A stretch of 64,000 nucleotides of DNA. It comes from Nitrospira japonica (GTDB lineage Bacteria; Nitrospirota; Thermodesulfovibrionia; Thermodesulfovibrionales; SM23-35). The number at the start of each line of letters is the position of its first letter. Within the stretch, counting starts at the first letter, position 1. The translations under genes and the position numbers were made by a program. Below are positions 1-64,000 of the stretch, piece after piece. The stretch lies in contig DYFC01000006.1 of NCBI GenBank assembly GCA_020725385.1, forward strand, positions 1 to 64,000. Direction: 5' to 3'. The notes beneath the pieces were generated by a model. It was given only the letters and a program-made list of their open reading frames with translations. It did no database searches and had not been told where the DNA came from.

Positions 1-105
1 CAAAATATAAACCTCCTTTTTTTGAGGCTTATATTAAACTTTTTAGGTGTTCACTTTTAATTCGTAAATTTACAAAAACGGTTCACTTTTAATTCGTAGA
101 TGGCA
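1..105 (-). mobile_element. Probable left end of an IS21-family insertion sequence; the element continues beyond the left edge
   Basis: The minus strand reads TGCCATCTACGAATTAAAAGTGAAC from 105. An exact 18-bp repeat GTTCACTTTTAATTCGTA occurs at 49-66 and 81-98. Further in, AAGGAGG precedes a TTG at 3-1. A TG terminus with reiterated internal repeats is typical of IS21 ends. Confidence 0.55.
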
Positions 106-121
106 GAGGCAATTCGAATTG

Positions 122-151
122 TTGACAAAAATATTTTATTTAAAATATAAT
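122..151 (+). promoter_or_regulatory. sigma70-type promoter
   Basis: TTGACA (122-127), an 18-nt spacer and TATAAT (146-151) upstream of the small ORF at 294. Confidence 0.65.
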
Positions 152-293
152 TAAAAGGTTTAGGTTTTCCTGTCGGGATTTTCACCCGCGTGAGAAGCAC
201 CAATCAATCCAAAAATAAGGATTTAGTGGTATGTTGCGTGCCTGATAACAGGAAAAATTTTTTGCATTTTAAACTTTTAAAGGAGGAATAATA

Positions 294-452
294 ATGGCAG
301 AAAAAGGGAAATCAAAAACAGACGTATCCGCAAGAGTCGAGGCTAAAAATAGGGTACATCTCTGCAGCAAGTGTGGGAATAAAGTTGAGGTTGTTCTTTC
401 CGTTTCCCCTACAGGGAAAAAAAGAATGAGACGCGTTTGCTGCGAGGGTTAA
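294..452 (+). CDS. 52-aa Cys-rich microprotein with a desulforedoxin-like CxxCG...CC motif (not in the ORF track)
   Basis: AGGAGG RBS at 281-286. Translation: MAEKGKSKTDVSARVEAKNRVHLCSKCGNKVEVVLSVSPTGKKRMRRVCCEG*. Flanked by a promoter and a hairpin. Confidence 0.75.
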   Translation: MAEKGKSKTDVSARVEAKNRVHLCSKCGNKVEVVLSVSPTGKKRMRRVCCEG

Positions 453-463
453 TATAAATACCG

Positions 464-494
464 ATCTCCTGCGGTGGATTTCATCGCAGGAGAT
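464..494. terminator. Stem-loop between convergent small genes, probable terminator
   Basis: ATCTCCTGCG (464-473) is perfectly complementary to CGCAGGAGAT (485-494); no clear U-tract. Confidence 0.55.
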
Positions 495-508
495 ATGCCT
501 TCTTGAGT

Positions 509-673
509 CTAAAAGAGTCTTGGTTCGAGATAATTCTTAAAAGCTTTACATCGTTGTTTTTTCTTACAGTTAACAAGACAAGCCTTTACATATCTAAAAC
601 TTCCGGAATCATCACACCATATTTTGTTATTGTCTCCAAATTGTTTTGAATTTTTTTCTTTTATTTTTTTCAT
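509..673 (-). CDS. 54-aa four-cysteine microprotein (not in the ORF track)
   Basis: Translation: MKKIKEKNSKQFGDNNKIWCDDSGSFRYVKACLVNCKKKQRCKAFKNYLEPRLF*. Ends just beside the 464-494 hairpin; RBS is weak. Confidence 0.5.
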   Translation of the reverse strand: MKKIKEKNSKQFGDNNKIWCDDSGSFRYVKACLVNCKKKQRCKAFKNYLEPRLF

Positions 674-937
674 CTAAATTAACCTGAAGGTTGCACCTAT
701 ATTACTCTTTTATTAATTGAGACGTCAAAAGTCATTAAGCCGAATAATACAAATCTTGTTCAAAAATTTATTTGATCCGCCCCGTGGATTGACTCGATAA
801 TTTTTATTGTAAAAGACATTTATCAACAATGCGTAAAAAAGCTCATGGTAAACATTCCTGAATTTTCTTGAAAAAGGACGTCATTTGTTTAGAAAATGAT
901 AATATCTATGTTAAAATGACAAATAAAAGGTTTATAA

Positions 938-1330
938 ATGAAATGCCCTGTTTGTAGTTTTGAGCTTGATGAAAAAAATAGATGTAAAAAATGTGGTATT
1001 ATTGCTAATATCCCTCCCAAAAGTGTTGAGGTAGAATATAAAGAATTCCCGAAATCAGAATTTCTCGAAATAAGAACTAAGCCTCCTGTCACACCATCAG
1101 AATTTTATGAGAAAGAAGAAAAAAATAAGGTAATAGAATCACATGAGGAGAGGAATTCATATTCAGAGGAACCTGTAAAGCCTGGTTATAGAAAAAACGA
1201 ACAATTATTAGAAGACTCCCGACAGAAATCTTCTCTAAAAAAAATATATTTTATTATTTTTATTGCAGGATTTCTTACAGGCTGCCTTTTCTTATGGTTA
1301 TATCTTATGTTCTTTAGACCTGCTGGTTAG
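938..1330 (+). CDS. Hypothetical protein with N-terminal zinc ribbon and C-terminal transmembrane helix
   Basis: CPVC...CKKC at the N-terminus; hydrophobic IYFIIFIAGFLTGCLFLWLYLMF near the C-terminus. Confidence 0.7.
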   Translation: MKCPVCSFELDEKNRCKKCGIIANIPPKSVEVEYKEFPKSEFLEIRTKPPVTPSEFYEKEEKNKVIESHEERNSYSEEPVKPGYRKNEQLLEDSRQKSSLKKIYFIIFIAGFLTGCLFLWLYLMFFRPAG

Positions 1331-2071
1331 TTTATGAAGAATTATGCCAATATACTTATTTATTGGATTTGTCCTCTTGAGATAAGGTATAGGTGGTTTC
1401 CTTCTAACGCCTAATTTCGTCATCTCCCATAGTATATCCCGATTATCTTTATCAAAAGAGAGTCCTTTTTTGAATGACTCTACTGCGTCTTTCTTTTTAC
1501 CCGCGCTCAAATAAGCTCTCCCGAGATTAAGATAAAAAGTGGGATAAAATATTTCCTGTCCAAAAGGAGTTGTATTATTCAACAAATCAATTGCTCTGCG
1601 ACATGTTTCTATACCAAAAGCATAATTTTTAAGAATTACGGCCTCAAGGCAGCCGTAATATGAGAGTAAAAAAGCATCGTCAGGATATTTCTTAAGAGCT
1701 TGAAATAATACTTTTAGAGCTTCTCTGTTTTCTTTTTTCTTTAGAAGTAGTTTGACTTCATCAAGATATTTCGACGGACTCATGTTTCTTCTTTCATTTT
1801 CTCTATTCAGCATTTTTATTATTGTTTGGTGCTGTTGATGAACAATCTCAGCCATTTTCTTCTCGGGGTCCGGGGAATTAAGAACATCTTTACACTCTAT
1901 ATTCCTTGAGGAAATAATTCTTCCGTTAAGATATACTTTAGTATTTACAAATTGTTTAAAAGGGCTTACATCTTCGGTAAGAATTAAATATTTTTTCCCG
2001 TTAATAACAACATTAGTGCTTATCTCTTTTTGAAGGGAAGACTGAATTTTAATAGAATTTTTATCTTTCAT
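1298..2071 (-). CDS. Tetratricopeptide repeat protein
   Basis: TPR-like motifs ALKKYPDDAFLLSYYG and YLNLGRAYLSAGKKKDAVESFKKGL. Confidence 0.75.
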   Translation of the reverse strand: MKDKNSIKIQSSLQKEISTNVVINGKKYLILTEDVSPFKQFVNTKVYLNGRIISSRNIECKDVLNSPDPEKKMAEIVHQQHQTIIKMLNRENERRNMSPSKYLDEVKLLLKKKENREALKVLFQALKKYPDDAFLLSYYGCLEAVILKNYAFGIETCRRAIDLLNNTTPFGQEIFYPTFYLNLGRAYLSAGKKKDAVESFKKGLSFDKDNRDILWEMTKLGVRRKPPIPYLKRTNPINKYIGIILHKLTSRSKEHKI

Positions 2072-2147
2072 ACTATTAATAATAATTATACCTATAAATT
2101 AAAGTTTTACAACAATAAACAGGTGCGAACCAAATCAATATTCGGGG

Positions 2148-4727
2148 TTATTCGAATGTGATGAAACGTTTAGGGTCGATTTTTTTTGCAATACCTGATG
2201 GAATTAATCCTGATAGCAATGTTACAGCAAAAAGCAATACAAATACTAAAGCTATGTAATGATAAGGAATGCTAAAATGTATTTTCCAGCCAAACGAAAG
2301 CTTATTAACTACTTCTATCAATATAATACTCATAAGGGGTCCAAGCAATGCGCTATAAAAAATTCCTGCAACCGCTATTATTGCTGCGGATAAGATGAAT
2401 GTTTTTGTAATTTGCTGCCATGTTCCACCAAGGTAACGTATTATGCTAATTTCCCTTTTCTTCTCAAAAACAAGAGCAAGTAAAGTGTTGACTACTCCTA
2501 TAAGTGAAATAATAATTGAAATAATTTCAATAGCATAAGTTATTGCAAATGTCCTGTTAAATATATCAATTATTTTATTTCTTAATTCCTGATTATTCAT
2601 AATTTCAAGAGAATAACTTAACCCTAAGTTTTCATAAACTTTTCTTATAAAAAAATCTGCGTCAATCCCTTCTTTTAAATAGATGCTGAATTGAGTTGTA
2701 TCATCAAACCCCCAGTATTTTTTAAGCCATTTTCTATCTATATATACAAAACCCGAGGTTGTTGAATAACTTGCAAAAATATCATTGATCTTAAAATTAA
2801 CAATGCCTTTAGGAGTATTAACCGGTAGTTTATCTCCTTTTCTCAGTCCATATTTAATACTTAGAAAATCCGAAATACCAGCGACAGGCTCGTCTGATTC
2901 CATTTCAAAAAGAATCTTTTCATAATTTTCATCTTTGTACTTTTTATAAAGGTGTTCTCTTTTTACTTTAATATCCGCAAATCCTGCGATAATTTTTTTA
3001 CCAAAGACTTCAACTTGCATACCCCTAAATTTATCAATACCTGAAACTTCCGGAAAACTTTCAACAGTTTTAATGACATTTTCGGAAACAGAATAGAAGC
3101 AGTAATTAGCTTTGCATGAAGCCGGCTTTATATAAACATCAGCAGTTATATTTTTATGGATCCATTTATTCAAAGATGTTCTGAAAGAAAATATAATTGT
3201 AAGAAATGCTATAATCAGGGCACTGCTAATAGCGACACTCATAAGAGCAACAGAAAATCTATGAGGATTCCCCCGTATATCGCTATAAGAAATTTTTCCA
3301 ATTGCACCAAAGGCTTTTTCGATAGGAACTTTGAGCAATTTAATCGTGATTAAAAAATAGAATGTGGAAGCAAGAGAAAAGCCTATAATCAACATAATAA
3401 TTCCTGCATAAGCAAGAATCGGGAATGAAAATGGCGCATAGAAATAATCAATATATGATATGCCAATACCTGTTAATATAAATAAAATTCCTGATGCAAA
3501 AAACCATTTATGGAATTTGGCATATCTTCTTTCGAATGAGCCTTCACGCGAACTCTCATTGGGTCTTATATTTGATGCTTCAACAGCAGGTATTATTGAA
3601 GCAATTAATGAGACTACGATTCCAAAAATTAAGGCGATAACAGCATCTTTTCTATTAATTCCATAATCTGAGATTGTGATTGCAGTGTACATTGTTGAGA
3701 TAGTCTTTTCAACAGCAATAGCAGAGAAATATGCTGTAATCTGGCCTAAGAAAATGCCGGTAACAGAACCTATTATTCCAAGAATTAGACCATGAAATGT
3801 AAAGAGCATAATAATAGTTTTTTTGTCTGCTCCAAGACCTCTTAGTATCCCTATTTCAGTTCGCTTTTTTACGACTGAAATAAAAACTGTGTTATAAAGC
3901 ATGAATATACCAACCAGAATAGCTATCAGACTCACAAATTGAAGATTGTATCTGAAGGAACCGATCATGGCTTTCTGGTTTTTAAAAATATTTTCTTTTT
4001 TATCAATTTTCAGATTTGAAGGTAGTGCAGATTTAATTATGCTTGCATTGCGTTCATCAGTAGAAATATCAATTTTTGATAAGACCCCTATCTTTCCAAA
4101 ATATTCCTGGAAATTTCCAATATCCATAATAATTGTATTTGAAACGAGAATATCAGAATCAATGATATTCACAACCTTTAAAGGGTATTCTCTGTCATAG
4201 ACTATAGCTCTAAAAATATCTCCTTTTTTTATTGAATGTTTATTAGCGAATTTTTTTGTTACAAGCACAGCATTTGTTTGCCTGTAAAAATCATCGAAAT
4301 TATATCTTTCAAGAAATCCCCAATCCGGGTTATGGGAATTTGAGGAAAGAGTTTCAGATGGAAGCAGTTTTAAAAACTGCGTTGCCTTTACAGTGAAAAT
4401 CCCGTTTATTTCAACAGAGTCTTTTAATTCAGGCAAATAAGCAAAGGTTTGCAACAAAGGGAAACAGCTTTCTTCAATTTCGCGTATTTTTTTGTAGACA
4501 TTCTCATCAAAATCAACACCTGATATATCTACAATCTCATAATTTACAAAAGATATAATTCCTTTAATATTGGATTCAAAAGAATAAATAGCTCTATCGG
4601 ATGCAACTTTGACACCAGTAAAAAGTGCTATTCCGAGAGCAATTCCTAATATTGATAAGAACGTAAGAAATTTATTTTCACAGATATTTCTAAAGACAAG
4701 AATTCTTAAAAGCTTGAAGAAATTCAC
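2148..4727 (-). CDS. ABC transporter permease with duplicated MacB/FtsX-type modules (AttF/G-like)
   Basis: 859 aa with two periplasmic-plus-FtsX modules; motifs KRTEIGILRGLGA and KKREISIIRYLG. Confidence 0.9.
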   Translation of the reverse strand: MNFFKLLRILVFRNICENKFLTFLSILGIALGIALFTGVKVASDRAIYSFESNIKGIISFVNYEIVDISGVDFDENVYKKIREIEESCFPLLQTFAYLPELKDSVEINGIFTVKATQFLKLLPSETLSSNSHNPDWGFLERYNFDDFYRQTNAVLVTKKFANKHSIKKGDIFRAIVYDREYPLKVVNIIDSDILVSNTIIMDIGNFQEYFGKIGVLSKIDISTDERNASIIKSALPSNLKIDKKENIFKNQKAMIGSFRYNLQFVSLIAILVGIFMLYNTVFISVVKKRTEIGILRGLGADKKTIIMLFTFHGLILGIIGSVTGIFLGQITAYFSAIAVEKTISTMYTAITISDYGINRKDAVIALIFGIVVSLIASIIPAVEASNIRPNESSREGSFERRYAKFHKWFFASGILFILTGIGISYIDYFYAPFSFPILAYAGIIMLIIGFSLASTFYFLITIKLLKVPIEKAFGAIGKISYSDIRGNPHRFSVALMSVAISSALIIAFLTIIFSFRTSLNKWIHKNITADVYIKPASCKANYCFYSVSENVIKTVESFPEVSGIDKFRGMQVEVFGKKIIAGFADIKVKREHLYKKYKDENYEKILFEMESDEPVAGISDFLSIKYGLRKGDKLPVNTPKGIVNFKINDIFASYSTTSGFVYIDRKWLKKYWGFDDTTQFSIYLKEGIDADFFIRKVYENLGLSYSLEIMNNQELRNKIIDIFNRTFAITYAIEIISIIISLIGVVNTLLALVFEKKREISIIRYLGGTWQQITKTFILSAAIIAVAGIFYSALLGPLMSIILIEVVNKLSFGWKIHFSIPYHYIALVFVLLFAVTLLSGLIPSGIAKKIDPKRFITFE

Positions 4728-5368
4728 TTATAAACAACCCCGTCTTTTATGGTTATAATCCTGTCTGCATACTGAGCTATATAGTTTTCATGTGTAACAA
4801 TGATGACTGTCTTTTGAAACTCTTTAATGAGTCTGCATATAAGTTCCATAATCAATTTTCCTGTTTCACTATCAAGACTGCCTGTTGGTTCATCAGCAAG
4901 AATAATTTCTGGTGAATGTACAAGTGCTCTTGCGATTGCTACTCTTTGTTGTTCACCTCCTGATAATTGAAACGGGAAAGAGCTTTCCTTATCTTCAAGC
5001 CCTACAAGATTTATGAGATATTTGACTTTTTCTTCATCCATTGCATTATTAAGAATAAGCGGCATCGAGATATTTTCAAATACACTTATATTTGGTAATA
5101 GATTAAAAAACTGAAATATAAAGCCAATTTTCCTTCTTCTATACAAAGTTAATTCATCGTCAGAATATAAAGATATATCTTCATCATTAACAATAATCTT
5201 CCCCTTTTCAGCCTTATCCATTCCACCTATGATATTTAATAAAGTTGACTTTCCGGAACCCGATCTTCCAACAATAGATATAAACTCACCTTTATTAACT
5301 TCAAGTGAAATATCTTTCAGAACATGAAAATTACCGTAATATTTATCCACATGTTTGAGCTTTATCAA
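4724..5368 (-). CDS. ABC transporter ATP-binding protein (LolD/MacB-type)
   Basis: Walker A GRSGSGKS, signature [23 protein letters not shown]. Confidence 0.95.
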
Positions 5369-5401
5369 GTTAACTCCTTCTATTTTAGATATTACTGTTA
5401 G

Positions 5402-6463
5402 TTAATAACCTGTCATTTCAACATATGCTCTGCCATTTGAAGAGCCTTCCACCTTACATGTGCCCTCCCAGTAATAATTGCCTGTAGTTTTATATGCAAG
5501 CACTTCCTGGTCTTTAACCAATGGTTTAATTCTTATATTAACTTCCTCGGAAGGAATCTTGATTTCCCACTCTATTGGATATTTTGCTTTAGTTTTTTTA
5601 GAAACATAGAATGACTTTGCAATTACAGTAAATTCTTTATTAGACAAATTTCTATATCTGCCATCAGCATATACAAAAGTTCCTGAAGAATGTATGTCAA
5701 TTGAACCATCTCTTTTTCTTAGGATGTATAACATTATCTCTCTTTCATCATCAAATTTTATGGAAAACCAATCCCATCCTGAATGTTTTGTCCCCATAAG
5801 GTTTGAAAGAATTTCTCTATCAAACCAGCTTTTGCCTGTAACTTTGAATTTATTATTTCCTATTTTCAGAGTCCCATGTGTATAGAGATTAGTGTATGAA
5901 AAATAGTAAGAAGCAATAAAAGATGACTCTTCCGATTTTCTGAAATACCCGTTTTCTCCATGAAGTACAATAGGTTTTAAAGGATTTAAAAACAATTCTA
6001 TAGCTTTTTCTCTATCATAAGCTTTAATATAAAAGCCATTGATAACACTATATTTCAAATTGTTTTCATCGATCCGCAAATTAAGTTCATTTTCATTTAA
6101 TTCTGCAAATCCAAAAGCACCTGAATCAGATTTTTCACTAAAATGAAACTTTTCATTCAAAACATCTGTTATGCCAAAATGTGAAATGTAAATCCTGTTT
6201 ACTCCGAACTTAGATTTAAATTTCTTTTTCTGCACATTTACCACAAAAAATGTAAGTTCATATCCGAATTCCCTGCCCTCTTCATCATAAAGATGCCCTG
6301 TAAAATACCACCACTGGATTCGAAAGTCTTTCTTAAAATTTAAATCTTCAGGAAATTTTAACTGATAATCTTTTTTAGGAGATGAGAATTCTTCTGGCAA
6401 AGAAATAGAAGTAATTGATAGGAGTACAATTATTAATAACAAAAACAAAATATTACTTTTCAT
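5402..6463 (-). CDS. Secreted lipocalin-like AttH/CrtC-fold protein
   Basis: Signal peptide; motifs WWYFTGHL, SYYFSYT, SWFDRE, GWDWF, YWEG, YVEMTGY. Confidence 0.85.
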   Translation of the reverse strand: MKSNILFLLLIIVLLSITSISLPEEFSSPKKDYQLKFPEDLNFKKDFRIQWWYFTGHLYDEEGREFGYELTFFVVNVQKKKFKSKFGVNRIYISHFGITDVLNEKFHFSEKSDSGAFGFAELNENELNLRIDENNLKYSVINGFYIKAYDREKAIELFLNPLKPIVLHGENGYFRKSEESSFIASYYFSYTNLYTHGTLKIGNNKFKVTGKSWFDREILSNLMGTKHSGWDWFSIKFDDEREIMLYILRKRDGSIDIHSSGTFVYADGRYRNLSNKEFTVIAKSFYVSKKTKAKYPIEWEIKIPSEEVNIRIKPLVKDQEVLAYKTTGNYYWEGTCKVEGSSNGRAYVEMTGY

Positions 6464-6530
6464 ATATATAGATTACCATTGCAGCTTTATATTTATCCTC
6501 ATGAGATGTATAATTTTAATTAGATTTGAC

Positions 6531-7346
6531 ATGGAAATTAAATTATTAAAAGAAATAGGCCAAAGACTTTTTGAAAAAATTCATTCTCTATCAAATAAGA
6601 CCAGAGAACCTCTTGGCAGAGGAGCTTCAGGAGATATAACTTATCAGATAGATAAACTTGCAGAAGAAATTATTATTTCAGCTCTTGAATCAACCGGTGA
6701 ACCTTTAACCATTATCTCCGAAGAAATTGGGATTAGAAAAATTAAAGGTGGAGGGAAAAATGTTTTGATTGACCCTATTGATGGTAGTAGAAATGCAGTT
6801 TCAGGGATACCTTTTTATTGTTCTTCGATTGCCATAGCGGATGGGGACAGGATAGGTGACATTGAACTTGCATATATTATAAATCTCATTAATGGTGATG
6901 AATTCTATGCTAAAAAAGACAATGGAGCATTTATGAACAATAATATGATTAAATCCCAGGCAGATGATAGTTTTCGGACAATAGCTTATGAAGCACAGTT
7001 GCCATCAAGGGATTTAAAGACTATTTTGCCTTTACTCTCGGCAGCAAGAAAAGTTCGTTGCTTTGGTTCAACAGCTCTTGATCTTGCATACCTTGCAGCA
7101 GGATCTTTGAGTGTTTTTGTTAATCCCTCTCCCTCAAGATGTATTGATTTTGCAGGTGGATGGCTTATTGTTAAGGAATCTGGCGGAGTCTTTACAGACA
7201 TACAAGGTAATTCAATAGAAAATATCAGTGTAGGTATCGAAAAATCAACTCCCCTTCTGGTATCTGGTAATTTATTGCTGCACAGAAAAGCACTCAAACT
7301 AATTAAAAATCAATTACAGGGGACCTCGCAAGATATTTTAATGTAA
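6531..7346 (+). CDS. Inositol monophosphatase / FBPase family protein
   Basis: Motifs SEE, IDPIDGS, GSTALDLAYLA, DFAGG; start moved to the ATG at 6531. Confidence 0.9.
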   Translation: MEIKLLKEIGQRLFEKIHSLSNKTREPLGRGASGDITYQIDKLAEEIIISALESTGEPLTIISEEIGIRKIKGGGKNVLIDPIDGSRNAVSGIPFYCSSIAIADGDRIGDIELAYIINLINGDEFYAKKDNGAFMNNNMIKSQADDSFRTIAYEAQLPSRDLKTILPLLSAARKVRCFGSTALDLAYLAAGSLSVFVNPSPSRCIDFAGGWLIVKESGGVFTDIQGNSIENISVGIEKSTPLLVSGNLLLHRKALKLIKNQLQGTSQDILM

Positions 7347-7430
7347 GAATTTAGTTTCTTTATATTTTTTATTTGTTTGCTTTTAGATAATATCAAAAGT
7401 TAAATAAAAAGAAAAATAAAGGGGGAAAAT

Positions 7431-8246
7431 ATGGATAATTCTTTGGCAAGAAACAGTAATCTATTACTGTATTTTTTTAATTCTTTAGGGAAAAAGATAA
7501 TAAAGATAATAAACGAACTTGGTGCTATAGTCATTTTTTTTATACTTGCTTTTCTGAAGATCTTCAGGCGCAAGCAAATTCATGAGATTATTCAGCAAAT
7601 TTATTATATTGGTGCAAAGTCAGCGAATATTGTTATGCTCGTTGGCCTTTTTACCGGTATGGTTTTAGGTCTGCAACTTTATTATACTTTGACGAAAGTA
7701 GGTTCATCCGGATTCCTTGGTTCTGTTGTTGCGCTTACACTTATAAGAGAATTAGGACCTGTTCTTACCGCTATAATGATAACAGCGCGTGCAGGCTCTG
7801 CAATGACAGCCGAGATTGGCAATCTTCGCATTTCCGAGCAGATAGACGCTCTTTATACTATGAGAATAGACCCGCAACGTTATCTTGTCAGCCCATGCAT
7901 TGCAGCTTCGATCATTAGCTTTCCCTTGCTCACTGCTTTATTTGACCTTATTGGCATTCTCGGCGGATACATCACCGGTGTTGTCCTTCTCGGTGTAGAT
8001 AAAGGCGCATACTTCTATCGCATTCAGGCACACGTAGACATAATTGATATCAGGGGCGGGTTTATAAAATCAATTGTCTTTGCTTTGCTTGTCTCTACAA
8101 TATGTTGCTATAACGGATACTTTACTCATTTGCGGACCGACAGTTACGGTGCGCGTAGCGTCAGCTTATCTACTACTTCGGCAGTTGTATTATCCTGTGT
8201 AACAATACTAATCTCAGACTATGTTGTTACATCTTTTCTTATGTAG
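7431..8246 (+). CDS. mlaE: MlaE family lipid ABC transporter permease
   Basis: RELGPVLTAIMITARAGSAMTAEIG and EQIDAL. Confidence 0.93.
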   Translation: MDNSLARNSNLLLYFFNSLGKKIIKIINELGAIVIFFILAFLKIFRRKQIHEIIQQIYYIGAKSANIVMLVGLFTGMVLGLQLYYTLTKVGSSGFLGSVVALTLIRELGPVLTAIMITARAGSAMTAEIGNLRISEQIDALYTMRIDPQRYLVSPCIAASIISFPLLTALFDLIGILGGYITGVVLLGVDKGAYFYRIQAHVDIIDIRGGFIKSIVFALLVSTICCYNGYFTHLRTDSYGARSVSLSTTSAVVLSCVTILISDYVVTSFLM

Positions 8247-8254
8247 GCATTCAT

Positions 8255-9481
8255 ATGGAAACACCTTTAATAGAATTCAAAGGTATAACCAAACGATTTT
8301 CAGGAAAAACGGTTCTTGACAGGATTGATCTGTCTATTTATGAAAACCAGATTACAACAATTATAGGCAAAAGCGGAAGTGGCAAGAGTGTTCTAATTAA
8401 ACATATCATAGGACTCCTTTCCCCTGATGAAGGAAGTATTCTTTTCAGAGGGAAACCGGTCGATAAGATGAAGAAAAAAGAATGGGAAGAATATAGGAGC
8501 AGAATTAGCTATATGTTCCAGAATAATGCCCTTTTCGATTCTATGACCGTGTTTGAGAATATAGCTTTGCCTTTAAAACAAACAACCAATCTTAAAAAGA
8601 AAGAAATTGAAAAGAAGGTAATGTCACGCATTGAACAGATGGAACTTTTGGATGCTGCAAACAAATATCCTGCCGAACTTTCAGGTGGCATGCAAAAACG
8701 AGTAGCTATGGCAAGAGCTCTCGTAACAGACCCTGCAATCGTTCTGTTTGATGAACCCACAACCAGTCAGGACCCTATAAGGAGAAATATAATTCTAAGC
8801 ATGATAGCCCATTACAGAAAAAAATTCGGGTTTACCGCTATACTTATTAGCCATGATATACCAGATGTCTTTTTTATTTCCGACCGCATACTTCTATTAT
8901 GGGACGGGAAGATTGCTTTTAATGGCTCATACGAAGAGTTTTATAGACTCAAGCATCCAATGATAGATGAATTTCTATTGAGCATCGAAGGACTTAAGGA
9001 TGAACTCACCGGACTGCTTTCAAAAAGAATGTTTAGATCACGCTATGACATCCTCACGGATCAAAGGAATATTGGCAATATAATTACAGCAGTACTTTTT
9101 AGTATTGAATTTAAGATGCCAGACGAAATAAATGGCTCGCTGATTTCTACAGAAATCCTAAAAGCACTCGGAGAATATGTAAATACATACTTTGGACCAT
9201 TAGGGGGGTTCTCGGCACGTCATAGCAGTAGAAAGATACTCACTGTTTTACCATATTTAAAACCCGAGGAGGTGGAAAAATCGGTTCATGATTTTGCATT
9301 AGAACTTCAGCAAAAAACTCTTACCGGAAGTGCAGCAGATGTTAGGGAATGCTTTGAAATAGAAGTAACTGCTGGCATAACCGAAGCCGGACCATCCGAT
9401 GATATTGAGAACATAATCGAAAAGGCCGAGAAAAACAAAAAAATAATTGCGTTATACAAGTGTGGCAAGGAGGACAGTTAG
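8255..9481 (+). CDS. mlaF: MlaF-type ABC ATPase with a C-terminal degenerate GGDEF-like domain
   Basis: GKSGSGKS, LSGGMQKRVAMARAL, FDEPT; about 160 extra residues beginning DELTGLL. Confidence 0.85.
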   Translation: METPLIEFKGITKRFSGKTVLDRIDLSIYENQITTIIGKSGSGKSVLIKHIIGLLSPDEGSILFRGKPVDKMKKKEWEEYRSRISYMFQNNALFDSMTVFENIALPLKQTTNLKKKEIEKKVMSRIEQMELLDAANKYPAELSGGMQKRVAMARALVTDPAIVLFDEPTTSQDPIRRNIILSMIAHYRKKFGFTAILISHDIPDVFFISDRILLLWDGKIAFNGSYEEFYRLKHPMIDEFLLSIEGLKDELTGLLSKRMFRSRYDILTDQRNIGNIITAVLFSIEFKMPDEINGSLISTEILKALGEYVNTYFGPLGGFSARHSSRKILTVLPYLKPEEVEKSVHDFALELQQKTLTGSAADVRECFEIEVTAGITEAGPSDDIENIIEKAEKNKKIIALYKCGKEDS

Positions 9482-9483
9482 AA

Positions 9484-9945
9484 ATGAAAAAATACTCGAT
9501 GGAAACAATAGTAGGAATATTTGTAGTTATAGGAATTTTTTGTGTAGGATATATGACTATAAAATTGGGGAAAATATCATTATTCGGAGATGATTACTAC
9601 ACTCTTTATGCACGTTTCGGTTCGGTATCAGGATTAAAAACCGACAGCCCGATAGAAGTTTTTGGCATACAGGTTGGTCGCGTAGAACGATTAGTTATAG
9701 ATAAAGAAAAACAAACTGCTCTTGCAGAATTAAGGATAAGAAAAGACATTACTATTTATGATGATGCACGTGCCACTATCAAGACTTCCGGTCTTATTGG
9801 TGACAAGTTCGTCAATATCGACCCCGGAGGAGGAGGCGAAATCCTTAAATCCGGAGGCACCATAACCGAAACCGGTTCGCCCATTGATATAGAGGATCTC
9901 ATAAGTAAATACGTTTTTGGAGATATAACAAAGACTGGCAAATAG
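9484..9945 (+). CDS. mlaD: MlaD (MCE domain) protein
   Basis: N-terminal TM; ARFGSVSGL, GIQVGRV, IKTSGLIGDKFV; GGAGGA RBS before the ATG at 9484. Confidence 0.92.
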   Translation: MKKYSMETIVGIFVVIGIFCVGYMTIKLGKISLFGDDYYTLYARFGSVSGLKTDSPIEVFGIQVGRVERLVIDKEKQTALAELRIRKDITIYDDARATIKTSGLIGDKFVNIDPGGGGEILKSGGTITETGSPIDIEDLISKYVFGDITKTGK

Positions 9946-9965
9946 AAATGTATCTATTTTTCGGT

Positions 9966-11780
9966 TCAAGCAACTTTTTTAAGAGGTTTTAAAGGAACGA
10001 TAATTGTTGCTTTTGTACCGAATCCCGGTTTTGAATCAAATTTAAAATGACCGCCAAGATATTTAATTCGCTCATGTATCGTAAATAATCCGAAACCTTC
10101 TTTCTTATTTGTATAAGGATTTATTTTAACTGTATCAACACCAATTCCATCATCCTCAACCTGTATCTGCATATTTTTATAGTCACGATTTATAGAAATT
10201 TTCACATTTTTCGCTTTTGCATGTCGGGCGACATTTATCATCAATTCCCTTACAGCCTGATAAAGAAGTATTCTTGTTTCATCATTTATTGGTTTTGGTC
10301 TTAAATCATCCTCAAACCTGAAAATAAGTCCGAGTTGTTTCTGGAATTGATACCCCAACCATTTTAGTGCTGGCTCAAGACCTTCTTCATATAATATAGG
10401 CGTGCCCAGCTGAAACGTAAGTGATTTTGTATATTCCATTGTCTGGTTTATTAGGTCAATCAATTCATCGGTGAGTTCTTTTGATTTGTCATATGATTTA
10501 GATTCCCTTAGTGTTTCAAGTTTATTTTTACAATAAAAGAGAGTTTGTCCTATATAATCATGCAATTCAGAAGCAATACATCTTCTCTGCCTTTCTTCTA
10601 CAAGGGATAATTCAGATGACAATGTTCTTAATTGTTCCTGATAAGATATCAATTCTTTTTCAGCTATTTTTCTGGCAGTAATATCAGTAAATACACCGAA
10701 ACTCCCGTTAAAATTTTTATTTTCATCAAAAATAGGTCTTGGAGAAACCAGTGTGTAAAGCTTTTTTTCGTTTTTCCCTGTTATTGTAATTTCATAAGGA
10801 GAGGAATCACCCTGCATTCTTGAAGACCAGTGTTTTTGAAATATTTTCTGATTTTCTTTGTCAAAAAGTACCATAATCTGATAGCCGATAAGTTCTTCTT
10901 TAGAATAACCTGTCATCTTACAGAATTGTTCATTTACAAAGGTGATTATGCTATTTTTATCTATCATTGCAAGACCTTCGCTCATTGTTTCAATAAGGGT
11001 GCGATGATGTTCCTCACTTTGCCGAAGTGCGTCTTCAGCACGTTTTCTATCCAATATTTCCTGCTGAAGCTTCTCGTTTGCGAGAGTAAGTTCCATTGTA
11101 CGTTCTTTTACCCGTTGTTCCAATTCATCATGTGCTAATTGCAAAGCATTCTCTACTTTTTTTCTCTTTGTAATTTCTTTATAGATATTTTCAATAGTTT
11201 CGTTGGTAACACGTTTAAGAGATTCAAGTAATTCAACTTTTGAAGTCCCTTTTACCCTTGCATTGAGATTACCTGTCGAAACTTTGTGAAGCACATCAAA
11301 ATGTTCGGCAAGACCTATAGCTATTTCATGGGATTGATCAACTATTTCTCCTATTTCTGAAGCTGTAAGATTTATGAGTTTCTTCAGTTTTCTTATAAGC
11401 TCAATATTTGAGTACTCGGATATTCTTACAGTCGGATCCCCTGATGAGATTTTCTTTAATGCTTCAAAAACTTCAGACATACTCAAGGCGAGTTCCATAC
11501 TCATCGATTCAAGTTCCTTATCCCGCTCAACAATCATTCTTGAGAACTCTTTAAATTGCTTGTTTACAACTTTAATAGTTGCTTTCATAGCATTTATATC
11601 TTTATTTGCTTTTAACATCTCGCAATCAAGACACATTTCTATTTTCTCAAGAAATTTACCTTGAATTGAATCCCTGCATTGTGTTCCCGAAAACAGCCAG
11701 CATTTATAGTCATCCGATTCATAGGCAGGGCATTGAATTTTATTGCACTTAAATACTTCCCAGCATTTCAAGGGTTTCAT
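9966..11780 (-). CDS. Cytoplasmic sensor histidine kinase: Cys-rich two-CW domain, HAMP-like repeats, PAS, NarX-type (HisKA_3) kinase
   Basis: CWE...CPAY...CW...C...CLDC; PAS (FVNEQFCKMTGYSKEELIG); IASELHDYIGQ; ELMINVARHA; DDGIG; GFGL. Confidence 0.9.
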   Translation of the reverse strand: MKPLKCWEVFKCNKIQCPAYESDDYKCWLFSGTQCRDSIQGKFLEKIEMCLDCEMLKANKDINAMKATIKVVNKQFKEFSRMIVERDKELESMSMELALSMSEVFEALKKISSGDPTVRISEYSNIELIRKLKKLINLTASEIGEIVDQSHEIAIGLAEHFDVLHKVSTGNLNARVKGTSKVELLESLKRVTNETIENIYKEITKRKKVENALQLAHDELEQRVKERTMELTLANEKLQQEILDRKRAEDALRQSEEHHRTLIETMSEGLAMIDKNSIITFVNEQFCKMTGYSKEELIGYQIMVLFDKENQKIFQKHWSSRMQGDSSPYEITITGKNEKKLYTLVSPRPIFDENKNFNGSFGVFTDITARKIAEKELISYQEQLRTLSSELSLVEERQRRCIASELHDYIGQTLFYCKNKLETLRESKSYDKSKELTDELIDLINQTMEYTKSLTFQLGTPILYEEGLEPALKWLGYQFQKQLGLIFRFEDDLRPKPINDETRILLYQAVRELMINVARHAKAKNVKISINRDYKNMQIQVEDDGIGVDTVKINPYTNKKEGFGLFTIHERIKYLGGHFKFDSKPGFGTKATIIVPLKPLKKVA

Positions 11781-11890
11781 TATTAAAATTACCGAACCTT
11801 TCCAGGAACTCCCTGTTTAAGATGCTACTATTTTTTAATTTTATAATATTTCCGTATATTTCTAAAGACGCCCAAAATACATTATTCGTG

Positions 11891-13234
11891 TTAAGGTATC
11901 TGTATATTAAATCCTTTTATTTTGCGATGAAGGTTGCTTCGCTCTACTTCCAGAACTTCGGCGGTCTTTGATATATTCCAGTTGTTTTCTTGAAGCTTTC
12001 TAATAATAAAATCCCTCTCAAAAGCTTCTTTTGCTTCTCTTAAAGTATTAAAAGAAAAACAATCCGAATGTGTGTTTTGATTTAAGAAAATATTTTTAGG
12101 TGTAATAATTTCAGAAGGAGTCATGATTACAAGTCTCTCGATTACATTTCTTAGTTCTCTAATATTTCCCGGCCAGTCATATACAGAAAGCAATCTCAAT
12201 CCATCATCTGTAATTTTTTTTGGTTTTTGTCCGTATTCATCTGCGAAATATTTAAGGAAATGTTCAACAAGTTCAGGGATATCTTCCTTCCTTTCCCTTA
12301 ACGGAGGAATAATAATAGGTATTACATTTAATCTGAACAAAAGATCTTCTCTAAAATTTCCTTTTTTTACTTCTTCAAAAAGATCCTTGTTTGTAGCAGA
12401 TATAATTCTAACATCGACCTTTATATTTTTACTTCCACCAACTCTCTGGAATTCCTGAGTTTCGATAATACGCAGTACTTTGGACTGGGTTGATAATGAC
12501 ATATCACCAACTTCATCAAGAAATAGTGTTCCTTCATCGGCAAGCTCAAATTTCCCTTTTTTACGTTCAAATGCTCCGGTAAAAGAACCTTTCTCATGTC
12601 CGAATAGCTCGCTTTCTATAAGTTCCTGAGGAATTGCTGCACAATTCATTTCGATAAAGGGCTTATCGACTCTTGGGCTATTTTCATGCAGAAGGTGTGC
12701 AACAAGCTCCTTACCAGAACCGCTTTCCCCGAGTATTAATACTCTACTGTTACTTATAGCTGCCATATTAATTTGTTCTTTTAAGTTCTGGATTTTTGTT
12801 GAACTACCAACAAGTTTCCATTTTCTTGTGATGTCTTCTTTTAAAGCTCTGTTTTCAAGCTCCAATGTCCTTTTTTCAAGAGCCAATTTTGTTACCAGAA
12901 GAACTCTTTCGAGTGAAAGTGGTTTTTCGAGAAAATCATAGGCGCCAGAGCGTGTAGCTTTTACAGCAAGTTCAATATTTGCATGACCCGATATCATTAC
13001 AACCGGCATAGTTGGATTTATGGATTTTATTTCTTTCATGGTTTCTATGCCATCGATTCCGGATAGCCATACATCAAGAAAAACAATATCAGGCGAATTT
13101 TCCTTCATTATTTTAAGGGCTTCTTCTCCTGATGATGCTGTAATTACATCATAACCTTCATCTTTGAATATATCCGAGAGTGTTTCCCTTATTCCTTCTT
13201 CATCATCTACTATTAGTACGAGTTTATCTATCAT
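11891..13234 (-). CDS. ntrX: NtrX-like sigma54-family response regulator
   Basis: Receiver domain, GESGSGKE, ESELFGHEKGSFTGA, WPGNIREL, Fis-type HTH; follows an ntrY-like gene. Confidence 0.85.
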   Translation of the reverse strand: MIDKLVLIVDDEEGIRETLSDIFKDEGYDVITASSGEEALKIMKENSPDIVFLDVWLSGIDGIETMKEIKSINPTMPVVMISGHANIELAVKATRSGAYDFLEKPLSLERVLLVTKLALEKRTLELENRALKEDITRKWKLVGSSTKIQNLKEQINMAAISNSRVLILGESGSGKELVAHLLHENSPRVDKPFIEMNCAAIPQELIESELFGHEKGSFTGAFERKKGKFELADEGTLFLDEVGDMSLSTQSKVLRIIETQEFQRVGGSKNIKVDVRIISATNKDLFEEVKKGNFREDLLFRLNVIPIIIPPLRERKEDIPELVEHFLKYFADEYGQKPKKITDDGLRLLSVYDWPGNIRELRNVIERLVIMTPSEIITPKNIFLNQNTHSDCFSFNTLREAKEAFERDFIIRKLQENNWNISKTAEVLEVERSNLHRKIKGFNIQIP

Positions 13235-15253
13235 TTATATCTCCTTTATTGGCATCTCTATTTTAAATACCGAACCTTTCGGTATATTCTCTCTTACTGT
13301 TATTTCCCCGCCATGTTCTTTAACAATCCTGTTTGCTATTGCAAGACCAAGACCTGTCCCGCCCTTTTTTGTTGAAAAATTAGGTTGAAAAAGTCTATCC
13401 ATATCCGTTTTTTTGATTCCAGTGCCTGTATCTGCAATTTCAACAGAAAGACTATTCAACTCTGGATTAAAATTTATGACAACATCAATAACACCGGTAT
13501 CGGACATTGCCTGTATTGCGTTATCAAATATATTTATAAGAACTCTCTTGAATTGTTCCGTGTCGAGTTCAACAGAGGGAATGTCATTGGGTATTGATAC
13601 GTTTATCTTAATATTCTTATAACCATAGTACAGATGGATTACTTCATCTATAATATTATAAAGATTTGCAGGTTTCTTTTTTATTTCCGGCATTTTCCCG
13701 TATCTTGAAAACTCGTCAACAAGCTTTTTTAAACTCTCAACTTCTCTTATGATTGTTCTAGTAGATTGATAGAAAGTATTTTCAAAGTCCTTGTCTTTAT
13801 TATCCCATTTTTTCATCATGCGTTCTGTCGAAAGCCTTATAGGTGTTAAAGGATTCTTGATTTCGTGGGCAATTTTTCTTGCAGCATCCTGCCATGTTAG
13901 AGCTTTCTGGGCTTCTATAGCTTCTGTAATATCATCAAAAACAACAAGCAACCCGATATATTTTTCGTTATCTTTCAGACTCGTTATAAAAATATTAAGG
14001 GATAATTTCTTATCACCAATCAATGTGCTTATCTGTTTTTTCACAGGTCTAAATTGCCTGCCCTCTATGCTTTTAACTATCTCTCTTATTTCCTGAGAAT
14101 CGATTTGTGATAACAATTCATTGTAATTTTTATTTACAACTTCATCCTGTCTTATCCCGAGAATCATACATGCTGCACCATTTATCATTGAAATATTCCC
14201 GTTAATATCAAGCATAATAACCCCTGAATTTATATTATCAAGAATGTTTTTAAGATACAGATAAGCTGACTGAATGGATTCTTTGCCTGCTTTTAAGTTT
14301 TTCACCATTTCATTAAAAGAATTCACGAGCAGACCCATTTCGTCTTCTTTCTCTAAATCAATATGCACATCAAGATTTCCAGAAGAAACCTGCTGATTTG
14401 CAAGAACGAGCATCTGTATTGGATCGGTTATATTTCTTGAGATCCTTAAAGCAACCCAAAGGGCAAAGAATACAACTATTGTAGTGATAAACCCAAGTAT
14501 CAGGAGATAGTTTGCTTTAACAGGAACTCTCAATGATTCTAAAGTTAAGTAATTTTCATATGCATCATTTATTTTATCTGCATACTTTGTAATTGAAGAA
14601 GGCATATAAGTTTCAACAATCGCTACTCTTATGACCCTGCCATTTTTATATTCAGGCACAGCTGCTCTTATTATATCTCTGGTATCATTTGAAATAACCT
14701 CTGCTCCTTCTTTACCTTCAAATGCAGATTTAATTGTTTCGGTTGCTTCTTCAGGAAGTTGATAAATATATTTTAGCGTATAACTGCCCTGAACTTCTTT
14801 TTCATTATGAATCCGGCTCCTAGCAAAAGCAAGAGCCTTCTGTTTTTCATTTTCATAGATTGTTTTTGCGATTTCAACCGAGCTTTCAATAGGTGTCTTA
14901 ATCTGGGGAATAAACCAGCGGTCTATATAATTTGTGATTAATCCGCTTGCTATAAAAAACAAAAGGGCAGAAGGAATTAAAGTGATGATGACAAATGTCG
15001 CAACCAGTCTCGTTTTGAATTTATAACCCGGAACTTGATGTTTTTTCTCAAAAAAAAGTTTTACAAGACTTTTGGCTATGAAAAAAATTAAGACAAGTAA
15101 TGCAAGAAAAGTAAGGTTAAAAAGAAGCAGAAGAATAATCTGTGTTGGAAAAGGTATTGTTTCATGCCTTATATAATGGATCTCGAGGGCAAAAGATGTG
15201 ATTATAAAAATCGCTGAGAAAAAAAGAAAAATTTTAAATCTTAATTCTTTCAT
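13235..15253 (-). CDS. ntrY: NtrY-like membrane sensor histidine kinase (HAMP-PAS-HisKA)
   Basis: TM segments; WQDAARKIAHEIKNPLTPI; GTGLGLAI. Confidence 0.88.
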   Translation of the reverse strand: MKELRFKIFLFFSAIFIITSFALEIHYIRHETIPFPTQIILLLLFNLTFLALLVLIFFIAKSLVKLFFEKKHQVPGYKFKTRLVATFVIITLIPSALLFFIASGLITNYIDRWFIPQIKTPIESSVEIAKTIYENEKQKALAFARSRIHNEKEVQGSYTLKYIYQLPEEATETIKSAFEGKEGAEVISNDTRDIIRAAVPEYKNGRVIRVAIVETYMPSSITKYADKINDAYENYLTLESLRVPVKANYLLILGFITTIVVFFALWVALRISRNITDPIQMLVLANQQVSSGNLDVHIDLEKEDEMGLLVNSFNEMVKNLKAGKESIQSAYLYLKNILDNINSGVIMLDINGNISMINGAACMILGIRQDEVVNKNYNELLSQIDSQEIREIVKSIEGRQFRPVKKQISTLIGDKKLSLNIFITSLKDNEKYIGLLVVFDDITEAIEAQKALTWQDAARKIAHEIKNPLTPIRLSTERMMKKWDNKDKDFENTFYQSTRTIIREVESLKKLVDEFSRYGKMPEIKKKPANLYNIIDEVIHLYYGYKNIKINVSIPNDIPSVELDTEQFKRVLINIFDNAIQAMSDTGVIDVVINFNPELNSLSVEIADTGTGIKKTDMDRLFQPNFSTKKGGTGLGLAIANRIVKEHGGEITVRENIPKGSVFKIEMPIKEI

Positions 15254-15858
15254 TTGAGTAAGCCGGTTGTGAAATATTGAGAATCTTTTTTAATTTTAAA
15301 TGCATTTTCGGATACAAAAAACATGAAATAACCCAATACAGGAGGGAGTTTTCTAATTTTCGATTCAGCAGTTACTCTAACAAAATATACGCTATTTTCG
15401 AGCTCCTTAATATTTGCAAGTTTAATATTTTCAAAACTTAACGCCCATTGAAGCATGGACTCAAATGATTTAAATCTTTTTCTGACCTGAGATGCACCAT
15501 CATTTGAAGTTGCTATAAATTCAGTTTTGACCGGATCAACTTTAATCGTTCTGGTAAATGATTTGCCTGTGATAAATTCATCAGGCCACATTTCCCATAC
15601 CCTGAAGAGATCTATATGAAATATTATTTCCTTCTTTATTCCATTTTTTATTTCTTCGATGAATTTATCATCAAGGGTAACAGAAGTTGTGACATATATA
15701 TCGTTTTCAAATATTCTTACCTCGGGACCAGAAATTTCAGCAGCTATTAATCTTGATTGAAACGCAAAAAAAACAAGTGCGAGCGCAACAATAATTGAAA
15801 CTATATCTTTTTTTAAGTTACCTATAAAAATATTTTTCATGATTATTTCTTTGAACAA
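15250..15858 (-). CDS. DUF4390 family periplasmic protein
   Basis: Signal-like N-terminus; conserved position directly upstream of ntrY-ntrX. Confidence 0.7.
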   Translation of the reverse strand: MFKEIIMKNIFIGNLKKDIVSIIVALALVFFAFQSRLIAAEISGPEVRIFENDIYVTTSVTLDDKFIEEIKNGIKKEIIFHIDLFRVWEMWPDEFITGKSFTRTIKVDPVKTEFIATSNDGASQVRKRFKSFESMLQWALSFENIKLANIKELENSVYFVRVTAESKIRKLPPVLGYFMFFVSENAFKIKKDSQYFTTGLLK

Positions 15859-15954
15859 AGGCTTGACTTATTTCAAAAATTGTATTTTCATTATAGCATA
15901 GCAGATTATACTACTACTAAATAGTTATTATACATAATCTTTAAGGAGGGTTAG

Positions 15955-16437
15955 ATGGAGATAAAAACAGTTAAAATTAATATCCCAGAAGGTTGCAATA
16001 TAATACTCGGACAGACTCATTTTATTAAAACTATTGAAGATCTTTATGAAATTATTGCAACCACAGTGCCTGGTGCAAAATTTGGAATAGCTTTTACCGA
16101 AGCATCTGGTCCGTGTCTTATCAGAACAGAAGGAAATGACGGTGAATTGATTGATGTATGTGTTGATAATCTCAAAGAAGCAGGAGCGGGTCATGTATTT
16201 TGTATTTTATTAAAAAATGCTTTCCCGATTAATGTCCTAAATCAAATTAAGAATTGTCCCGAGGTATGCCGTATTTTTTGCGCTACTGCCAATCCGCTTG
16301 AAGTTGTAATATGTAAAACAGAGCTGGGTAGCGGCATTATTGGAGTAATAGATGGCTTTTCACCAAAAGGAGTTGAGACTCCCGGTGATAAAGCCCATAG
16401 AAAAGAATTTCTGAGAAAAATAGGATATAAACTATAA
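15955..16437 (+). CDS. Adenosine-specific kinase family (DUF355) protein
   Basis: [48 protein letters not shown]. Confidence 0.88.
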
Positions 16438-16457
16438 TTTATTATAAAGGAGAAGAT

Positions 16458-16775
16458 ATGCTGCCAGAACTTAAGTATGACGAAAAAGGACTCATACCCG
16501 CTATCATTCAGGATATTAATACAGGTGAGGTATTAATGATGGCTTACATGAATGAGAAGTCTTTGCAGATGACCGTAGAAACAGGGTACACTCATTTTTG
16601 GTCCCGTTCAAGACAAAAATACTGGAAAAAAGGGGAGACATCAGGTCATGTCCAGGAAGTTAAAGAGATATTATACGATTGTGATGCTGATACTTTACTT
16701 GTCAAAGTAATACAGCATGGCTCTGGAGCATGCCACACAGGCAACAGAACATGCTTTTACAGAAATATTAAATAG
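16458..16775 (+). CDS. hisI: Phosphoribosyl-AMP cyclohydrolase
   Basis: [27 protein letters not shown]. Confidence 0.96.
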
Positions 16776-16804
16776 AGAATTACTAATAAAAATAGGAGAA
16801 TGAT

Positions 16805-16966
16805 ATGAGTAAATATAAGTGTTCGGTTTGTGGTTATATTTATAATCCTGAAGAAGGAGACCCTGATTCAGGAATTCCTCCCGGAACACCCTTTGAAAAA
16901 CTTCCGGATGATTGGAAATGTCCGGTATGCGGGGCTGAAAAATCAGCTTTTGAAAAGATCGATTAA
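16805..16966 (+). CDS. rub: Rubredoxin, 53 aa (not in the ORF track)
   Basis: [53 protein letters not shown]; GGAG RBS. Confidence 0.97.
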
Positions 16967-17019
16967 TTTTTATGTTTCATCAAAAGATTGTATAATTTAG
17001 CCAAAGATAGGGGGTTCTT

Positions 17020-18435
17020 ATGTCAATAAATAACAAAAGGACATTGAAAAAGACGCCGACCTATATTACAGGACTCGATGAAATTCTTAATGGAGGATTA
17101 CCATACGGACGTACATCACTTGTATTTGGGACTCCTGGGAATGGAAAAACTGTAATGGGGGTGGAATACCTTTATAGAGGAGCAATAAATGGAGAACCGG
17201 GTATTTTTCTTGGGTTTGAAGAAACAGTGAAAACCCTATGCGAAAATGCACTTACCATGGGTTTTAATCTTTCTTCTTTGATGAAAAAAAATCAACTTTT
17301 TCTTATGGACGGAAAGATTGAGCCTGATATAGTCATGAGTGGCAAGTTTTCACTTAAGCCTATGCTTTCAATTATTTCAGGAAAAGCAAAGGAAATAGAA
17401 GCAAAGAGACTCGTTCTGGATGCGCTGGATGTGGTTTTCGGGTTATTAGAAAATCCTGTTCAGGTACGTTCAGAATTATATCATTTAAATCTATGGCTTA
17501 TGAAGTTAGGACTTACAACACTTATAACCTTAAAACCAAGAGAAGGTTATCCGGGAACTTTGTTTCAGGATTATTTTTACTCAATATCAGATTGTGTTAT
17601 TCATCTTGATGTAAGGCAATTAGATCAGGTCTCTACAAGACGCTGTCGTATAGTTAAATATCGTGGTTCTGATTTTGGAAGAAATGAATATCCTTTTATT
17701 ATTACTGATAAAGGTATCCGTTTAATTCCAATTACAAAATTTGATCTAAGACATAAGCCTTTTGGAGAGAGAATTTCATCTGGCATTGCAAGACTCGATG
17801 ATATGCTTGGAGGAGGCTACCAGAGAGCATCATGTATTCTATTGGCAGGTGAACCGGGAACAGGAAAAACAATTCTTGCAACAACATTTATTGCCCAGAT
17901 GTGTAAACAAAATGAAAAGGCTTTGTATTTGAGTTTTGAAGAATCACCTGAAGCCCTTACTCATAATACAGCAAGCGTAGGATTAAATCTTGAACAATTT
18001 ACAACATCGGGAAATCTTTTAATTGTAGGTGCAATGCCTGAAGCAACAGGTGTTGAAGAACATTTAATGAGACTTTTTGATAAAGTTGAAAGCTTTAATC
18101 CACAGCATGTAATTATAGATGCTATTTCTGCCTGTGAACGAATAGCGGGCAAAGAAGCTGCTTTTGATTATCTCATGCGTATTTTGAATTTCCTAAAAGA
18201 AAAAGGTATAACAGTAGTTCTTACAAACCAAACATCGGGTAAAAAATCACAGTTAGAAATATCAGGCAATGGAATATCATCCATGGTGGATACAGTAGTT
18301 TTTATAACATATGTACATGGTGAGAAAGAAATTAACAGAACTATTCAGATTCTAAAAGCAAGGGGTTCAAGTCATTCAAATAAAATAAAAGGATTCAGAA
18401 TAAATGACAATGGTATAGAGATTTATGATATTTGA
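17020..18435 (+). CDS. kaiC: Double-domain KaiC-family ATPase
   Basis: Two P-loops (GTPGNGKT, GEPGTGKT), EE motifs (FEET, FEES), KYRGS/KARGS, and ISSMVD at the phosphosite position. Confidence 0.92.
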   Translation: MSINNKRTLKKTPTYITGLDEILNGGLPYGRTSLVFGTPGNGKTVMGVEYLYRGAINGEPGIFLGFEETVKTLCENALTMGFNLSSLMKKNQLFLMDGKIEPDIVMSGKFSLKPMLSIISGKAKEIEAKRLVLDALDVVFGLLENPVQVRSELYHLNLWLMKLGLTTLITLKPREGYPGTLFQDYFYSISDCVIHLDVRQLDQVSTRRCRIVKYRGSDFGRNEYPFIITDKGIRLIPITKFDLRHKPFGERISSGIARLDDMLGGGYQRASCILLAGEPGTGKTILATTFIAQMCKQNEKALYLSFEESPEALTHNTASVGLNLEQFTTSGNLLIVGAMPEATGVEEHLMRLFDKVESFNPQHVIIDAISACERIAGKEAAFDYLMRILNFLKEKGITVVLTNQTSGKKSQLEISGNGISSMVDTVVFITYVHGEKEINRTIQILKARGSSHSNKIKGFRINDNGIEIYDI

Positions 18436-18471
18436 AATTAAGGTCTTAGAGGAATTTTAGGGAGGGATAAG

Positions 18472-18825
18472 TTGGCTGGTAATATAAAAGGTAAGAAGAA
18501 AGAAAAATCTATTGATAGACCGGACAAAAGAAAAAAGCTTTTATATTATAATTTAAGGTTATTTATTGCCGGTGATGAACCAAATTCAAGAATAGCAAAA
18601 GAGACTTTGGAAAATTTATGTAAAAAGTATCTTTATGAAAATTATAAACTGGAAATAATTGATGTGGTTAAGGATTTTAAATCAGCAATTGAGGAAAAGA
18701 TCTTTTTCGCTCCGACTTTAATTATTGAGACTTCTGAATTTAAATCAAGAATTGTTGGTTCTTTGATTGATAAGAAAAAATTACTGGATATTCTTGGTTT
18801 GTCTGAAACAAACAGTGATAAATGA
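18472..18825 (+). CDS. kaiB: KaiB family protein
   Basis: LRLFIAGDEPNSRIA...LEIIDV...APTLI...RIVGSL; directly after kaiC. Confidence 0.9.
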   Translation: MAGNIKGKKKEKSIDRPDKRKKLLYYNLRLFIAGDEPNSRIAKETLENLCKKYLYENYKLEIIDVVKDFKSAIEEKIFFAPTLIIETSEFKSRIVGSLIDKKKLLDILGLSETNSDK

Positions 18826-20651
18826 ACAAAAAAAAGCTTACTTATAAAGAACTTCAGGAAAGACTTACTCAGGCTGAAGAAGCTATTGAAGCATTGCGTT
18901 CAGGCAAAGTTGATTTAATATTAGGTGAGAATTGTCCACTTGTAATTAAGGCAAGGACACTGGAGCAAGAGGCGCAAAAGCTCAATGCTGCAATTGAACA
19001 AACATCGGATTGGGTAGTTATAACCAATAAGGATGGAACTATTGAATATGTAAATAAGGCAGTAGAAATAATATCAGAATATAGAAGAGAGGAATTAATT
19101 GGGAAAAATCCCAGAATTTTTAAGTCAGGAAAGCATGATAGGGAATTTTATAAGAATTTATGGGAAACAATATGTTCTGGAAATGTATTTAATGCAATTT
19201 TGATAAACAGGAAAAAGACAGGAGACTTGTTCGAACTTCATTATACAATAACACCATTAAAAAATAAAGACGGTCAAATTCATCATTTTATAGCTACAGC
19301 AAAAGACATAACAGAACAGAAGCTCCTTAAGGAACAGATGGAATATTCCGCAAAATATGATACTCTAACCGGTCTATATAACAGAAAATATTTTACAGAA
19401 GAGATTAACCATCTGGCAGATAATGCTCAGAAACAGGGGATTAAATTTGCTGTAGTCTTAGTTGATATTGATAAATTTACAGCTCTGAATGATACTTTTG
19501 GTTTTGAAACCGGAGACGAAATATTAAAAAGAGCAGGCAAGAGAATTTTCAATAGTATCTGTACGGATTGCAAGGTTTCACGTTTTGAGGCTGACAAATA
19601 TGGAGTGCTACTTTCTGATACAGGCAATCCCGAGGATATAATTTTAGTGCTCGAAAAAATAAGAAGCAATTTCAATAGATCATTTAAAATCGGTACTGAA
19701 GATATATTTCTTACATTATGCATGGGGATTTCAATATTTCCTGAAAATGGCAATAGTGCTGAAGCTCTAATAAAAAATGCTGAAATTGCACTTTCAAAAG
19801 CAAGATCTATAAGGTTGAATAACTATCAGTTTTTTGAAGAAGAAATCAATATTAAAACCTCGGAATTTGTACACATGCAGAGACATTTATTCCATGCGCT
19901 CAAAAAAAATGAATTTACCATGCATTATCAACCTTATTTTGATTGTCAAACCCGTGAATTGAAGGGAGTAGAGGCATTGATACGGTGGAATAATCCAAAA
20001 TTTGGTCTTGTAACTCCCGGAATGTTTATCCCATTTCTTGAAGAAACAGGAATGATATTAGAAGTTGGCAAGTGGATTATAAGAACAGTATGCAAACAAA
20101 TCAGGGAGTGGATAAATAAAGGTTATGATAAACAGATGGTGCCTGTGTATATCAATCTATCATTGGCTCAATTCATGCAAAAGGATTTAACAGATTTTAT
20201 TGAAAGAACTATTTCTGAAACAAATATAAAGTCAGAATACTTAGGTTTTGAGATTACCGAAAGCTTTTTTATGCATGATATTGAGCATACCCAGAAAATA
20301 TTAGGAAACCTAAGACAAAAAGGGATTTCTGTAAATATAGATGACTTTGGAACAGGATATTCTTCACTTAGCAGTTTGTGGAAGTTGCCTTTTAATAATT
20401 TAAAAATTGACAGCTCTTTTATTAAAGAATTAACAACCAATCCTGACAATACAGCTATAGTAATAACAATAATCTCACTTGCCCATAATCTTAATCTTAA
20501 GACAATTGCTGAAGGTGTTGAGAACGAAATTCAGTGGCAGACGCTTCGAATACTTAAATGCGATATGGTGCAGGGCTATTATTTTAGCAGACCTTTGCCA
20601 GCAGATGAAGTTGAAAGATTCTTTGAAAGTAAAATAATATTGTTTACATAA
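18822..20651 (+). CDS. PAS-GGDEF(degenerate)-EAL protein, probable c-di-GMP phosphodiesterase
   Basis: PAS domain; DTLTGLYNR; GGDEF replaced by EADKY; EALIRW, DDFGTGYSSL, KID, AEGVE, QGYYF; ATGA overlap with kaiB. Confidence 0.92.
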   Translation: MNKKKLTYKELQERLTQAEEAIEALRSGKVDLILGENCPLVIKARTLEQEAQKLNAAIEQTSDWVVITNKDGTIEYVNKAVEIISEYRREELIGKNPRIFKSGKHDREFYKNLWETICSGNVFNAILINRKKTGDLFELHYTITPLKNKDGQIHHFIATAKDITEQKLLKEQMEYSAKYDTLTGLYNRKYFTEEINHLADNAQKQGIKFAVVLVDIDKFTALNDTFGFETGDEILKRAGKRIFNSICTDCKVSRFEADKYGVLLSDTGNPEDIILVLEKIRSNFNRSFKIGTEDIFLTLCMGISIFPENGNSAEALIKNAEIALSKARSIRLNNYQFFEEEINIKTSEFVHMQRHLFHALKKNEFTMHYQPYFDCQTRELKGVEALIRWNNPKFGLVTPGMFIPFLEETGMILEVGKWIIRTVCKQIREWINKGYDKQMVPVYINLSLAQFMQKDLTDFIERTISETNIKSEYLGFEITESFFMHDIEHTQKILGNLRQKGISVNIDDFGTGYSSLSSLWKLPFNNLKIDSSFIKELTTNPDNTAIVITIISLAHNLNLKTIAEGVENEIQWQTLRILKCDMVQGYYFSRPLPADEVERFFESKIILFT

Positions 20652-20668
20652 GAAGGAGAATTTTATAT

Positions 20669-21337
20669 ATGGAAGATTTAAAGCATTCCGAGACATGGAG
20701 AGTATTTAGAATTCAATCAGAGCTTGTTGAAGGATTCGAGACTTTAAATGATCTTGGACCAGCGGTAGCAATTTTTGGGAGCTCACGCATGAAGCCCGGC
20801 TCGCATTATTATAAAAAAGCTGTTGAACTTGGAAGACTTCTTTCAAATTCAGGGTTCTCGGTTATTACAGGCGGCGGTCCCGGAATTATGGAAGGAGCTA
20901 ATAAAGGGGCTAAAAAAGGCAAAGGAAAATCTGTAGGACTTAATATAGAAATTCCAGCAGAGCAGCATCCCAATCCTTATCAAGATATAAATCTTTCATT
21001 CAGATATTTTTTTATCAGAAAACTAATGTTTGTCAAATACTCAATGGCATTCATTATTTTTCCCGGAGGCTTTGGCACAATGGATGAATTATTTGAAGCA
21101 TTGACTTTGTCTCAAACAAAAAAGATAGGGGTATTCCCTATAATTCTATTTGGTAGTGAATACTGGGCAGGATTAATTGAATGGTTCAGATCAACACTTA
21201 TACCACACAATACAATTGAGGCAAAGGATCTCGGATTATTCAGTGTTGTTGATGAAGTTCATGAAGTTTGCGGTATTTTACAGGAATACAAGAAAGCATA
21301 TAATCAGGAAATACCTGAATGCAAACAACCAAGATAA
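20669..21337 (+). CDS. LOG family (TIGR00730) nucleotide phosphoribohydrolase
   Basis: TGGGPGIMEGAN, YFFIRK, PGGFGTMDE. Confidence 0.93.
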   Translation: MEDLKHSETWRVFRIQSELVEGFETLNDLGPAVAIFGSSRMKPGSHYYKKAVELGRLLSNSGFSVITGGGPGIMEGANKGAKKGKGKSVGLNIEIPAEQHPNPYQDINLSFRYFFIRKLMFVKYSMAFIIFPGGFGTMDELFEALTLSQTKKIGVFPIILFGSEYWAGLIEWFRSTLIPHNTIEAKDLGLFSVVDEVHEVCGILQEYKKAYNQEIPECKQPR

Positions 21338-21338
21338 C

Positions 21339-21905
21339 CTATTTGCGGGGATGTTCTTTACGGTAATCTACAGGTCTTTCTTTAAGCCCTTTATCCGACC
21401 ATATGCCAAGCTTATTTTTACGGGCATAGGATTGGGCTTCTGTAAATTCATTAACATACTTTACATTAGGCGGAAAAGTAAAAAGCATTGCATATCCGTT
21501 CTCAAGGATTTTCTTATTAATTAGCTGTCCATCTGAAGTTCTTAAATATCCGAGCAATCTACCATATTTATCCCTTTTATCAACATCATATTCGATAGAC
21601 ACTTTCCATCCTGAAGAACTTATTATAGATTGGAGAAATTCTTTTGATTTATCCCCCCATGGTTTCTGCGCAAGTTCAGGAGCGTCAATGCCTATAAGCC
21701 TGATTTTTTCTTCTTTCTTGCCGATTTTTACAGTAACAGTATCCCCATCTGCTACCGATAAAACAGGAATCAGAGAGCTTGCAGGTTTACTACCTATTGA
21801 ACCTTTATTTTCATTTAAAAAATAAAAAACTGCAACAACAATAAAAATAAATGAGGTAAGTATATTAACATTTCTAAATTTTCTATTCTTAATATTCATA
21901 TACAT
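21339..21905 (-). CDS. Thermonuclease (SNase) family protein
   Basis: DGDT, RLIGIDAPE, DKYGRLL, GIW; N-terminal TM. Confidence 0.93.
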   Translation of the reverse strand: MYMNIKNRKFRNVNILTSFIFIVVAVFYFLNENKGSIGSKPASSLIPVLSVADGDTVTVKIGKKEEKIRLIGIDAPELAQKPWGDKSKEFLQSIISSSGWKVSIEYDVDKRDKYGRLLGYLRTSDGQLINKKILENGYAMLFTFPPNVKYVNEFTEAQSYARKNKLGIWSDKGLKERPVDYRKEHPRK

Positions 21906-21936
21906 ATTATATACTTTTTAAGGTTATAATTATCAT

Positions 21937-23349
21937 ATGCAATTAACACCCGGACCCGGCTATACAATCACCATCAGGATTGAAATGCCTAAACAAGTAG
22001 GCCTTTTTTCTTCTGTTGCTTCTGCAATAAATGGTGTAGGCGGAGATATATGCGCTTCTGATATAGTGAGAACCAGCAGCAATTCAGTTTTCCGGGATTT
22101 TACTGTAAATGCGCGCGATGAAGATCATGAAAAAGAAATTGTTGAAGCTGTAAAAAAAATTGAAGGGCTTAGAATAGTACATGTATCTGATAGAACATTT
22201 CTTTTACATCAAGGTGGCAAAATCGAGATACGCAATAAACTCCCGATAAAAAATCGTAATGACCTTTCAAGGGTTTACACTCCCGGTGTAGCCCGCATAT
22301 GTATGGCAATTCATAATGACATACAGAAAGCTTATCGTTATACAATTAAAAGAAATTCTATTGCAATAATAACCGATGGCACAGCAGTTCTTGGGCTCGG
22401 GGATATAGGACCTGAAGCAGCATTGCCTGTAATGGAAGGCAAGGCGATGATTTTTAAAGAATTTGCAAATATTGATGCATTCCCTATATGTCTTTCATCA
22501 AAAAAGCCGGATGAAATAATAAACACAATTATAAATATTTCGCCCTCATTTGGAGGAATTAATCTTGAGGATATTTCTGCTCCAAGATGTTTTGAAATAG
22601 AAGAAAACCTAAAACAAAAACTTGATATACCAGTATTTCATGATGACCAGCACGGCACAGCAGTCGTTGTGCTGGCTGCACTGTTGAATGCTTTAAAATT
22701 AGTTAATAAGAAGATAGAAGATTTAAAAGTTGTTATTTCAGGAGCTGGAGCAGCCGGGATAGCGTGTTGCAAAACATTAATAGAAATAGGAGTAAAAAAT
22801 ATGATTGTCTGTGATACAGCAGGCTCAATATATGAAGGTAGAACAAATAATATGAACCCTGTAAAACAATGGGTTTCTAAAAATACAAATACAGAGAAAT
22901 TTAAAGGAAGTCTCTCAGACGCCTTAAACAGAGCAGATGTTTTCATAGGTGTTTCAGCAGGAAATATTCTAACTGTAGAGGATATTAAAAAAATGGCTAA
23001 TGATTCTATTGTCTTTGCACTTGCAAATCCTTTGCCTGAAATTTCACCAGATGAAGCTTTGCCTTATGTCAGAATTATGGCGACAGGCAGGTCTGATTAT
23101 CCAAATCAGATAAATAACATGCTCTGTTTCCCGGGACTTTTCAGGGGATTGCTTGATTCAAGAGCTAAAACAGTTAATGAAGAAATTAAACTTGCTGCTG
23201 CAAGAGCAATAGCTTCAATAATAGATGAAAAAGACTTAAGTGAAGATTATATAATCCCGAGTATTTTCAACAGAAAAGTTGTACAGGCAGTTGCATCAGC
23301 AGTTGAGGAAGAATCATATAGAACAGGAGTTGCAAGTAAAGAGAGATGA
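21937..23349 (+). CDS. NAD(P)-dependent malic enzyme with N-terminal ACT domain
   Basis: YTPGV, LPVMEGK, NLEDI, FHDDQHGTA, GAGAAG, TGRSDYPNQINN. Confidence 0.95.
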   Translation: MQLTPGPGYTITIRIEMPKQVGLFSSVASAINGVGGDICASDIVRTSSNSVFRDFTVNARDEDHEKEIVEAVKKIEGLRIVHVSDRTFLLHQGGKIEIRNKLPIKNRNDLSRVYTPGVARICMAIHNDIQKAYRYTIKRNSIAIITDGTAVLGLGDIGPEAALPVMEGKAMIFKEFANIDAFPICLSSKKPDEIINTIINISPSFGGINLEDISAPRCFEIEENLKQKLDIPVFHDDQHGTAVVVLAALLNALKLVNKKIEDLKVVISGAGAAGIACCKTLIEIGVKNMIVCDTAGSIYEGRTNNMNPVKQWVSKNTNTEKFKGSLSDALNRADVFIGVSAGNILTVEDIKKMANDSIVFALANPLPEISPDEALPYVRIMATGRSDYPNQINNMLCFPGLFRGLLDSRAKTVNEEIKLAAARAIASIIDEKDLSEDYIIPSIFNRKVVQAVASAVEEESYRTGVASKER

Positions 23350-24107
23350 GGTCTTATATTGAAAAGAAAATACTAAGATACAAAGAAGGTTCATTAATAG
23401 AAATTAGTGATGCTATAGCTGCTGAGAAAAAATTACAGATAGTAATTAATGGTAAAGAAATTGTCAGTTTAGTTTGCACACCTTTACAAATCAGAGAACT
23501 TGTAATAGGTTTTTTACTTACCGAAGGAATTCTCAAAGGTCATTTTTGCGCTGATTCTCTCTTAATTAAAGATAATGACGAAATAACTGTAGGCATTACA
23601 CTTGATGGAGAAATTGAAGAATGTCAGATGACAATAACATCAGGTTGTGTAGGAGGAATTACATTTTCTGCAAAAAAAGAATTAAGCAAAATCTCTGATA
23701 AATTTGTTTTAAATGCTGGAACATTAAAGAAGTTGTTTATAGAGTTTAACCAAAAGTCAGAACTTTTTAGAATGACAGGTTGTGTCCATAGTGCTGCGAT
23801 TGCTGATAAAGATGGAATAATTTCTTTCTCTGAAGATGTTGGAAGACACAACGCAGTTGATAAAATCATAGGCTATTGCATAATTGAAAATATACCTTTT
23901 ACAGAAAAAATATTACTTGCAAGCGGCAGGCTTTCATCAGAAATTGTAACAAAAGCAGGAAAGTGGGGAATACCTATTATAGCAAGCAGGACTTCGCCAA
24001 CCAGTCGTGCAGTTGAAATCGCTGAAAATGCAGGAATTACACTCATTGGTTTTGTAAGAGGAGACAGATTCAATATTTATACAAACAGCCATCGCATAAC
24101 TATATGA
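23346..24107 (+). CDS. fdhD: Formate dehydrogenase accessory sulfurtransferase
   Basis: SGCVG, TGCVH, EDVGRHNAVDK, SGRLS, LIGFVR. Confidence 0.93.
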   Translation: MRSYIEKKILRYKEGSLIEISDAIAAEKKLQIVINGKEIVSLVCTPLQIRELVIGFLLTEGILKGHFCADSLLIKDNDEITVGITLDGEIEECQMTITSGCVGGITFSAKKELSKISDKFVLNAGTLKKLFIEFNQKSELFRMTGCVHSAAIADKDGIISFSEDVGRHNAVDKIIGYCIIENIPFTEKILLASGRLSSEIVTKAGKWGIPIIASRTSPTSRAVEIAENAGITLIGFVRGDRFNIYTNSHRITI

Positions 24108-24126
24108 GCAAAGAGCTAAGAGCAAA
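24106..24126 (+). repeat. Degenerate heptamer tandem repeat (GAGCAAA x3)
   Basis: GAGCAAA GAGCTAA GAGCAAA; similar runs at 53094-53114 and about 62921-62942. Confidence 0.5.
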
Positions 24127-24191
24127 GATTGTACAACATAGAAAGGTATTTTAAGAGTAAAATAAGGTATATAAGATTAGCTGGAGGGAAT

Positions 24192-24407
24192 ATGGGTACT
24201 GTTACGAAAGAAAAAAAGGTTGCTGATATGACTGTGGGAGAACTTCAGGAAATTATTAGAAAAACAATTAGTGAATTTCTGGATCCTGATTATGGACTTG
24301 AATTAAGACCCGAAATAGAAAAGGAACTCGAGGAGTCCTTAAAACAAAAAGAACGTGCTGAAGGAATTCCACTTGAAAAAGTAATAAAAGAATTAGGGCT
24401 TAAATAG
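24192..24407 (+). CDS. Putative type II antitoxin
   Basis: GGAGGG RBS before the ATG at 24192; acidic 71-aa protein (DPDYGLELRPE...LEKVIKELGL) coupled to a RelE-like gene. Confidence 0.7.
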   Translation: MGTVTKEKKVADMTVGELQEIIRKTISEFLDPDYGLELRPEIEKELEESLKQKERAEGIPLEKVIKELGLK

Positions 24408-24664
24408 TGTTTCGGGTTATCATACTTCCTAAAGCCTTTAATGATCTTTCAAAGCTTGATAAATCTATATCTAAGCGTATTATAGAAAAAATTATATGGC
24501 TATCTGAGAATGCTGAAAACATTACTCATTTTTCTCTTAAAGGTAGATTTAATGAACTGTTTAAGTTACGAATAGGTGATTGGCGGGTTATTTATGATTT
24601 AGATTACGAACAAAGGATAATGACAGTACATAAAGTCGGACACAGAAGCGAGATTTATAAATAA
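24407..24664 (+). CDS. RelE/ParE family toxin
   Basis: LRIGDWRVIY and VGHRSEIY. Confidence 0.9.
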   Translation: MFRVIILPKAFNDLSKLDKSISKRIIEKIIWLSENAENITHFSLKGRFNELFKLRIGDWRVIYDLDYEQRIMTVHKVGHRSEIYK

Positions 24665-24719
24665 AATAGAATTAAAACCAAATTCATCTGTAATAACACT
24701 ATTTATGATATAATTTTTT

Positions 24720-26249
24720 ATGAGCATAGTTAAAGAAATTCCTTATATAAGCCCTGAAGATTTGCCAAAAGTGCCATTTGTAATAAACGGCATTTCATCA
24801 AGATTTATCCGTGAAAATAAGATTGTACCTCTTGAAATGAAAAATAATGTCTTAAAAGTCGTAATGGCAAATCCAGATGATTCATCTGTAATTGATGCGC
24901 TAAGGGTAGCAACATCTTCTGATATTGTAGTTTATACTTCGGACAAGAATCTTCTTGAGGAATATATTTCCCGTTTCTATGAGCAGGAATCACAAAACAT
25001 AAACAGAATTATTGAAGATCTTGGAGACAGGGGGATAGAATTTCTTAAAGACGAAGAGGAAGATATTGGCCATCTAAAAGACCTTGCATCAGAAGCTCCG
25101 ATAATCCGTCTTGTTAATATGCTCATATCAAGAGCAGTTGAAAGCAGGGCGAGTGATATTCATATAGAGCCTTTTGAAGATGAACTAAAAGTTCGTTATC
25201 GAATAGACGGAGTCCTACATGATATAGAATCAACTCCTAAGAGATTGCAGGCTGCTATTGTTTCAAGAATTAAAATTATGGCAAAACTTAATATCGCAGA
25301 AAGAAGGCTGCCGCAGGATGGACGCATAAGACTTAAAATAGGCGATAAAGAGCTTGATTTAAGAGTTTCAACAATTCCTGTGTTATATGGTGAAAGTGTT
25401 GTTATGAGACTTCTGCATAAAGAAGGCATTGTTATAGACCTTAACCTTCTTGGATTTCCCGGGCATACACTTAATTTATTTAACCAATTAATTCAAAAAC
25501 CAAATGGAATAATTCTCGTAACAGGACCAACAGGAAGTGGAAAAACCACAACGCTTTATGGCGCTCTTGATAAAATTAATTCACCTGATAAAAAGATTAT
25601 AACGGTTGAAGACCCTGTTGAGTATCAATTGAAAGGTGTAAATCAAATTCAGGTAAAACCTCAAATAGGTTTGAATTTCGCAAATACTTTAAGGCATATT
25701 GTCAGGCAGGACCCTGATATTATTATGATAGGTGAAATCAGAGACCTTGAGACAGCAGAAATTGCTATTCAATCAGCCTTGACAGGTCATTTAGTATTTT
25801 CAACCTTACATACAAATGACGCTCCAAGCGCTATTACAAGATTACTCGATATGGGGGTTGAGAATTTTTTACTATCATCTACCATAAGGGGAATACTCGC
25901 ACAAAGACTTGTCAGGGTAATATGCCCTTCATGTAAAGAACCCGACCAAACTGTGCCTGACAGAGAGCAGTTGAGTCTTTTCGGGATTGATACTTCTATT
26001 ACTATATATCATGGCAAAGGTTGCGAGAAATGTGCATTTACAGGATATTACGGCAGATCCGGGATATTTGAATTGCTTGTTGTTGATGATGATATTCGGA
26101 AGCTGATCTTAAAAAATGCTGATTCAAATCAAATAAGAGATGCGGCAAGAAAGAATGGAATGAAAACTCTTCTTGAAGATGGCGGAGATAAAATAAAAGC
26201 AGGAGTTACAACAATCAGTGAAGTCCTCAGAGTTACCCAGGAAGCCTAA
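24720..26249 (+). CDS. gspE: Type II secretion system ATPase GspE/PulE
   Basis: ASDIHIEP, ERRLPQDG, GPTGSGKTTTLY, RQDPD, STLHTND, Zn motif CPSC...CEKC. Confidence 0.9.
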   Translation: MSIVKEIPYISPEDLPKVPFVINGISSRFIRENKIVPLEMKNNVLKVVMANPDDSSVIDALRVATSSDIVVYTSDKNLLEEYISRFYEQESQNINRIIEDLGDRGIEFLKDEEEDIGHLKDLASEAPIIRLVNMLISRAVESRASDIHIEPFEDELKVRYRIDGVLHDIESTPKRLQAAIVSRIKIMAKLNIAERRLPQDGRIRLKIGDKELDLRVSTIPVLYGESVVMRLLHKEGIVIDLNLLGFPGHTLNLFNQLIQKPNGIILVTGPTGSGKTTTLYGALDKINSPDKKIITVEDPVEYQLKGVNQIQVKPQIGLNFANTLRHIVRQDPDIIMIGEIRDLETAEIAIQSALTGHLVFSTLHTNDAPSAITRLLDMGVENFLLSSTIRGILAQRLVRVICPSCKEPDQTVPDREQLSLFGIDTSITIYHGKGCEKCAFTGYYGRSGIFELLVVDDDIRKLILKNADSNQIRDAARKNGMKTLLEDGGDKIKAGVTTISEVLRVTQEA

Positions 26250-26265
26250 CCAGAATTAACATTCA

Positions 26266-28005
26266 TTATTCTTGAACAAGGCTCATAATTCGGCGTGAGT
26301 ATTCTTGTGTAAGGCTATTAAGAAATACAGCATCTATTGGTCCTTTTGAAGTAATTATTTCAAAAAAACGTTTGGGAATCTTTATATTTTCAGGGTCATA
26401 ACCTGTAGAAATTCTGGTTTTCCATCTAAGTTTTTGTATTTCTACCGATATTTTTTCGATATTGTCAGCGATATTTTTATAACCTATTACACTTAAACAA
26501 TCTTTAAGAAGCTCGTTTGTATAAACATTCCTTGCGAAAAGACATGAAACCATTGAAGTAAGAAAAACTCTTGCTTTTTCATCATTCAATAAAAATTCAA
26601 TAGCCTTTTCTATGTTTTTATCATTGTGCTTGAGGTCATATGAATATCCTGCTGAGTCAAGATGGGAATGTCTCAAGCCCAATGCCTGAGAAGTAAAAAA
26701 TACTTCTCCTGTTGCATAACCTGCCATTTCCTGTCCGAGCACACACGCAAAATCTTCACCTTTATACTTTAAAGCCGCATTCATAGTACCTTGTGAAAGA
26801 GTTTTGTAGAAATCATTTGCGCCTGTTGCAAGATAAAACATGGCTTCTTTATAAGATTGTGCATTCCCAAAAGAAAGAGGGATAATTGTTTCTTTTACAG
26901 TAATAATCCCTTTTTCAAAGGCCTCTGTAGCCCATGCAAGAGCAACTCCTGAAGACATTATGTCCAGTCCCATCTTTTCGGCAGCATCTATTATTGAAAG
27001 AACAGAAAAACAATTTTTAACGCCGAGCATCGAACCTGAAGCAAAAACAGGTTCATGGTCATATGATACCTGACGGTAAAGATATTGATTCTCTTCCATA
27101 AATTTTTCCCTTACAAATCCTATGTGAATGCAACCAACCGGACATCCAGCACAGGCTGCATTACGTAGTAATGCATCATTTGCAAATGTTTCACCTGTGA
27201 TGCCTTTTATTTCAGAATCGCTTGTATTTTGTAAATTCTTACATGGCAAGCTTTTGAATTCATTCAATACAGCAACATTCTCGGTAGTCCCGAGATTGTG
27301 GTATTTACTCATCATTTCTGTAGTTGTAAGTTGTTTAAAAACATCATGAAACAGTTTCGGATAATCCTTATTCTCTACAAGTGAAAAATTACCATCGCCC
27401 TGTATAACAATAGCCTTGAGATTTTTTGAGCCCATCACCGCACCGCTCCCGAGTCTTCCAAAATGCCTGTATGTATCAACGTTTATACAAGCCATAGGAG
27501 AGAGGTTCTCCCCGGCAGGTCCGATTCTCAATATACTCCTGTGGCCGGAACCTCTAAACATATTCCTCAGAATTTTACCGGTAACTTGAACATCCATACC
27601 CCAAAGATAATGCACTTCTCTCAATTCAAGATTTCTCGACCCTATAAAAAGGCAGGAAGGTCTATTTGCTTTTCCGGTGATTACAATCCCGTCAATATCA
27701 GCAAAACGCATACATAGAGCAGAGCGTCCTCCTCCATGGCTTTCAGCATATTGATTATGATAAGGAGATTTGAAAGCACAAACAGTCTTACTCATCAAAG
27801 GGAAATAGCCTGTCAGAGGGCCAATCGTAAAAATGATTGATTGTTCCGGGCTATCCCAATTATCTTTTATATTGCAGTATTTATTAAACAACAAAGCAGC
27901 AAGTCCGCTCCCTCCTGCCACTTCTTCTCTACCATCGACTTTTATAAAAGTCCCTTTTCTCAATGTTAAATCATATAAAAGTACTTTGAAATAATTCCTT
28001 ATCAT
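26266..28005 (-). CDS. Aldehyde:ferredoxin oxidoreductase family (W/Mo) protein
   Basis: IGPAGE, GAVMGSKNLKAI, CAGCPVGC. Confidence 0.9.
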   Translation of the reverse strand: MIRNYFKVLLYDLTLRKGTFIKVDGREEVAGGSGLAALLFNKYCNIKDNWDSPEQSIIFTIGPLTGYFPLMSKTVCAFKSPYHNQYAESHGGGRSALCMRFADIDGIVITGKANRPSCLFIGSRNLELREVHYLWGMDVQVTGKILRNMFRGSGHRSILRIGPAGENLSPMACINVDTYRHFGRLGSGAVMGSKNLKAIVIQGDGNFSLVENKDYPKLFHDVFKQLTTTEMMSKYHNLGTTENVAVLNEFKSLPCKNLQNTSDSEIKGITGETFANDALLRNAACAGCPVGCIHIGFVREKFMEENQYLYRQVSYDHEPVFASGSMLGVKNCFSVLSIIDAAEKMGLDIMSSGVALAWATEAFEKGIITVKETIIPLSFGNAQSYKEAMFYLATGANDFYKTLSQGTMNAALKYKGEDFACVLGQEMAGYATGEVFFTSQALGLRHSHLDSAGYSYDLKHNDKNIEKAIEFLLNDEKARVFLTSMVSCLFARNVYTNELLKDCLSVIGYKNIADNIEKISVEIQKLRWKTRISTGYDPENIKIPKRFFEIITSKGPIDAVFLNSLTQEYSRRIMSLVQE

Positions 28006-28442
28006 TTTTGGTTCTCTGTTAAATTTTCATTATTATCTGAAGCTACAATTTCCTTCATTTCAAGGCAATTATGAGGGCAAAAATTAACACACCTGCCACA
28101 ATGTATGCATACAAAAGGCTCTCCGGATGGGTCAAGATATATTGCATCTACTGGACAAGCCTTTGCACATTCTCCACAAAGAATGCAAAGACTTTTTCTC
28201 ACAATAACTCCACCGCCTTTTCTTTGTGAATAGGCACCTGTTGGACAGGCTAATACGCAAGGAGCCGGATTACATGCGAGACAATTTTTTGCTTCGAATC
28301 CTGTTGAAAGCCCGCCTGATGAAGCGATTCTGATACCTGCGGTATCCCATGAAAGCTTTCTATGTACAAGTCTTGCACAGGCAAGAGAGCAAGAATGACA
28401 ACCTATGCATCTTTCCATTCTGGGGGCAATTAATATTTTCAT
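28002..28442 (-). CDS. 4Fe-4S polyferredoxin partner of the AOR
   Basis: Four Cys clusters (CIGCHSC, CLAC..PC..CP, CILCGECAKACP, CIHCGRC..CP). Confidence 0.92.
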   Translation of the reverse strand: MKILIAPRMERCIGCHSCSLACARLVHRKLSWDTAGIRIASSGGLSTGFEAKNCLACNPAPCVLACPTGAYSQRKGGGVIVRKSLCILCGECAKACPVDAIYLDPSGEPFVCIHCGRCVNFCPHNCLEMKEIVASDNNENLTENQK

Positions 28443-28471
28443 AAATTTCTAAATTAAGATCGGGTTGAAAA

Positions 28472-28756
28472 TCAATTCATTGAAGGTTTGCCGGGAGATA
28501 ATTTTTGTATCAGAGGCAAAATATCAGTCAAAAGGTTATTAGTAATTTCACACTGGATTCTTGAAGCATTTTCAAGATTCTTTATCCCCTGTTTCAACCT
28601 TTCAATGCTTTTATTAAGGCTATCAATAGAATTAATTGCCTTCTCGGTATTTTTATTTATCATTTCTTTACGTTTAAGACATTCCTGAATCAGAGACTGA
28701 TGCTTCTGTCTTTCTTCAGGTGTTAAGTTTGCGATAAAATCCTCAAGGTTATTCAT
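28472..28756 (-). CDS. Hypothetical coiled-coil protein
   Basis: AAGGT RBS-like motif; heptad-patterned 94-aa ORF co-oriented with the AOR genes. Confidence 0.55.
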   Translation of the reverse strand: MNNLEDFIANLTPEERQKHQSLIQECLKRKEMINKNTEKAINSIDSLNKSIERLKQGIKNLENASRIQCEITNNLLTDILPLIQKLSPGKPSMN

Positions 28757-28840
28757 ATCATACCTTAAAATGTTAACAGTTATTTATTTTGATAATATAT
28801 AATTATGATTATTATTAATTAATATTTCAATACATTTTTT

Positions 28841-29662
28841 ATGGAATGGAATAAAATATCAGTAAAAGTACCATATACATTACTTGAGCAGACTTACAAT
28901 TTTTTGTGGCAATATATAAATGGTATCTCTGTTGAAAGAATTGATAATAATTTCAAAATAGATAGTTATGTTGTCCCCTCTCGGTCACGGGACATAACAA
29001 GGAGACTAAAGAGGTTTTTACAGATTCTGGCTAAGACTTATCAATCAAAATTCACACTTCCGGAAATAATAGAGAAATTTGAGAAATGCTGCAATTTTAT
29101 TGCAATCCCCTACCCTAATGCCTATATTCCGGATTTCGGGATTCCTATTTTTATTCAACGTGGCAGGGCATTTGGAATAGGGAGCCATCCATGCACGTTG
29201 TATTGTTTAAATGCTTTAATGGATTTGTATCTTACAAGAAAATATTCTTTGCCCTTAAAAACACTTGACGCCGGTACAGGAACAGGAATCTTATCTATTG
29301 CAGCAGTACGTTTGGGGATAAGACAAATCACTGCTGTTGAAATCAGTCCCGAATCTGTTATGGAAGCTCATGAAAATTTTGTTATCAATGAAGTACAAGA
29401 CTTTATAAATCTACAGCAAGGCTCTGTTACTGAAATTTCAGATAAATTTGATTTGATTCTTGCAAACCTTTTTGGAGATTTGCTCATGCAAATTGCACCC
29501 ATGATTGTTAATAATCTCTCAGAAAATGGTTTACTTATCGCAGGTGGTATGGCAGTATCCCAAAGTAAGAAAGTTATTTCAGTTTTTGAGAATCTCGGAT
29601 TAACTGAAAAAAAACACTATGAAGATGAAAACTGGTGTGTTTCTGTATTAAAAAGACTTTAA
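28841..29662 (+). CDS. PrmA-like class I SAM methyltransferase
   Basis: AFGIGSHPCT, LDAGTGTGILSI, FDLILAN. Confidence 0.8.
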   Translation: MEWNKISVKVPYTLLEQTYNFLWQYINGISVERIDNNFKIDSYVVPSRSRDITRRLKRFLQILAKTYQSKFTLPEIIEKFEKCCNFIAIPYPNAYIPDFGIPIFIQRGRAFGIGSHPCTLYCLNALMDLYLTRKYSLPLKTLDAGTGTGILSIAAVRLGIRQITAVEISPESVMEAHENFVINEVQDFINLQQGSVTEISDKFDLILANLFGDLLMQIAPMIVNNLSENGLLIAGGMAVSQSKKVISVFENLGLTEKKHYEDENWCVSVLKRL

Positions 29663-29727
29663 CTGTTTAGTTCAAATTATTTTTTGATGATGATTATTCT
29701 TTTTAGAATCTGATAAAATAATGGGTT

Positions 29728-30384
29728 ATGATTGATCTGCATACTCACAGTTTTTTTAGTGATGGAGAACTTATTCCATCCGAGCTTATCAGAAGAGCCG
29801 AAGCGATCGGATACCAGGCTATTGCTATTACAGATCATATCGACGCTTCAAATATTGATTCCGTCATTCCAAAAATTGTCCAGGCCATTAATAAAATAAA
29901 GGATTATATCTCGATATATGCTATTCCTGGAGCTGAAATTACTCATGCTCCTCCGCAAACTATACCTGAACTTGTAAAAGAAGCGCGCCGTCTCGGAGCA
30001 AAAATTGTAGTTGTTCATGGAGAAACCATTGTCGAGCCTGTTACACAGGGTACCAATCGTGCAGCAATAGAAGCCGGGGCCGATATACTTGCACATCCCG
30101 GTTTAATAACCGAGGATGATTTGCTTTTTGCAAAAGAAAAAGACATTGTCCTTGAAATAACTTCCAGGAAAGGACATTCCCTTACAAATGGGCATGTAGC
30201 TAAAGAAGCTCTTAGACTTGGCGTAAGATTATGTATAAATACAGATTCACATAGTCCGTCAGATCTTATTACAAAAACTTTTGCTATTAGAGTGCTTTCA
30301 GGCGCAGGCATAGAAGATAGTTTGATTAGTTCAATATTCGAAAACTCAAAATTACTTATAGAAAAAACTCTCAGGAGGAATTAA
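29728..30384 (+). CDS. PHP-domain protein (histidinol-phosphatase-like family)
   Basis: DLHTHS, ITDH, HGET, AHPG, TDSH. Confidence 0.88.
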   Translation: MIDLHTHSFFSDGELIPSELIRRAEAIGYQAIAITDHIDASNIDSVIPKIVQAINKIKDYISIYAIPGAEITHAPPQTIPELVKEARRLGAKIVVVHGETIVEPVTQGTNRAAIEAGADILAHPGLITEDDLLFAKEKDIVLEITSRKGHSLTNGHVAKEALRLGVRLCINTDSHSPSDLITKTFAIRVLSGAGIEDSLISSIFENSKLLIEKTLRRN

Positions 30385-31085
30385 TGCCAAAAGTAATCAA
30401 AAAAAGGATCCCTAAAAGAACCGAAATAGAGACCGAAGAACAGGTAAAAGAACGACTTGAAAATCTCAAGGAAAAATTAGCCGAAAGACAACGAAATTTA
30501 ATAAAATATGGGACAATTATTCTTATACTAATCATCGCAGTAGCAGGTTTTTTTATTTATTCCAGAACAATTTCTCAAAAAGCTAAAAACCTCGAATATC
30601 AGGCATATAAAACACTTTATGGTCCTATTCTGCCGGGAGCAAACAAACAGGATAATATCTCTAAGGCTCTTGATTTATTCAAAAAATCGTATGATACAAA
30701 AAAATCTCCTTCTTCTTTATATTATTCTGCAATTTGCTATTATAAACTCGAAAAATATGAAGATTCTATTAATGCTTTAAAAAATTTCATATCTAAATAT
30801 CCGGATGATTCTATTTATACACCACTTGCTTATCAGACACTTGCGTCTGCATATATTTCAAAAGGGGATTTAAATGAAGCAAAGAAAACACTTAATACTT
30901 TATATAACTTAAAAGGTAATCTTTTTAAAGATTTTGCTCTAATGCAGACTGCTCTTATCCTTGAAAAAGAAGGTAAACATGATGAAGCAAAAAAACAATA
31001 CGAAGAACTCACCAAAAAATTCCCTGATTCACCACTAAAAGCCGAAGCAGCAGCAAAAATTTCTGACAAAAAAGAGATTAGATAG
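30384..31085 (+). CDS. Membrane-anchored TPR protein (YfgM-like)
   Basis: Single TM followed by TPR-like helices. Confidence 0.75.
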   Translation: MPKVIKKRIPKRTEIETEEQVKERLENLKEKLAERQRNLIKYGTIILILIIAVAGFFIYSRTISQKAKNLEYQAYKTLYGPILPGANKQDNISKALDLFKKSYDTKKSPSSLYYSAICYYKLEKYEDSINALKNFISKYPDDSIYTPLAYQTLASAYISKGDLNEAKKTLNTLYNLKGNLFKDFALMQTALILEKEGKHDEAKKQYEELTKKFPDSPLKAEAAAKISDKKEIR

Positions 31086-32937
31086 GGTCTGTTTTCCCTT
31101 TTTTTGTTTTGTAACGGTTGTAGAAAAGCGGTATCAAAGATACCAGAATAACAAGTCCAAGACCGATTATGAACGCCGGGGATACTTTTCCTCTAACTAA
31201 TTCGAGCAACGAGCTTGAAAAAACAATAAATGCTATACAGGCAGGTAACATGCAAAAAAAAGTCGTTACAGCATAATGCAGGAATTTTATTTTTGTGAGT
31301 CCGAAAGCATAGTTCAGAAGATTGAAGGGGAAAAGGGGTATCAAACGGGTAAAAGCAACAATCTTCCAGCCATGTTTTTCAACTCCTTTATCAAGTCTCC
31401 TCCATCGCGGGCTCTTCAATTTTCTTTCAATCCAATCTCTTGCGATATAACGGGAAATAAGAAATGCAAGACATGCTCCTGCAGTAGCACTGCTGATAGT
31501 ATATAAGACACCCCAGAAAGGGCCAAAAAGAATTCCACCAACAATCGTGATGGGAACCCCGGGTAAAAAAAGTGAAGGAGCAATGGTGTATATCAGCATG
31601 TATATTAATGGTGCTAAAGCTCCATAGCCTTGAATTAGTTCTCTAAGTGAATCCTGTTCAAGATAATGTGTTGCTCCTGTATAACGCACAGCAAGAATGG
31701 CTGTGATAATAACCCCGAGAAAAAGGAACCGGTTAAGAGTTCCTCCTTTTGTTTTCTCCTGAATGGAAAAAGTTCGTTCACGGGTTGTTCTCCCTTGCGA
31801 TGTCTTTTTAAGTATCTTTTTCAGTTTTAACCGGTTTATGTATGTAAAAGGTGCTTTTGCAACCCTCACAGTTCCTGCCATCGTAGCCGAGGGTTGAAAT
31901 AAAAGATCAAGGACATGACTTGTAGGGGTTAAGGAATCTAAAAAATTGGCACAACCGGCGCAGTAGGTAATAATTCTTTTTTCTTCTGCTTCCTTTTTTC
32001 TTTGTAGCCCCCATTTCTTTGCAAGGTCAGGTGCTATAAATCCAACAGACCCTCCTTCACCACAACAAAGAGTTTTTTTACCACTATGCACCATTTCCTC
32101 AACTGTAAGTCCCTTTGCAGAAACTAAATCGCGTACAGCGGTATGCACCGATTCATCAAATCTCAATGCACAGGGATCGTGGATTGTTACAACACCACAA
32201 ACCTGTTCTGTATCGGGCAATCCGTTTTGAACCATGAATTCATAAACGCTACTGACAGAAATACCATCACCGTATTTCTTAAAGACTTTGTAACAGTTCG
32301 GACATGCTACCACAACATTTTTCACACCATTATTTATTAAATATTCTTTCATTTCCTGAAACATTCCTTTAAAATACCCGTCCCTGCCAAGATCGTGAGA
32401 AGGTTTTGTGCAGCAATCAAGAACGATTCCTAATGAGGGTATTTTTCTTTTCATATGCTCATAAAGTTTTTGAACCTTGTCCGGTCTGGTTCCGGAAAGT
32501 GTACACCCGGGGAAAAAGACCGAGTCACAATCACGCGGTATGGAATAGAATGAATATTTTTGAGAAGTTCCGCGCTTCTCATAGTTCAAAATTGTATTAT
32601 ATTCCGGATAATCGCCGTTACCCCTCCGGACAGTTTCACGTCGCATCTCAAGAAACATAGAGGCCGGGTTAATCTTTACTGGACAGACAGCAGCACAAAG
32701 CTGGCAGAGACTACACTCAAATGGCATCCCCTGAAAAAGATTATCAGAGGGGTTATAAGAATCTGCAATATCTTTCGGTTTGCCATATTTTCTAAGAAAT
32801 TCGCATTCTTTTTGACAGAGTTTGCATTTGATACATTCTTCAGATATAATGGCAAGCTGTTCTTTAAGAGCAGGTAGCATATCAAGTGTTGAAGGATCTT
32901 TTACTTTAAGCTTTTTTTCTTCAAGAGTATTTTGCAT
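31078..32937 (-). CDS. Fe-S/CCG-domain oxidoreductase fused to a DedA/VTT (TVP38) membrane domain
   Basis: CIKCKLC, CSLCQLCAAVCP, FPGC, CCT, ACPNC, HDPC, CCG, YCAGC; C-terminal RLIPLFPFNLLNYAFG. Confidence 0.88.
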   Translation of the reverse strand: MQNTLEEKKLKVKDPSTLDMLPALKEQLAIISEECIKCKLCQKECEFLRKYGKPKDIADSYNPSDNLFQGMPFECSLCQLCAAVCPVKINPASMFLEMRRETVRRGNGDYPEYNTILNYEKRGTSQKYSFYSIPRDCDSVFFPGCTLSGTRPDKVQKLYEHMKRKIPSLGIVLDCCTKPSHDLGRDGYFKGMFQEMKEYLINNGVKNVVVACPNCYKVFKKYGDGISVSSVYEFMVQNGLPDTEQVCGVVTIHDPCALRFDESVHTAVRDLVSAKGLTVEEMVHSGKKTLCCGEGGSVGFIAPDLAKKWGLQRKKEAEEKRIITYCAGCANFLDSLTPTSHVLDLLFQPSATMAGTVRVAKAPFTYINRLKLKKILKKTSQGRTTRERTFSIQEKTKGGTLNRFLFLGVIITAILAVRYTGATHYLEQDSLRELIQGYGALAPLIYMLIYTIAPSLFLPGVPITIVGGILFGPFWGVLYTISSATAGACLAFLISRYIARDWIERKLKSPRWRRLDKGVEKHGWKIVAFTRLIPLFPFNLLNYAFGLTKIKFLHYAVTTFFCMLPACIAFIVFSSSLLELVRGKVSPAFIIGLGLVILVSLIPLFYNRYKTKKGKTDPI

Positions 32938-33272
32938 CGTTTAAACTATTTCACAGAAAAAAATTTCTACAGCCAAATCCAGTTAACAGAAACGTAGAAT
33001 AAATTTCTGTTGAAAAATGTCTGCTTTTTTTAATTAAGATATGATAGTTGTTTTCGTAATATTTATAATTTACCTTCTAAAAAATACTCTTATCCAATTT
33101 TTTATTTCGATTAATATAAATGTAATCATAGTAATAATCTATTGTATATCCGTACAAGATCGAAACCGTAACTTTTTAAATAAATTTTTAAGCAAGGGGC
33201 ATTATTTTGGATTAATATTTGGATTAATATAATGAAGTTTCAGGAGATGCTTCTATCTGTTAATTATAATCA

Positions 33273-34556
33273 CTAAGATTTATCCTGCTTTGTTTTAAGA
33301 GAAGCTGTCTTAACAGACTTTGATATATTTGTTTTCTTTAGTTTTTTATTTACAGATGAAGCTTTTGACTTTTTGTCATTTTTATTGAAATTTTGTTTCG
33401 CCTTCAAAGAAGTTCTTTTAGAAATAATTTTATCATCGTAATCCATTTCAATTTTCCATTTTGGAGGAATATATATTATCTTACCTTCCTTAAGTGGCAT
33501 TATATTTTCTAAGTCATTTAAATCAAAAATCACTTCTTCCGGAACACCTGTTTTCTTCGAAATCTTCTTAAAAGTATCACCTTTTTTTACAGTATATTTG
33601 TCGAGCACAAATTTCCTGTCTTCGGGTATCCGTGAAAAATTCTGCTGAAATGTTTCTTTTTTTCCTTTTGGTATTCTAAGAGTATATTCAGGCATATATG
33701 GTGGTGTGCACCATCTTCTCAATTCAGGATTCAATTCTTTAATTGTTTCAATGGTTGTTTCCGCAGCCTCTGCTATAATTTCAAGGTCAACAGGCGATTT
33801 AACAGTTACAAGGTCATAGTTGAGCGGATCATGATATTCAAGATTCTCAAAACCGAATTTCTGTGGATCGGTTGCGATCATGCTTGCTGCAATGAATTTT
33901 GGAACATAATCTTTAGTCTCATTTCTAATATATCTTGTGCTGAGCAAAGACCAATAGTCATCTGCATTTGATTTATCAAGAGCCCTCTGTATTTTTCCCT
34001 CTCCTGCATTATATGCAGCCATTGCAAGATTCCATGAGCCAAACATTTTATAAAGATCTTTCAAATAATTTGCTGCCGCAATTGTAGATTTCACAGGATC
34101 TTTACGCTCATCTTTCCACCAGTTAATTTCAAGCCCATAATTTCTGGCGGTTGAAGCTATAAATTGCCAGTATCCTACTGCCCTGGCAGGCGAATAAGCA
34201 TTAGCGTTAAAACCACTTTCAATTAAAGGCAAAAAAACTATATCTTCCGGAACATTGTTTTCTTTTAAGATACTTTTCATTAATTCAAGATATTTTCCTG
34301 ACCTTGCAAGCCAGATAGAAAAACGTTCTTTGATTTTCCCTGTGAAATAATTAATGTGCCTTCGCACAGCATTTTCTGCTATTTCATTTGAGCTGTAGTT
34401 ATCAATTATTTTGGGAACATTGTTTAACTTTTCTTCAGGCAATGAAGATATAACAGGACTATCCGGGGATATATCCCTTGATTGCTCTAATGCATAAAGT
34501 TGAGAAACAAATAAAAAAACGACGAAAAATAAACTAAATAATACCTTTTTATACAT
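33273..34556 (-). CDS. mltD: Lytic murein transglycosylase with LysM domain (MltD-like)
   Basis: IESGF, AVGYWQF, AAYNAGEG, ETKDYVPK, YTVKKGDT. Confidence 0.9.
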   Translation of the reverse strand: MYKKVLFSLFFVVFLFVSQLYALEQSRDISPDSPVISSLPEEKLNNVPKIIDNYSSNEIAENAVRRHINYFTGKIKERFSIWLARSGKYLELMKSILKENNVPEDIVFLPLIESGFNANAYSPARAVGYWQFIASTARNYGLEINWWKDERKDPVKSTIAAANYLKDLYKMFGSWNLAMAAYNAGEGKIQRALDKSNADDYWSLLSTRYIRNETKDYVPKFIAASMIATDPQKFGFENLEYHDPLNYDLVTVKSPVDLEIIAEAAETTIETIKELNPELRRWCTPPYMPEYTLRIPKGKKETFQQNFSRIPEDRKFVLDKYTVKKGDTFKKISKKTGVPEEVIFDLNDLENIMPLKEGKIIYIPPKWKIEMDYDDKIISKRTSLKAKQNFNKNDKKSKASSVNKKLKKTNISKSVKTASLKTKQDKS

Positions 34557-34746
34557 ACATTATATTTTTAGCTCAAAACAGACCTTTTTGTCAAGAAAAA
34601 ACCATTTATTGCTAAAAGAGGCAAAGTCATTAAGAATACATATGTTAAGCATATCTGTTGTAGAACATTTCAGCATTTGTTAAAATAATTCTCAAAGCTA
34701 ATGAATTGTATAAATTTTTAATTTCATAATTATTACCAAAATCATT

Positions 34747-36483
34747 ATGGGTACTTGCAATAAACAATCTTATGCCACAATTGGCGAAGTCCCGGATTTA
34801 CGGAATATGCAAACCTTTTCAGCATTGGTTGACCTTCCACGTAATATTCTAATTGCAGAGGGTATTGAAGAAATCTCATTAATCATTCTTAATCATGCAA
34901 AAAAACTTACAGATAGTAAATTCGGGTTCACCGGGTACATAGACCCTCTTACAAATTATCTTATAAGTCCAACTCTTACTGTTGAAATATGGGAGAATTG
35001 TAAGATAAAAGATAAGAATTATATTTTCAAGGAATTTAAAGGATTATGGGGATGGGTCCTTTTGAATAAACAACCTTTGCTTACCAACAACCCGTCCTCC
35101 GATCCACGTTCAACCGGGATTCCGGAAGGTCATATAATAATTGAAAATTTTCTATCCGTTCCTGCATTGATAAAAGATGAACTCGTTGGTCAAATATCTC
35201 TTGCCAATTCAAGTAGAGATTATACCGAACAAGATATTATTACCTTACAACAGCTTGCGTCTCTTTATGCAATTGCAATCAATAGAAAAAGGTCTGAAGA
35301 AAAACTTATGCAGAGTCTTGAAGCATTACAGGCCGTGTATAATATAGCAACAACACTTCGTGGTTCATATGAAATGCTCTGTGAACAGGTTGTTTTTACC
35401 CTTGCGAAATTTCTCAAAATTGCCTGTGTTTCCATACAACATATTAAAGAAGATAAAGTTACAATAATCTCGAAAATATGTGATGGCATTCTTTTCCATA
35501 ATGAAACAGAATTACTAAGCGAATCTCCTTGTTTCGAGGCTATTGCTGCAAAAAAACCATTGCAGATTATTATGAAGGAAAAGAGAAAGTTTCCATTGTA
35601 CAAAAAATTCAAAAGCTGTATTCTTTCTCCTATTCTTATAGAAGGCGAAACAAAAGGTTATATATGCGCAATGGATTATTCGGAAAGAAAATTTAGTGAA
35701 GATGAACTAAGACTTCTCGAGATATTTTCAAAACACGTTGCCTATGAATTAGAGCGTATTGAAATGGAAAACAAATTAAGATACCTTGACAAAATGAAGC
35801 TTCTTGGACAGCTTGCCGCAGGAGTTGCTCATGAGGTTAGAAATCCGCTGAATGCGATTCTTGCTATTGCTGAGGCACTATTTCAGGATATTAAAGATAT
35901 AGGTGAAAATCCTGATTATTATAAACCTTTTTTAAATCATATCAGAAGTCAGGTTGATCGTCTCTCAAATCTTATGTCCGACCTTCTTGATCTCGGCAAA
36001 CCGATTAAACACGAAACTTTTCAGAAGGAATATTTACCGGAAATATGTCTTGCAACAATTGATCTTTGGAAACAAACTCCTTTGTCGAAGGACTATAAAA
36101 TAATCTTTATTCAGCCTGAGGAAAAAGAAAATCTTTATTTAATGGCTGACAGCTCACGCTTACAACAGGTTTTTTTAAATGTGATCGAAAATGCATGTAA
36201 TCATAGTCCCAGGGGAAGTGATATACAATTTATCATTTTAAATCCAAAAGGAGGGTTTATTAAAATTCAAGTTATTGATCAGGGAACAGGTGTGCCTTCA
36301 GAAAACCTTCCAAAGGTTTTCGAACCTTTCTTCACTTCACGTAAAAAAGGAACCGGTCTTGGCTTAAGTCTGGTAAAACATATTGTACAATCACATGGAG
36401 GCGAGGTTACAATTTGGAACAATACACCTTCACCGGGATGCACGATTGAAATAACTTTACCTTTATTTAAAGGGGAAGAATAA
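34747..36483 (+). CDS. Cytoplasmic GAF-GAF sensor histidine kinase
   Basis: GAF motif (NNPSSDPRSTGIPEGH...FLSVP), a second GAF, AHEVRNPL, GTGLGL; no TM segments. Confidence 0.92.
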   Translation: MGTCNKQSYATIGEVPDLRNMQTFSALVDLPRNILIAEGIEEISLIILNHAKKLTDSKFGFTGYIDPLTNYLISPTLTVEIWENCKIKDKNYIFKEFKGLWGWVLLNKQPLLTNNPSSDPRSTGIPEGHIIIENFLSVPALIKDELVGQISLANSSRDYTEQDIITLQQLASLYAIAINRKRSEEKLMQSLEALQAVYNIATTLRGSYEMLCEQVVFTLAKFLKIACVSIQHIKEDKVTIISKICDGILFHNETELLSESPCFEAIAAKKPLQIIMKEKRKFPLYKKFKSCILSPILIEGETKGYICAMDYSERKFSEDELRLLEIFSKHVAYELERIEMENKLRYLDKMKLLGQLAAGVAHEVRNPLNAILAIAEALFQDIKDIGENPDYYKPFLNHIRSQVDRLSNLMSDLLDLGKPIKHETFQKEYLPEICLATIDLWKQTPLSKDYKIIFIQPEEKENLYLMADSSRLQQVFLNVIENACNHSPRGSDIQFIILNPKGGFIKIQVIDQGTGVPSENLPKVFEPFFTSRKKGTGLGLSLVKHIVQSHGGEVTIWNNTPSPGCTIEITLPLFKGEE

Positions 36484-37838
36484 TGAATCCAAGAATTCTT
36501 TTAATTGATGACGAAGATGCTACAAGGTTTGGTTTCTCCCGCTATCTTTCAAAAGCAGGTTATATAGTTCATGAAGCAGCAAATCTTTTCGAAGCACGGG
36601 AATCAATTAACTCCCAGAGATATGATGCTGTATTGCTCGATGTAAACCTTCCCGATGGAAGCGGCCTGGATTGGATTATAGATGTAAGACAAAGTTACCC
36701 CGACATACCAATAGTAGTTATTACAGGTTATGGAGATATTCCTGTTGCCGTAGAAGCCATGAGACGCGGAGCGGATAATTTTCTTACAAAACCTGTAAAC
36801 ATGGCTGACCTCGAAGTCTTTTTAAGAAAAAGTCTTGAAATTGGTTCTTTAAGAAGAAGACATTTAATAGACAAGAGATTATCAAAAAAACCTCAAATAT
36901 ATTTTGGTGAAAGTCCGGGCATGAAAAAAGTCCTTGAACTTGCAAAACTTGCTGCACAGAATGATTCTCCGGTCGTTATATCAGGTGAAACCGGCTCCGG
37001 AAAAGGTGTACTTGCAAAATGGCTTCATGAAAACAGTCTGCGTAGTTCATCTTCATATGTTGAGGTTAATTGCTCTAATTTAAGGGGCGATTTGCTTGCA
37101 AGTGAATTATTCGGGCATGCAAAAGGTGCTTTTACTTCTGCAATTCAGGAAAAACAGGGACTGATTGAAGTTGCCGATGGGGGAACCCTTTTCCTTGATG
37201 AGATTGGAGATATGGATATAAGCGTCCAGGCACAGTTCCTTAAGGTTATAGAGGAAAAACAATATCGCCGTCTCGGAGAAGTAAAAACCAGGAGCAGTGA
37301 TTTTAGACTAATTTGTGCGACAAACAGGGATCTTCTCGACGACATAAAAAAAGGCTCCTTTCGCAAGGATCTTTATTTCCGGATAAATGTTCTCCCCATC
37401 GAAATACCACCCTTGAGGGAAAGGCCTGAAGATATTCCCGGACTCGTTGAACACATAATCAGGAGTTTAAGTCCTCAACCCGTTGAGATAACGGCTGATG
37501 TTATGAAATTACTACAGGAATATTCATGGCCGGGCAATATAAGAGAGCTAAAAAATGTTCTCGAGAGAGCTTTATTGCTTTCTCACGGGAAACAAATGAC
37601 TACCGAACATTTTTACGACCTTGAACCCGCAACTCCTGAAATTCCAATGCGTTCCTCAAGTAAATATGCTGACATTGAAGAATCACATATAAGAGCAATT
37701 TTGAAAAGATTCCACGGAGATACAGCTAAAGCATCAAAAGCTCTTGGCATGTCAAGAGCAACACTTTATAGAAAACTCAAAAAATTTAGAATAACTCCTG
37801 AAGTTAATTTTGACCCCGCACCGGGAGAAGAGCAATAA
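36483..37838 (+). CDS. sigma54-dependent response regulator (NtrC/AtoC family)
   Basis: Receiver domain, GETGSGKG, ELFGHAKGAFTSA, WPGNIREL, HTH LGMSRATLYRKL. Confidence 0.93.
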   Translation: MNPRILLIDDEDATRFGFSRYLSKAGYIVHEAANLFEARESINSQRYDAVLLDVNLPDGSGLDWIIDVRQSYPDIPIVVITGYGDIPVAVEAMRRGADNFLTKPVNMADLEVFLRKSLEIGSLRRRHLIDKRLSKKPQIYFGESPGMKKVLELAKLAAQNDSPVVISGETGSGKGVLAKWLHENSLRSSSSYVEVNCSNLRGDLLASELFGHAKGAFTSAIQEKQGLIEVADGGTLFLDEIGDMDISVQAQFLKVIEEKQYRRLGEVKTRSSDFRLICATNRDLLDDIKKGSFRKDLYFRINVLPIEIPPLRERPEDIPGLVEHIIRSLSPQPVEITADVMKLLQEYSWPGNIRELKNVLERALLLSHGKQMTTEHFYDLEPATPEIPMRSSSKYADIEESHIRAILKRFHGDTAKASKALGMSRATLYRKLKKFRITPEVNFDPAPGEEQ

Positions 37839-37854
37839 TCTTTAAATTCTCAAA

Positions 37855-37892
37855 ATTCTCATCCTTGAGAATAAATTCTCAAAGATGAGAAT
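37855..37892. promoter_or_regulatory. Two tandem palindromic enhancer sites ATTCTCA-N4-TGAGAAT
   Basis: Perfect palindromes at 37855-37872 and 37875-37892, plus a half-site at 37846-37852, upstream of a -24/-12 promoter. Confidence 0.8.
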
Positions 37893-37954
37893 TTTACAAT
37901 ACCCTTCATATTCATAACTCTTTGAATAATTTACAAAAACTATCTTTTTAAACA

Positions 37955-37970
37955 TGGCATTGCTTTTGCT
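37955..37970 (+). promoter_or_regulatory. sigma54 (-24/-12) promoter
   Basis: TGGCATTGCTTTTGCT has exact GG-N10-GC spacing. Confidence 0.85.
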
Positions 37971-38027
37971 CAAATCTTTTGTAATAAAAATTCATTTCCG
38001 TTATCTTGATGAGAAGGAGCATATTGA

Positions 38028-38399
38028 ATGCAAAAACAGGTGCTTGTCGTTGATGATGAAGTAACTATACTTCTTGCTTTTAAAAAGATATTACAGAAAC
38101 CGGGAATTAATGTTGATACAGCAGAAAGTATTGAAGATGTAAAAGGGCTTCTTAATAAAAATTGTTATGATGCCGTTATTGCAGACCTGCGTCTTTCGGG
38201 CATTTCAGGCGAAGAAGGACTTGAAGTTATACGTTATGCCAAAGAATGTAACCCTGACACAAAAGTAATTCTCATGACTGCCTACGGTAATCAGGATGTA
38301 ATGAAGAAAGCTTATAGTCTTGGTGCGGCTTTTTATTTTGAAAAGCCGGTATCTGCAAATGTTCTTAAAGATGCCTTAAAGAATTTGGGGGTAACGTGA
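38028..38399 (+). CDS. Stand-alone response regulator receiver protein
   Basis: VDDE, ADLRL, MTAYG, EKP; AGGAG RBS. Confidence 0.9.
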   Translation: MQKQVLVVDDEVTILLAFKKILQKPGINVDTAESIEDVKGLLNKNCYDAVIADLRLSGISGEEGLEVIRYAKECNPDTKVILMTAYGNQDVMKKAYSLGAAFYFEKPVSANVLKDALKNLGVT

Positions 38400-38845
38400 A
38401 AGAAATGATAAAAATCAGTGATAAGATCAGAAAAGTTTTAATAGTAGATGATTCAGAACTTCTTCACAGGATGTATGATCTCATATTTTTTCGCTGCAAA
38501 AATAAAGGGCTAAGAATACTTCATGCATATGATGGCAGGGAGGCACTATCGAAATTATCCGAACACTCTGATACAGACCTGATTATTCTCGATATACATA
38601 TGCCGGTTATGGATGGTCTCCAGTTTTTAAGACATTGCAGTAAAGAAAAGATACATCAAAAAATACCTGTAATAATAACCGGAACTCAAGGTAAAGAAGA
38701 GGACACGATGGATGGGTTAAAAGCTGGAGCTAAGGGTTATCTTGTTAAACCTTTTGAAACAGAGAATTTTTATAAAGTAATAAACAAAGTTTTTTATGAG
38801 GAACCAGCAGCTTCTCAAAAAACATTGGAAGTTTCAAGAATGTAA
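38396..38845 (+). CDS. CheY-like single-domain response regulator
   Basis: VDDS, LDIHMPVMDG, VKPF. Confidence 0.9.
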   Translation: MKEMIKISDKIRKVLIVDDSELLHRMYDLIFFRCKNKGLRILHAYDGREALSKLSEHSDTDLIILDIHMPVMDGLQFLRHCSKEKIHQKIPVIITGTQGKEEDTMDGLKAGAKGYLVKPFETENFYKVINKVFYEEPAASQKTLEVSRM

Positions 38846-38873
38846 TAGTGATTTATTTAACGGGTATCTTTAA

Positions 38874-40730
38874 ATGAATATTATAAGAACAGAAGAATAC
38901 AAATTACGCAAGCAGAATATATTCTGGATAAAAACATCCTCTGCTCAACTTGTAGACGCTCTAAATCTTCTCAATCATAAGAACCCTCAAGTAGTAATAA
39001 AGACTATTCAGAAACTACGTGAAATTAGAGATTTAAGGGCACTCGAACCTTTAAGAATGCTCTTGAACCATCCTGATTTGGAAGTAGTTAGTGAAACTAT
39101 CCTTGCAATTGGTTCACTGGGAGATGAAAGGGTAGTAAATGATTTAATACCTTTTCTTAATTCAGAACCTTTACTACAAACCTCTGCGATACAAGCTTTA
39201 GGTGAAATACGCTGTCAGACAGCAATTGGTTATCTTGAACAAATGCTTACTGATTCAATTGTAGGACCAATGGTTGCAGAAACAATGGCTTTTATTGGCG
39301 GCATAGCAGCATACAAAGCACTGGCCAAACATTGGTTGAATCATGGTGAACAAATTGACACGGAAAACTATCTTAGTTTACTTAAACATGTGCTGGAAGG
39401 TATAAATTCACAAGTACCTCATATAGAAGGGATTTGTGAATCCTTCTCAAGATACCTGAATGACCCGAATGATTCAATCCGGGCATTAGCTGCTTGCTGC
39501 CTAATTGCTTCAGGGCCATGTCCTGAAGACATGAAAGCATTAAGTATAATTTCGGAAACACTCGGAGATAATATTCAACTACCTGCATGTCTAAAAAACA
39601 GGAAAGATCTTGTTCCAAGGCTCCTTAATAGCAGTGAAAATTTGATTTTATGGGGTTTTCAACTTTCAGCTTTGTATCCAAAAAACGCATCTCCCATGGA
39701 TATTCTTAATGCTTTAAAAAAATATTCGGATGAATCGGATAATATTAATTATATTGCAGATGTTTTACTCAAAGTTAAAGATCCAATTCTTGCACCTGCT
39801 ATCCTTGATTTATATTGCAGGATTTCCTGGGACAAAAGAATAATTTTACACCCTCTATTAAAGATTTATAAAAAACAAATTCGTTTATTATTGATTGATT
39901 ATGATATTGATGACGAAACAAGAATTGTAATTTCTGCACATATTGGAGTCTCCCCTGTATGCATTGCTCTTGAAATAATGGACCTGCCACTGGATAGCCG
40001 TATTCTTGTTTTGTCTCTTTTAAGTGATTGCAAAAGTATTATGAAATGTATGCCATGGTCTCAATGGCTTGAAAATAGCCCGGGATTTTACTTGAATGTG
40101 GCTGCTGATGTTACTTTGAAATCAGGGATTAAAGAAATTTTTCCTGTATTAAGAAAGATATTCCCGTCTTACCCTGTTAAAAAATTGATAAAATCAGCTG
40201 GAACACTCAAAGATAAAGAAAGTGTCTCTATACTTATAAAGCATCTCGAAACTGAATCAACAGAAACAAGGATGCTCATTCTTGAGAGTCTCGGATATAT
40301 TGGCGGCAAAGAAGCAAGGCAGGGGCTGAAAAACTATATAAAGAATTGCAAAAAAACCGGGGAATTACACAAAGCAATCAGATCACTGTCATTTTGTGCA
40401 ACATCGGAAGATTGCAGCTTTTTCAGAGAACTTTCCTCTGATTCTGACTGGCACGTAAGATCAATCTGTGCTGAAGTGCTCAGTCGCTATCCAAGCCTTG
40501 AAAATTTTGAAACACTCATAAAATTATCCTCAGACCCTGAAAAAATTGTTTCACAGCGAACTTCTTTCTTCCTGAAATATCTTCCAATGGGGAATTTTTT
40601 AATTCGCCAACAGGAGCATAACAGTTCAGACAAAGAATATCAAGATATCCAATTAGAGTCAAAAGATAAAATTGAGTCTTTTAAATATAATCATCAATTA
40701 AAGGAGCATCAAAATGTTACAGGAAATTAA
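38874..40730 (+). CDS. HEAT-repeat protein
   Basis: Repeated HEAT/PBS-lyase-like units, e.g. LLNHPDLEVVSETILAIGSLG and DSDWHVRSICAEVL. Confidence 0.82.
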   Translation: MNIIRTEEYKLRKQNIFWIKTSSAQLVDALNLLNHKNPQVVIKTIQKLREIRDLRALEPLRMLLNHPDLEVVSETILAIGSLGDERVVNDLIPFLNSEPLLQTSAIQALGEIRCQTAIGYLEQMLTDSIVGPMVAETMAFIGGIAAYKALAKHWLNHGEQIDTENYLSLLKHVLEGINSQVPHIEGICESFSRYLNDPNDSIRALAACCLIASGPCPEDMKALSIISETLGDNIQLPACLKNRKDLVPRLLNSSENLILWGFQLSALYPKNASPMDILNALKKYSDESDNINYIADVLLKVKDPILAPAILDLYCRISWDKRIILHPLLKIYKKQIRLLLIDYDIDDETRIVISAHIGVSPVCIALEIMDLPLDSRILVLSLLSDCKSIMKCMPWSQWLENSPGFYLNVAADVTLKSGIKEIFPVLRKIFPSYPVKKLIKSAGTLKDKESVSILIKHLETESTETRMLILESLGYIGGKEARQGLKNYIKNCKKTGELHKAIRSLSFCATSEDCSFFRELSSDSDWHVRSICAEVLSRYPSLENFETLIKLSSDPEKIVSQRTSFFLKYLPMGNFLIRQQEHNSSDKEYQDIQLESKDKIESFKYNHQLKEHQNVTGN

Positions 40731-41091
40731 AAAAGAAAACGAACATATTGATTTTGAACTTTACAGGTTTGTTTTTGAGACTGCTGTTGAAATTTTTGAA
40801 GAGATATTTGAAACATCAAAGAGATTCCCCCGGGAGAAGGTTTTCCTTATTGATCAGGTTCGCAGACATTCCAAACTTGTTTGTATTAATCTTGCTGAGG
40901 CATGGAGAGCAAAGAAAGACAAAAATATATTTATGGATAAAATTTCTGAAGCAGCACAGGAAGCATCCAGAGTACAGAATTGTCTAAAATTTGCTGTTAG
41001 ATGTAAATTTATAGGCAATGATGTCTTCAAAAAACTTGATTCAAAATATGAAGATATTTTCGAAATGCTCTGCGATGGAGTAAGAAGTTAA
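40714..41091 (+). CDS. Four-helix-bundle protein (23S rRNA IVP / Avd-like family)
   Basis: FPREKVFLIDQVRRHSKLVCINLAEAW and EAAQEA. Confidence 0.85.
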   Translation: MLQEIKKENEHIDFELYRFVFETAVEIFEEIFETSKRFPREKVFLIDQVRRHSKLVCINLAEAWRAKKDKNIFMDKISEAAQEASRVQNCLKFAVRCKFIGNDVFKKLDSKYEDIFEMLCDGVRS

Positions 41092-41179
41092 TAAGGTTTT
41101 AACTTTGATCTTAGACTTAACCTCCTAACCAGAAAATATAGTTTTAATTTTGTATCGTGAAATGACAACTTTTACAGGG

Positions 41180-42292
41180 TTAAGGAAATTTTTTCTGTGT
41201 ATGGCAGGTAAAACATCCTCCTGTTTTGCTATTATCTCCTGCTATCATTTCATTATAATCCCATCTAAGCATGTCAGGATATGGACTTCCATGTGCTCTA
41301 TGACATGAAAGACACATAACTCTATCAGTTCCTGGGGTTACTGTACTTGAAACAGTGCTTAGATTAGGCCGGGAAACTGGCGCTTGAGGATTATATACAG
41401 TATATGATGAATATTCACCTCTGTTGGGTATCTCTGTATCGCCTGCTGGGTGTCTAAGCCAGTTGCCATTTGAATCCCGGTTCCTATCAGGATTCAATGA
41501 ATCCCAGCTATGATAATCCCTATGACAACCAGCACAAAAATCACTTATTCCCTGAGGATTTGTATGCCCCGGTGCATATGGAGCAAAAGGTTTATCAGTA
41601 TCCCTATATTCATTATGGTCATTTGGGCTTACAGTTATTTCCCAATCTGAATCTTCAATGCCCTGCACACATGGCCTGCTTGAATGAGGAGGAATATCAA
41701 ATACCCAGGCAGGCCTGCCAAGGAAACGATAGCATCCATTTTCTTCCTTTACAATACCACCCGGTTCAGGGTCAGGAGCATGATGTCTCGGGACATGACA
41801 GCCTATGCAACCATTTCCGGTAATAGGATTGAAAACCCAATAAGGACCTGGGCCAAGCCTTATACTTGCCAGAGATGCATGACAACCGGCGAAACCACAA
41901 GTGACTCCGGTTTCAGACGCACCTGGAGCATGATTAAGTTGTTTATCAACAGTTATTACATTATGTCCGTATTCATCTCCCTTGTACTGTACATAATAAA
42001 AATTTCCACCAGCAGTCATTGTTCCTGGTTCAACAGTGTTATAAACAATTGGAACAATAGAATCCCCAAGAACTTTGGTAGGCGAACCATCTGTTGAAGA
42101 ATGACATGCTATACATTTAATATTCACAAGATGATAGCCGGGACCACCTACTTTAGGGGCTTCATTATAAAATTGAATTCCATTTTGTGAATTATGCATT
42201 GTATGACAATTAGAACAAACACCTTTAACCCGTGCATATGCTATTTGTGAAGTTATAAATAAACATAATATTGTTAAAAATATCTTCTTCAT
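41180..42292 (-). CDS. Secreted multiheme c-type cytochrome, OmcS-like
   Basis: Signal peptide ending AYA; six CxxCH plus one CX4CH; OmcS-like blocks CHTMHNS, GGNF, GHN, APG, YRFLG, LRHPAG, CLSCHRAH. Confidence 0.9.
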   Translation of the reverse strand: MKKIFLTILCLFITSQIAYARVKGVCSNCHTMHNSQNGIQFYNEAPKVGGPGYHLVNIKCIACHSSTDGSPTKVLGDSIVPIVYNTVEPGTMTAGGNFYYVQYKGDEYGHNVITVDKQLNHAPGASETGVTCGFAGCHASLASIRLGPGPYWVFNPITGNGCIGCHVPRHHAPDPEPGGIVKEENGCYRFLGRPAWVFDIPPHSSRPCVQGIEDSDWEITVSPNDHNEYRDTDKPFAPYAPGHTNPQGISDFCAGCHRDYHSWDSLNPDRNRDSNGNWLRHPAGDTEIPNRGEYSSYTVYNPQAPVSRPNLSTVSSTVTPGTDRVMCLSCHRAHGSPYPDMLRWDYNEMIAGDNSKTGGCFTCHTQKKFP

Positions 42293-42446
42293 TTTACCAT
42301 GCCTCTTCTAATGAAGTTTGTTAAGCACTTATTAATTACAATTTACGGCATTTTGAATTTATTAGCAAGAGCTAAATTTATTGCTAAAATTTAATTTCCA
42401 CAGAAATAATATCCTTATTTCAAGAAATTTATTAGGTTAATATTAC

Positions 42447-42475
42447 TTGACATACCCCGCACAGCTATATATTAT
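42447..42475 (+). promoter_or_regulatory. Possible sigma70 promoter
   Basis: TTGACA, 17-nt spacer, TATTAT. Confidence 0.35.
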
Positions 42476-42525
42476 TTTCGATAATATAATAAATTTAAAA
42501 ATCAATGTTATGCATAAAACAAATT

Positions 42526-42716
42526 ATGACTTACGAATTTAGTGTTAAAAAGTACGAAAGCGCTTCCGATCATCAAAAAGAATTGGGCAAAAAATAATAG
42601 CTGAATTAGGACTGAGAGGAAATGAAAAAATACTTGATTTGGGCTGTTGTGACGGAGAACTTACTAAAAACCTATCCCGTCTTGTGCCAGATGGGTATTA
42701 GGCATTGATGTTTCCA
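42526..42716 (+). pseudogene. Frameshifted, truncated class I SAM methyltransferase (Tam-like) remnant
   Basis: MTYEFSVKKYESASDHQKELG / shift / IIAELGLRGNEKILDLGCCDGELTKNLSRLVPDG / shift / VLGIDVS*. Confidence 0.7.
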
Positions 42717-42728
42717 CCTGAAAAATCG

Positions 42729-42851
42729 ATAAAGCTTAAGCGTGTATATGACCCACCTTCAAAGGATTATGGCAAGAGAATCCTTGTTGATAGGCGGCAA
42801 AGGGGCTTCAGGAAGAATGAAGCAAAAATTGATGAATGGTTAAATGAGTAA
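42729..42851 (+). pseudogene. Truncated DUF488 (YeaO-like) remnant
   Basis: IKLKRVYDPPSKDYGKRILVDRRQRGFRKNEAKIDEWLNE* matches the DUF488 N-terminus, then stops. Confidence 0.75.
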
Positions 42852-42919
42852 TAAGTTTGAAGAAAGCTACCCATCATGCATTAGGCTCACTACATAGCTT
42901 ATCTACTTTGAGGTGAGAT

Positions 42920-45346
42920 ATGGATTTAAAAATCCGCAATACATCTGAATACGAAAAGCTTTCCATTGATGACACACTCAAGGTTTTGGATACATCAATG
43001 AATGGGCTTAATGAATCCGAGGCTGAAAACAGGCTAAAGTTATTCGGATATAACGAGATAACAGAGAAAAAGAAAAACCCCTTGCTCGAATTCCTGCTGC
43101 GCTACTGGGGGTCGATGCCCTGGCTGCTGGAATTGGCAATGGCGCTTTCACTCATATTGAGGCATTATCTTGAGGGGATAATTATCTTTGTGCTCCTTAC
43201 GGTTAACGCAGTCATAGGCCATATGCATTCACGGGGTTCTCAAAGGGCTGTTGAGCTTTTGAAGAAGAAGCTCGCTGTTCAGGCAAAGGCATTGCGGGAT
43301 GGTAAATGGATAATAAAAGTGGGAAAGGAAATTGTGCCAGGAGATATTATTGCTGTAAAGCTCGGCGATATAATTCCTGCTGATGCAAAGATATTAAGCG
43401 GTGAACTTTCTATTGACCAATCAGCCCTTACCGGAGAATCCCTCCCGGCAAATGCAAAACAATCGGATATTGTTTATTCTGGCTCTGTAGTAAGGCAGGG
43501 AGAGGCCAGATGCGTTGTTGTAAATACAGGCATAAATACATACTTCGGCAAGACAGCAGAACTGGTCAGGATAGCAAAGCCAAAGTCCCATCAAGAGGAA
43601 GTGATGATGGCTATAGTTAGATACATGATGTATCTGGGCATAGCCGCATTAGTTCTTGTTCTGGCATATGGTTTGGCGATGCATATTCAGGAGCATTTTG
43701 TGACTGTGCTTACCCTCGCTGTTATCTTTCTCATGGGAGCGGTGCCTGTTGCCCTTCCTGCAGTTCTCACCATAGTTCAGGCAGTGGGTGCAATGGAGCT
43801 TGCAAAAAAGGGGGCACTGGTAACAAGGCTTGATTCAATAGAAGACGCTGCCTCCATCGATGTGCTCTGTCTTGATAAAACAGGCACAATAACACAGAAC
43901 AGATTGTCGGTTGCTGACAGCATAACATTTTCAGATTATAAGAAAGAGGATGTTGTTAGAATAGCTGCTCTGGCCTCACAAGAGGAAGGCATGGACATAA
44001 TAGACCTTGCAGTTATCGAATATGCTAAAGGCATGGGAGTCGATTTTAATGCATACAAACAGATTTCTTATACGCCATTCAACCCTTCAATCAAGAGGAC
44101 AGAGGCTATTGTTGAAATTAATGGAAAACAGTTCAGGGCTATTAAAGGAGCTGCACAGGTAGTTATGTCCATGTGTCGTGGAATTGATAAGGGGACGACA
44201 GATAATGCAAATAAAATAATAGAGGAGTTTTCTCAGAAAGGGTATAGGACAATAGCAGTTGCAAGATCAGAGGGCGATGATTTAGATAATCTTAAGCTTA
44301 TCGGATTACTGCCTCTCTCAGACCCTCCCAGACCCGATTCCAAAGGCATGATAGAGGAGGCAAGAAGGCTTGGAGTAAAGCCGATGATGCTTACAGGAGA
44401 TAACATAGCCATAGCAAAAGAAATAGCCCGTCAGGTAGAGATCGGCGATAAGATTATCAGGCTTGAGGACATTAAAGGCCTGAGCGAGGATGAACAGATA
44501 AAGATTGTTGGTGAGATTGACGGCCTTGCAGAGATATATCCAGAGGACAAATACAGGGTTGTGAAGCTCCTTCAGTCAAAAGGGCATTTGGTGGGCATGA
44601 CAGGAGACGGGGTAAATGATGCCCCGGCCCTGAAACAGGCAGAGATGGGGATAGCTGTTTACAATGCAGCGGATGTGGCAAAGGCATCTGCGAGCGTGGT
44701 CTTAACAGAATCGGGCATAGGCGTAATAATCGATGCAGTAAGAATAAGCAGGCAGACATACCAGAGGATGCTTTCATGGGTAATAAACAAAGTTACAAAG
44801 GTCATAGAATTTGTGGGACTGTTGACCATAAGCTTTTTATGGCTCCATGACATTGTCCTTTCACTTCTCGGAATGTCACTCCTTGTATTTGCCAATGATT
44901 TCGTCACCATGACCCTGTCAACGGACAATGTGAAACATACGGGTAATCCAAACAAGTGGAATGTAAAGAACATCACAATCGCATCTCTCATTCCGGGCAT
45001 GCTGCTGGTGATTGAAGGAATCATTGTAATCCTGATCGGCCTAAAATATTTTCATCTTGAATGGGAGAAGCTGCGCACTTTAGTAATGCTGAATCTAATA
45101 TTTAACAGCCAGTTCAGGGTATTGATTATAAGGGAGAGGAGGCACTTCTGGTCATCCATGCCAGGCAGGGAATTATTAGTCCTGAGTGCTGCTACGATTA
45201 TAGGATTCGGACTATTAGGTGTATATGGCATCTTTGTCCCAGCGCTTACATTGCATCATGTTCTCACTGTTCTTGCTTTTTCTGCCATATTCACCCTCGG
45301 CATAGATTTTCCGAAGTATTATCTATTCAGAAGATTTGGATTATAA
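42920..45346 (+). CDS. Plasma-membrane-type proton-efflux P-type ATPase (P3A)
   Basis: DQSALTGES, PVALP, DKTGT, KGA, DPPR, TGDGVNDAPALK, and a TM6 Asp in FANDF. Confidence 0.92.
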   Translation: MDLKIRNTSEYEKLSIDDTLKVLDTSMNGLNESEAENRLKLFGYNEITEKKKNPLLEFLLRYWGSMPWLLELAMALSLILRHYLEGIIIFVLLTVNAVIGHMHSRGSQRAVELLKKKLAVQAKALRDGKWIIKVGKEIVPGDIIAVKLGDIIPADAKILSGELSIDQSALTGESLPANAKQSDIVYSGSVVRQGEARCVVVNTGINTYFGKTAELVRIAKPKSHQEEVMMAIVRYMMYLGIAALVLVLAYGLAMHIQEHFVTVLTLAVIFLMGAVPVALPAVLTIVQAVGAMELAKKGALVTRLDSIEDAASIDVLCLDKTGTITQNRLSVADSITFSDYKKEDVVRIAALASQEEGMDIIDLAVIEYAKGMGVDFNAYKQISYTPFNPSIKRTEAIVEINGKQFRAIKGAAQVVMSMCRGIDKGTTDNANKIIEEFSQKGYRTIAVARSEGDDLDNLKLIGLLPLSDPPRPDSKGMIEEARRLGVKPMMLTGDNIAIAKEIARQVEIGDKIIRLEDIKGLSEDEQIKIVGEIDGLAEIYPEDKYRVVKLLQSKGHLVGMTGDGVNDAPALKQAEMGIAVYNAADVAKASASVVLTESGIGVIIDAVRISRQTYQRMLSWVINKVTKVIEFVGLLTISFLWLHDIVLSLLGMSLLVFANDFVTMTLSTDNVKHTGNPNKWNVKNITIASLIPGMLLVIEGIIVILIGLKYFHLEWEKLRTLVMLNLIFNSQFRVLIIRERRHFWSSMPGRELLVLSAATIIGFGLLGVYGIFVPALTLHHVLTVLAFSAIFTLGIDFPKYYLFRRFGL

Positions 45347-45363
45347 ATATAGGAGGTTTTTAA

Positions 45364-45678
45364 ATGCCTGAAAGTTCGGATGAAAGGAAGAATGTATCAA
45401 AACATATTCTGCCCACATCTTCAAACCTGCTCGGATTATGCTTCATATTGATTAACTTCGTGAAATTCTGGAAGATAGATAAAAAGATAGACCTTGTCCT
45501 TGATAGGTTCGTCGGAATAGCAATAATCCTGTTTCTTTTCTCCAGCATATTTTCCTATATGTCCATGCGAGCGAGGAAAAAGGCAGCATTTTACGAAAGG
45601 ATAGCAGACATCATTTTTCTCATCGGTCTATTTTTCATAACAGTCATTTCATTGATGATAGCCTTTGAGGTGCTGTAA
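45364..45678 (+). CDS. Small three-TM membrane protein
   Basis: AGGAGG RBS; HILPTSSNLLGLCF; hydrophobic helices. Confidence 0.75.
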   Translation: MPESSDERKNVSKHILPTSSNLLGLCFILINFVKFWKIDKKIDLVLDRFVGIAIILFLFSSIFSYMSMRARKKAAFYERIADIIFLIGLFFITVISLMIAFEVL

Positions 45679-45686
45679 CTATCGAT

Positions 45687-46784
45687 TCATACAGTTGTTT
45701 TAATAATTCGAGCAATCTTCTTTATATCTCTGCTATTAAGTTCCGGATACATTGGAAGTGAGAGCACTTCTTTTGCTGCTTTTTCAGCCTCTGGAAAATC
45801 TCCTTTTTGATAACCAAGAAATTTTAAAGCTTCCTGTAGATGTAAGGGAACCGGGTAGTAAACAACAGAAGATACGCCATGCTCTTTTAGTCTTTCCTGA
45901 ATAATATCTCTTTTTTTGCTTCTGATAGTGTATTGATGATAAACATGAAATGAGCCTTGCTTTTCAACAGGGCATTGAACAAAATTTGAAAGCAATTCAG
46001 TATATATAGACGCATTTTCCCTGCGCTTTTTGTTATATTCATCTATATATTTGAATTTAACAAGTAAAATGCCTGCCTGTAACTCATCAAGCCTGCTATT
46101 GAACCCAACTCTTTTATGTCTATAAGAACCTCTTGAACCATGATTTCTTAATTGCTTAATAATTTCAGCCGAAGATGCCTTATTAATTGTAATCATTCCC
46201 CCATCACCATATGCACCAAGATTCTTACTTGGATAGAAACTGAAACAACCTGCATCTCCAAAAGACCCTGTTTTTTTCCTGTTAAATTCAGCACCAAAAG
46301 ATTGGGCACAGTCTTCTATTACTTTTAATTTATATTTTCTGGCTATCTTCATAATTTCATCCATGTTGGCAGGATGTCCAAAAAGATGAACAGGCAATAT
46401 GGCTTTTGTTTTTTCAGTTATGTGACTTTTTATCTGTCCGGCATCCATATTAAATGTATCGGGATCAATATCTACAAAAACAGGAGTAGCTCCAGTGTAT
46501 AGGATTGCTTCTGCTGTTGCAAAAAAGGTAAAAGGTGTTGTTAAAACTTCATCGCCCGGTCCTATATCAAGTGCATCTATGGCAAGATGGAGTGCATCTG
46601 TTCCAGATGCAACTGCAATAGCATGTTTGGTTCCTATATATACAGAAACTTTTTTCTCAAGTTCTGAAACTTTTTCGCCTAATATATAATGACTGCTTTC
46701 GAGTATTTCTGTAACTGTACGGATAACATCCTTTTTGATTGCATAAAACTGGCTTTTAAGATCAACCATCGGTATCATTAACAC
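45687..46784 (-). CDS. DegT/DnrJ/EryC1 family sugar aminotransferase (GnnB/WbpE-like)
   Basis: SGTDAL, PVHLFG, EDCAQ, SFYPSKNLGAYGDGG, NSRLDELQA. Confidence 0.93.
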   Translation of the reverse strand: MLMIPMVDLKSQFYAIKKDVIRTVTEILESSHYILGEKVSELEKKVSVYIGTKHAIAVASGTDALHLAIDALDIGPGDEVLTTPFTFFATAEAILYTGATPVFVDIDPDTFNMDAGQIKSHITEKTKAILPVHLFGHPANMDEIMKIARKYKLKVIEDCAQSFGAEFNRKKTGSFGDAGCFSFYPSKNLGAYGDGGMITINKASSAEIIKQLRNHGSRGSYRHKRVGFNSRLDELQAGILLVKFKYIDEYNKKRRENASIYTELLSNFVQCPVEKQGSFHVYHQYTIRSKKRDIIQERLKEHGVSSVVYYPVPLHLQEALKFLGYQKGDFPEAEKAAKEVLSLPMYPELNSRDIKKIARIIKTTV

Positions 46785-47695
46785 TAACTCCTTATCATTT
46801 CATTTATTTTTAGAACTACACTAAGAGCATTTCTACCTTCTTTTGCGGAAACACGTGGCCTTTTTCTATTCTTAACACAATACAGGAAATCTTTTAATTC
46901 TTCTTTAAGCGGCTCTTTCTTTTCAGGTCTTATTACTTCTGAAAGCATTTTTTCTCCTGACATATAATGACGGGTTATTTCTGATTGTTGATAGTCAATC
47001 GCTAAATAAGATTCTTTTTGAAATATTTTGAGTATCCGTCGTTTTTCAGGAGATAATCTACTTACAGTTGATAATGCCGTACACCCGTTCTCGAAATCAA
47101 GCCATGCTTTTGCAACATCAATTTTTTCTGTTAGTACCTTTGCACCAACTGCCTTTATATCTTTGACAGATACATCTATGAGACTTAATATTATATCTAT
47201 GTCATGGATCATTAAATCTAAGGTAACATCCACATCTGTTGCTCTACCAAGGAAAGGCGACATCCTTTCGGATTCGATAAAGAGTGGCTCTGTAATTAAT
47301 TCAGATGCTGAAAGTATTGCAGGATTATAACGTTCGAGATGACCAACCTGGATAATACAATTTTTTTCTTTTGATAGTTTTATAAGTTCCTCAGCTTCTT
47401 CTACAGTCTCTGTGATAGGTTTTTCAATAAGTAAATCTTTTCCTGCATTTAAGCACTCATAAGCTATGGAATAATGGGTTGTTGTTGGAGTTACTATACT
47501 TAATGCATCAACTTTGTCTATTATTTCCCTGTAATTATATATTGAATTGCAATTATATTCTTTTGCGAGTGCATCGGCTTTTGTTTTATCAATATCAACA
47601 ACAGCGATTAATTCAGCTTCTTCAATTTCTGAATATATTCTTGCATGATGACGTCCGAGGTATCCAACACCTATCACTCCTACTTTAACCGGCAA
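46784..47695 (-). CDS. Gfo/Idh/MocA oxidoreductase (GnnA-like)
   Basis: GVGYLG, EKP, VGHLERYNPA, DLMIHDID. Confidence 0.92.
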   Translation of the reverse strand: MPVKVGVIGVGYLGRHHARIYSEIEEAELIAVVDIDKTKADALAKEYNCNSIYNYREIIDKVDALSIVTPTTTHYSIAYECLNAGKDLLIEKPITETVEEAEELIKLSKEKNCIIQVGHLERYNPAILSASELITEPLFIESERMSPFLGRATDVDVTLDLMIHDIDIILSLIDVSVKDIKAVGAKVLTEKIDVAKAWLDFENGCTALSTVSRLSPEKRRILKIFQKESYLAIDYQQSEITRHYMSGEKMLSEVIRPEKKEPLKEELKDFLYCVKNRKRPRVSAKEGRNALSVVLKINEMIRS

Positions 47696-47707
47696 TTTTT
47701 CCCCTTT

Positions 47708-48718
47708 TTATAAAGCATTGCTAACCCTTTTAACTTCTTCAAGTTTTTTCAAAGCCTTGCCTGAATCTATTGATTCAGCAGCTAAATTATATGCTGTTCT
47801 TAAATCTTCAGTTTTACCTGCAGCAATAAACGCAAGAGCTGAATTTAATAATACTATCTCTCTTTTTGGACTTTTTTCACCTTTAAGGATTGAAAGAGTA
47901 ATTAATGCATTCTCGTCTTTTTTCCCGCCTTTGATTGATTCAATACTGCTTCTCCATATTCCAAAATCCTCGGGTTCTATAAAGAAATTCTCTACCACAC
48001 CATTTTTATAACGTGAAATTTTTGTTTTACCAGAAATACTTACTTCATCAAGTCCATCTTCTCCATGCACAATAATTGCATCGAGAGTTCCAAGGTTTCC
48101 AAGAACTTGTGCGAGAGTATCTGTCAGGTTTTCTGAAAAAACACCGAGTATCTGTCTTTTTGCTCCTGCAGGATTTGTAATCGGTCCGAGTATATTAAAA
48201 ATTGTTCTTATCCCTATTTCTCTTCTCGGGCTAATAGCATATTTCATTGCTGGATGAAACAAGGGTGCAAAAAGAAATCCAAATCCGGTCTGGAAAAGAC
48301 AGGTCTCAACTTTTTCAGGCTGAAGATCAATCTTAATGCCAAGAGCTTCAAGAACATCAGCACTTCCTGATTGGCTGGATACAGAACGATTTCCGTGTTT
48401 TGCTACTGGCACTCCTGCTCCGGCTACAACAAATGCCGTTGTTGTTGATATATTGAATGTATGGGACATGTCACCACCTGTCCCGCATGTATCAAGAACA
48501 TCTTCAGGAGCTTTTATTCTGGTAGCTTTTTCTCTCATTATTTTTGCAGCACCTGTTATTTCATCAACTGTTTCACCTTTTATTCTGAGAGCTGTTAGAA
48601 AAGAAGCTATCTGGGAATCAGTTGCTTTACCTTCCATAATTTCCTTCATACACTCAGCCATCTCGGTTTCTGAAAGGTTGATATTATTTACTAACATATT
48701 TATAGCTTCTTTAATCAT
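47708..48718 (-). CDS. trpD: Anthranilate phosphoribosyltransferase
   Basis: DTCGTGGD, FNIST, KHGNRSVSSQSGSAD, GLDE. Confidence 0.97.
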   Translation of the reverse strand: MIKEAINMLVNNINLSETEMAECMKEIMEGKATDSQIASFLTALRIKGETVDEITGAAKIMREKATRIKAPEDVLDTCGTGGDMSHTFNISTTTAFVVAGAGVPVAKHGNRSVSSQSGSADVLEALGIKIDLQPEKVETCLFQTGFGFLFAPLFHPAMKYAISPRREIGIRTIFNILGPITNPAGAKRQILGVFSENLTDTLAQVLGNLGTLDAIIVHGEDGLDEVSISGKTKISRYKNGVVENFFIEPEDFGIWRSSIESIKGGKKDENALITLSILKGEKSPKREIVLLNSALAFIAAGKTEDLRTAYNLAAESIDSGKALKKLEEVKRVSNAL

Positions 48719-48725
48719 AAACCCT

Positions 48726-49298
48726 CTACAAATTTTGAAGTTTTAAGAAATTGTTTAAGAGTCTTTTCCCTTCTCTGGTGAGAATTGATTCTGGATGGAA
48801 TTGGACACCCTCTATTATAAAAATCTTATGTCTTACACCCATAATTTCCCCACTTTCTGTCCATGCAGTAATTTCAAGACAATCGGGCAAAGTCTCCTTT
48901 TTTATTATTAAAGAATGGTATCTCGTTGCTTCAAAAGGATTTTCAAGCCCTTCAAAAATTGTTTTACCATCATGATATATCATTGATGTTTTGCCATGCA
49001 TGAGTTTTGGCGCTCTGATAATTTCTCCACCAAATGCAGCTCCTATCGCCTGATGGCCAAGACATACACCGAGAATCGGTATTCTTCCTGCAAAATTCTT
49101 TATTACATCTATTGAAATTCCTGCTTCCTTTGGAGTACATGGCCCTGGAGATATAACGATTCTGTCAGGCTTCATTTCTTCAATATCAGAAATCTTTATT
49201 TTATTGTTCCTGAATACTTTAATATCTTCACCAAGTTCTCCAAAATATTGAACAAGGTTATAAGTAAAAGAATCATAATTATCAATCATTAATAGCAT
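48726..49298 (-). CDS. trpG: Anthranilate synthase component II
   Basis: [29 protein letters not shown]; lies between trpE and trpD. Confidence 0.95.
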
Positions 49299-49308
49299 GT
49301 TATCACCT

Positions 49309-50808
49309 TTAGTGTAATTGCTTCTCAGCCATATTTACTGCTTTCATCATACCCATAGCTTTATTTAAAGTTTCTTCATACTCTTTTTCCGGGATAGAGT
49401 CTGCGACTATTCCAGCTCCTGCCTGAACATATACTTTATTGCCTTTGATTATTAAAGTTCTTATTGTTATACATGTATCCATATTGCCTGAATAGCTAAT
49501 ATATCCGACTGCTCCGGCATAAGGACCTCTTCTAACAGGCTCGAGCTCTTCGATAATTTCCATTGCTCTTACCTTAGGTGCGCCTGTCACTGTTCCGGCA
49601 GGAAAACATGCCTCAAGCACATTAAAAGCATCGAGCCCTTCTTTAAGTATGCCTTGAACATTAGAAACAAGATGCATAACATGACTGTATCTTTCAATAG
49701 ACATTAGTTCTGTAACCTTTACTGTACCGACTTCAGAAACTTTTCCAACATCGTTTCTGCCAAGATCAACAAGCATTATATGCTCTGCTATTTCTTTTGG
49801 ATCTTTTTTCAACTCTTCTTCAAGTCTTATATCTTCTTCCTCTGTTTCTCCTCTTTTTCTGGTTCCTGCTATAGGTCTTAGAATAATTTGTCTGCCTTCA
49901 AGTCTTACAAGTATCTCCGGAGAAGAACCAACAAGTTTAGTGTCGCCTGTATCAATATAGTACATATACGGAGATGGATTTATAACACGCAACGCTCTGT
50001 AAACATTAAAAGGATCCGAGGAAAATTCACAACCGAACCTCTGTGAAAGAACCACCTGAACAATATCTCCTGAAAAAATATATTCTTTGCATTTTAAAAC
50101 CGCATTTTCAAATGCTTCTTTTGAGATGAATGACGATAAATACCTTCTTTGCTGTTCATCCTTATTTAAAGATGGCAATAATGGATTGGCTTTCCTGGTA
50201 CGACTTTTTGCTTTTCTAAGCTTCTCTACAATATTATCAATCTTTTGCCCGGCTTCTTTATATGCTTCCTCTATTGTTTTATTGTTTATATGTGCATTGG
50301 ATACAACTTTAATTTTCCCTTTCAAATTATCAAATATAACGACAGTATCTGTAACCATGAGGAATATATCCGGCAATTTGAGTGATTCTTTCTTATAATC
50401 TGGCAATTCTTCAAAGAATCTCACCATGTCATATCCTATATAACCGACAAGTCCTCCGTAAAATCTCGGCAGTCCGGGGACATCAACAGGTTTATAAGCA
50501 GTGAGTTCCCTTTTTATAATGTCAAAAGGGTTTTTTGTTTTGATACGTTGGGTACCTTTTTCTGTATCTTTTATCTCTATTTTATTACCCCAACCCTTTA
50601 TAATTCTTGATGGTTTTGAACCGAGAAAAGAATAACGAGCCCATTTTTCTCCACCAATCATGCTTTCAAGCAAAAAGGAAGGCGAACCTCCGAGTTTTAG
50701 CGCTGCAGAAACAGGGGTTTCAGTATCAGCAAGGATTTCTTTATAAACAGGAATTAGATTTCCTTTTGATGAAAGTGCCCTGAATGTTTCTAAATCAGGA
50801 TACAACAT
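49309..50808 (-). CDS. trpE: Anthranilate synthase component I
   Basis: [36 protein letters not shown]. Confidence 0.96.
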
Positions 50809-50943
50809 ATTGACAAAAACTATCCTTTCCTATTAGTATTATTAAAGTTCAATTATAGCTTATTATTGCTCGATAAGTTAAGAGTTTTAAGACAATATTT
50901 TTTTCTTAAGATTTATACTTTCTGTCTTGCAATAACTTTAAAT

Positions 50944-51019
<76 letters not shown>

Positions 51020-51122
51020 TTATAGTATTTAGATCAAAGTTAATATTTATAAGAGATATAAGCCGGTTTTCGTTTAATTATTTTAAACTTATCACTTTTT
51101 GTGCTGAATTTTTTCATAGATT

Positions 51123-51197
51123 GGCGGCGTACCCAAGTGGCAAGGGAGAGGTCTGCAAAACCTTTATGCAGCGGTTCAAATCCGCTCGCCGCCTCCA
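51123..51197 (+). tRNA. tRNA-Cys(GCA)
   Basis: GGCGGCG acceptor stem, anticodon loop CTGCAAA, GTTCAAA T-loop, encoded CCA. Confidence 0.97.
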
Positions 51198-53008
51198 ACA
51201 ACAAGCTGTTCAAGAATACCCGGATCTAAACCTTTTTGTTCAAAATAATCTTTTTCGAGTGTTTCAACATAAAACCTATCAAGTCCGCTGTTATCCAGAA
51301 AATCTTCTCTTAAAGTAATATCTTTGTTCTTTATTACTATTGGCAATAAATGATTTATATAGAAAGATTCCTTTTGTAAGTCAATAAATACCTTTTCGAA
51401 TAATTTTTTAGGCACATCAACATGAATGCCTTTTTCGGATAATTCACGTATTATATCTTCATGAACCTTTTCACGCCCTCTTCGTGTATCAAGCCCGGGG
51501 AAGAAACTGCGTAAACGTTCTTTCAATGCTGCATAAACCAAGCGATATAGTTTTTCCTCCTCTGAAATGCTTCTAAGTTCAGCGATAACCTCTTTTAAAG
51601 AAGCATCTCCTGCTGATATTTTTTTAATGCCCTTGTTTATTGCCTGTACCTTTTTTCTACCATAAGCTGATATATACTTATTGTTTAATAATGTTTGAAT
51701 AAATACTTCATCAAAAAGTTTCGGGTCGAGTTGATCAAATTCTTTTTTGTTTCCTATCAGGCTTCTTAATGAATCCTCTGTTAAATCTATATTCTCAAGA
51801 AAAGCAATTTTACTGAGAACCGAAGAGGTATTGTCATATCTATCAAAATAGGTAACAACAGAAGTAAATTCCTCGAAATAACTGAAATCATTTGTTTCAC
51901 GAACTATCTCATCACATGTGCGAACAGTGTCAAGAAGAACCTGTTCAAATCCTTTGTCTCCTTTTAGCTCGGCAACTTTTTTTGCTTTTATCAATCTAAC
52001 TATATCTTCATTTATTATATGTTTCTTAAGAGCCGGATCTTTGAAAAACAGGCTCTGAAGTATTGTTCTTGTCTCAAGAAGATATTCAGGTTCTTCGGTT
52101 TGCTGAACTTTTTTCCCCTTCAAGAGAAGTTCATCAAGTGTATCAAACAGCACTTCGGGAATATTATTTCTTATTCCGAGTGTGCGCAATCTGTTAAGTC
52201 TTGCGATTTCGGATTTCTGCAGGGTCTCTCTCTGCATTCCTGCAAGCAAAATGTCTCTATATTCATCAACAACGCTTTTATTTTCCGGGTGACGGTACAT
52301 AATATCAATTCTCATTCTCTCAAGCTGGTAACGGTCAATATCATAACGGGCTACAATTTCTTCAAGATAAAGCTCTTCATTGAGGGAAAGCATACGCTCT
52401 CTTGAATAAAACTTTTTTAATCCACTATAAAATTTCTCATTCCCTATATTTACGAGTTTGAATATAAAAACAGTTGAGTTTTTCTCTTTAAGTTCAGAAA
52501 TGAAACCATTTAGAAGTTCTGTGTCTTTATCCTCGGAAATTAAATTGGTTCTCTTAAGAAATTTCCCAACAGACCTTAAGATAAGTTTCTGTCTTCTAAT
52601 ATAATCTCCCTGAAAATCGGATGATACAAAGAAATAATAGTTCTTTACTGCATGTCCATGAAGAAAAAGACGGTAGAAAGATTCTTTGCCTTCGGTATTA
52701 TTTGTAAAAACAACTTTTTCATTTTTATCAATAAAAGCCCCGAACATTATAAGTCTGTTTACAACTGACTTTTTTATTAAGTCTTTAATAGGTTTTTCAA
52801 CGCCGAACATATACTCACAGAAACTACCACCCGTTCCATTGTAATGAACCCCTGTCTCTGTTATAGTAAACTCGTTCCCGCGCGAGAAGAATCTGATGCT
52901 GTTTGTATTTTCTTCATAAAAATAGTTGCTATATATCCCCGGGCCACTGATAAAGGCAAAATATTCTATACTTCCGATAGTTCCGTGTAATCTAAGGTCA
53001 TTTATCAT
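51176..53008 (-). CDS. Conserved hypothetical protein, probably TIGR04442 family
   Basis: Long ORF; N-terminus MINDLRLHG...RFFSRGNE...GGSFCEYMFG resembles the family as I recall it. Confidence 0.7.
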   Translation of the reverse strand: MINDLRLHGTIGSIEYFAFISGPGIYSNYFYEENTNSIRFFSRGNEFTITETGVHYNGTGGSFCEYMFGVEKPIKDLIKKSVVNRLIMFGAFIDKNEKVVFTNNTEGKESFYRLFLHGHAVKNYYFFVSSDFQGDYIRRQKLILRSVGKFLKRTNLISEDKDTELLNGFISELKEKNSTVFIFKLVNIGNEKFYSGLKKFYSRERMLSLNEELYLEEIVARYDIDRYQLERMRIDIMYRHPENKSVVDEYRDILLAGMQRETLQKSEIARLNRLRTLGIRNNIPEVLFDTLDELLLKGKKVQQTEEPEYLLETRTILQSLFFKDPALKKHIINEDIVRLIKAKKVAELKGDKGFEQVLLDTVRTCDEIVRETNDFSYFEEFTSVVTYFDRYDNTSSVLSKIAFLENIDLTEDSLRSLIGNKKEFDQLDPKLFDEVFIQTLLNNKYISAYGRKKVQAINKGIKKISAGDASLKEVIAELRSISEEEKLYRLVYAALKERLRSFFPGLDTRRGREKVHEDIIRELSEKGIHVDVPKKLFEKVFIDLQKESFYINHLLPIVIKNKDITLREDFLDNSGLDRFYVETLEKDYFEQKGLDPGILEQLVVGGGERI

Positions 53009-53171
53009 GAAAGAAATATATCATAGTAGTTGAGATAAAATAAACAGGAAATAAAAAAATGTATTATATAAACTTCCGGGCCGGCAAGTAAAAAAGCAAA
53101 AAGCGAAGAGCAAAAACAAAAATACAAAGCGAAACAATGAAAAAGCATCAATTCAAGATAAAAAAGAAGCA

Positions 53172-53250
53172 AGATTCCTCAGCCGCTTATATTCCTTCGA
53201 AAGACAATACAAGCCTTCTTTATTGTCATTTCGAGCGAAGCGAGAAATCT
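53172..53250. repeat. REP-like short palindromic element pair
   Basis: TGTCATTTCGAGCGAAGCGAGAAATCT (53224-53250) with a degenerate inverted copy AGATTCCTC...TCGAAAGACAATA. Confidence 0.6.
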
Positions 53251-53312
53251 TTAAGGCTTTCAAAATTTGCCGTGAATTGCTGGCTTAACAGATTGAAGAT
53301 GTTGTGAAAGAT

Positions 53313-53471
53313 TTATTTTTCTTCCTCTTGAGTTTCTTCTTTTTCAGTTTTAATGGTCACATCTCTAACGAATTCAGTGCATCGCATATCCTTGCCGGAA
53401 ACACTAAATTTTTTCTGGCATGTTTCACGCCATGCACAGATAGCACATATACTTATATCTTCTGAAGTCAT
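53313..53471 (-). CDS. 52-aa four-cysteine microprotein (not in the ORF track)
   Basis: MTSEDISICAICAWRETCQKKFSVSGKDMRCTEFVRDVTIKTEKEETQEEEK*; ATGA overlap with the upstream stop. Confidence 0.8.
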   Translation of the reverse strand: MTSEDISICAICAWRETCQKKFSVSGKDMRCTEFVRDVTIKTEKEETQEEEK

Positions 53472-54301
53472 TGGTTCCTCCTGAAATACCAGCTTAATAC
53501 TTTTTCAATATTTGAAATTATATTGTCCTTAGCATTTATTATAAATATCTTATCATTTATATGAAAGAGTTCTTTTTCCATCCTTATTATTTCTGGCGGA
53601 GCAATATATTTTTTCTTTAATTCTTCTTCAAACATTAAGACTATTTTATCTTTCATCCTCAGTTCTGTATCATCAAAAAAAATACTTATTTCCGGATGTA
53701 AATCTTCAATTCTTTCGAAAAAGGCTGAAATTTCCTTCTGATATATTTGCTTTGGAGGAGAAGATTTTATTTCCATATAAAGAATAGAGCTGTCAACTTT
53801 TGCGATTAGATCATAATCCCCGCCAACTCTGGGACGTTTGAAACGTATACCCCAGATTGCTTCTATAGCAAATTCCTTCTTAAGAATTTCCGAAAGGAAC
53901 CATTCAAGTGTTTCGCCAAAACTTTTGATAGGTCTATTTTTCAGTCTATATTCAGGATAATTGTACTCAACCATATCTATTTTTATAAGATAATCAATAT
54001 ATTCTTTTGTGACTCCTGAAGTAGCATAGCGTGTAACTTCCTCGGGTTTGAATCCTTCCTGTTTTTTTATCACATCTCTTAAAAAAAGACGGAAAGAATA
54101 TTTTTTCAACATCTCATAAAAACTTGATAAAAATTCTTCGGAAGGAATTAATAAGTCATCGGATGGTTTTGATTTAAAGATTTTAAATCCCCTTCTTTTT
54201 AAAAGCATTTCAAGTGAAGGAGTTAAATCTGAGAGAGACTTCCTGAGCCTCTTTATCTCGTCTCTTAAATCCTGTGACGGATCACGACCTTTTTTATCCA
54301 T
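53468..54301 (-). CDS. Hypothetical protein with a PD-(D/E)XK nuclease-like motif
   Basis: GETLEW...GGDYDLIA...YMEIKS. Confidence 0.65.
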   Translation of the reverse strand: MDKKGRDPSQDLRDEIKRLRKSLSDLTPSLEMLLKRRGFKIFKSKPSDDLLIPSEEFLSSFYEMLKKYSFRLFLRDVIKKQEGFKPEEVTRYATSGVTKEYIDYLIKIDMVEYNYPEYRLKNRPIKSFGETLEWFLSEILKKEFAIEAIWGIRFKRPRVGGDYDLIAKVDSSILYMEIKSSPPKQIYQKEISAFFERIEDLHPEISIFFDDTELRMKDKIVLMFEEELKKKYIAPPEIIRMEKELFHINDKIFIINAKDNIISNIEKVLSWYFRRNQ

Positions 54302-54335
54302 TACTAAAGTATATTTTAAAACACAATCATTTGAA

Positions 54336-54728
54336 TTAAATAAATTTTATAGCAACTCTTCTGTGTCTTGGTCCGTCAAACTCGCAGAAAAATATTGATT
54401 GCCATGTTCCTAAAAGAAGCTTTCCTTCATCAATAATTAAATTTGCTGAAGTTCCTACGAGAGTCGATTTAATATGCGCATCGGCATTCCCTTCGCGGTG
54501 GGAATAATTCATTTCATGCGGGATCAGCCTATTTAAAGCATTTATAATATCACGTTGGACACTCGGATCAGCGCCTTCATTGATAGTTATTCCTGCGGTT
54601 GTATGAGGAACATAAAGACAACAAATCCCTTTAATGACGCCTGCTTCTTTAATGACTTCCTGAACCATTTCTGTTATATCTATTAACTCAATTCTTGTTT
54701 TACTCTTTAAATTAATATGCTTTATCAT
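54336..54728 (-). CDS. yjbQ: YjbQ family protein (secondary thiamine-phosphate synthase)
   Basis: HTTAGITINE, NADAHIK, LGTWQ, EFDGPR. Confidence 0.93.
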   Translation of the reverse strand: MIKHINLKSKTRIELIDITEMVQEVIKEAGVIKGICCLYVPHTTAGITINEGADPSVQRDIINALNRLIPHEMNYSHREGNADAHIKSTLVGTSANLIIDEGKLLLGTWQSIFFCEFDGPRHRRVAIKFI

Positions 54729-54730
54729 AA

Positions 54731-55744
54731 CTACCTCCCGAGGGCCTCTGTATAGAACTCATTATCAATATGAAATTTTATTGCTAATGAAAATAAATTT
54801 TCAGGCAAATTAAATGTTTTTACTTTAATTATATCCTTTTCTGTCGTAACAATCCATTCTAAATTATTTTCTTTGGCCTCATTGATAATATGTCGGATGT
54901 CGGTTTCTGTAAAATTATGATGGTCACGAAACGTCTTAAAATATTTAAGATTAACACCTATTGAAAGCAAAGTTTCTTTAAAAGACTCTGGATTGCCTAT
55001 TGCGCAAAAGCCATAAAAAGTTTTTCCGGCTGCCCATTCAATAGGATATATGACACCATTAATATTCTTAAAATACAATGGCTTATGCTTTGAATAGAAA
55101 ACAGGAGCGTTGAAATTATATTTTCTAATCATCTTTAATGTTTTATGTGAACCAATATCTATATTATTTTCCCCTGAATCTGTTTTTGTTATAACAATTA
55201 TATCCGCTCTTTTTATTTCACTAATAGGTTCCCGCAGTCTTCCAACTGGTAGAAGTTTATTGTTACCAAATGGATTCATACTGTCAATTAGAACAATATC
55301 CTTATCCCTGTACAATCCCCAGTGCTGGAACCCATCATCGAGAATAAAAAGATCCGGTTTTTTCTCATGCGGTATGTTATTGAGTGCGAAGATTCCAGCT
55401 TCATATCTGTTAATTCCTTTAACAATAGGTATTTCTTTAAGATATTGTGCCATAAGGAAAGGTTCGTCTCCTGCTGTCTTTACATCCATTAAAGGACCGT
55501 CTCCTTTGCTTATGAAACAGATGTCGCTGGCATCTCCCCTATAACCTCTTGTTAGTATACATGGTTTAAAACCTTTTTCCTTAGCCTTTTCAGCGATAGC
55601 AATTGTTGCAGGTGTCTTACCCGTTCCCCCTGTTGTTATATTCCCGATGCTTATTACTTTCACAGGAAGCTTCTTCTGATTGGATAGTTTAATCTTCTTT
55701 TTTGCTGAACATCCTGCATAATATAGAATTTCAAATATATTCAT
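54731..55744 (-). CDS. lpxK: Tetraacyldisaccharide 4'-kinase
   Basis: GNITTGGTGKTP, RGY, GDEP, LDDGFQH, LPVGRLRE, TTEKD. Confidence 0.96.
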   Translation of the reverse strand: MNIFEILYYAGCSAKKKIKLSNQKKLPVKVISIGNITTGGTGKTPATIAIAEKAKEKGFKPCILTRGYRGDASDICFISKGDGPLMDVKTAGDEPFLMAQYLKEIPIVKGINRYEAGIFALNNIPHEKKPDLFILDDGFQHWGLYRDKDIVLIDSMNPFGNNKLLPVGRLREPISEIKRADIIVITKTDSGENNIDIGSHKTLKMIRKYNFNAPVFYSKHKPLYFKNINGVIYPIEWAAGKTFYGFCAIGNPESFKETLLSIGVNLKYFKTFRDHHNFTETDIRHIINEAKENNLEWIVTTEKDIIKVKTFNLPENLFSLAIKFHIDNEFYTEALGR

Positions 55745-55926
55745 TTGCTTATTTTAATCCCGATTTTCCGGTTCTCCCAACATATGAATTTTATCAGGCA
55801 AAATTTATTCAATCAGAAAAATATAACCGGGGAGTCTGGAGCTATTTTACAATACTGTTGTCAATGCTTAGATACAAGATCATCATGCCGAATTTTCAGC
55901 ATTTTTGTATCGTATAATTAGTACAA

Positions 55927-57747
55927 CTAAACCACCCTAACAGGGTTAATGCTCTCGAATTCCCTTATGATTTCATCTATTTCAGAGCTATCCAGTGTTT
56001 CTTTTTCAAGCAATTTTTTTGCAAAGATTTCAAGTAAGTCCCGATTTTCTGTAAGAAGATTTATTGCATTATTATAAGCTTCAATAACTATTCTTTTAAC
56101 CTCTTCATCAATCTCAACAGCGGTCTTCTCGCTATAATCTTTATGTCTGGCAATCTCTCTGCCGAGAAATATCTGTTCGTCTTTTTTACCAAAGGTTAAA
56201 GGTCCTAATCTGTCGGACATTCCCCATTCAGTAACCATTTTTCTTGCAAGTTCTGTTGCTCTTTCAAGATCATTTCCTGCTCCTGTTGTCATATGCTGCA
56301 AGGCTATCTCTTCTGCAGCTCTTCCACCAAGTAAGACGGTAAGGGTTTTCATGAGATATTCTTTTGAATATGTATAACGATCATCGATTGGCAGTTGTTG
56401 TGTAACACCAAGTGCCCTACCTCTCGGAATTATACTTACTTTATGTAAGGGATCTGTACCGGGTGTAAGTCTTGCAACAAGAGCATGACCTGCTTCGTGA
56501 TATGCTGTATTCTTTTTTTCTTCCTCGCTGATAATCATGCTTTTTCTTTCAACACCCATTAATACTTTATCTTTTGCTGCCTCGAAATCAGACCTCTCAA
56601 TCTTTGTTTTTCCAACACGGGCTGCGAGTAATGCTGCTTCATTGACCAGATTTTCAAGATCAGCGCCTGAAAAACCGGGTGTGCCCCTTGCTATTTGTTC
56701 GAGATTCACATTCTCATCAATGGGCTTATTTCTTGTATGAACTTTCAATATCTCGAGCCTTCCTTTTACATCAGGCTGCGGAACAACAACCTGTCTGTCA
56801 AATCTTCCCGGTCTTAATAGCGCAGGATCAAGCACATCCGGTCTATTAGTTGCTGCAATAATAATAACTCCTTGATTTGCTTCGAACCCGTCCATTTCTA
56901 CAAGAAGCTGGTTTAATGTCTGCTCTCTTTCATCATGGCCTCCGCCAAGTCCTGCACCACGATGTCTTCCAACAGCGTCTATTTCATCAATAAATATTAT
57001 GCATGGTGAATTTTTTTTCGCCTGATCAAAAAGATCTCTCACTCTTGAAGCTCCTACTCCAACAAACATTTCAACAAAATCAGAGCCTGATATTGAGAAA
57101 AATGGAACACCTGCTTCTCCGGCAATTGCTCTTGCAAGAAGCGTTTTTCCTGTGCCGGGCGCGCCTACAAGCAATACACCTTTCGGAATTTTACCGCCAA
57201 GTTTCTGAAATTTCTGGGGATCTTTAAGAAAATCTATTATTTCCTGAACTTCTGCTTTTGCTTCTTCAATACCTGCGACATCAGCAAAAGTTACCTTTAC
57301 TGCTTTTTCTGATATAAGTTTTGCCTTTGCTTTTCCAAAAGAAAGAGCTTTGTTCCCTCCTGTCTGCATCTGGCGCATAAAAAATATCCAGATAACAACA
57401 AGAAAAATTATAGGCCCCCATGAAAAGAAAAGATTCCAGTACCATGGGTTCTGTTCTTCAGGCTTTACCGCGATTTTTACATTTTTTTCTTTTAGAATTT
57501 TTACAAGGTCAGGGTATTCTGTAGTAAATGTCCTGAATTTTTTCCCGTCTTTTAATTGACCTGTTACAACATTTCCTTTTATAGTCACTTCTTCAATCTG
57601 ATTTTCATCAAGCTTTGTAATAAAATCGGAAAAAATAATCTCTTCTTCGGCTTTTTTTGGCATATTCATTAGATTAAAGAGAACTATCATCATAATGCCA
57701 ATCAAAAGCCACATTACAAGACTTCTATAGTTATTCATTTTATTCAT
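55927..57747 (-). CDS. ftsH: ATP-dependent zinc metalloprotease FtsH
   Basis: Two TMs, [20 protein letters not shown]. Confidence 0.98.
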
Positions 57748-57777
57748 AATTTATATATTTTAGCATATTAAGCGGAT

Positions 57778-58509
57778 TTAAAATTTAAGGACGTCTTCTT
57801 CAATAACTTTCTTTTGAATTTCAATAAGTTGTTTTATCCCCCGGTCGGCGAGTTTAAGTAATAAATTCAAAGTATCATTTGAAAAAGGGTTTCCTTCAGC
57901 AGTTCCCTGAATCTCAACAAATCTTCCGCTTCCTGTCATAACAATATTCATATCAACTTCAGCCTGAGAATCTTCTAAATAACAAAGATCTACCATTGGT
58001 TCTCTATTTACAACACCTACACTTATTGCAGCAAGATAATCCTTCAAAGGTGTTTTATCAATTAAACCGTTTCTTAGTGCAAATTTTAATGCATCAACCA
58101 TACAAATGAAGGCGCCAGTAATCGAAGCTGTTCTTGTGCCCCCGTCTGCCTGTAAAACATCGCAATCAATCCAGATAGTTCTTTCACCAATAGATGAAAG
58201 ATCAACCACTGACCTGAGTGCCCTGCCAATAAGTCTTTGAATTTCATGTGTTCTACCGCTTATTCTACCGGCTACCGCTTCTCTCATTGTTCTTGTATGT
58301 GTCGCTCTTGGCAACATTGAATACTCAGCTGTTATCCAGCCTTTTTTCTGATCTTTAAGAAAAGGCGGCACTTTTTCTTCAATGCTTGCAGTGCATACAA
58401 CTTTTGTATTCCCTATCGAAATAAGTACAGAGCCTTCAGCAGTATTCAAAAAATTCCTTTGTATTTCTATACTTCTAATCTCATCATTTTTTCTTCCATC
58501 CGGTCTCAT
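57778..58509 (-). CDS. rph: Ribonuclease PH
   Basis: [25 protein letters not shown]. Confidence 0.97.
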
Positions 58510-59319
58510 TTAACCTCCTAATTGAATTTTTTCTATATTATTAATCTTTTCTCCAAGAAATTTTTCTCCAATGTTTAAAAATTTTTCTACTGAATCTGTA
58601 ACAAAAAATTCTCTCAAAGGACTCCCCTCTTTTTTCTTCTCAAGTCCTGAAGTCTTCAATATCTTCTTTATTTCACCAGCAGTCTCGATTGCTGAATCTA
58701 TAAGCGTAACTTCTGAACCCATAACATTAGATATTACTTTCTTAAGTAAAGGATAATGGGTACATCCAAGGACAATTGTATCTATATTGCTGTTTTTAAA
58801 ATTTGAGAGATATTTTTCAGCGATTAAACTTGCTATAGTGCCATCGGTCCAGCCTTCTTCAACCAGAGGGACAAAAAGCGGACAGGCAAGAGCCGTGACC
58901 GAAATTTCCTTATCAAGATTCTTTATAGCTTTTGTGTATGAATTGCTTTTTATAGTAGCTTCTGTTCCTATAACACCAACCATTTTATTCCTTGTAGCCT
59001 TCACAGCAGCCTTTGCACCTGGTTCAATAACCCCTATGACAGGAATATTTACCATTTCTTTAATTGCATCAAGACTTATAGCAGAGGAAGTATTACAGGC
59101 AATAACAAGAAGTTTAATATTTTTTGAAATAAGAAATCTTGTGTTTTCAAAAGAATATCTTAAGACAGTTTCTGGAGAGCGAATTCCATATGGAACTCTT
59201 GCAGTATCCCCAAGATAAACTGTATTCTCATATGGAAGTGCCTTTAATATTTCTTTTAATACAGTCAATCCACCTATTCCTGAATCAAAAACTCCAATTG
59301 GTTGTTCTTTTATATCCAA
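58510..59319 (-). CDS. murI: Glutamate racemase
   Basis: FDSGIGG, ACNT, LGCTHYP; TTG start with AAGGAG RBS. Confidence 0.97.
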   Translation of the reverse strand: MDIKEQPIGVFDSGIGGLTVLKEILKALPYENTVYLGDTARVPYGIRSPETVLRYSFENTRFLISKNIKLLVIACNTSSAISLDAIKEMVNIPVIGVIEPGAKAAVKATRNKMVGVIGTEATIKSNSYTKAIKNLDKEISVTALACPLFVPLVEEGWTDGTIASLIAEKYLSNFKNSNIDTIVLGCTHYPLLKKVISNVMGSEVTLIDSAIETAGEIKKILKTSGLEKKKEGSPLREFFVTDSVEKFLNIGEKFLGEKINNIEKIQLGG

Positions 59320-59453
59320 AACAAACTCCTTTTATCCTTTAGCCGTAACGCGTTGCTCGTTATCCGTACTTAAAAACGGATATGATAAACGATTTTTGCA
59401 ACGCCTGCATTTTTCGGGTTAATCTATATTTTACAATCCCTGATTCTGTCTAT

Positions 59454-60014
59454 TTACGATGTTTCGTATGATACAATTCCTTTTAAAGGATATTTAAGAT
59501 AAAAATGCCCTCCAAGAGTTTCAACTTCTTTCCCTTCAATAAGCACTTTTACATCCTGTATATCTTCTATATTGGAAATAATGCTCTGGTACAAACCTTT
59601 AAGTAAAAGCAATTCTGAAATTGCATCTCCCCGAAAGTTTTTCCTGAATTCCTCCGAAAGATCTACATATAATATTCTGTCAGCACCTTTATAAATACCG
59701 AGGATTTTGACTTCTTTAGGTACAACAGGAACTTTAGTATCAATAGGTCCCTTTAAATATTGTTCGACAACTGCTTCAGCTATTGCAACCGGTAGAGTTC
59801 TCCTCGGCAGTCTTCTTTCTTCTATCTGTAGATGTTCTCCGGCAGGATAATACATTCTGAGCGAATACAGATCCTCGGCATTCTCTGCACCGTTTTTTAT
59901 CTCAATTTTTTTGCTGACTGCTTTTATCGAAGAAAAGTACCAATAGCCCACAAAAACTCCTGAAATAAACAACAAAAATAATACAGAGACACCGATAACT
60001 TTCTTCTTATCCAT
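59454..60014 (-). CDS. GerMN domain protein
   Basis: N-terminal TM; LYVDLS and VKVLIEGKEVETLGGH. Confidence 0.85.
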   Translation of the reverse strand: MDKKKVIGVSVLFLLFISGVFVGYWYFSSIKAVSKKIEIKNGAENAEDLYSLRMYYPAGEHLQIEERRLPRRTLPVAIAEAVVEQYLKGPIDTKVPVVPKEVKILGIYKGADRILYVDLSEEFRKNFRGDAISELLLLKGLYQSIISNIEDIQDVKVLIEGKEVETLGGHFYLKYPLKGIVSYETS

Positions 60015-60997
60015 TAAATTCCTTTATTAGTATTTTCTTGTGAACTTTCTATTTGTCCATAGGCTAAAAATGCTTTTATAATCGCATTAACAATTTTCGT
60101 TTTTCTCTGCTGGTCATATATTGTAACCTGTGCAGAAGGAAACTCAATCAGAACAGCAGGGGCTCCTATTGAATTAAGCAAAGGCAAAGGCATTTCTCTT
60201 AGAACAATTTGTTCCTTGAATTCTTCTTTAAATACTTTTATCAAGTTATCCGCCAACACTTTGCTTTTGTTTAAAAACTTTTTTTGTCTCATTTCAAGAC
60301 CATATTCACTTAGTGTTTCAGAACCGGATTTATCTTCAAAATAAGGTGTATAAACAGCAAATTTACCCGAATTAGATATATGCAGACTAATAAAAATATC
60401 GGGCTTCCTGAGATTTGTAAAACTTATTCTCTCGGATAACTGTAAGTATTGATCAACTTTTCTTGTAAGAAAAACCTTTTTGCCTTTCTTAATTAGATAA
60501 TTGCTTAATTCTTTTGCAATATCAAGACAGATGTCTTTCTCGTTCTTTTCCTTAAATATTATCCCGAAATCATATCCTCCATGTCCTGCATCAATGACAA
60601 AAGAGTTCAATAAAATACCGGATGGTTTCTCAGGGTGTATCTCGGTACTTTTTATATCGAAAACAATTCTTGCAGGTGACGAAAGTTTAAAAGTTTTTAT
60701 TTCCCCTTTTTCCTTAATATTAAGAGTCAAGGTTTTATTTGCTTGAGTAACTTCAAATGGAGGAGTTTTTAAGGGAGTTAAACTAAATGAATCAGGAAAA
60801 TCAATTTTTATCTGGCTCGAAACAATATTTGTCTGGGCTTTTGTAATAATAGGCTCTTCGGATTCAATAACAATGCGCATAAAGCCTTCCTGTTTGCTAT
60901 ATTTCAGAAAGACTTGGGGTTTTTTCTGGGCATGCACATTAAATCCAGCAATTACAATGATTATTGCAAAAAAAAATAAAATAAAATTTTTCTTCAT
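60014..60997 (-). CDS. N-acetylmuramoyl-L-alanine amidase (Amidase_3)
   Basis: Signal peptide; IDAGHGG, EKD, LTR, ISLH, PAVLIE. Confidence 0.9.
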   Translation of the reverse strand: MKKNFILFFFAIIIVIAGFNVHAQKKPQVFLKYSKQEGFMRIVIESEEPIITKAQTNIVSSQIKIDFPDSFSLTPLKTPPFEVTQANKTLTLNIKEKGEIKTFKLSSPARIVFDIKSTEIHPEKPSGILLNSFVIDAGHGGYDFGIIFKEKNEKDICLDIAKELSNYLIKKGKKVFLTRKVDQYLQLSERISFTNLRKPDIFISLHISNSGKFAVYTPYFEDKSGSETLSEYGLEMRQKKFLNKSKVLADNLIKVFKEEFKEQIVLREMPLPLLNSIGAPAVLIEFPSAQVTIYDQQRKTKIVNAIIKAFLAYGQIESSQENTNKGI

Positions 60998-61398
60998 TGT
61001 ACTAAAGTTTTTATATCAAAAATCGGAGGGTTCATTATGGTCTTTTTCACAGCGCATTGATCTGCTACTTTAATTATTGCATCATGGTATTTTACCGGAA
61101 AATCTGGTGGTAAGATTATTTCAATAATAATTTTTTCAAGGAATTCTTTCCCATCAGGTTTTTTAGCGTATTGAAGTCTTTGAAACAAGGTTATGTTTTC
61201 AGTTGGGATACCTCTTTTCTGACAGAAACTTAGAACATAAAATCCAGCGCAGGTGCCAATTGACGCCATAAAATAATCATAAGGTGATGGAGATGTTCCT
61301 TCCCCGCCGTCTTTTACAGGCTGATCAGTCTCAACAGAAAATCCATTCCATTCTGCTTTAACTCTTTTTCCGCCAGGCAAAGTAATTTTTAGTTCCAT
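60994..61398 (-). CDS. OsmC family protein
   Basis: TDQP...GGEG...P, ASIGTC, QCAVKK; start reassigned to the ATG at 61398 after AAGGAG. Confidence 0.88.
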   Translation of the reverse strand: MELKITLPGGKRVKAEWNGFSVETDQPVKDGGEGTSPSPYDYFMASIGTCAGFYVLSFCQKRGIPTENITLFQRLQYAKKPDGKEFLEKIIIEIILPPDFPVKYHDAIIKVADQCAVKKTIMNPPIFDIKTLVQ

Positions 61399-61411
61399 AT
61401 TATGCTCCTTC

Positions 61412-62086
61412 TTATCTATTATCGCAATATTCATTAAATTTATTTTTCAGAACATTAATAGTTGTTTTACATCCTTTGTCTCTTAATAGGCTCAAAATAG
61501 TCTTAGAACCAGCATATTTCAGGAATTCAGTTCTCTTTTTATTGTCATGAATATGTCTAATTGCTTTTCCTCTTATGAATTGGAGCGATTTTAAAAATTG
61601 TTCAAATTCTTTTTTATAATGCCCTTCTATTTCCTTCCTGATTGTTCGTGACATCGCAGGGCTAATGCCACTTGTGGAAATAGCTATAGTAAGATGTCCC
61701 CTTTTAACAACAGATGGTACTATGAAATTACATAGTTCAGGAGTATCTACAACATTTACAAGACATTTTGCCTCTCTTGCAATCTGTTCATTAACTTCTC
61801 TTTCATTAGTAGCAGCTATGACAAGAAAATAATTTTTCAAATCACCTTTTTTATATTCCCGGTTAATATGCATTATTTTCCCTTCAGATGCTTTTTTCTC
61901 AAGTCTTTTAGTAATTAGGGGACTGATAACTGTCACATCAGCTTCTGCTTTGAGTAATGAAAGAACTTTTCTTTCAGCAATTTTTCCACCACCGATAACA
62001 ACTGTTTTCTTATTTCTCAGATTTATAAACGCAGGATAATAGACAGGGTATTTTTCAGTCTTCTGATATTTTTTTAAATAATTCAC
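61412..62086 (-). CDS. Precorrin-2 dehydrogenase / sirohydrochlorin ferrochelatase (SirC/Met8, CysG N-domain)
   Basis: GGGKIAERK, VIAAT, NVVD, AISTSG.SP. Confidence 0.92.
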   Translation of the reverse strand: MNYLKKYQKTEKYPVYYPAFINLRNKKTVVIGGGKIAERKVLSLLKAEADVTVISPLITKRLEKKASEGKIMHINREYKKGDLKNYFLVIAATNEREVNEQIAREAKCLVNVVDTPELCNFIVPSVVKRGHLTIAISTSGISPAMSRTIRKEIEGHYKKEFEQFLKSLQFIRGKAIRHIHDNKKRTEFLKYAGSKTILSLLRDKGCKTTINVLKNKFNEYCDNR

Positions 62087-62865
62087 TTCTTAAGTTTTGA
62101 GATTTCTTTCTGGGCATCCTTTGCCAGTTTATTATTTGGATATTTCTCGGTAAGAAGAGAGAAAATTGTTTGCGCCTTTTCATTTTGCTTTAGTTCTTTA
62201 TATGATAAGCCGGTGAGAAAAAGCACCTTTGCTTCATCTTTATAATCAGGAAAATTTTTAAGCAAACCTTCAAATCTTCTAATCGCTGCATTGTACGATC
62301 CCTTCTTAAAATAGAATTCTCCGACAAGGAATTCATAATCAGCAATAATATTACGGCACTTTTGTATTTTCAATTCAACTTCTTCTTTATAAGGGTTGCG
62401 CGGATATGTCTTCTTGAGTTTTTCAAATTCTTCAAGAGCCTTTGCTGCTCCACTATAACCTCTTTCCGGTCCTTCAATCTGGTTAAAATATATCATTCCT
62501 ATCTGGTATTGAGCATATGACGCATACTGATGATCAGGATAGTTCTCAATAAATTTCTGGTATTCTGATATTGCCATTTCAGGAGAGTCTTCTTTAACAT
62601 AAGAATCTGCTATTTTAAGTTGCGCAAGTGGAGCATACTTTCTTGAAAAATCCCTGTTTTTTACTTCAAGAAAAGCAGCACGAGCTTCGTCATAATTCTT
62701 TTTCTCGAGTTGCTCGTTTGCTGAAGCAAAAACCTTTTCAGCATCAAAACTCTCTGTTGGCTTTAATTTGGATTTGCCCGAACATGAAAACAGAATTATA
62801 CAAAAGCTCAATATTAAGAGTATCTTTACTTTTGAAGCAAAAGAATTTATAAGTACTTTTCTCAT
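62083..62865 (-). CDS. bamD: Outer membrane protein assembly lipoprotein BamD
   Basis: Lipobox LFSC, TPR helices, FYFKKGSYNAAIRRF. Confidence 0.9.
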   Translation of the reverse strand: MRKVLINSFASKVKILLILSFCIILFSCSGKSKLKPTESFDAEKVFASANEQLEKKNYDEARAAFLEVKNRDFSRKYAPLAQLKIADSYVKEDSPEMAISEYQKFIENYPDHQYASYAQYQIGMIYFNQIEGPERGYSGAAKALEEFEKLKKTYPRNPYKEEVELKIQKCRNIIADYEFLVGEFYFKKGSYNAAIRRFEGLLKNFPDYKDEAKVLFLTGLSYKELKQNEKAQTIFSLLTEKYPNNKLAKDAQKEISKLKK

Positions 62866-62981
62866 GTCAGATATTATAGCATAGTATATGACTAAAGTTA
62901 TAATAAGAAAACATGCAAAAAAGCAAAAGGGCAGAGAGCAAAAAACCTAATCGGGTTAACGATAATAGATAATAAAATAGG

Positions 62982-63434
62982 TCAACTTTTCAAATCAGAT
63001 GTACAGTTAGGGCATCTTACCGCTTTAATTGGAATTACAGAAAAGCAATAAGAGCATTCTTTTGTTGTTTGAACAGGTGGAGGAGCCTCCTGTTTTCTTC
63101 GCATTGCGTTTATATTTTTAATGATTAAAAAAACTGAAAAGGCAACGATTAAGAAACTTATTATAGAATTAATAAATTTGCCATAATTCAAAGTTACTGC
63201 ACCGGCAGCATTTGCAGAAGCCAAAGTCTCATAAGGGGCAGGCGTTTTACCTTCTTTCAAAATAATATACAGGTTTGAAAAATCCACATTCCCGAGCAAG
63301 ATTCCTATTGGAGGCATAATTATATCTGTTACAAACGAATTTACTATAGCGCCGAAAGAAGCTCCGATTATTATACCGACAGCCATATCCACCACATTCC
63401 CTTTCATTGCAAATTCTTTGAATTCTTTAAACAT
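62982..63434 (-). CDS. mscL: Large-conductance mechanosensitive channel with C-terminal zinc ribbon
   Basis: [24 protein letters not shown]; C-terminal CSYC...CPNC; true start is 63434, not 63737. Confidence 0.95.
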
Positions 63435-63679
63435 AATGCTTCCCCCTTTTGTTTTATTTTCAATACTTTTATCACACTTGTTTATTGATGTCAAATTCAT
63501 TTTATAATTTAAATCACATGTTTCTTTAAAATAAGCAAGGGTTCTGGTATTATTTTTAATTATAAGTTCGTATAAATGCTTTTTAATAATTCTAATCCTG
63601 AAACAGTGAGGACCATACATAATAGGAGACTTCTCATTTAGAATTCTAAAAATCTGAAGAAAGGAATCAATTGAAAGAT

Positions 63680-64000
63680 ATGTCTTTAGAAAAATTAAAA
63701 GCTGACCTCTTGAAAGTAGCAAATACTGAAAAAGCAAAAATACTTTCGAAATTCTTCAAAACAGGGAAAGGTGAATATGCTGATGGTGACAAATTTCTTG
63801 GAATTACGGTGCCAGTCCAAAGAAAAATTGCCAGGAAATATCTTAACCTATCCTTATCTGATATAAAAACCCTACTTTCTTCAAAATACCATGAGCATAG
63901 ATTTACGGGTTTGATAATACTTTGTTCACAGTATAAAAAATCAGCGCAAAATGAAAAAGAAAAGATTTTTCATTTCTATCTTGAAAACTTAACGTATGTT
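63680..64000 (+). CDS. DNA alkylation repair protein (AlkD-like), runs off the right edge
   Basis: MSLEKLK...[21 protein letters not shown]...[10 protein letters not shown]; open to the end of the window. Confidence 0.85.

Follow-up and report, generated by a model that had tools for sequence, protein, structure and literature searches.

The gene at 41180..42292 (-) of the window, the whole 64,000-nucleotide stretch of DNA that was analyzed, encodes a multiheme c-type cytochrome with seven heme-binding motifs. It is a new member of an already described family of OmcS-like proteins, sister to the nanowire cytochrome OmcS, and not a new protein type. The product is a plausible candidate wire subunit; as the best reading of its role we lean toward an extracellular, polymerizing cytochrome, on the basis of homology, conserved interface residues, and an osc-like toolkit in the genome. 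For the wires that link sulfate reducers, iron reducers, and methane-oxidizing consortia to their partners and to minerals, OmcS-like cytochromes are the foremost candidates. One more well-conserved example of the family by itself leaves that picture unchanged; the six paralogs and osc-like cluster of this 2.46-Mb genome nevertheless form a compact system for asking whether the seventh motif binds heme and where it lies relative to the conductive chain.

Gene and Sequence Features

The gene is a single open reading frame with an ATG start, encoding 370 amino acids, and the interval includes the stop codon. Its features, with the evidence for each, are as follows.

41180..42292 (-): coding sequence of the OmcS-like multiheme c-type cytochrome (open reading frame, OmcS homology, AF2 model with pLDDT 87.1)
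42302..42308 (-): putative ribosome-binding site, purine-rich GAAGAGG, its last G 9 nt upstream of the ATG (sequence reading)
42233..42292 (-): putative signal peptide, residues 1-20 (MKK, hydrophobic core, AYA), with predicted cleavage before Arg21 (sequence, model helix at residues 2-13, alignment with the OmcS signal)
42194..42217 (-): heme site 1, CSNCH (C26, C29, H30), with His33, the equivalent of OmcS His16 (motif scan, alignment)
42101..42115 (-): heme site 2, CIACH (C60, C63, H64) (motif scan; invariant in the family)
41879..41899 (-): heme site 3, CGFAGCH (CX4CH; C132, C137, H138), probably the motif absent from OmcS (alignments, method-dependent)
41780..41809 (-): heme site 4, CIGCH (C162, C165, H166), with the conserved His170-His171, probably the equivalent of OmcS heme 3 (CSSCH-DP-H) (profile alignment, L-INS-i, family spacing)
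41510..41536 (-): heme site 5, CAGCH (C253, C256, H257), with His261 (motif scan, alignment)
41291..41314 (-): heme site 6, CLSCHRAH (C327, C330, H331, H334), the equivalent of OmcS C328/C331/H332 (alignments)
41201..41215 (-): heme site 7, CFTCH (C360, C363, H364), the equivalent of the C-terminal CNKCH of OmcS (motif scan, alignment)

The N-terminus, MKKIFLTILCLFITSQIAYA followed by Arg21, has the n/h/c layout of a Sec-type signal as judged by sequence reading, and it aligns with the signal of OmcS, whose end falls where the 6EF8 chain starts; sequence reading found no lipobox in it. Six CxxCH motifs were observed, against a mean of 0.038 and a maximum of 2 in 20,000 shuffles of the protein, and a motif scan for CxxCK found none in the cytochrome. 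The Sec signal, six CxxCH motifs, and single CX4CH motif (CGFAGCH) reported for 41180-42292 in the initial annotation were all recovered by motif scan and sequence reading. The block pattern of OmcS given in that annotation also proved accurate, every block being present in both proteins in pairwise alignments; in the cytochrome the blocks read CSNCHTMHNS, MTAGGNF, GHN...APG, YRFLG, GISDFCAGCHRDYH, LRHPAG, CLSCHRAH, and a terminal CFTCH.

An Rfam search of 40500-43500 (E <= 1) found no riboswitch in the 5' region, its sole match being a chance one to a snoRNA model inside the coding sequence. A promoter/terminator scan gave promoter-like sites at the shuffle level (11 versus 8.7) and no terminator, and a regular-expression search of 42293-42920, ahead of the cytochrome gene, found no sigma-54 -24/-12 elements.

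Relationship to OmcS

By sequence comparison, homology to OmcS is certain but distant. A single-sequence phmmer search of the PDB gave OmcS (6ef8_A) with an E of 1.8e-6 across residues 25-345, hmmsearch with a 150-member family profile gave 6EF8 at E 5e-28 (101 bits), and hhalign of the family profile against a profile of 11 OmcS-clade sequences gave a probability of 100 and E 3.7e-46 over 296 columns. In BLASTP the protein is 26% identical over 400 columns (E 6e-16) to the OmcS of genome G066, the reference used here (ORF L098:1652-3100(-), which scores 937.8 bits to the 6EF8 chain over residues 1-407). All four comparisons bear out the OmcS homology of the initial annotation as real and full-length. 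Besides OmcS, the family profile found in the PDB only weak C-terminal matches to NrfA-type cytochromes.

The AF2 model, made from a 150-row alignment, has a pTM of 0.85 along with its pLDDT of 87.1 and is least confident at residues 121-160 and 231-280. Foldseek returned four PDB matches at E <= 10, of which only OmcS 6ef8_A was significant (E <= 0.001), with E 2.8e-8 and probability 1.00. Superposition on OmcS gave TM values of 0.48/0.45, which stand without calibration (an AF2 model of OmcS itself from 11 rows reached a pLDDT of 35.1), and an rmsd of 11.8. In the PDB, searched by both sequence and fold, there was no structure of any seven-motif member of the sister family, only OmcS itself.

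Placement in the Sister Family

The family is very large: 2774 proteins among 3552 candidates match at E <= 1e-3 (996 cluster representatives at 50% identity), and at least 488 of the 600 candidate stretches listed from species-representative genomes encode a relative. Among the matches listed, titled records come mostly from Thermodesulfobacteriota (Desulfofervidaceae, Desulfuromonadales, Desulfobulbaceae, and Desulfurivibrionaceae) and Nitrospirota, with one Aquificota MAG.

A maximum likelihood tree (LG+G4, quick search) was built from 81 rows sampled from the available sequences, namely, the window protein, its five paralogs from the same genome, 11 ORFs of the OmcS clade (Geobacter OmcS/OmcT/OscC), 14 proteins from databases, and 50 related-locus ORFs (a random 32 of the 99 with high scores, a few chosen by name, and all 12 with low scores). 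The 11 OmcS-clade rows split from the 70 family rows, which include the window protein, at 100% SH-aLRT, so that the phylogeny proposed as a check in the initial annotation puts the protein outside the OmcS clade. It falls in a starred group of nine rows whose other members are metagenome proteins only, and its nearest relatives (74-77% identical) come solely from metagenomes. His2, part of an N-terminal FH(S/E/D)GG, occurs in all 11 OmcS-clade rows and in none of the 70 family rows; each of the 11 OmcS-clade ORFs has six CxxCH motifs, against seven motifs in the window protein. On this sequence evidence the protein is not an OmcS ortholog and is a member of a separate sister family.

One paper describes seven-motif (CX2-5CH) OmcS-like proteins as a sister clade of OmcS and reports a seven-motif homolog of Desulfurivibrio alkaliphilus that rises more than 100-fold on iron oxide and is predicted to polymerize (PMC12545173). 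In syntrophic sulfate reducers, OmcS-like proteins are multi-copy, are among the most expressed proteins, and have been proposed as electron-accepting filaments (PMC10553843); Ca. Desulfofervidus auxilii has an OmcS-like protein, which is cited together with five-motif relatives (PMC9539880).

The Seventh Motif

The window protein has two motifs between its GHN and YRxL blocks, where OmcS has a single one (CSSCH). Across 365 non-redundant family members this interval holds two motifs in 250, one in 106, none in 7, and three in 2; the seven-motif layout is common and is therefore the family norm rather than a peculiarity of this gene. The proposal of a "heptaheme variant" in the initial annotation accordingly holds in that there is one heme motif more than in OmcS, but not as a trait particular to the gene. 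In the 199 two-motif members selected with strict anchors, the first site is CX2 (65), CX3 (39), CX4 (77), or CX5 (18), whereas the second is always CX2CH, with HH 3-4 residues on in 169 and Pro at +2 in 86.

The site that corresponds to CSSCH of OmcS differs with the method. In phmmer, hmmsearch, and BLASTP it is the CX4CH site that lines up with CSSCH, with a low posterior in the HMMER alignments; in hhalign and L-INS-i, CIGCH takes that position and the CX4CH segment becomes an insertion. A CH-x-P-(x)-H pattern is shared, being invariantly CH-D-P-H in the OmcS clade and CH-V-P-R-HH in the window protein. Because hhalign, L-INS-i, and this signature agree, we prefer CX4CH, which in our judgment is quite probably the extra motif relative to OmcS. 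The reverse assignment from the HMMER alignments, with CIGCH as the extra motif, was dropped on those same results. The profile-profile alignment thus favors the earlier view of CX4CH as a seventh site beyond those of OmcS; the label "non-canonical" given to it was overstated, since CX4CH is listed among known heme-binding variants (PMC11492766).

Six-heme members of the family take two forms. In 55 of 67 the site is CX5CH with HH about 15 residues on, and in 12 of 67 it is CX2CH, nine of these with HH 3-4 residues on, as in OmcS. This pattern suggests that either of the two central heme sites may have been lost independently.

The cytochrome probably carries seven hemes, all seven sites being presumed to be loaded. 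Eight non-motif histidines are conserved in the family (residues 33, 110, 170, 171, 226, 261, 281, and 334), as are all seven motifs, and they numerically suffice for seven bis-His hemes. Their number is nevertheless no proof of a sixth ligand on the extra heme, because the one-motif (six-heme) members keep all eight; as a test of the distal ligand of a seventh heme, the count of conserved histidines was set aside as not diagnostic.

The features of the CX4CH site bear on whether the protein could instead be a redox enzyme in which this variable site holds a five-coordinate catalytic heme. The unusually variable spacing, from CX2 to CX5, would be compatible with such a role, as would the seventh motif of the homolog DA_402, which lacks a paired His in the published model (PMC12545173). 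There are also weak profile matches to NrfA-type cytochrome c-552 (E 1.3e-4 to 1.5e-3), but they cover the C-terminal third only and are far weaker than the match to OmcS. With no CxxCK motif, no partner enzyme gene nearby, and conserved histidines enough for seven bis-His hemes, a catalytic role appears highly improbable.

A bolder variant of the wire reading is that the CX2-5CH insertion (residues about 125-160, where the model is least confident) provides a real seventh heme beside a six-heme OmcS chain, and that this stand-alone paralog forms a separate kind of filament put together in trans by the osc-like machinery. We regard this combination as unlikely. If true, side taps at regular intervals would let electrons enter or leave the filament laterally.

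Histidine 33 and Proposed Polymerization

In OmcS, as Wang et al. are said to have found in 2019, His16 ligates heme 5 of the neighboring subunit, and we take the heme of C328/C331/H332 to be the recipient of the next subunit's His16. The L-INS-i alignment places His33 of the window protein with His16, and C327/C330/H331 with C328/C331/H332. His33 is a histidine in 102 of 106 one-motif rows and in 245 of 250 two-motif rows; the retention of His16 remarked on in the initial annotation is therefore correct, and the residue is nearly universal in the family. The CHTMH and CLSCHRAH blocks are the most conserved parts of the family. An interfacial heme ligated by His of two subunits is described for OmcS (PMC12954529). 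Conservation of His33 would be equally expected if it ligated a heme of its own chain. A two-copy complex prediction (residues 21-370, four hemes, without controls) gave an ipSAE of 0.00 in both runs and is uninformative either way on polymerization.

The protein might alternatively be a non-polymerizing multiheme cytochrome, a periplasmic or loosely surface-associated monomer that shuttles or stores electrons with all hemes ligated within the chain. The only targeting signal evident is a Sec one, the gene has no export gene beside it, and the TM to the OmcS subunit is below 0.5, all of which would suit a monomer; the PDB, by sequence or fold, contains no filament of any sister-family member, and the hemes of OmcZ are all ligated within the subunit, so that inter-subunit ligation is not universal among wires (PMC12954529). 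However, the CHTMH and CLSCHRAH blocks that are so well conserved are those that form the inter-subunit contact in OmcS, osc-like secretion genes are linked to paralogs in the genome, and the AF2 oligomer models published for a family member assemble into filaments (PMC12545173). We consider a monomer rather unlikely. Counted against the polymerizing reading, toward which we lean, were the TM below 0.5, the absence of His2, the lack of an adjacent export or cytochrome gene, and the lack of any same-genus copy above 45% identity.

Gene Neighborhood and Lineage

A P-type ATPase gene borders the cytochrome gene on one side. On the other, genes for a 23S-rRNA-IVS-type protein and a HEAT-repeat protein are accompanied by those for a sigma-54 activator, a GAF histidine kinase, and two receiver proteins. 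The GAF histidine kinase, the sigma-54-dependent response regulator, and the two stand-alone receivers occupy 34747-38845 (+), upstream of the 618-amino-acid HEAT-repeat protein. The gene for the 125-amino-acid 23S rRNA intervening-sequence protein (PF05635; 40714-41091 (+)) shares 17 nt with the end of the HEAT-repeat gene and is convergent with the cytochrome gene. Between the cytochrome and P-type ATPase genes, at 42541-42900 (+), is a decayed SAM-dependent methyltransferase gene, in which a motif like ILDLGCCDGELT is visible and stops and frameshifts run across all three frames. No osc, omcT, export, cytochrome, or partner enzyme gene adjoins the cytochrome gene. The earlier remark that the gene "stands alone" is apt for its surroundings, where the neighbors are unrelated, but not for the genome as a whole, where five paralogs and an osc-like cluster occur.

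Among 31 genomes, the organism's own and those of relatives, 15 have a match at E <= 1e-10. The best copies in five genomes of the same genus are 38-45% identical and none exceeds 45%, so there is no ortholog of the window copy in them and the gene is not a core gene of the lineage. The closest locus among the matches listed (L007, 76%) has different flanks and a downstream 7-heme gene that resembles the one on contig C45. The GC content of the gene is 0.403, against 0.347 for the genome, and its GC3 is 0.224, on which codon use looks native; no mobile-element genes were seen when recent horizontal transfer was considered.

Paralogs and an osc-Like Cluster

The host genome is 96.6% complete and has 27 ORFs with at least three CxxCH motifs, three secretins, and a dsrA above the curated cut-off (590 bits); the initial annotation's "non-Geobacter anaerobe" fits this dsrA-bearing host. 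Five further family members, 35-47% identical, bring the genome's total to six, one of the five being on contig C5 and four on C45. They are spread over different subclades of the tree and are therefore old. Three of those on C45 (26316-30812) are of the one-motif type. One of them, C45:29745-30812 (-), has CDVCHNLYPG in place of CxxCHTMHNS and no equivalent of His16/His33, and it sits on a long branch and has an unusual composition; judging from its sequence, it may be a chain-end or non-polymerizing variant.

The stretch C45:9541-30812 (loci L096 and L097) resembles an osc/oet extracellular electron transfer cluster and starts with three one-motif OmcS-like genes. Running in one direction, the cluster encodes a beta-propeller, an 816-amino-acid protein of no family, two small proteins, an LpoB/CsgG-like lipoprotein, a PPIase, a 26-heme cytochrome, a 16-heme cytochrome, a two-motif family member, and a 7-heme cytochrome. 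In tblastn searches of the genome, the ORFs downstream of omcS in G066 matched C45 genes in the same order, including the 26-heme protein (39% identity, E 2e-145), a 199-amino-acid lipoprotein (E 1e-27), a 392-amino-acid protein (E 2e-27), and the propeller (E 2e-20); the PPIase was equated with its G066 counterpart by domain and position only. By gene numbers, the G066 genes correspond to oscD-oscJ, the operon that accompanies omcS and has been proposed to act in OmcS folding, secretion, and morphology (PMC13194489); apparently the same cassette has been named oetABI (PMC10553843).

One family gene is present in 49 of 79 related loci and two to six in the other 30. In 11 of the 79 loci the flanks include an ORF with at least 20 CxxCH motifs, which in nine of them is a 26-CxxCH ORF. 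At L035, L057, L071, and L080, all from uncultured bacteria, four to six family genes stand in tandem.

The multiplicity of family genes raises the question of whether the window protein is a minor or specialized subunit that co-assembles with the five paralogs, as part of a mixed filament, a cap, or an adaptor, and forms no homopolymer. Six old paralogs in different subclades would accord with this, as would the tandem arrays of two to six family genes in 30 of 79 loci and the paralog without a His33 equivalent, which would suit a chain-end subunit. OmcS filaments, however, are homopolymeric despite close Geobacter paralogs (PMC12954529); we consider such a role quite unlikely.

Proposed Role

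The reading we prefer, a polymerizing extracellular cytochrome, would proceed as follows. The c-type cytochrome would be exported through Sec and would then most likely pass beyond the outer membrane, with export provided in trans by the osc/oet-like machinery encoded on contig C45. Subunits would probably polymerize head to tail in the manner of OmcS, His33 of one subunit completing the coordination of the CLSCH heme (C327/C330/H331) of the next. The filament would serve extracellular electron transfer in a sulfite-reductase-bearing host. Since the protein is outside the OmcS clade, these properties of OmcS are extrapolated over about 26% identity.

Comparison with Known Systems

A local resemblance exists to the tetraheme cytochrome c3 of Desulfovibrio (e.g., PDB 1I77), which has CGxxGCH (CX4CH) followed about 25 residues on by CIGCH, much as in residues 132-166 of the window protein. 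The match covers 48 residues and is not significant (phmmer E 0.057), and the two proteins have no overall homology.

The closest characterized counterpart is OmcS of Geobacter sulfurreducens (GSU2504; PDB 6EF8/6NEF), a hexaheme nanowire cytochrome. The two are homologous over nearly their full length, share the block order CxxCHTMHNS, GGxF, GHN, APG, YRxLG, CAxCH, LRHP, CLSCHRAH, and terminal CxxCH, have equivalents of His16 and His332, and have a Sec signal that stops just ahead of the first heme motif. In contrast, OmcS has six motifs to the seven of the window protein, which belongs to a separate clade, lacks the His2 of the OmcS clade, and has a conserved HH170/171 and His226 that are absent from OmcS. 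The window protein is also shorter in its C-terminal region (370 amino acids against 432-434 for the OmcS precursor), and its gene has no adjoining omcT or osc genes.

DA_402 of Desulfurivibrio alkaliphilus and its relatives are alike in having seven predicted CX2-5CH motifs, six of which align with OmcS, and DA_402 is predicted to be extracellular (PMC12545173). Proteins of Desulfurivibrio MAGs (L048 and L076) belong to the same family as the window protein, which is only 37-38% identical to Desulfurivibrio MAG proteins. Desulfofervidaceae MAG proteins likewise cluster with it.

The OmcS-like cytochromes of the syntrophic sulfate reducers that partner ANME (PMC10553843; HS1_000170 in PMC9539880) differ in that the window copy is the only paralog of its genome away from any cassette. 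They are otherwise alike in having several paralogs per genome and in their association with an oet/osc cassette that holds very large multiheme cytochromes, the same layout that is found on contig C45.
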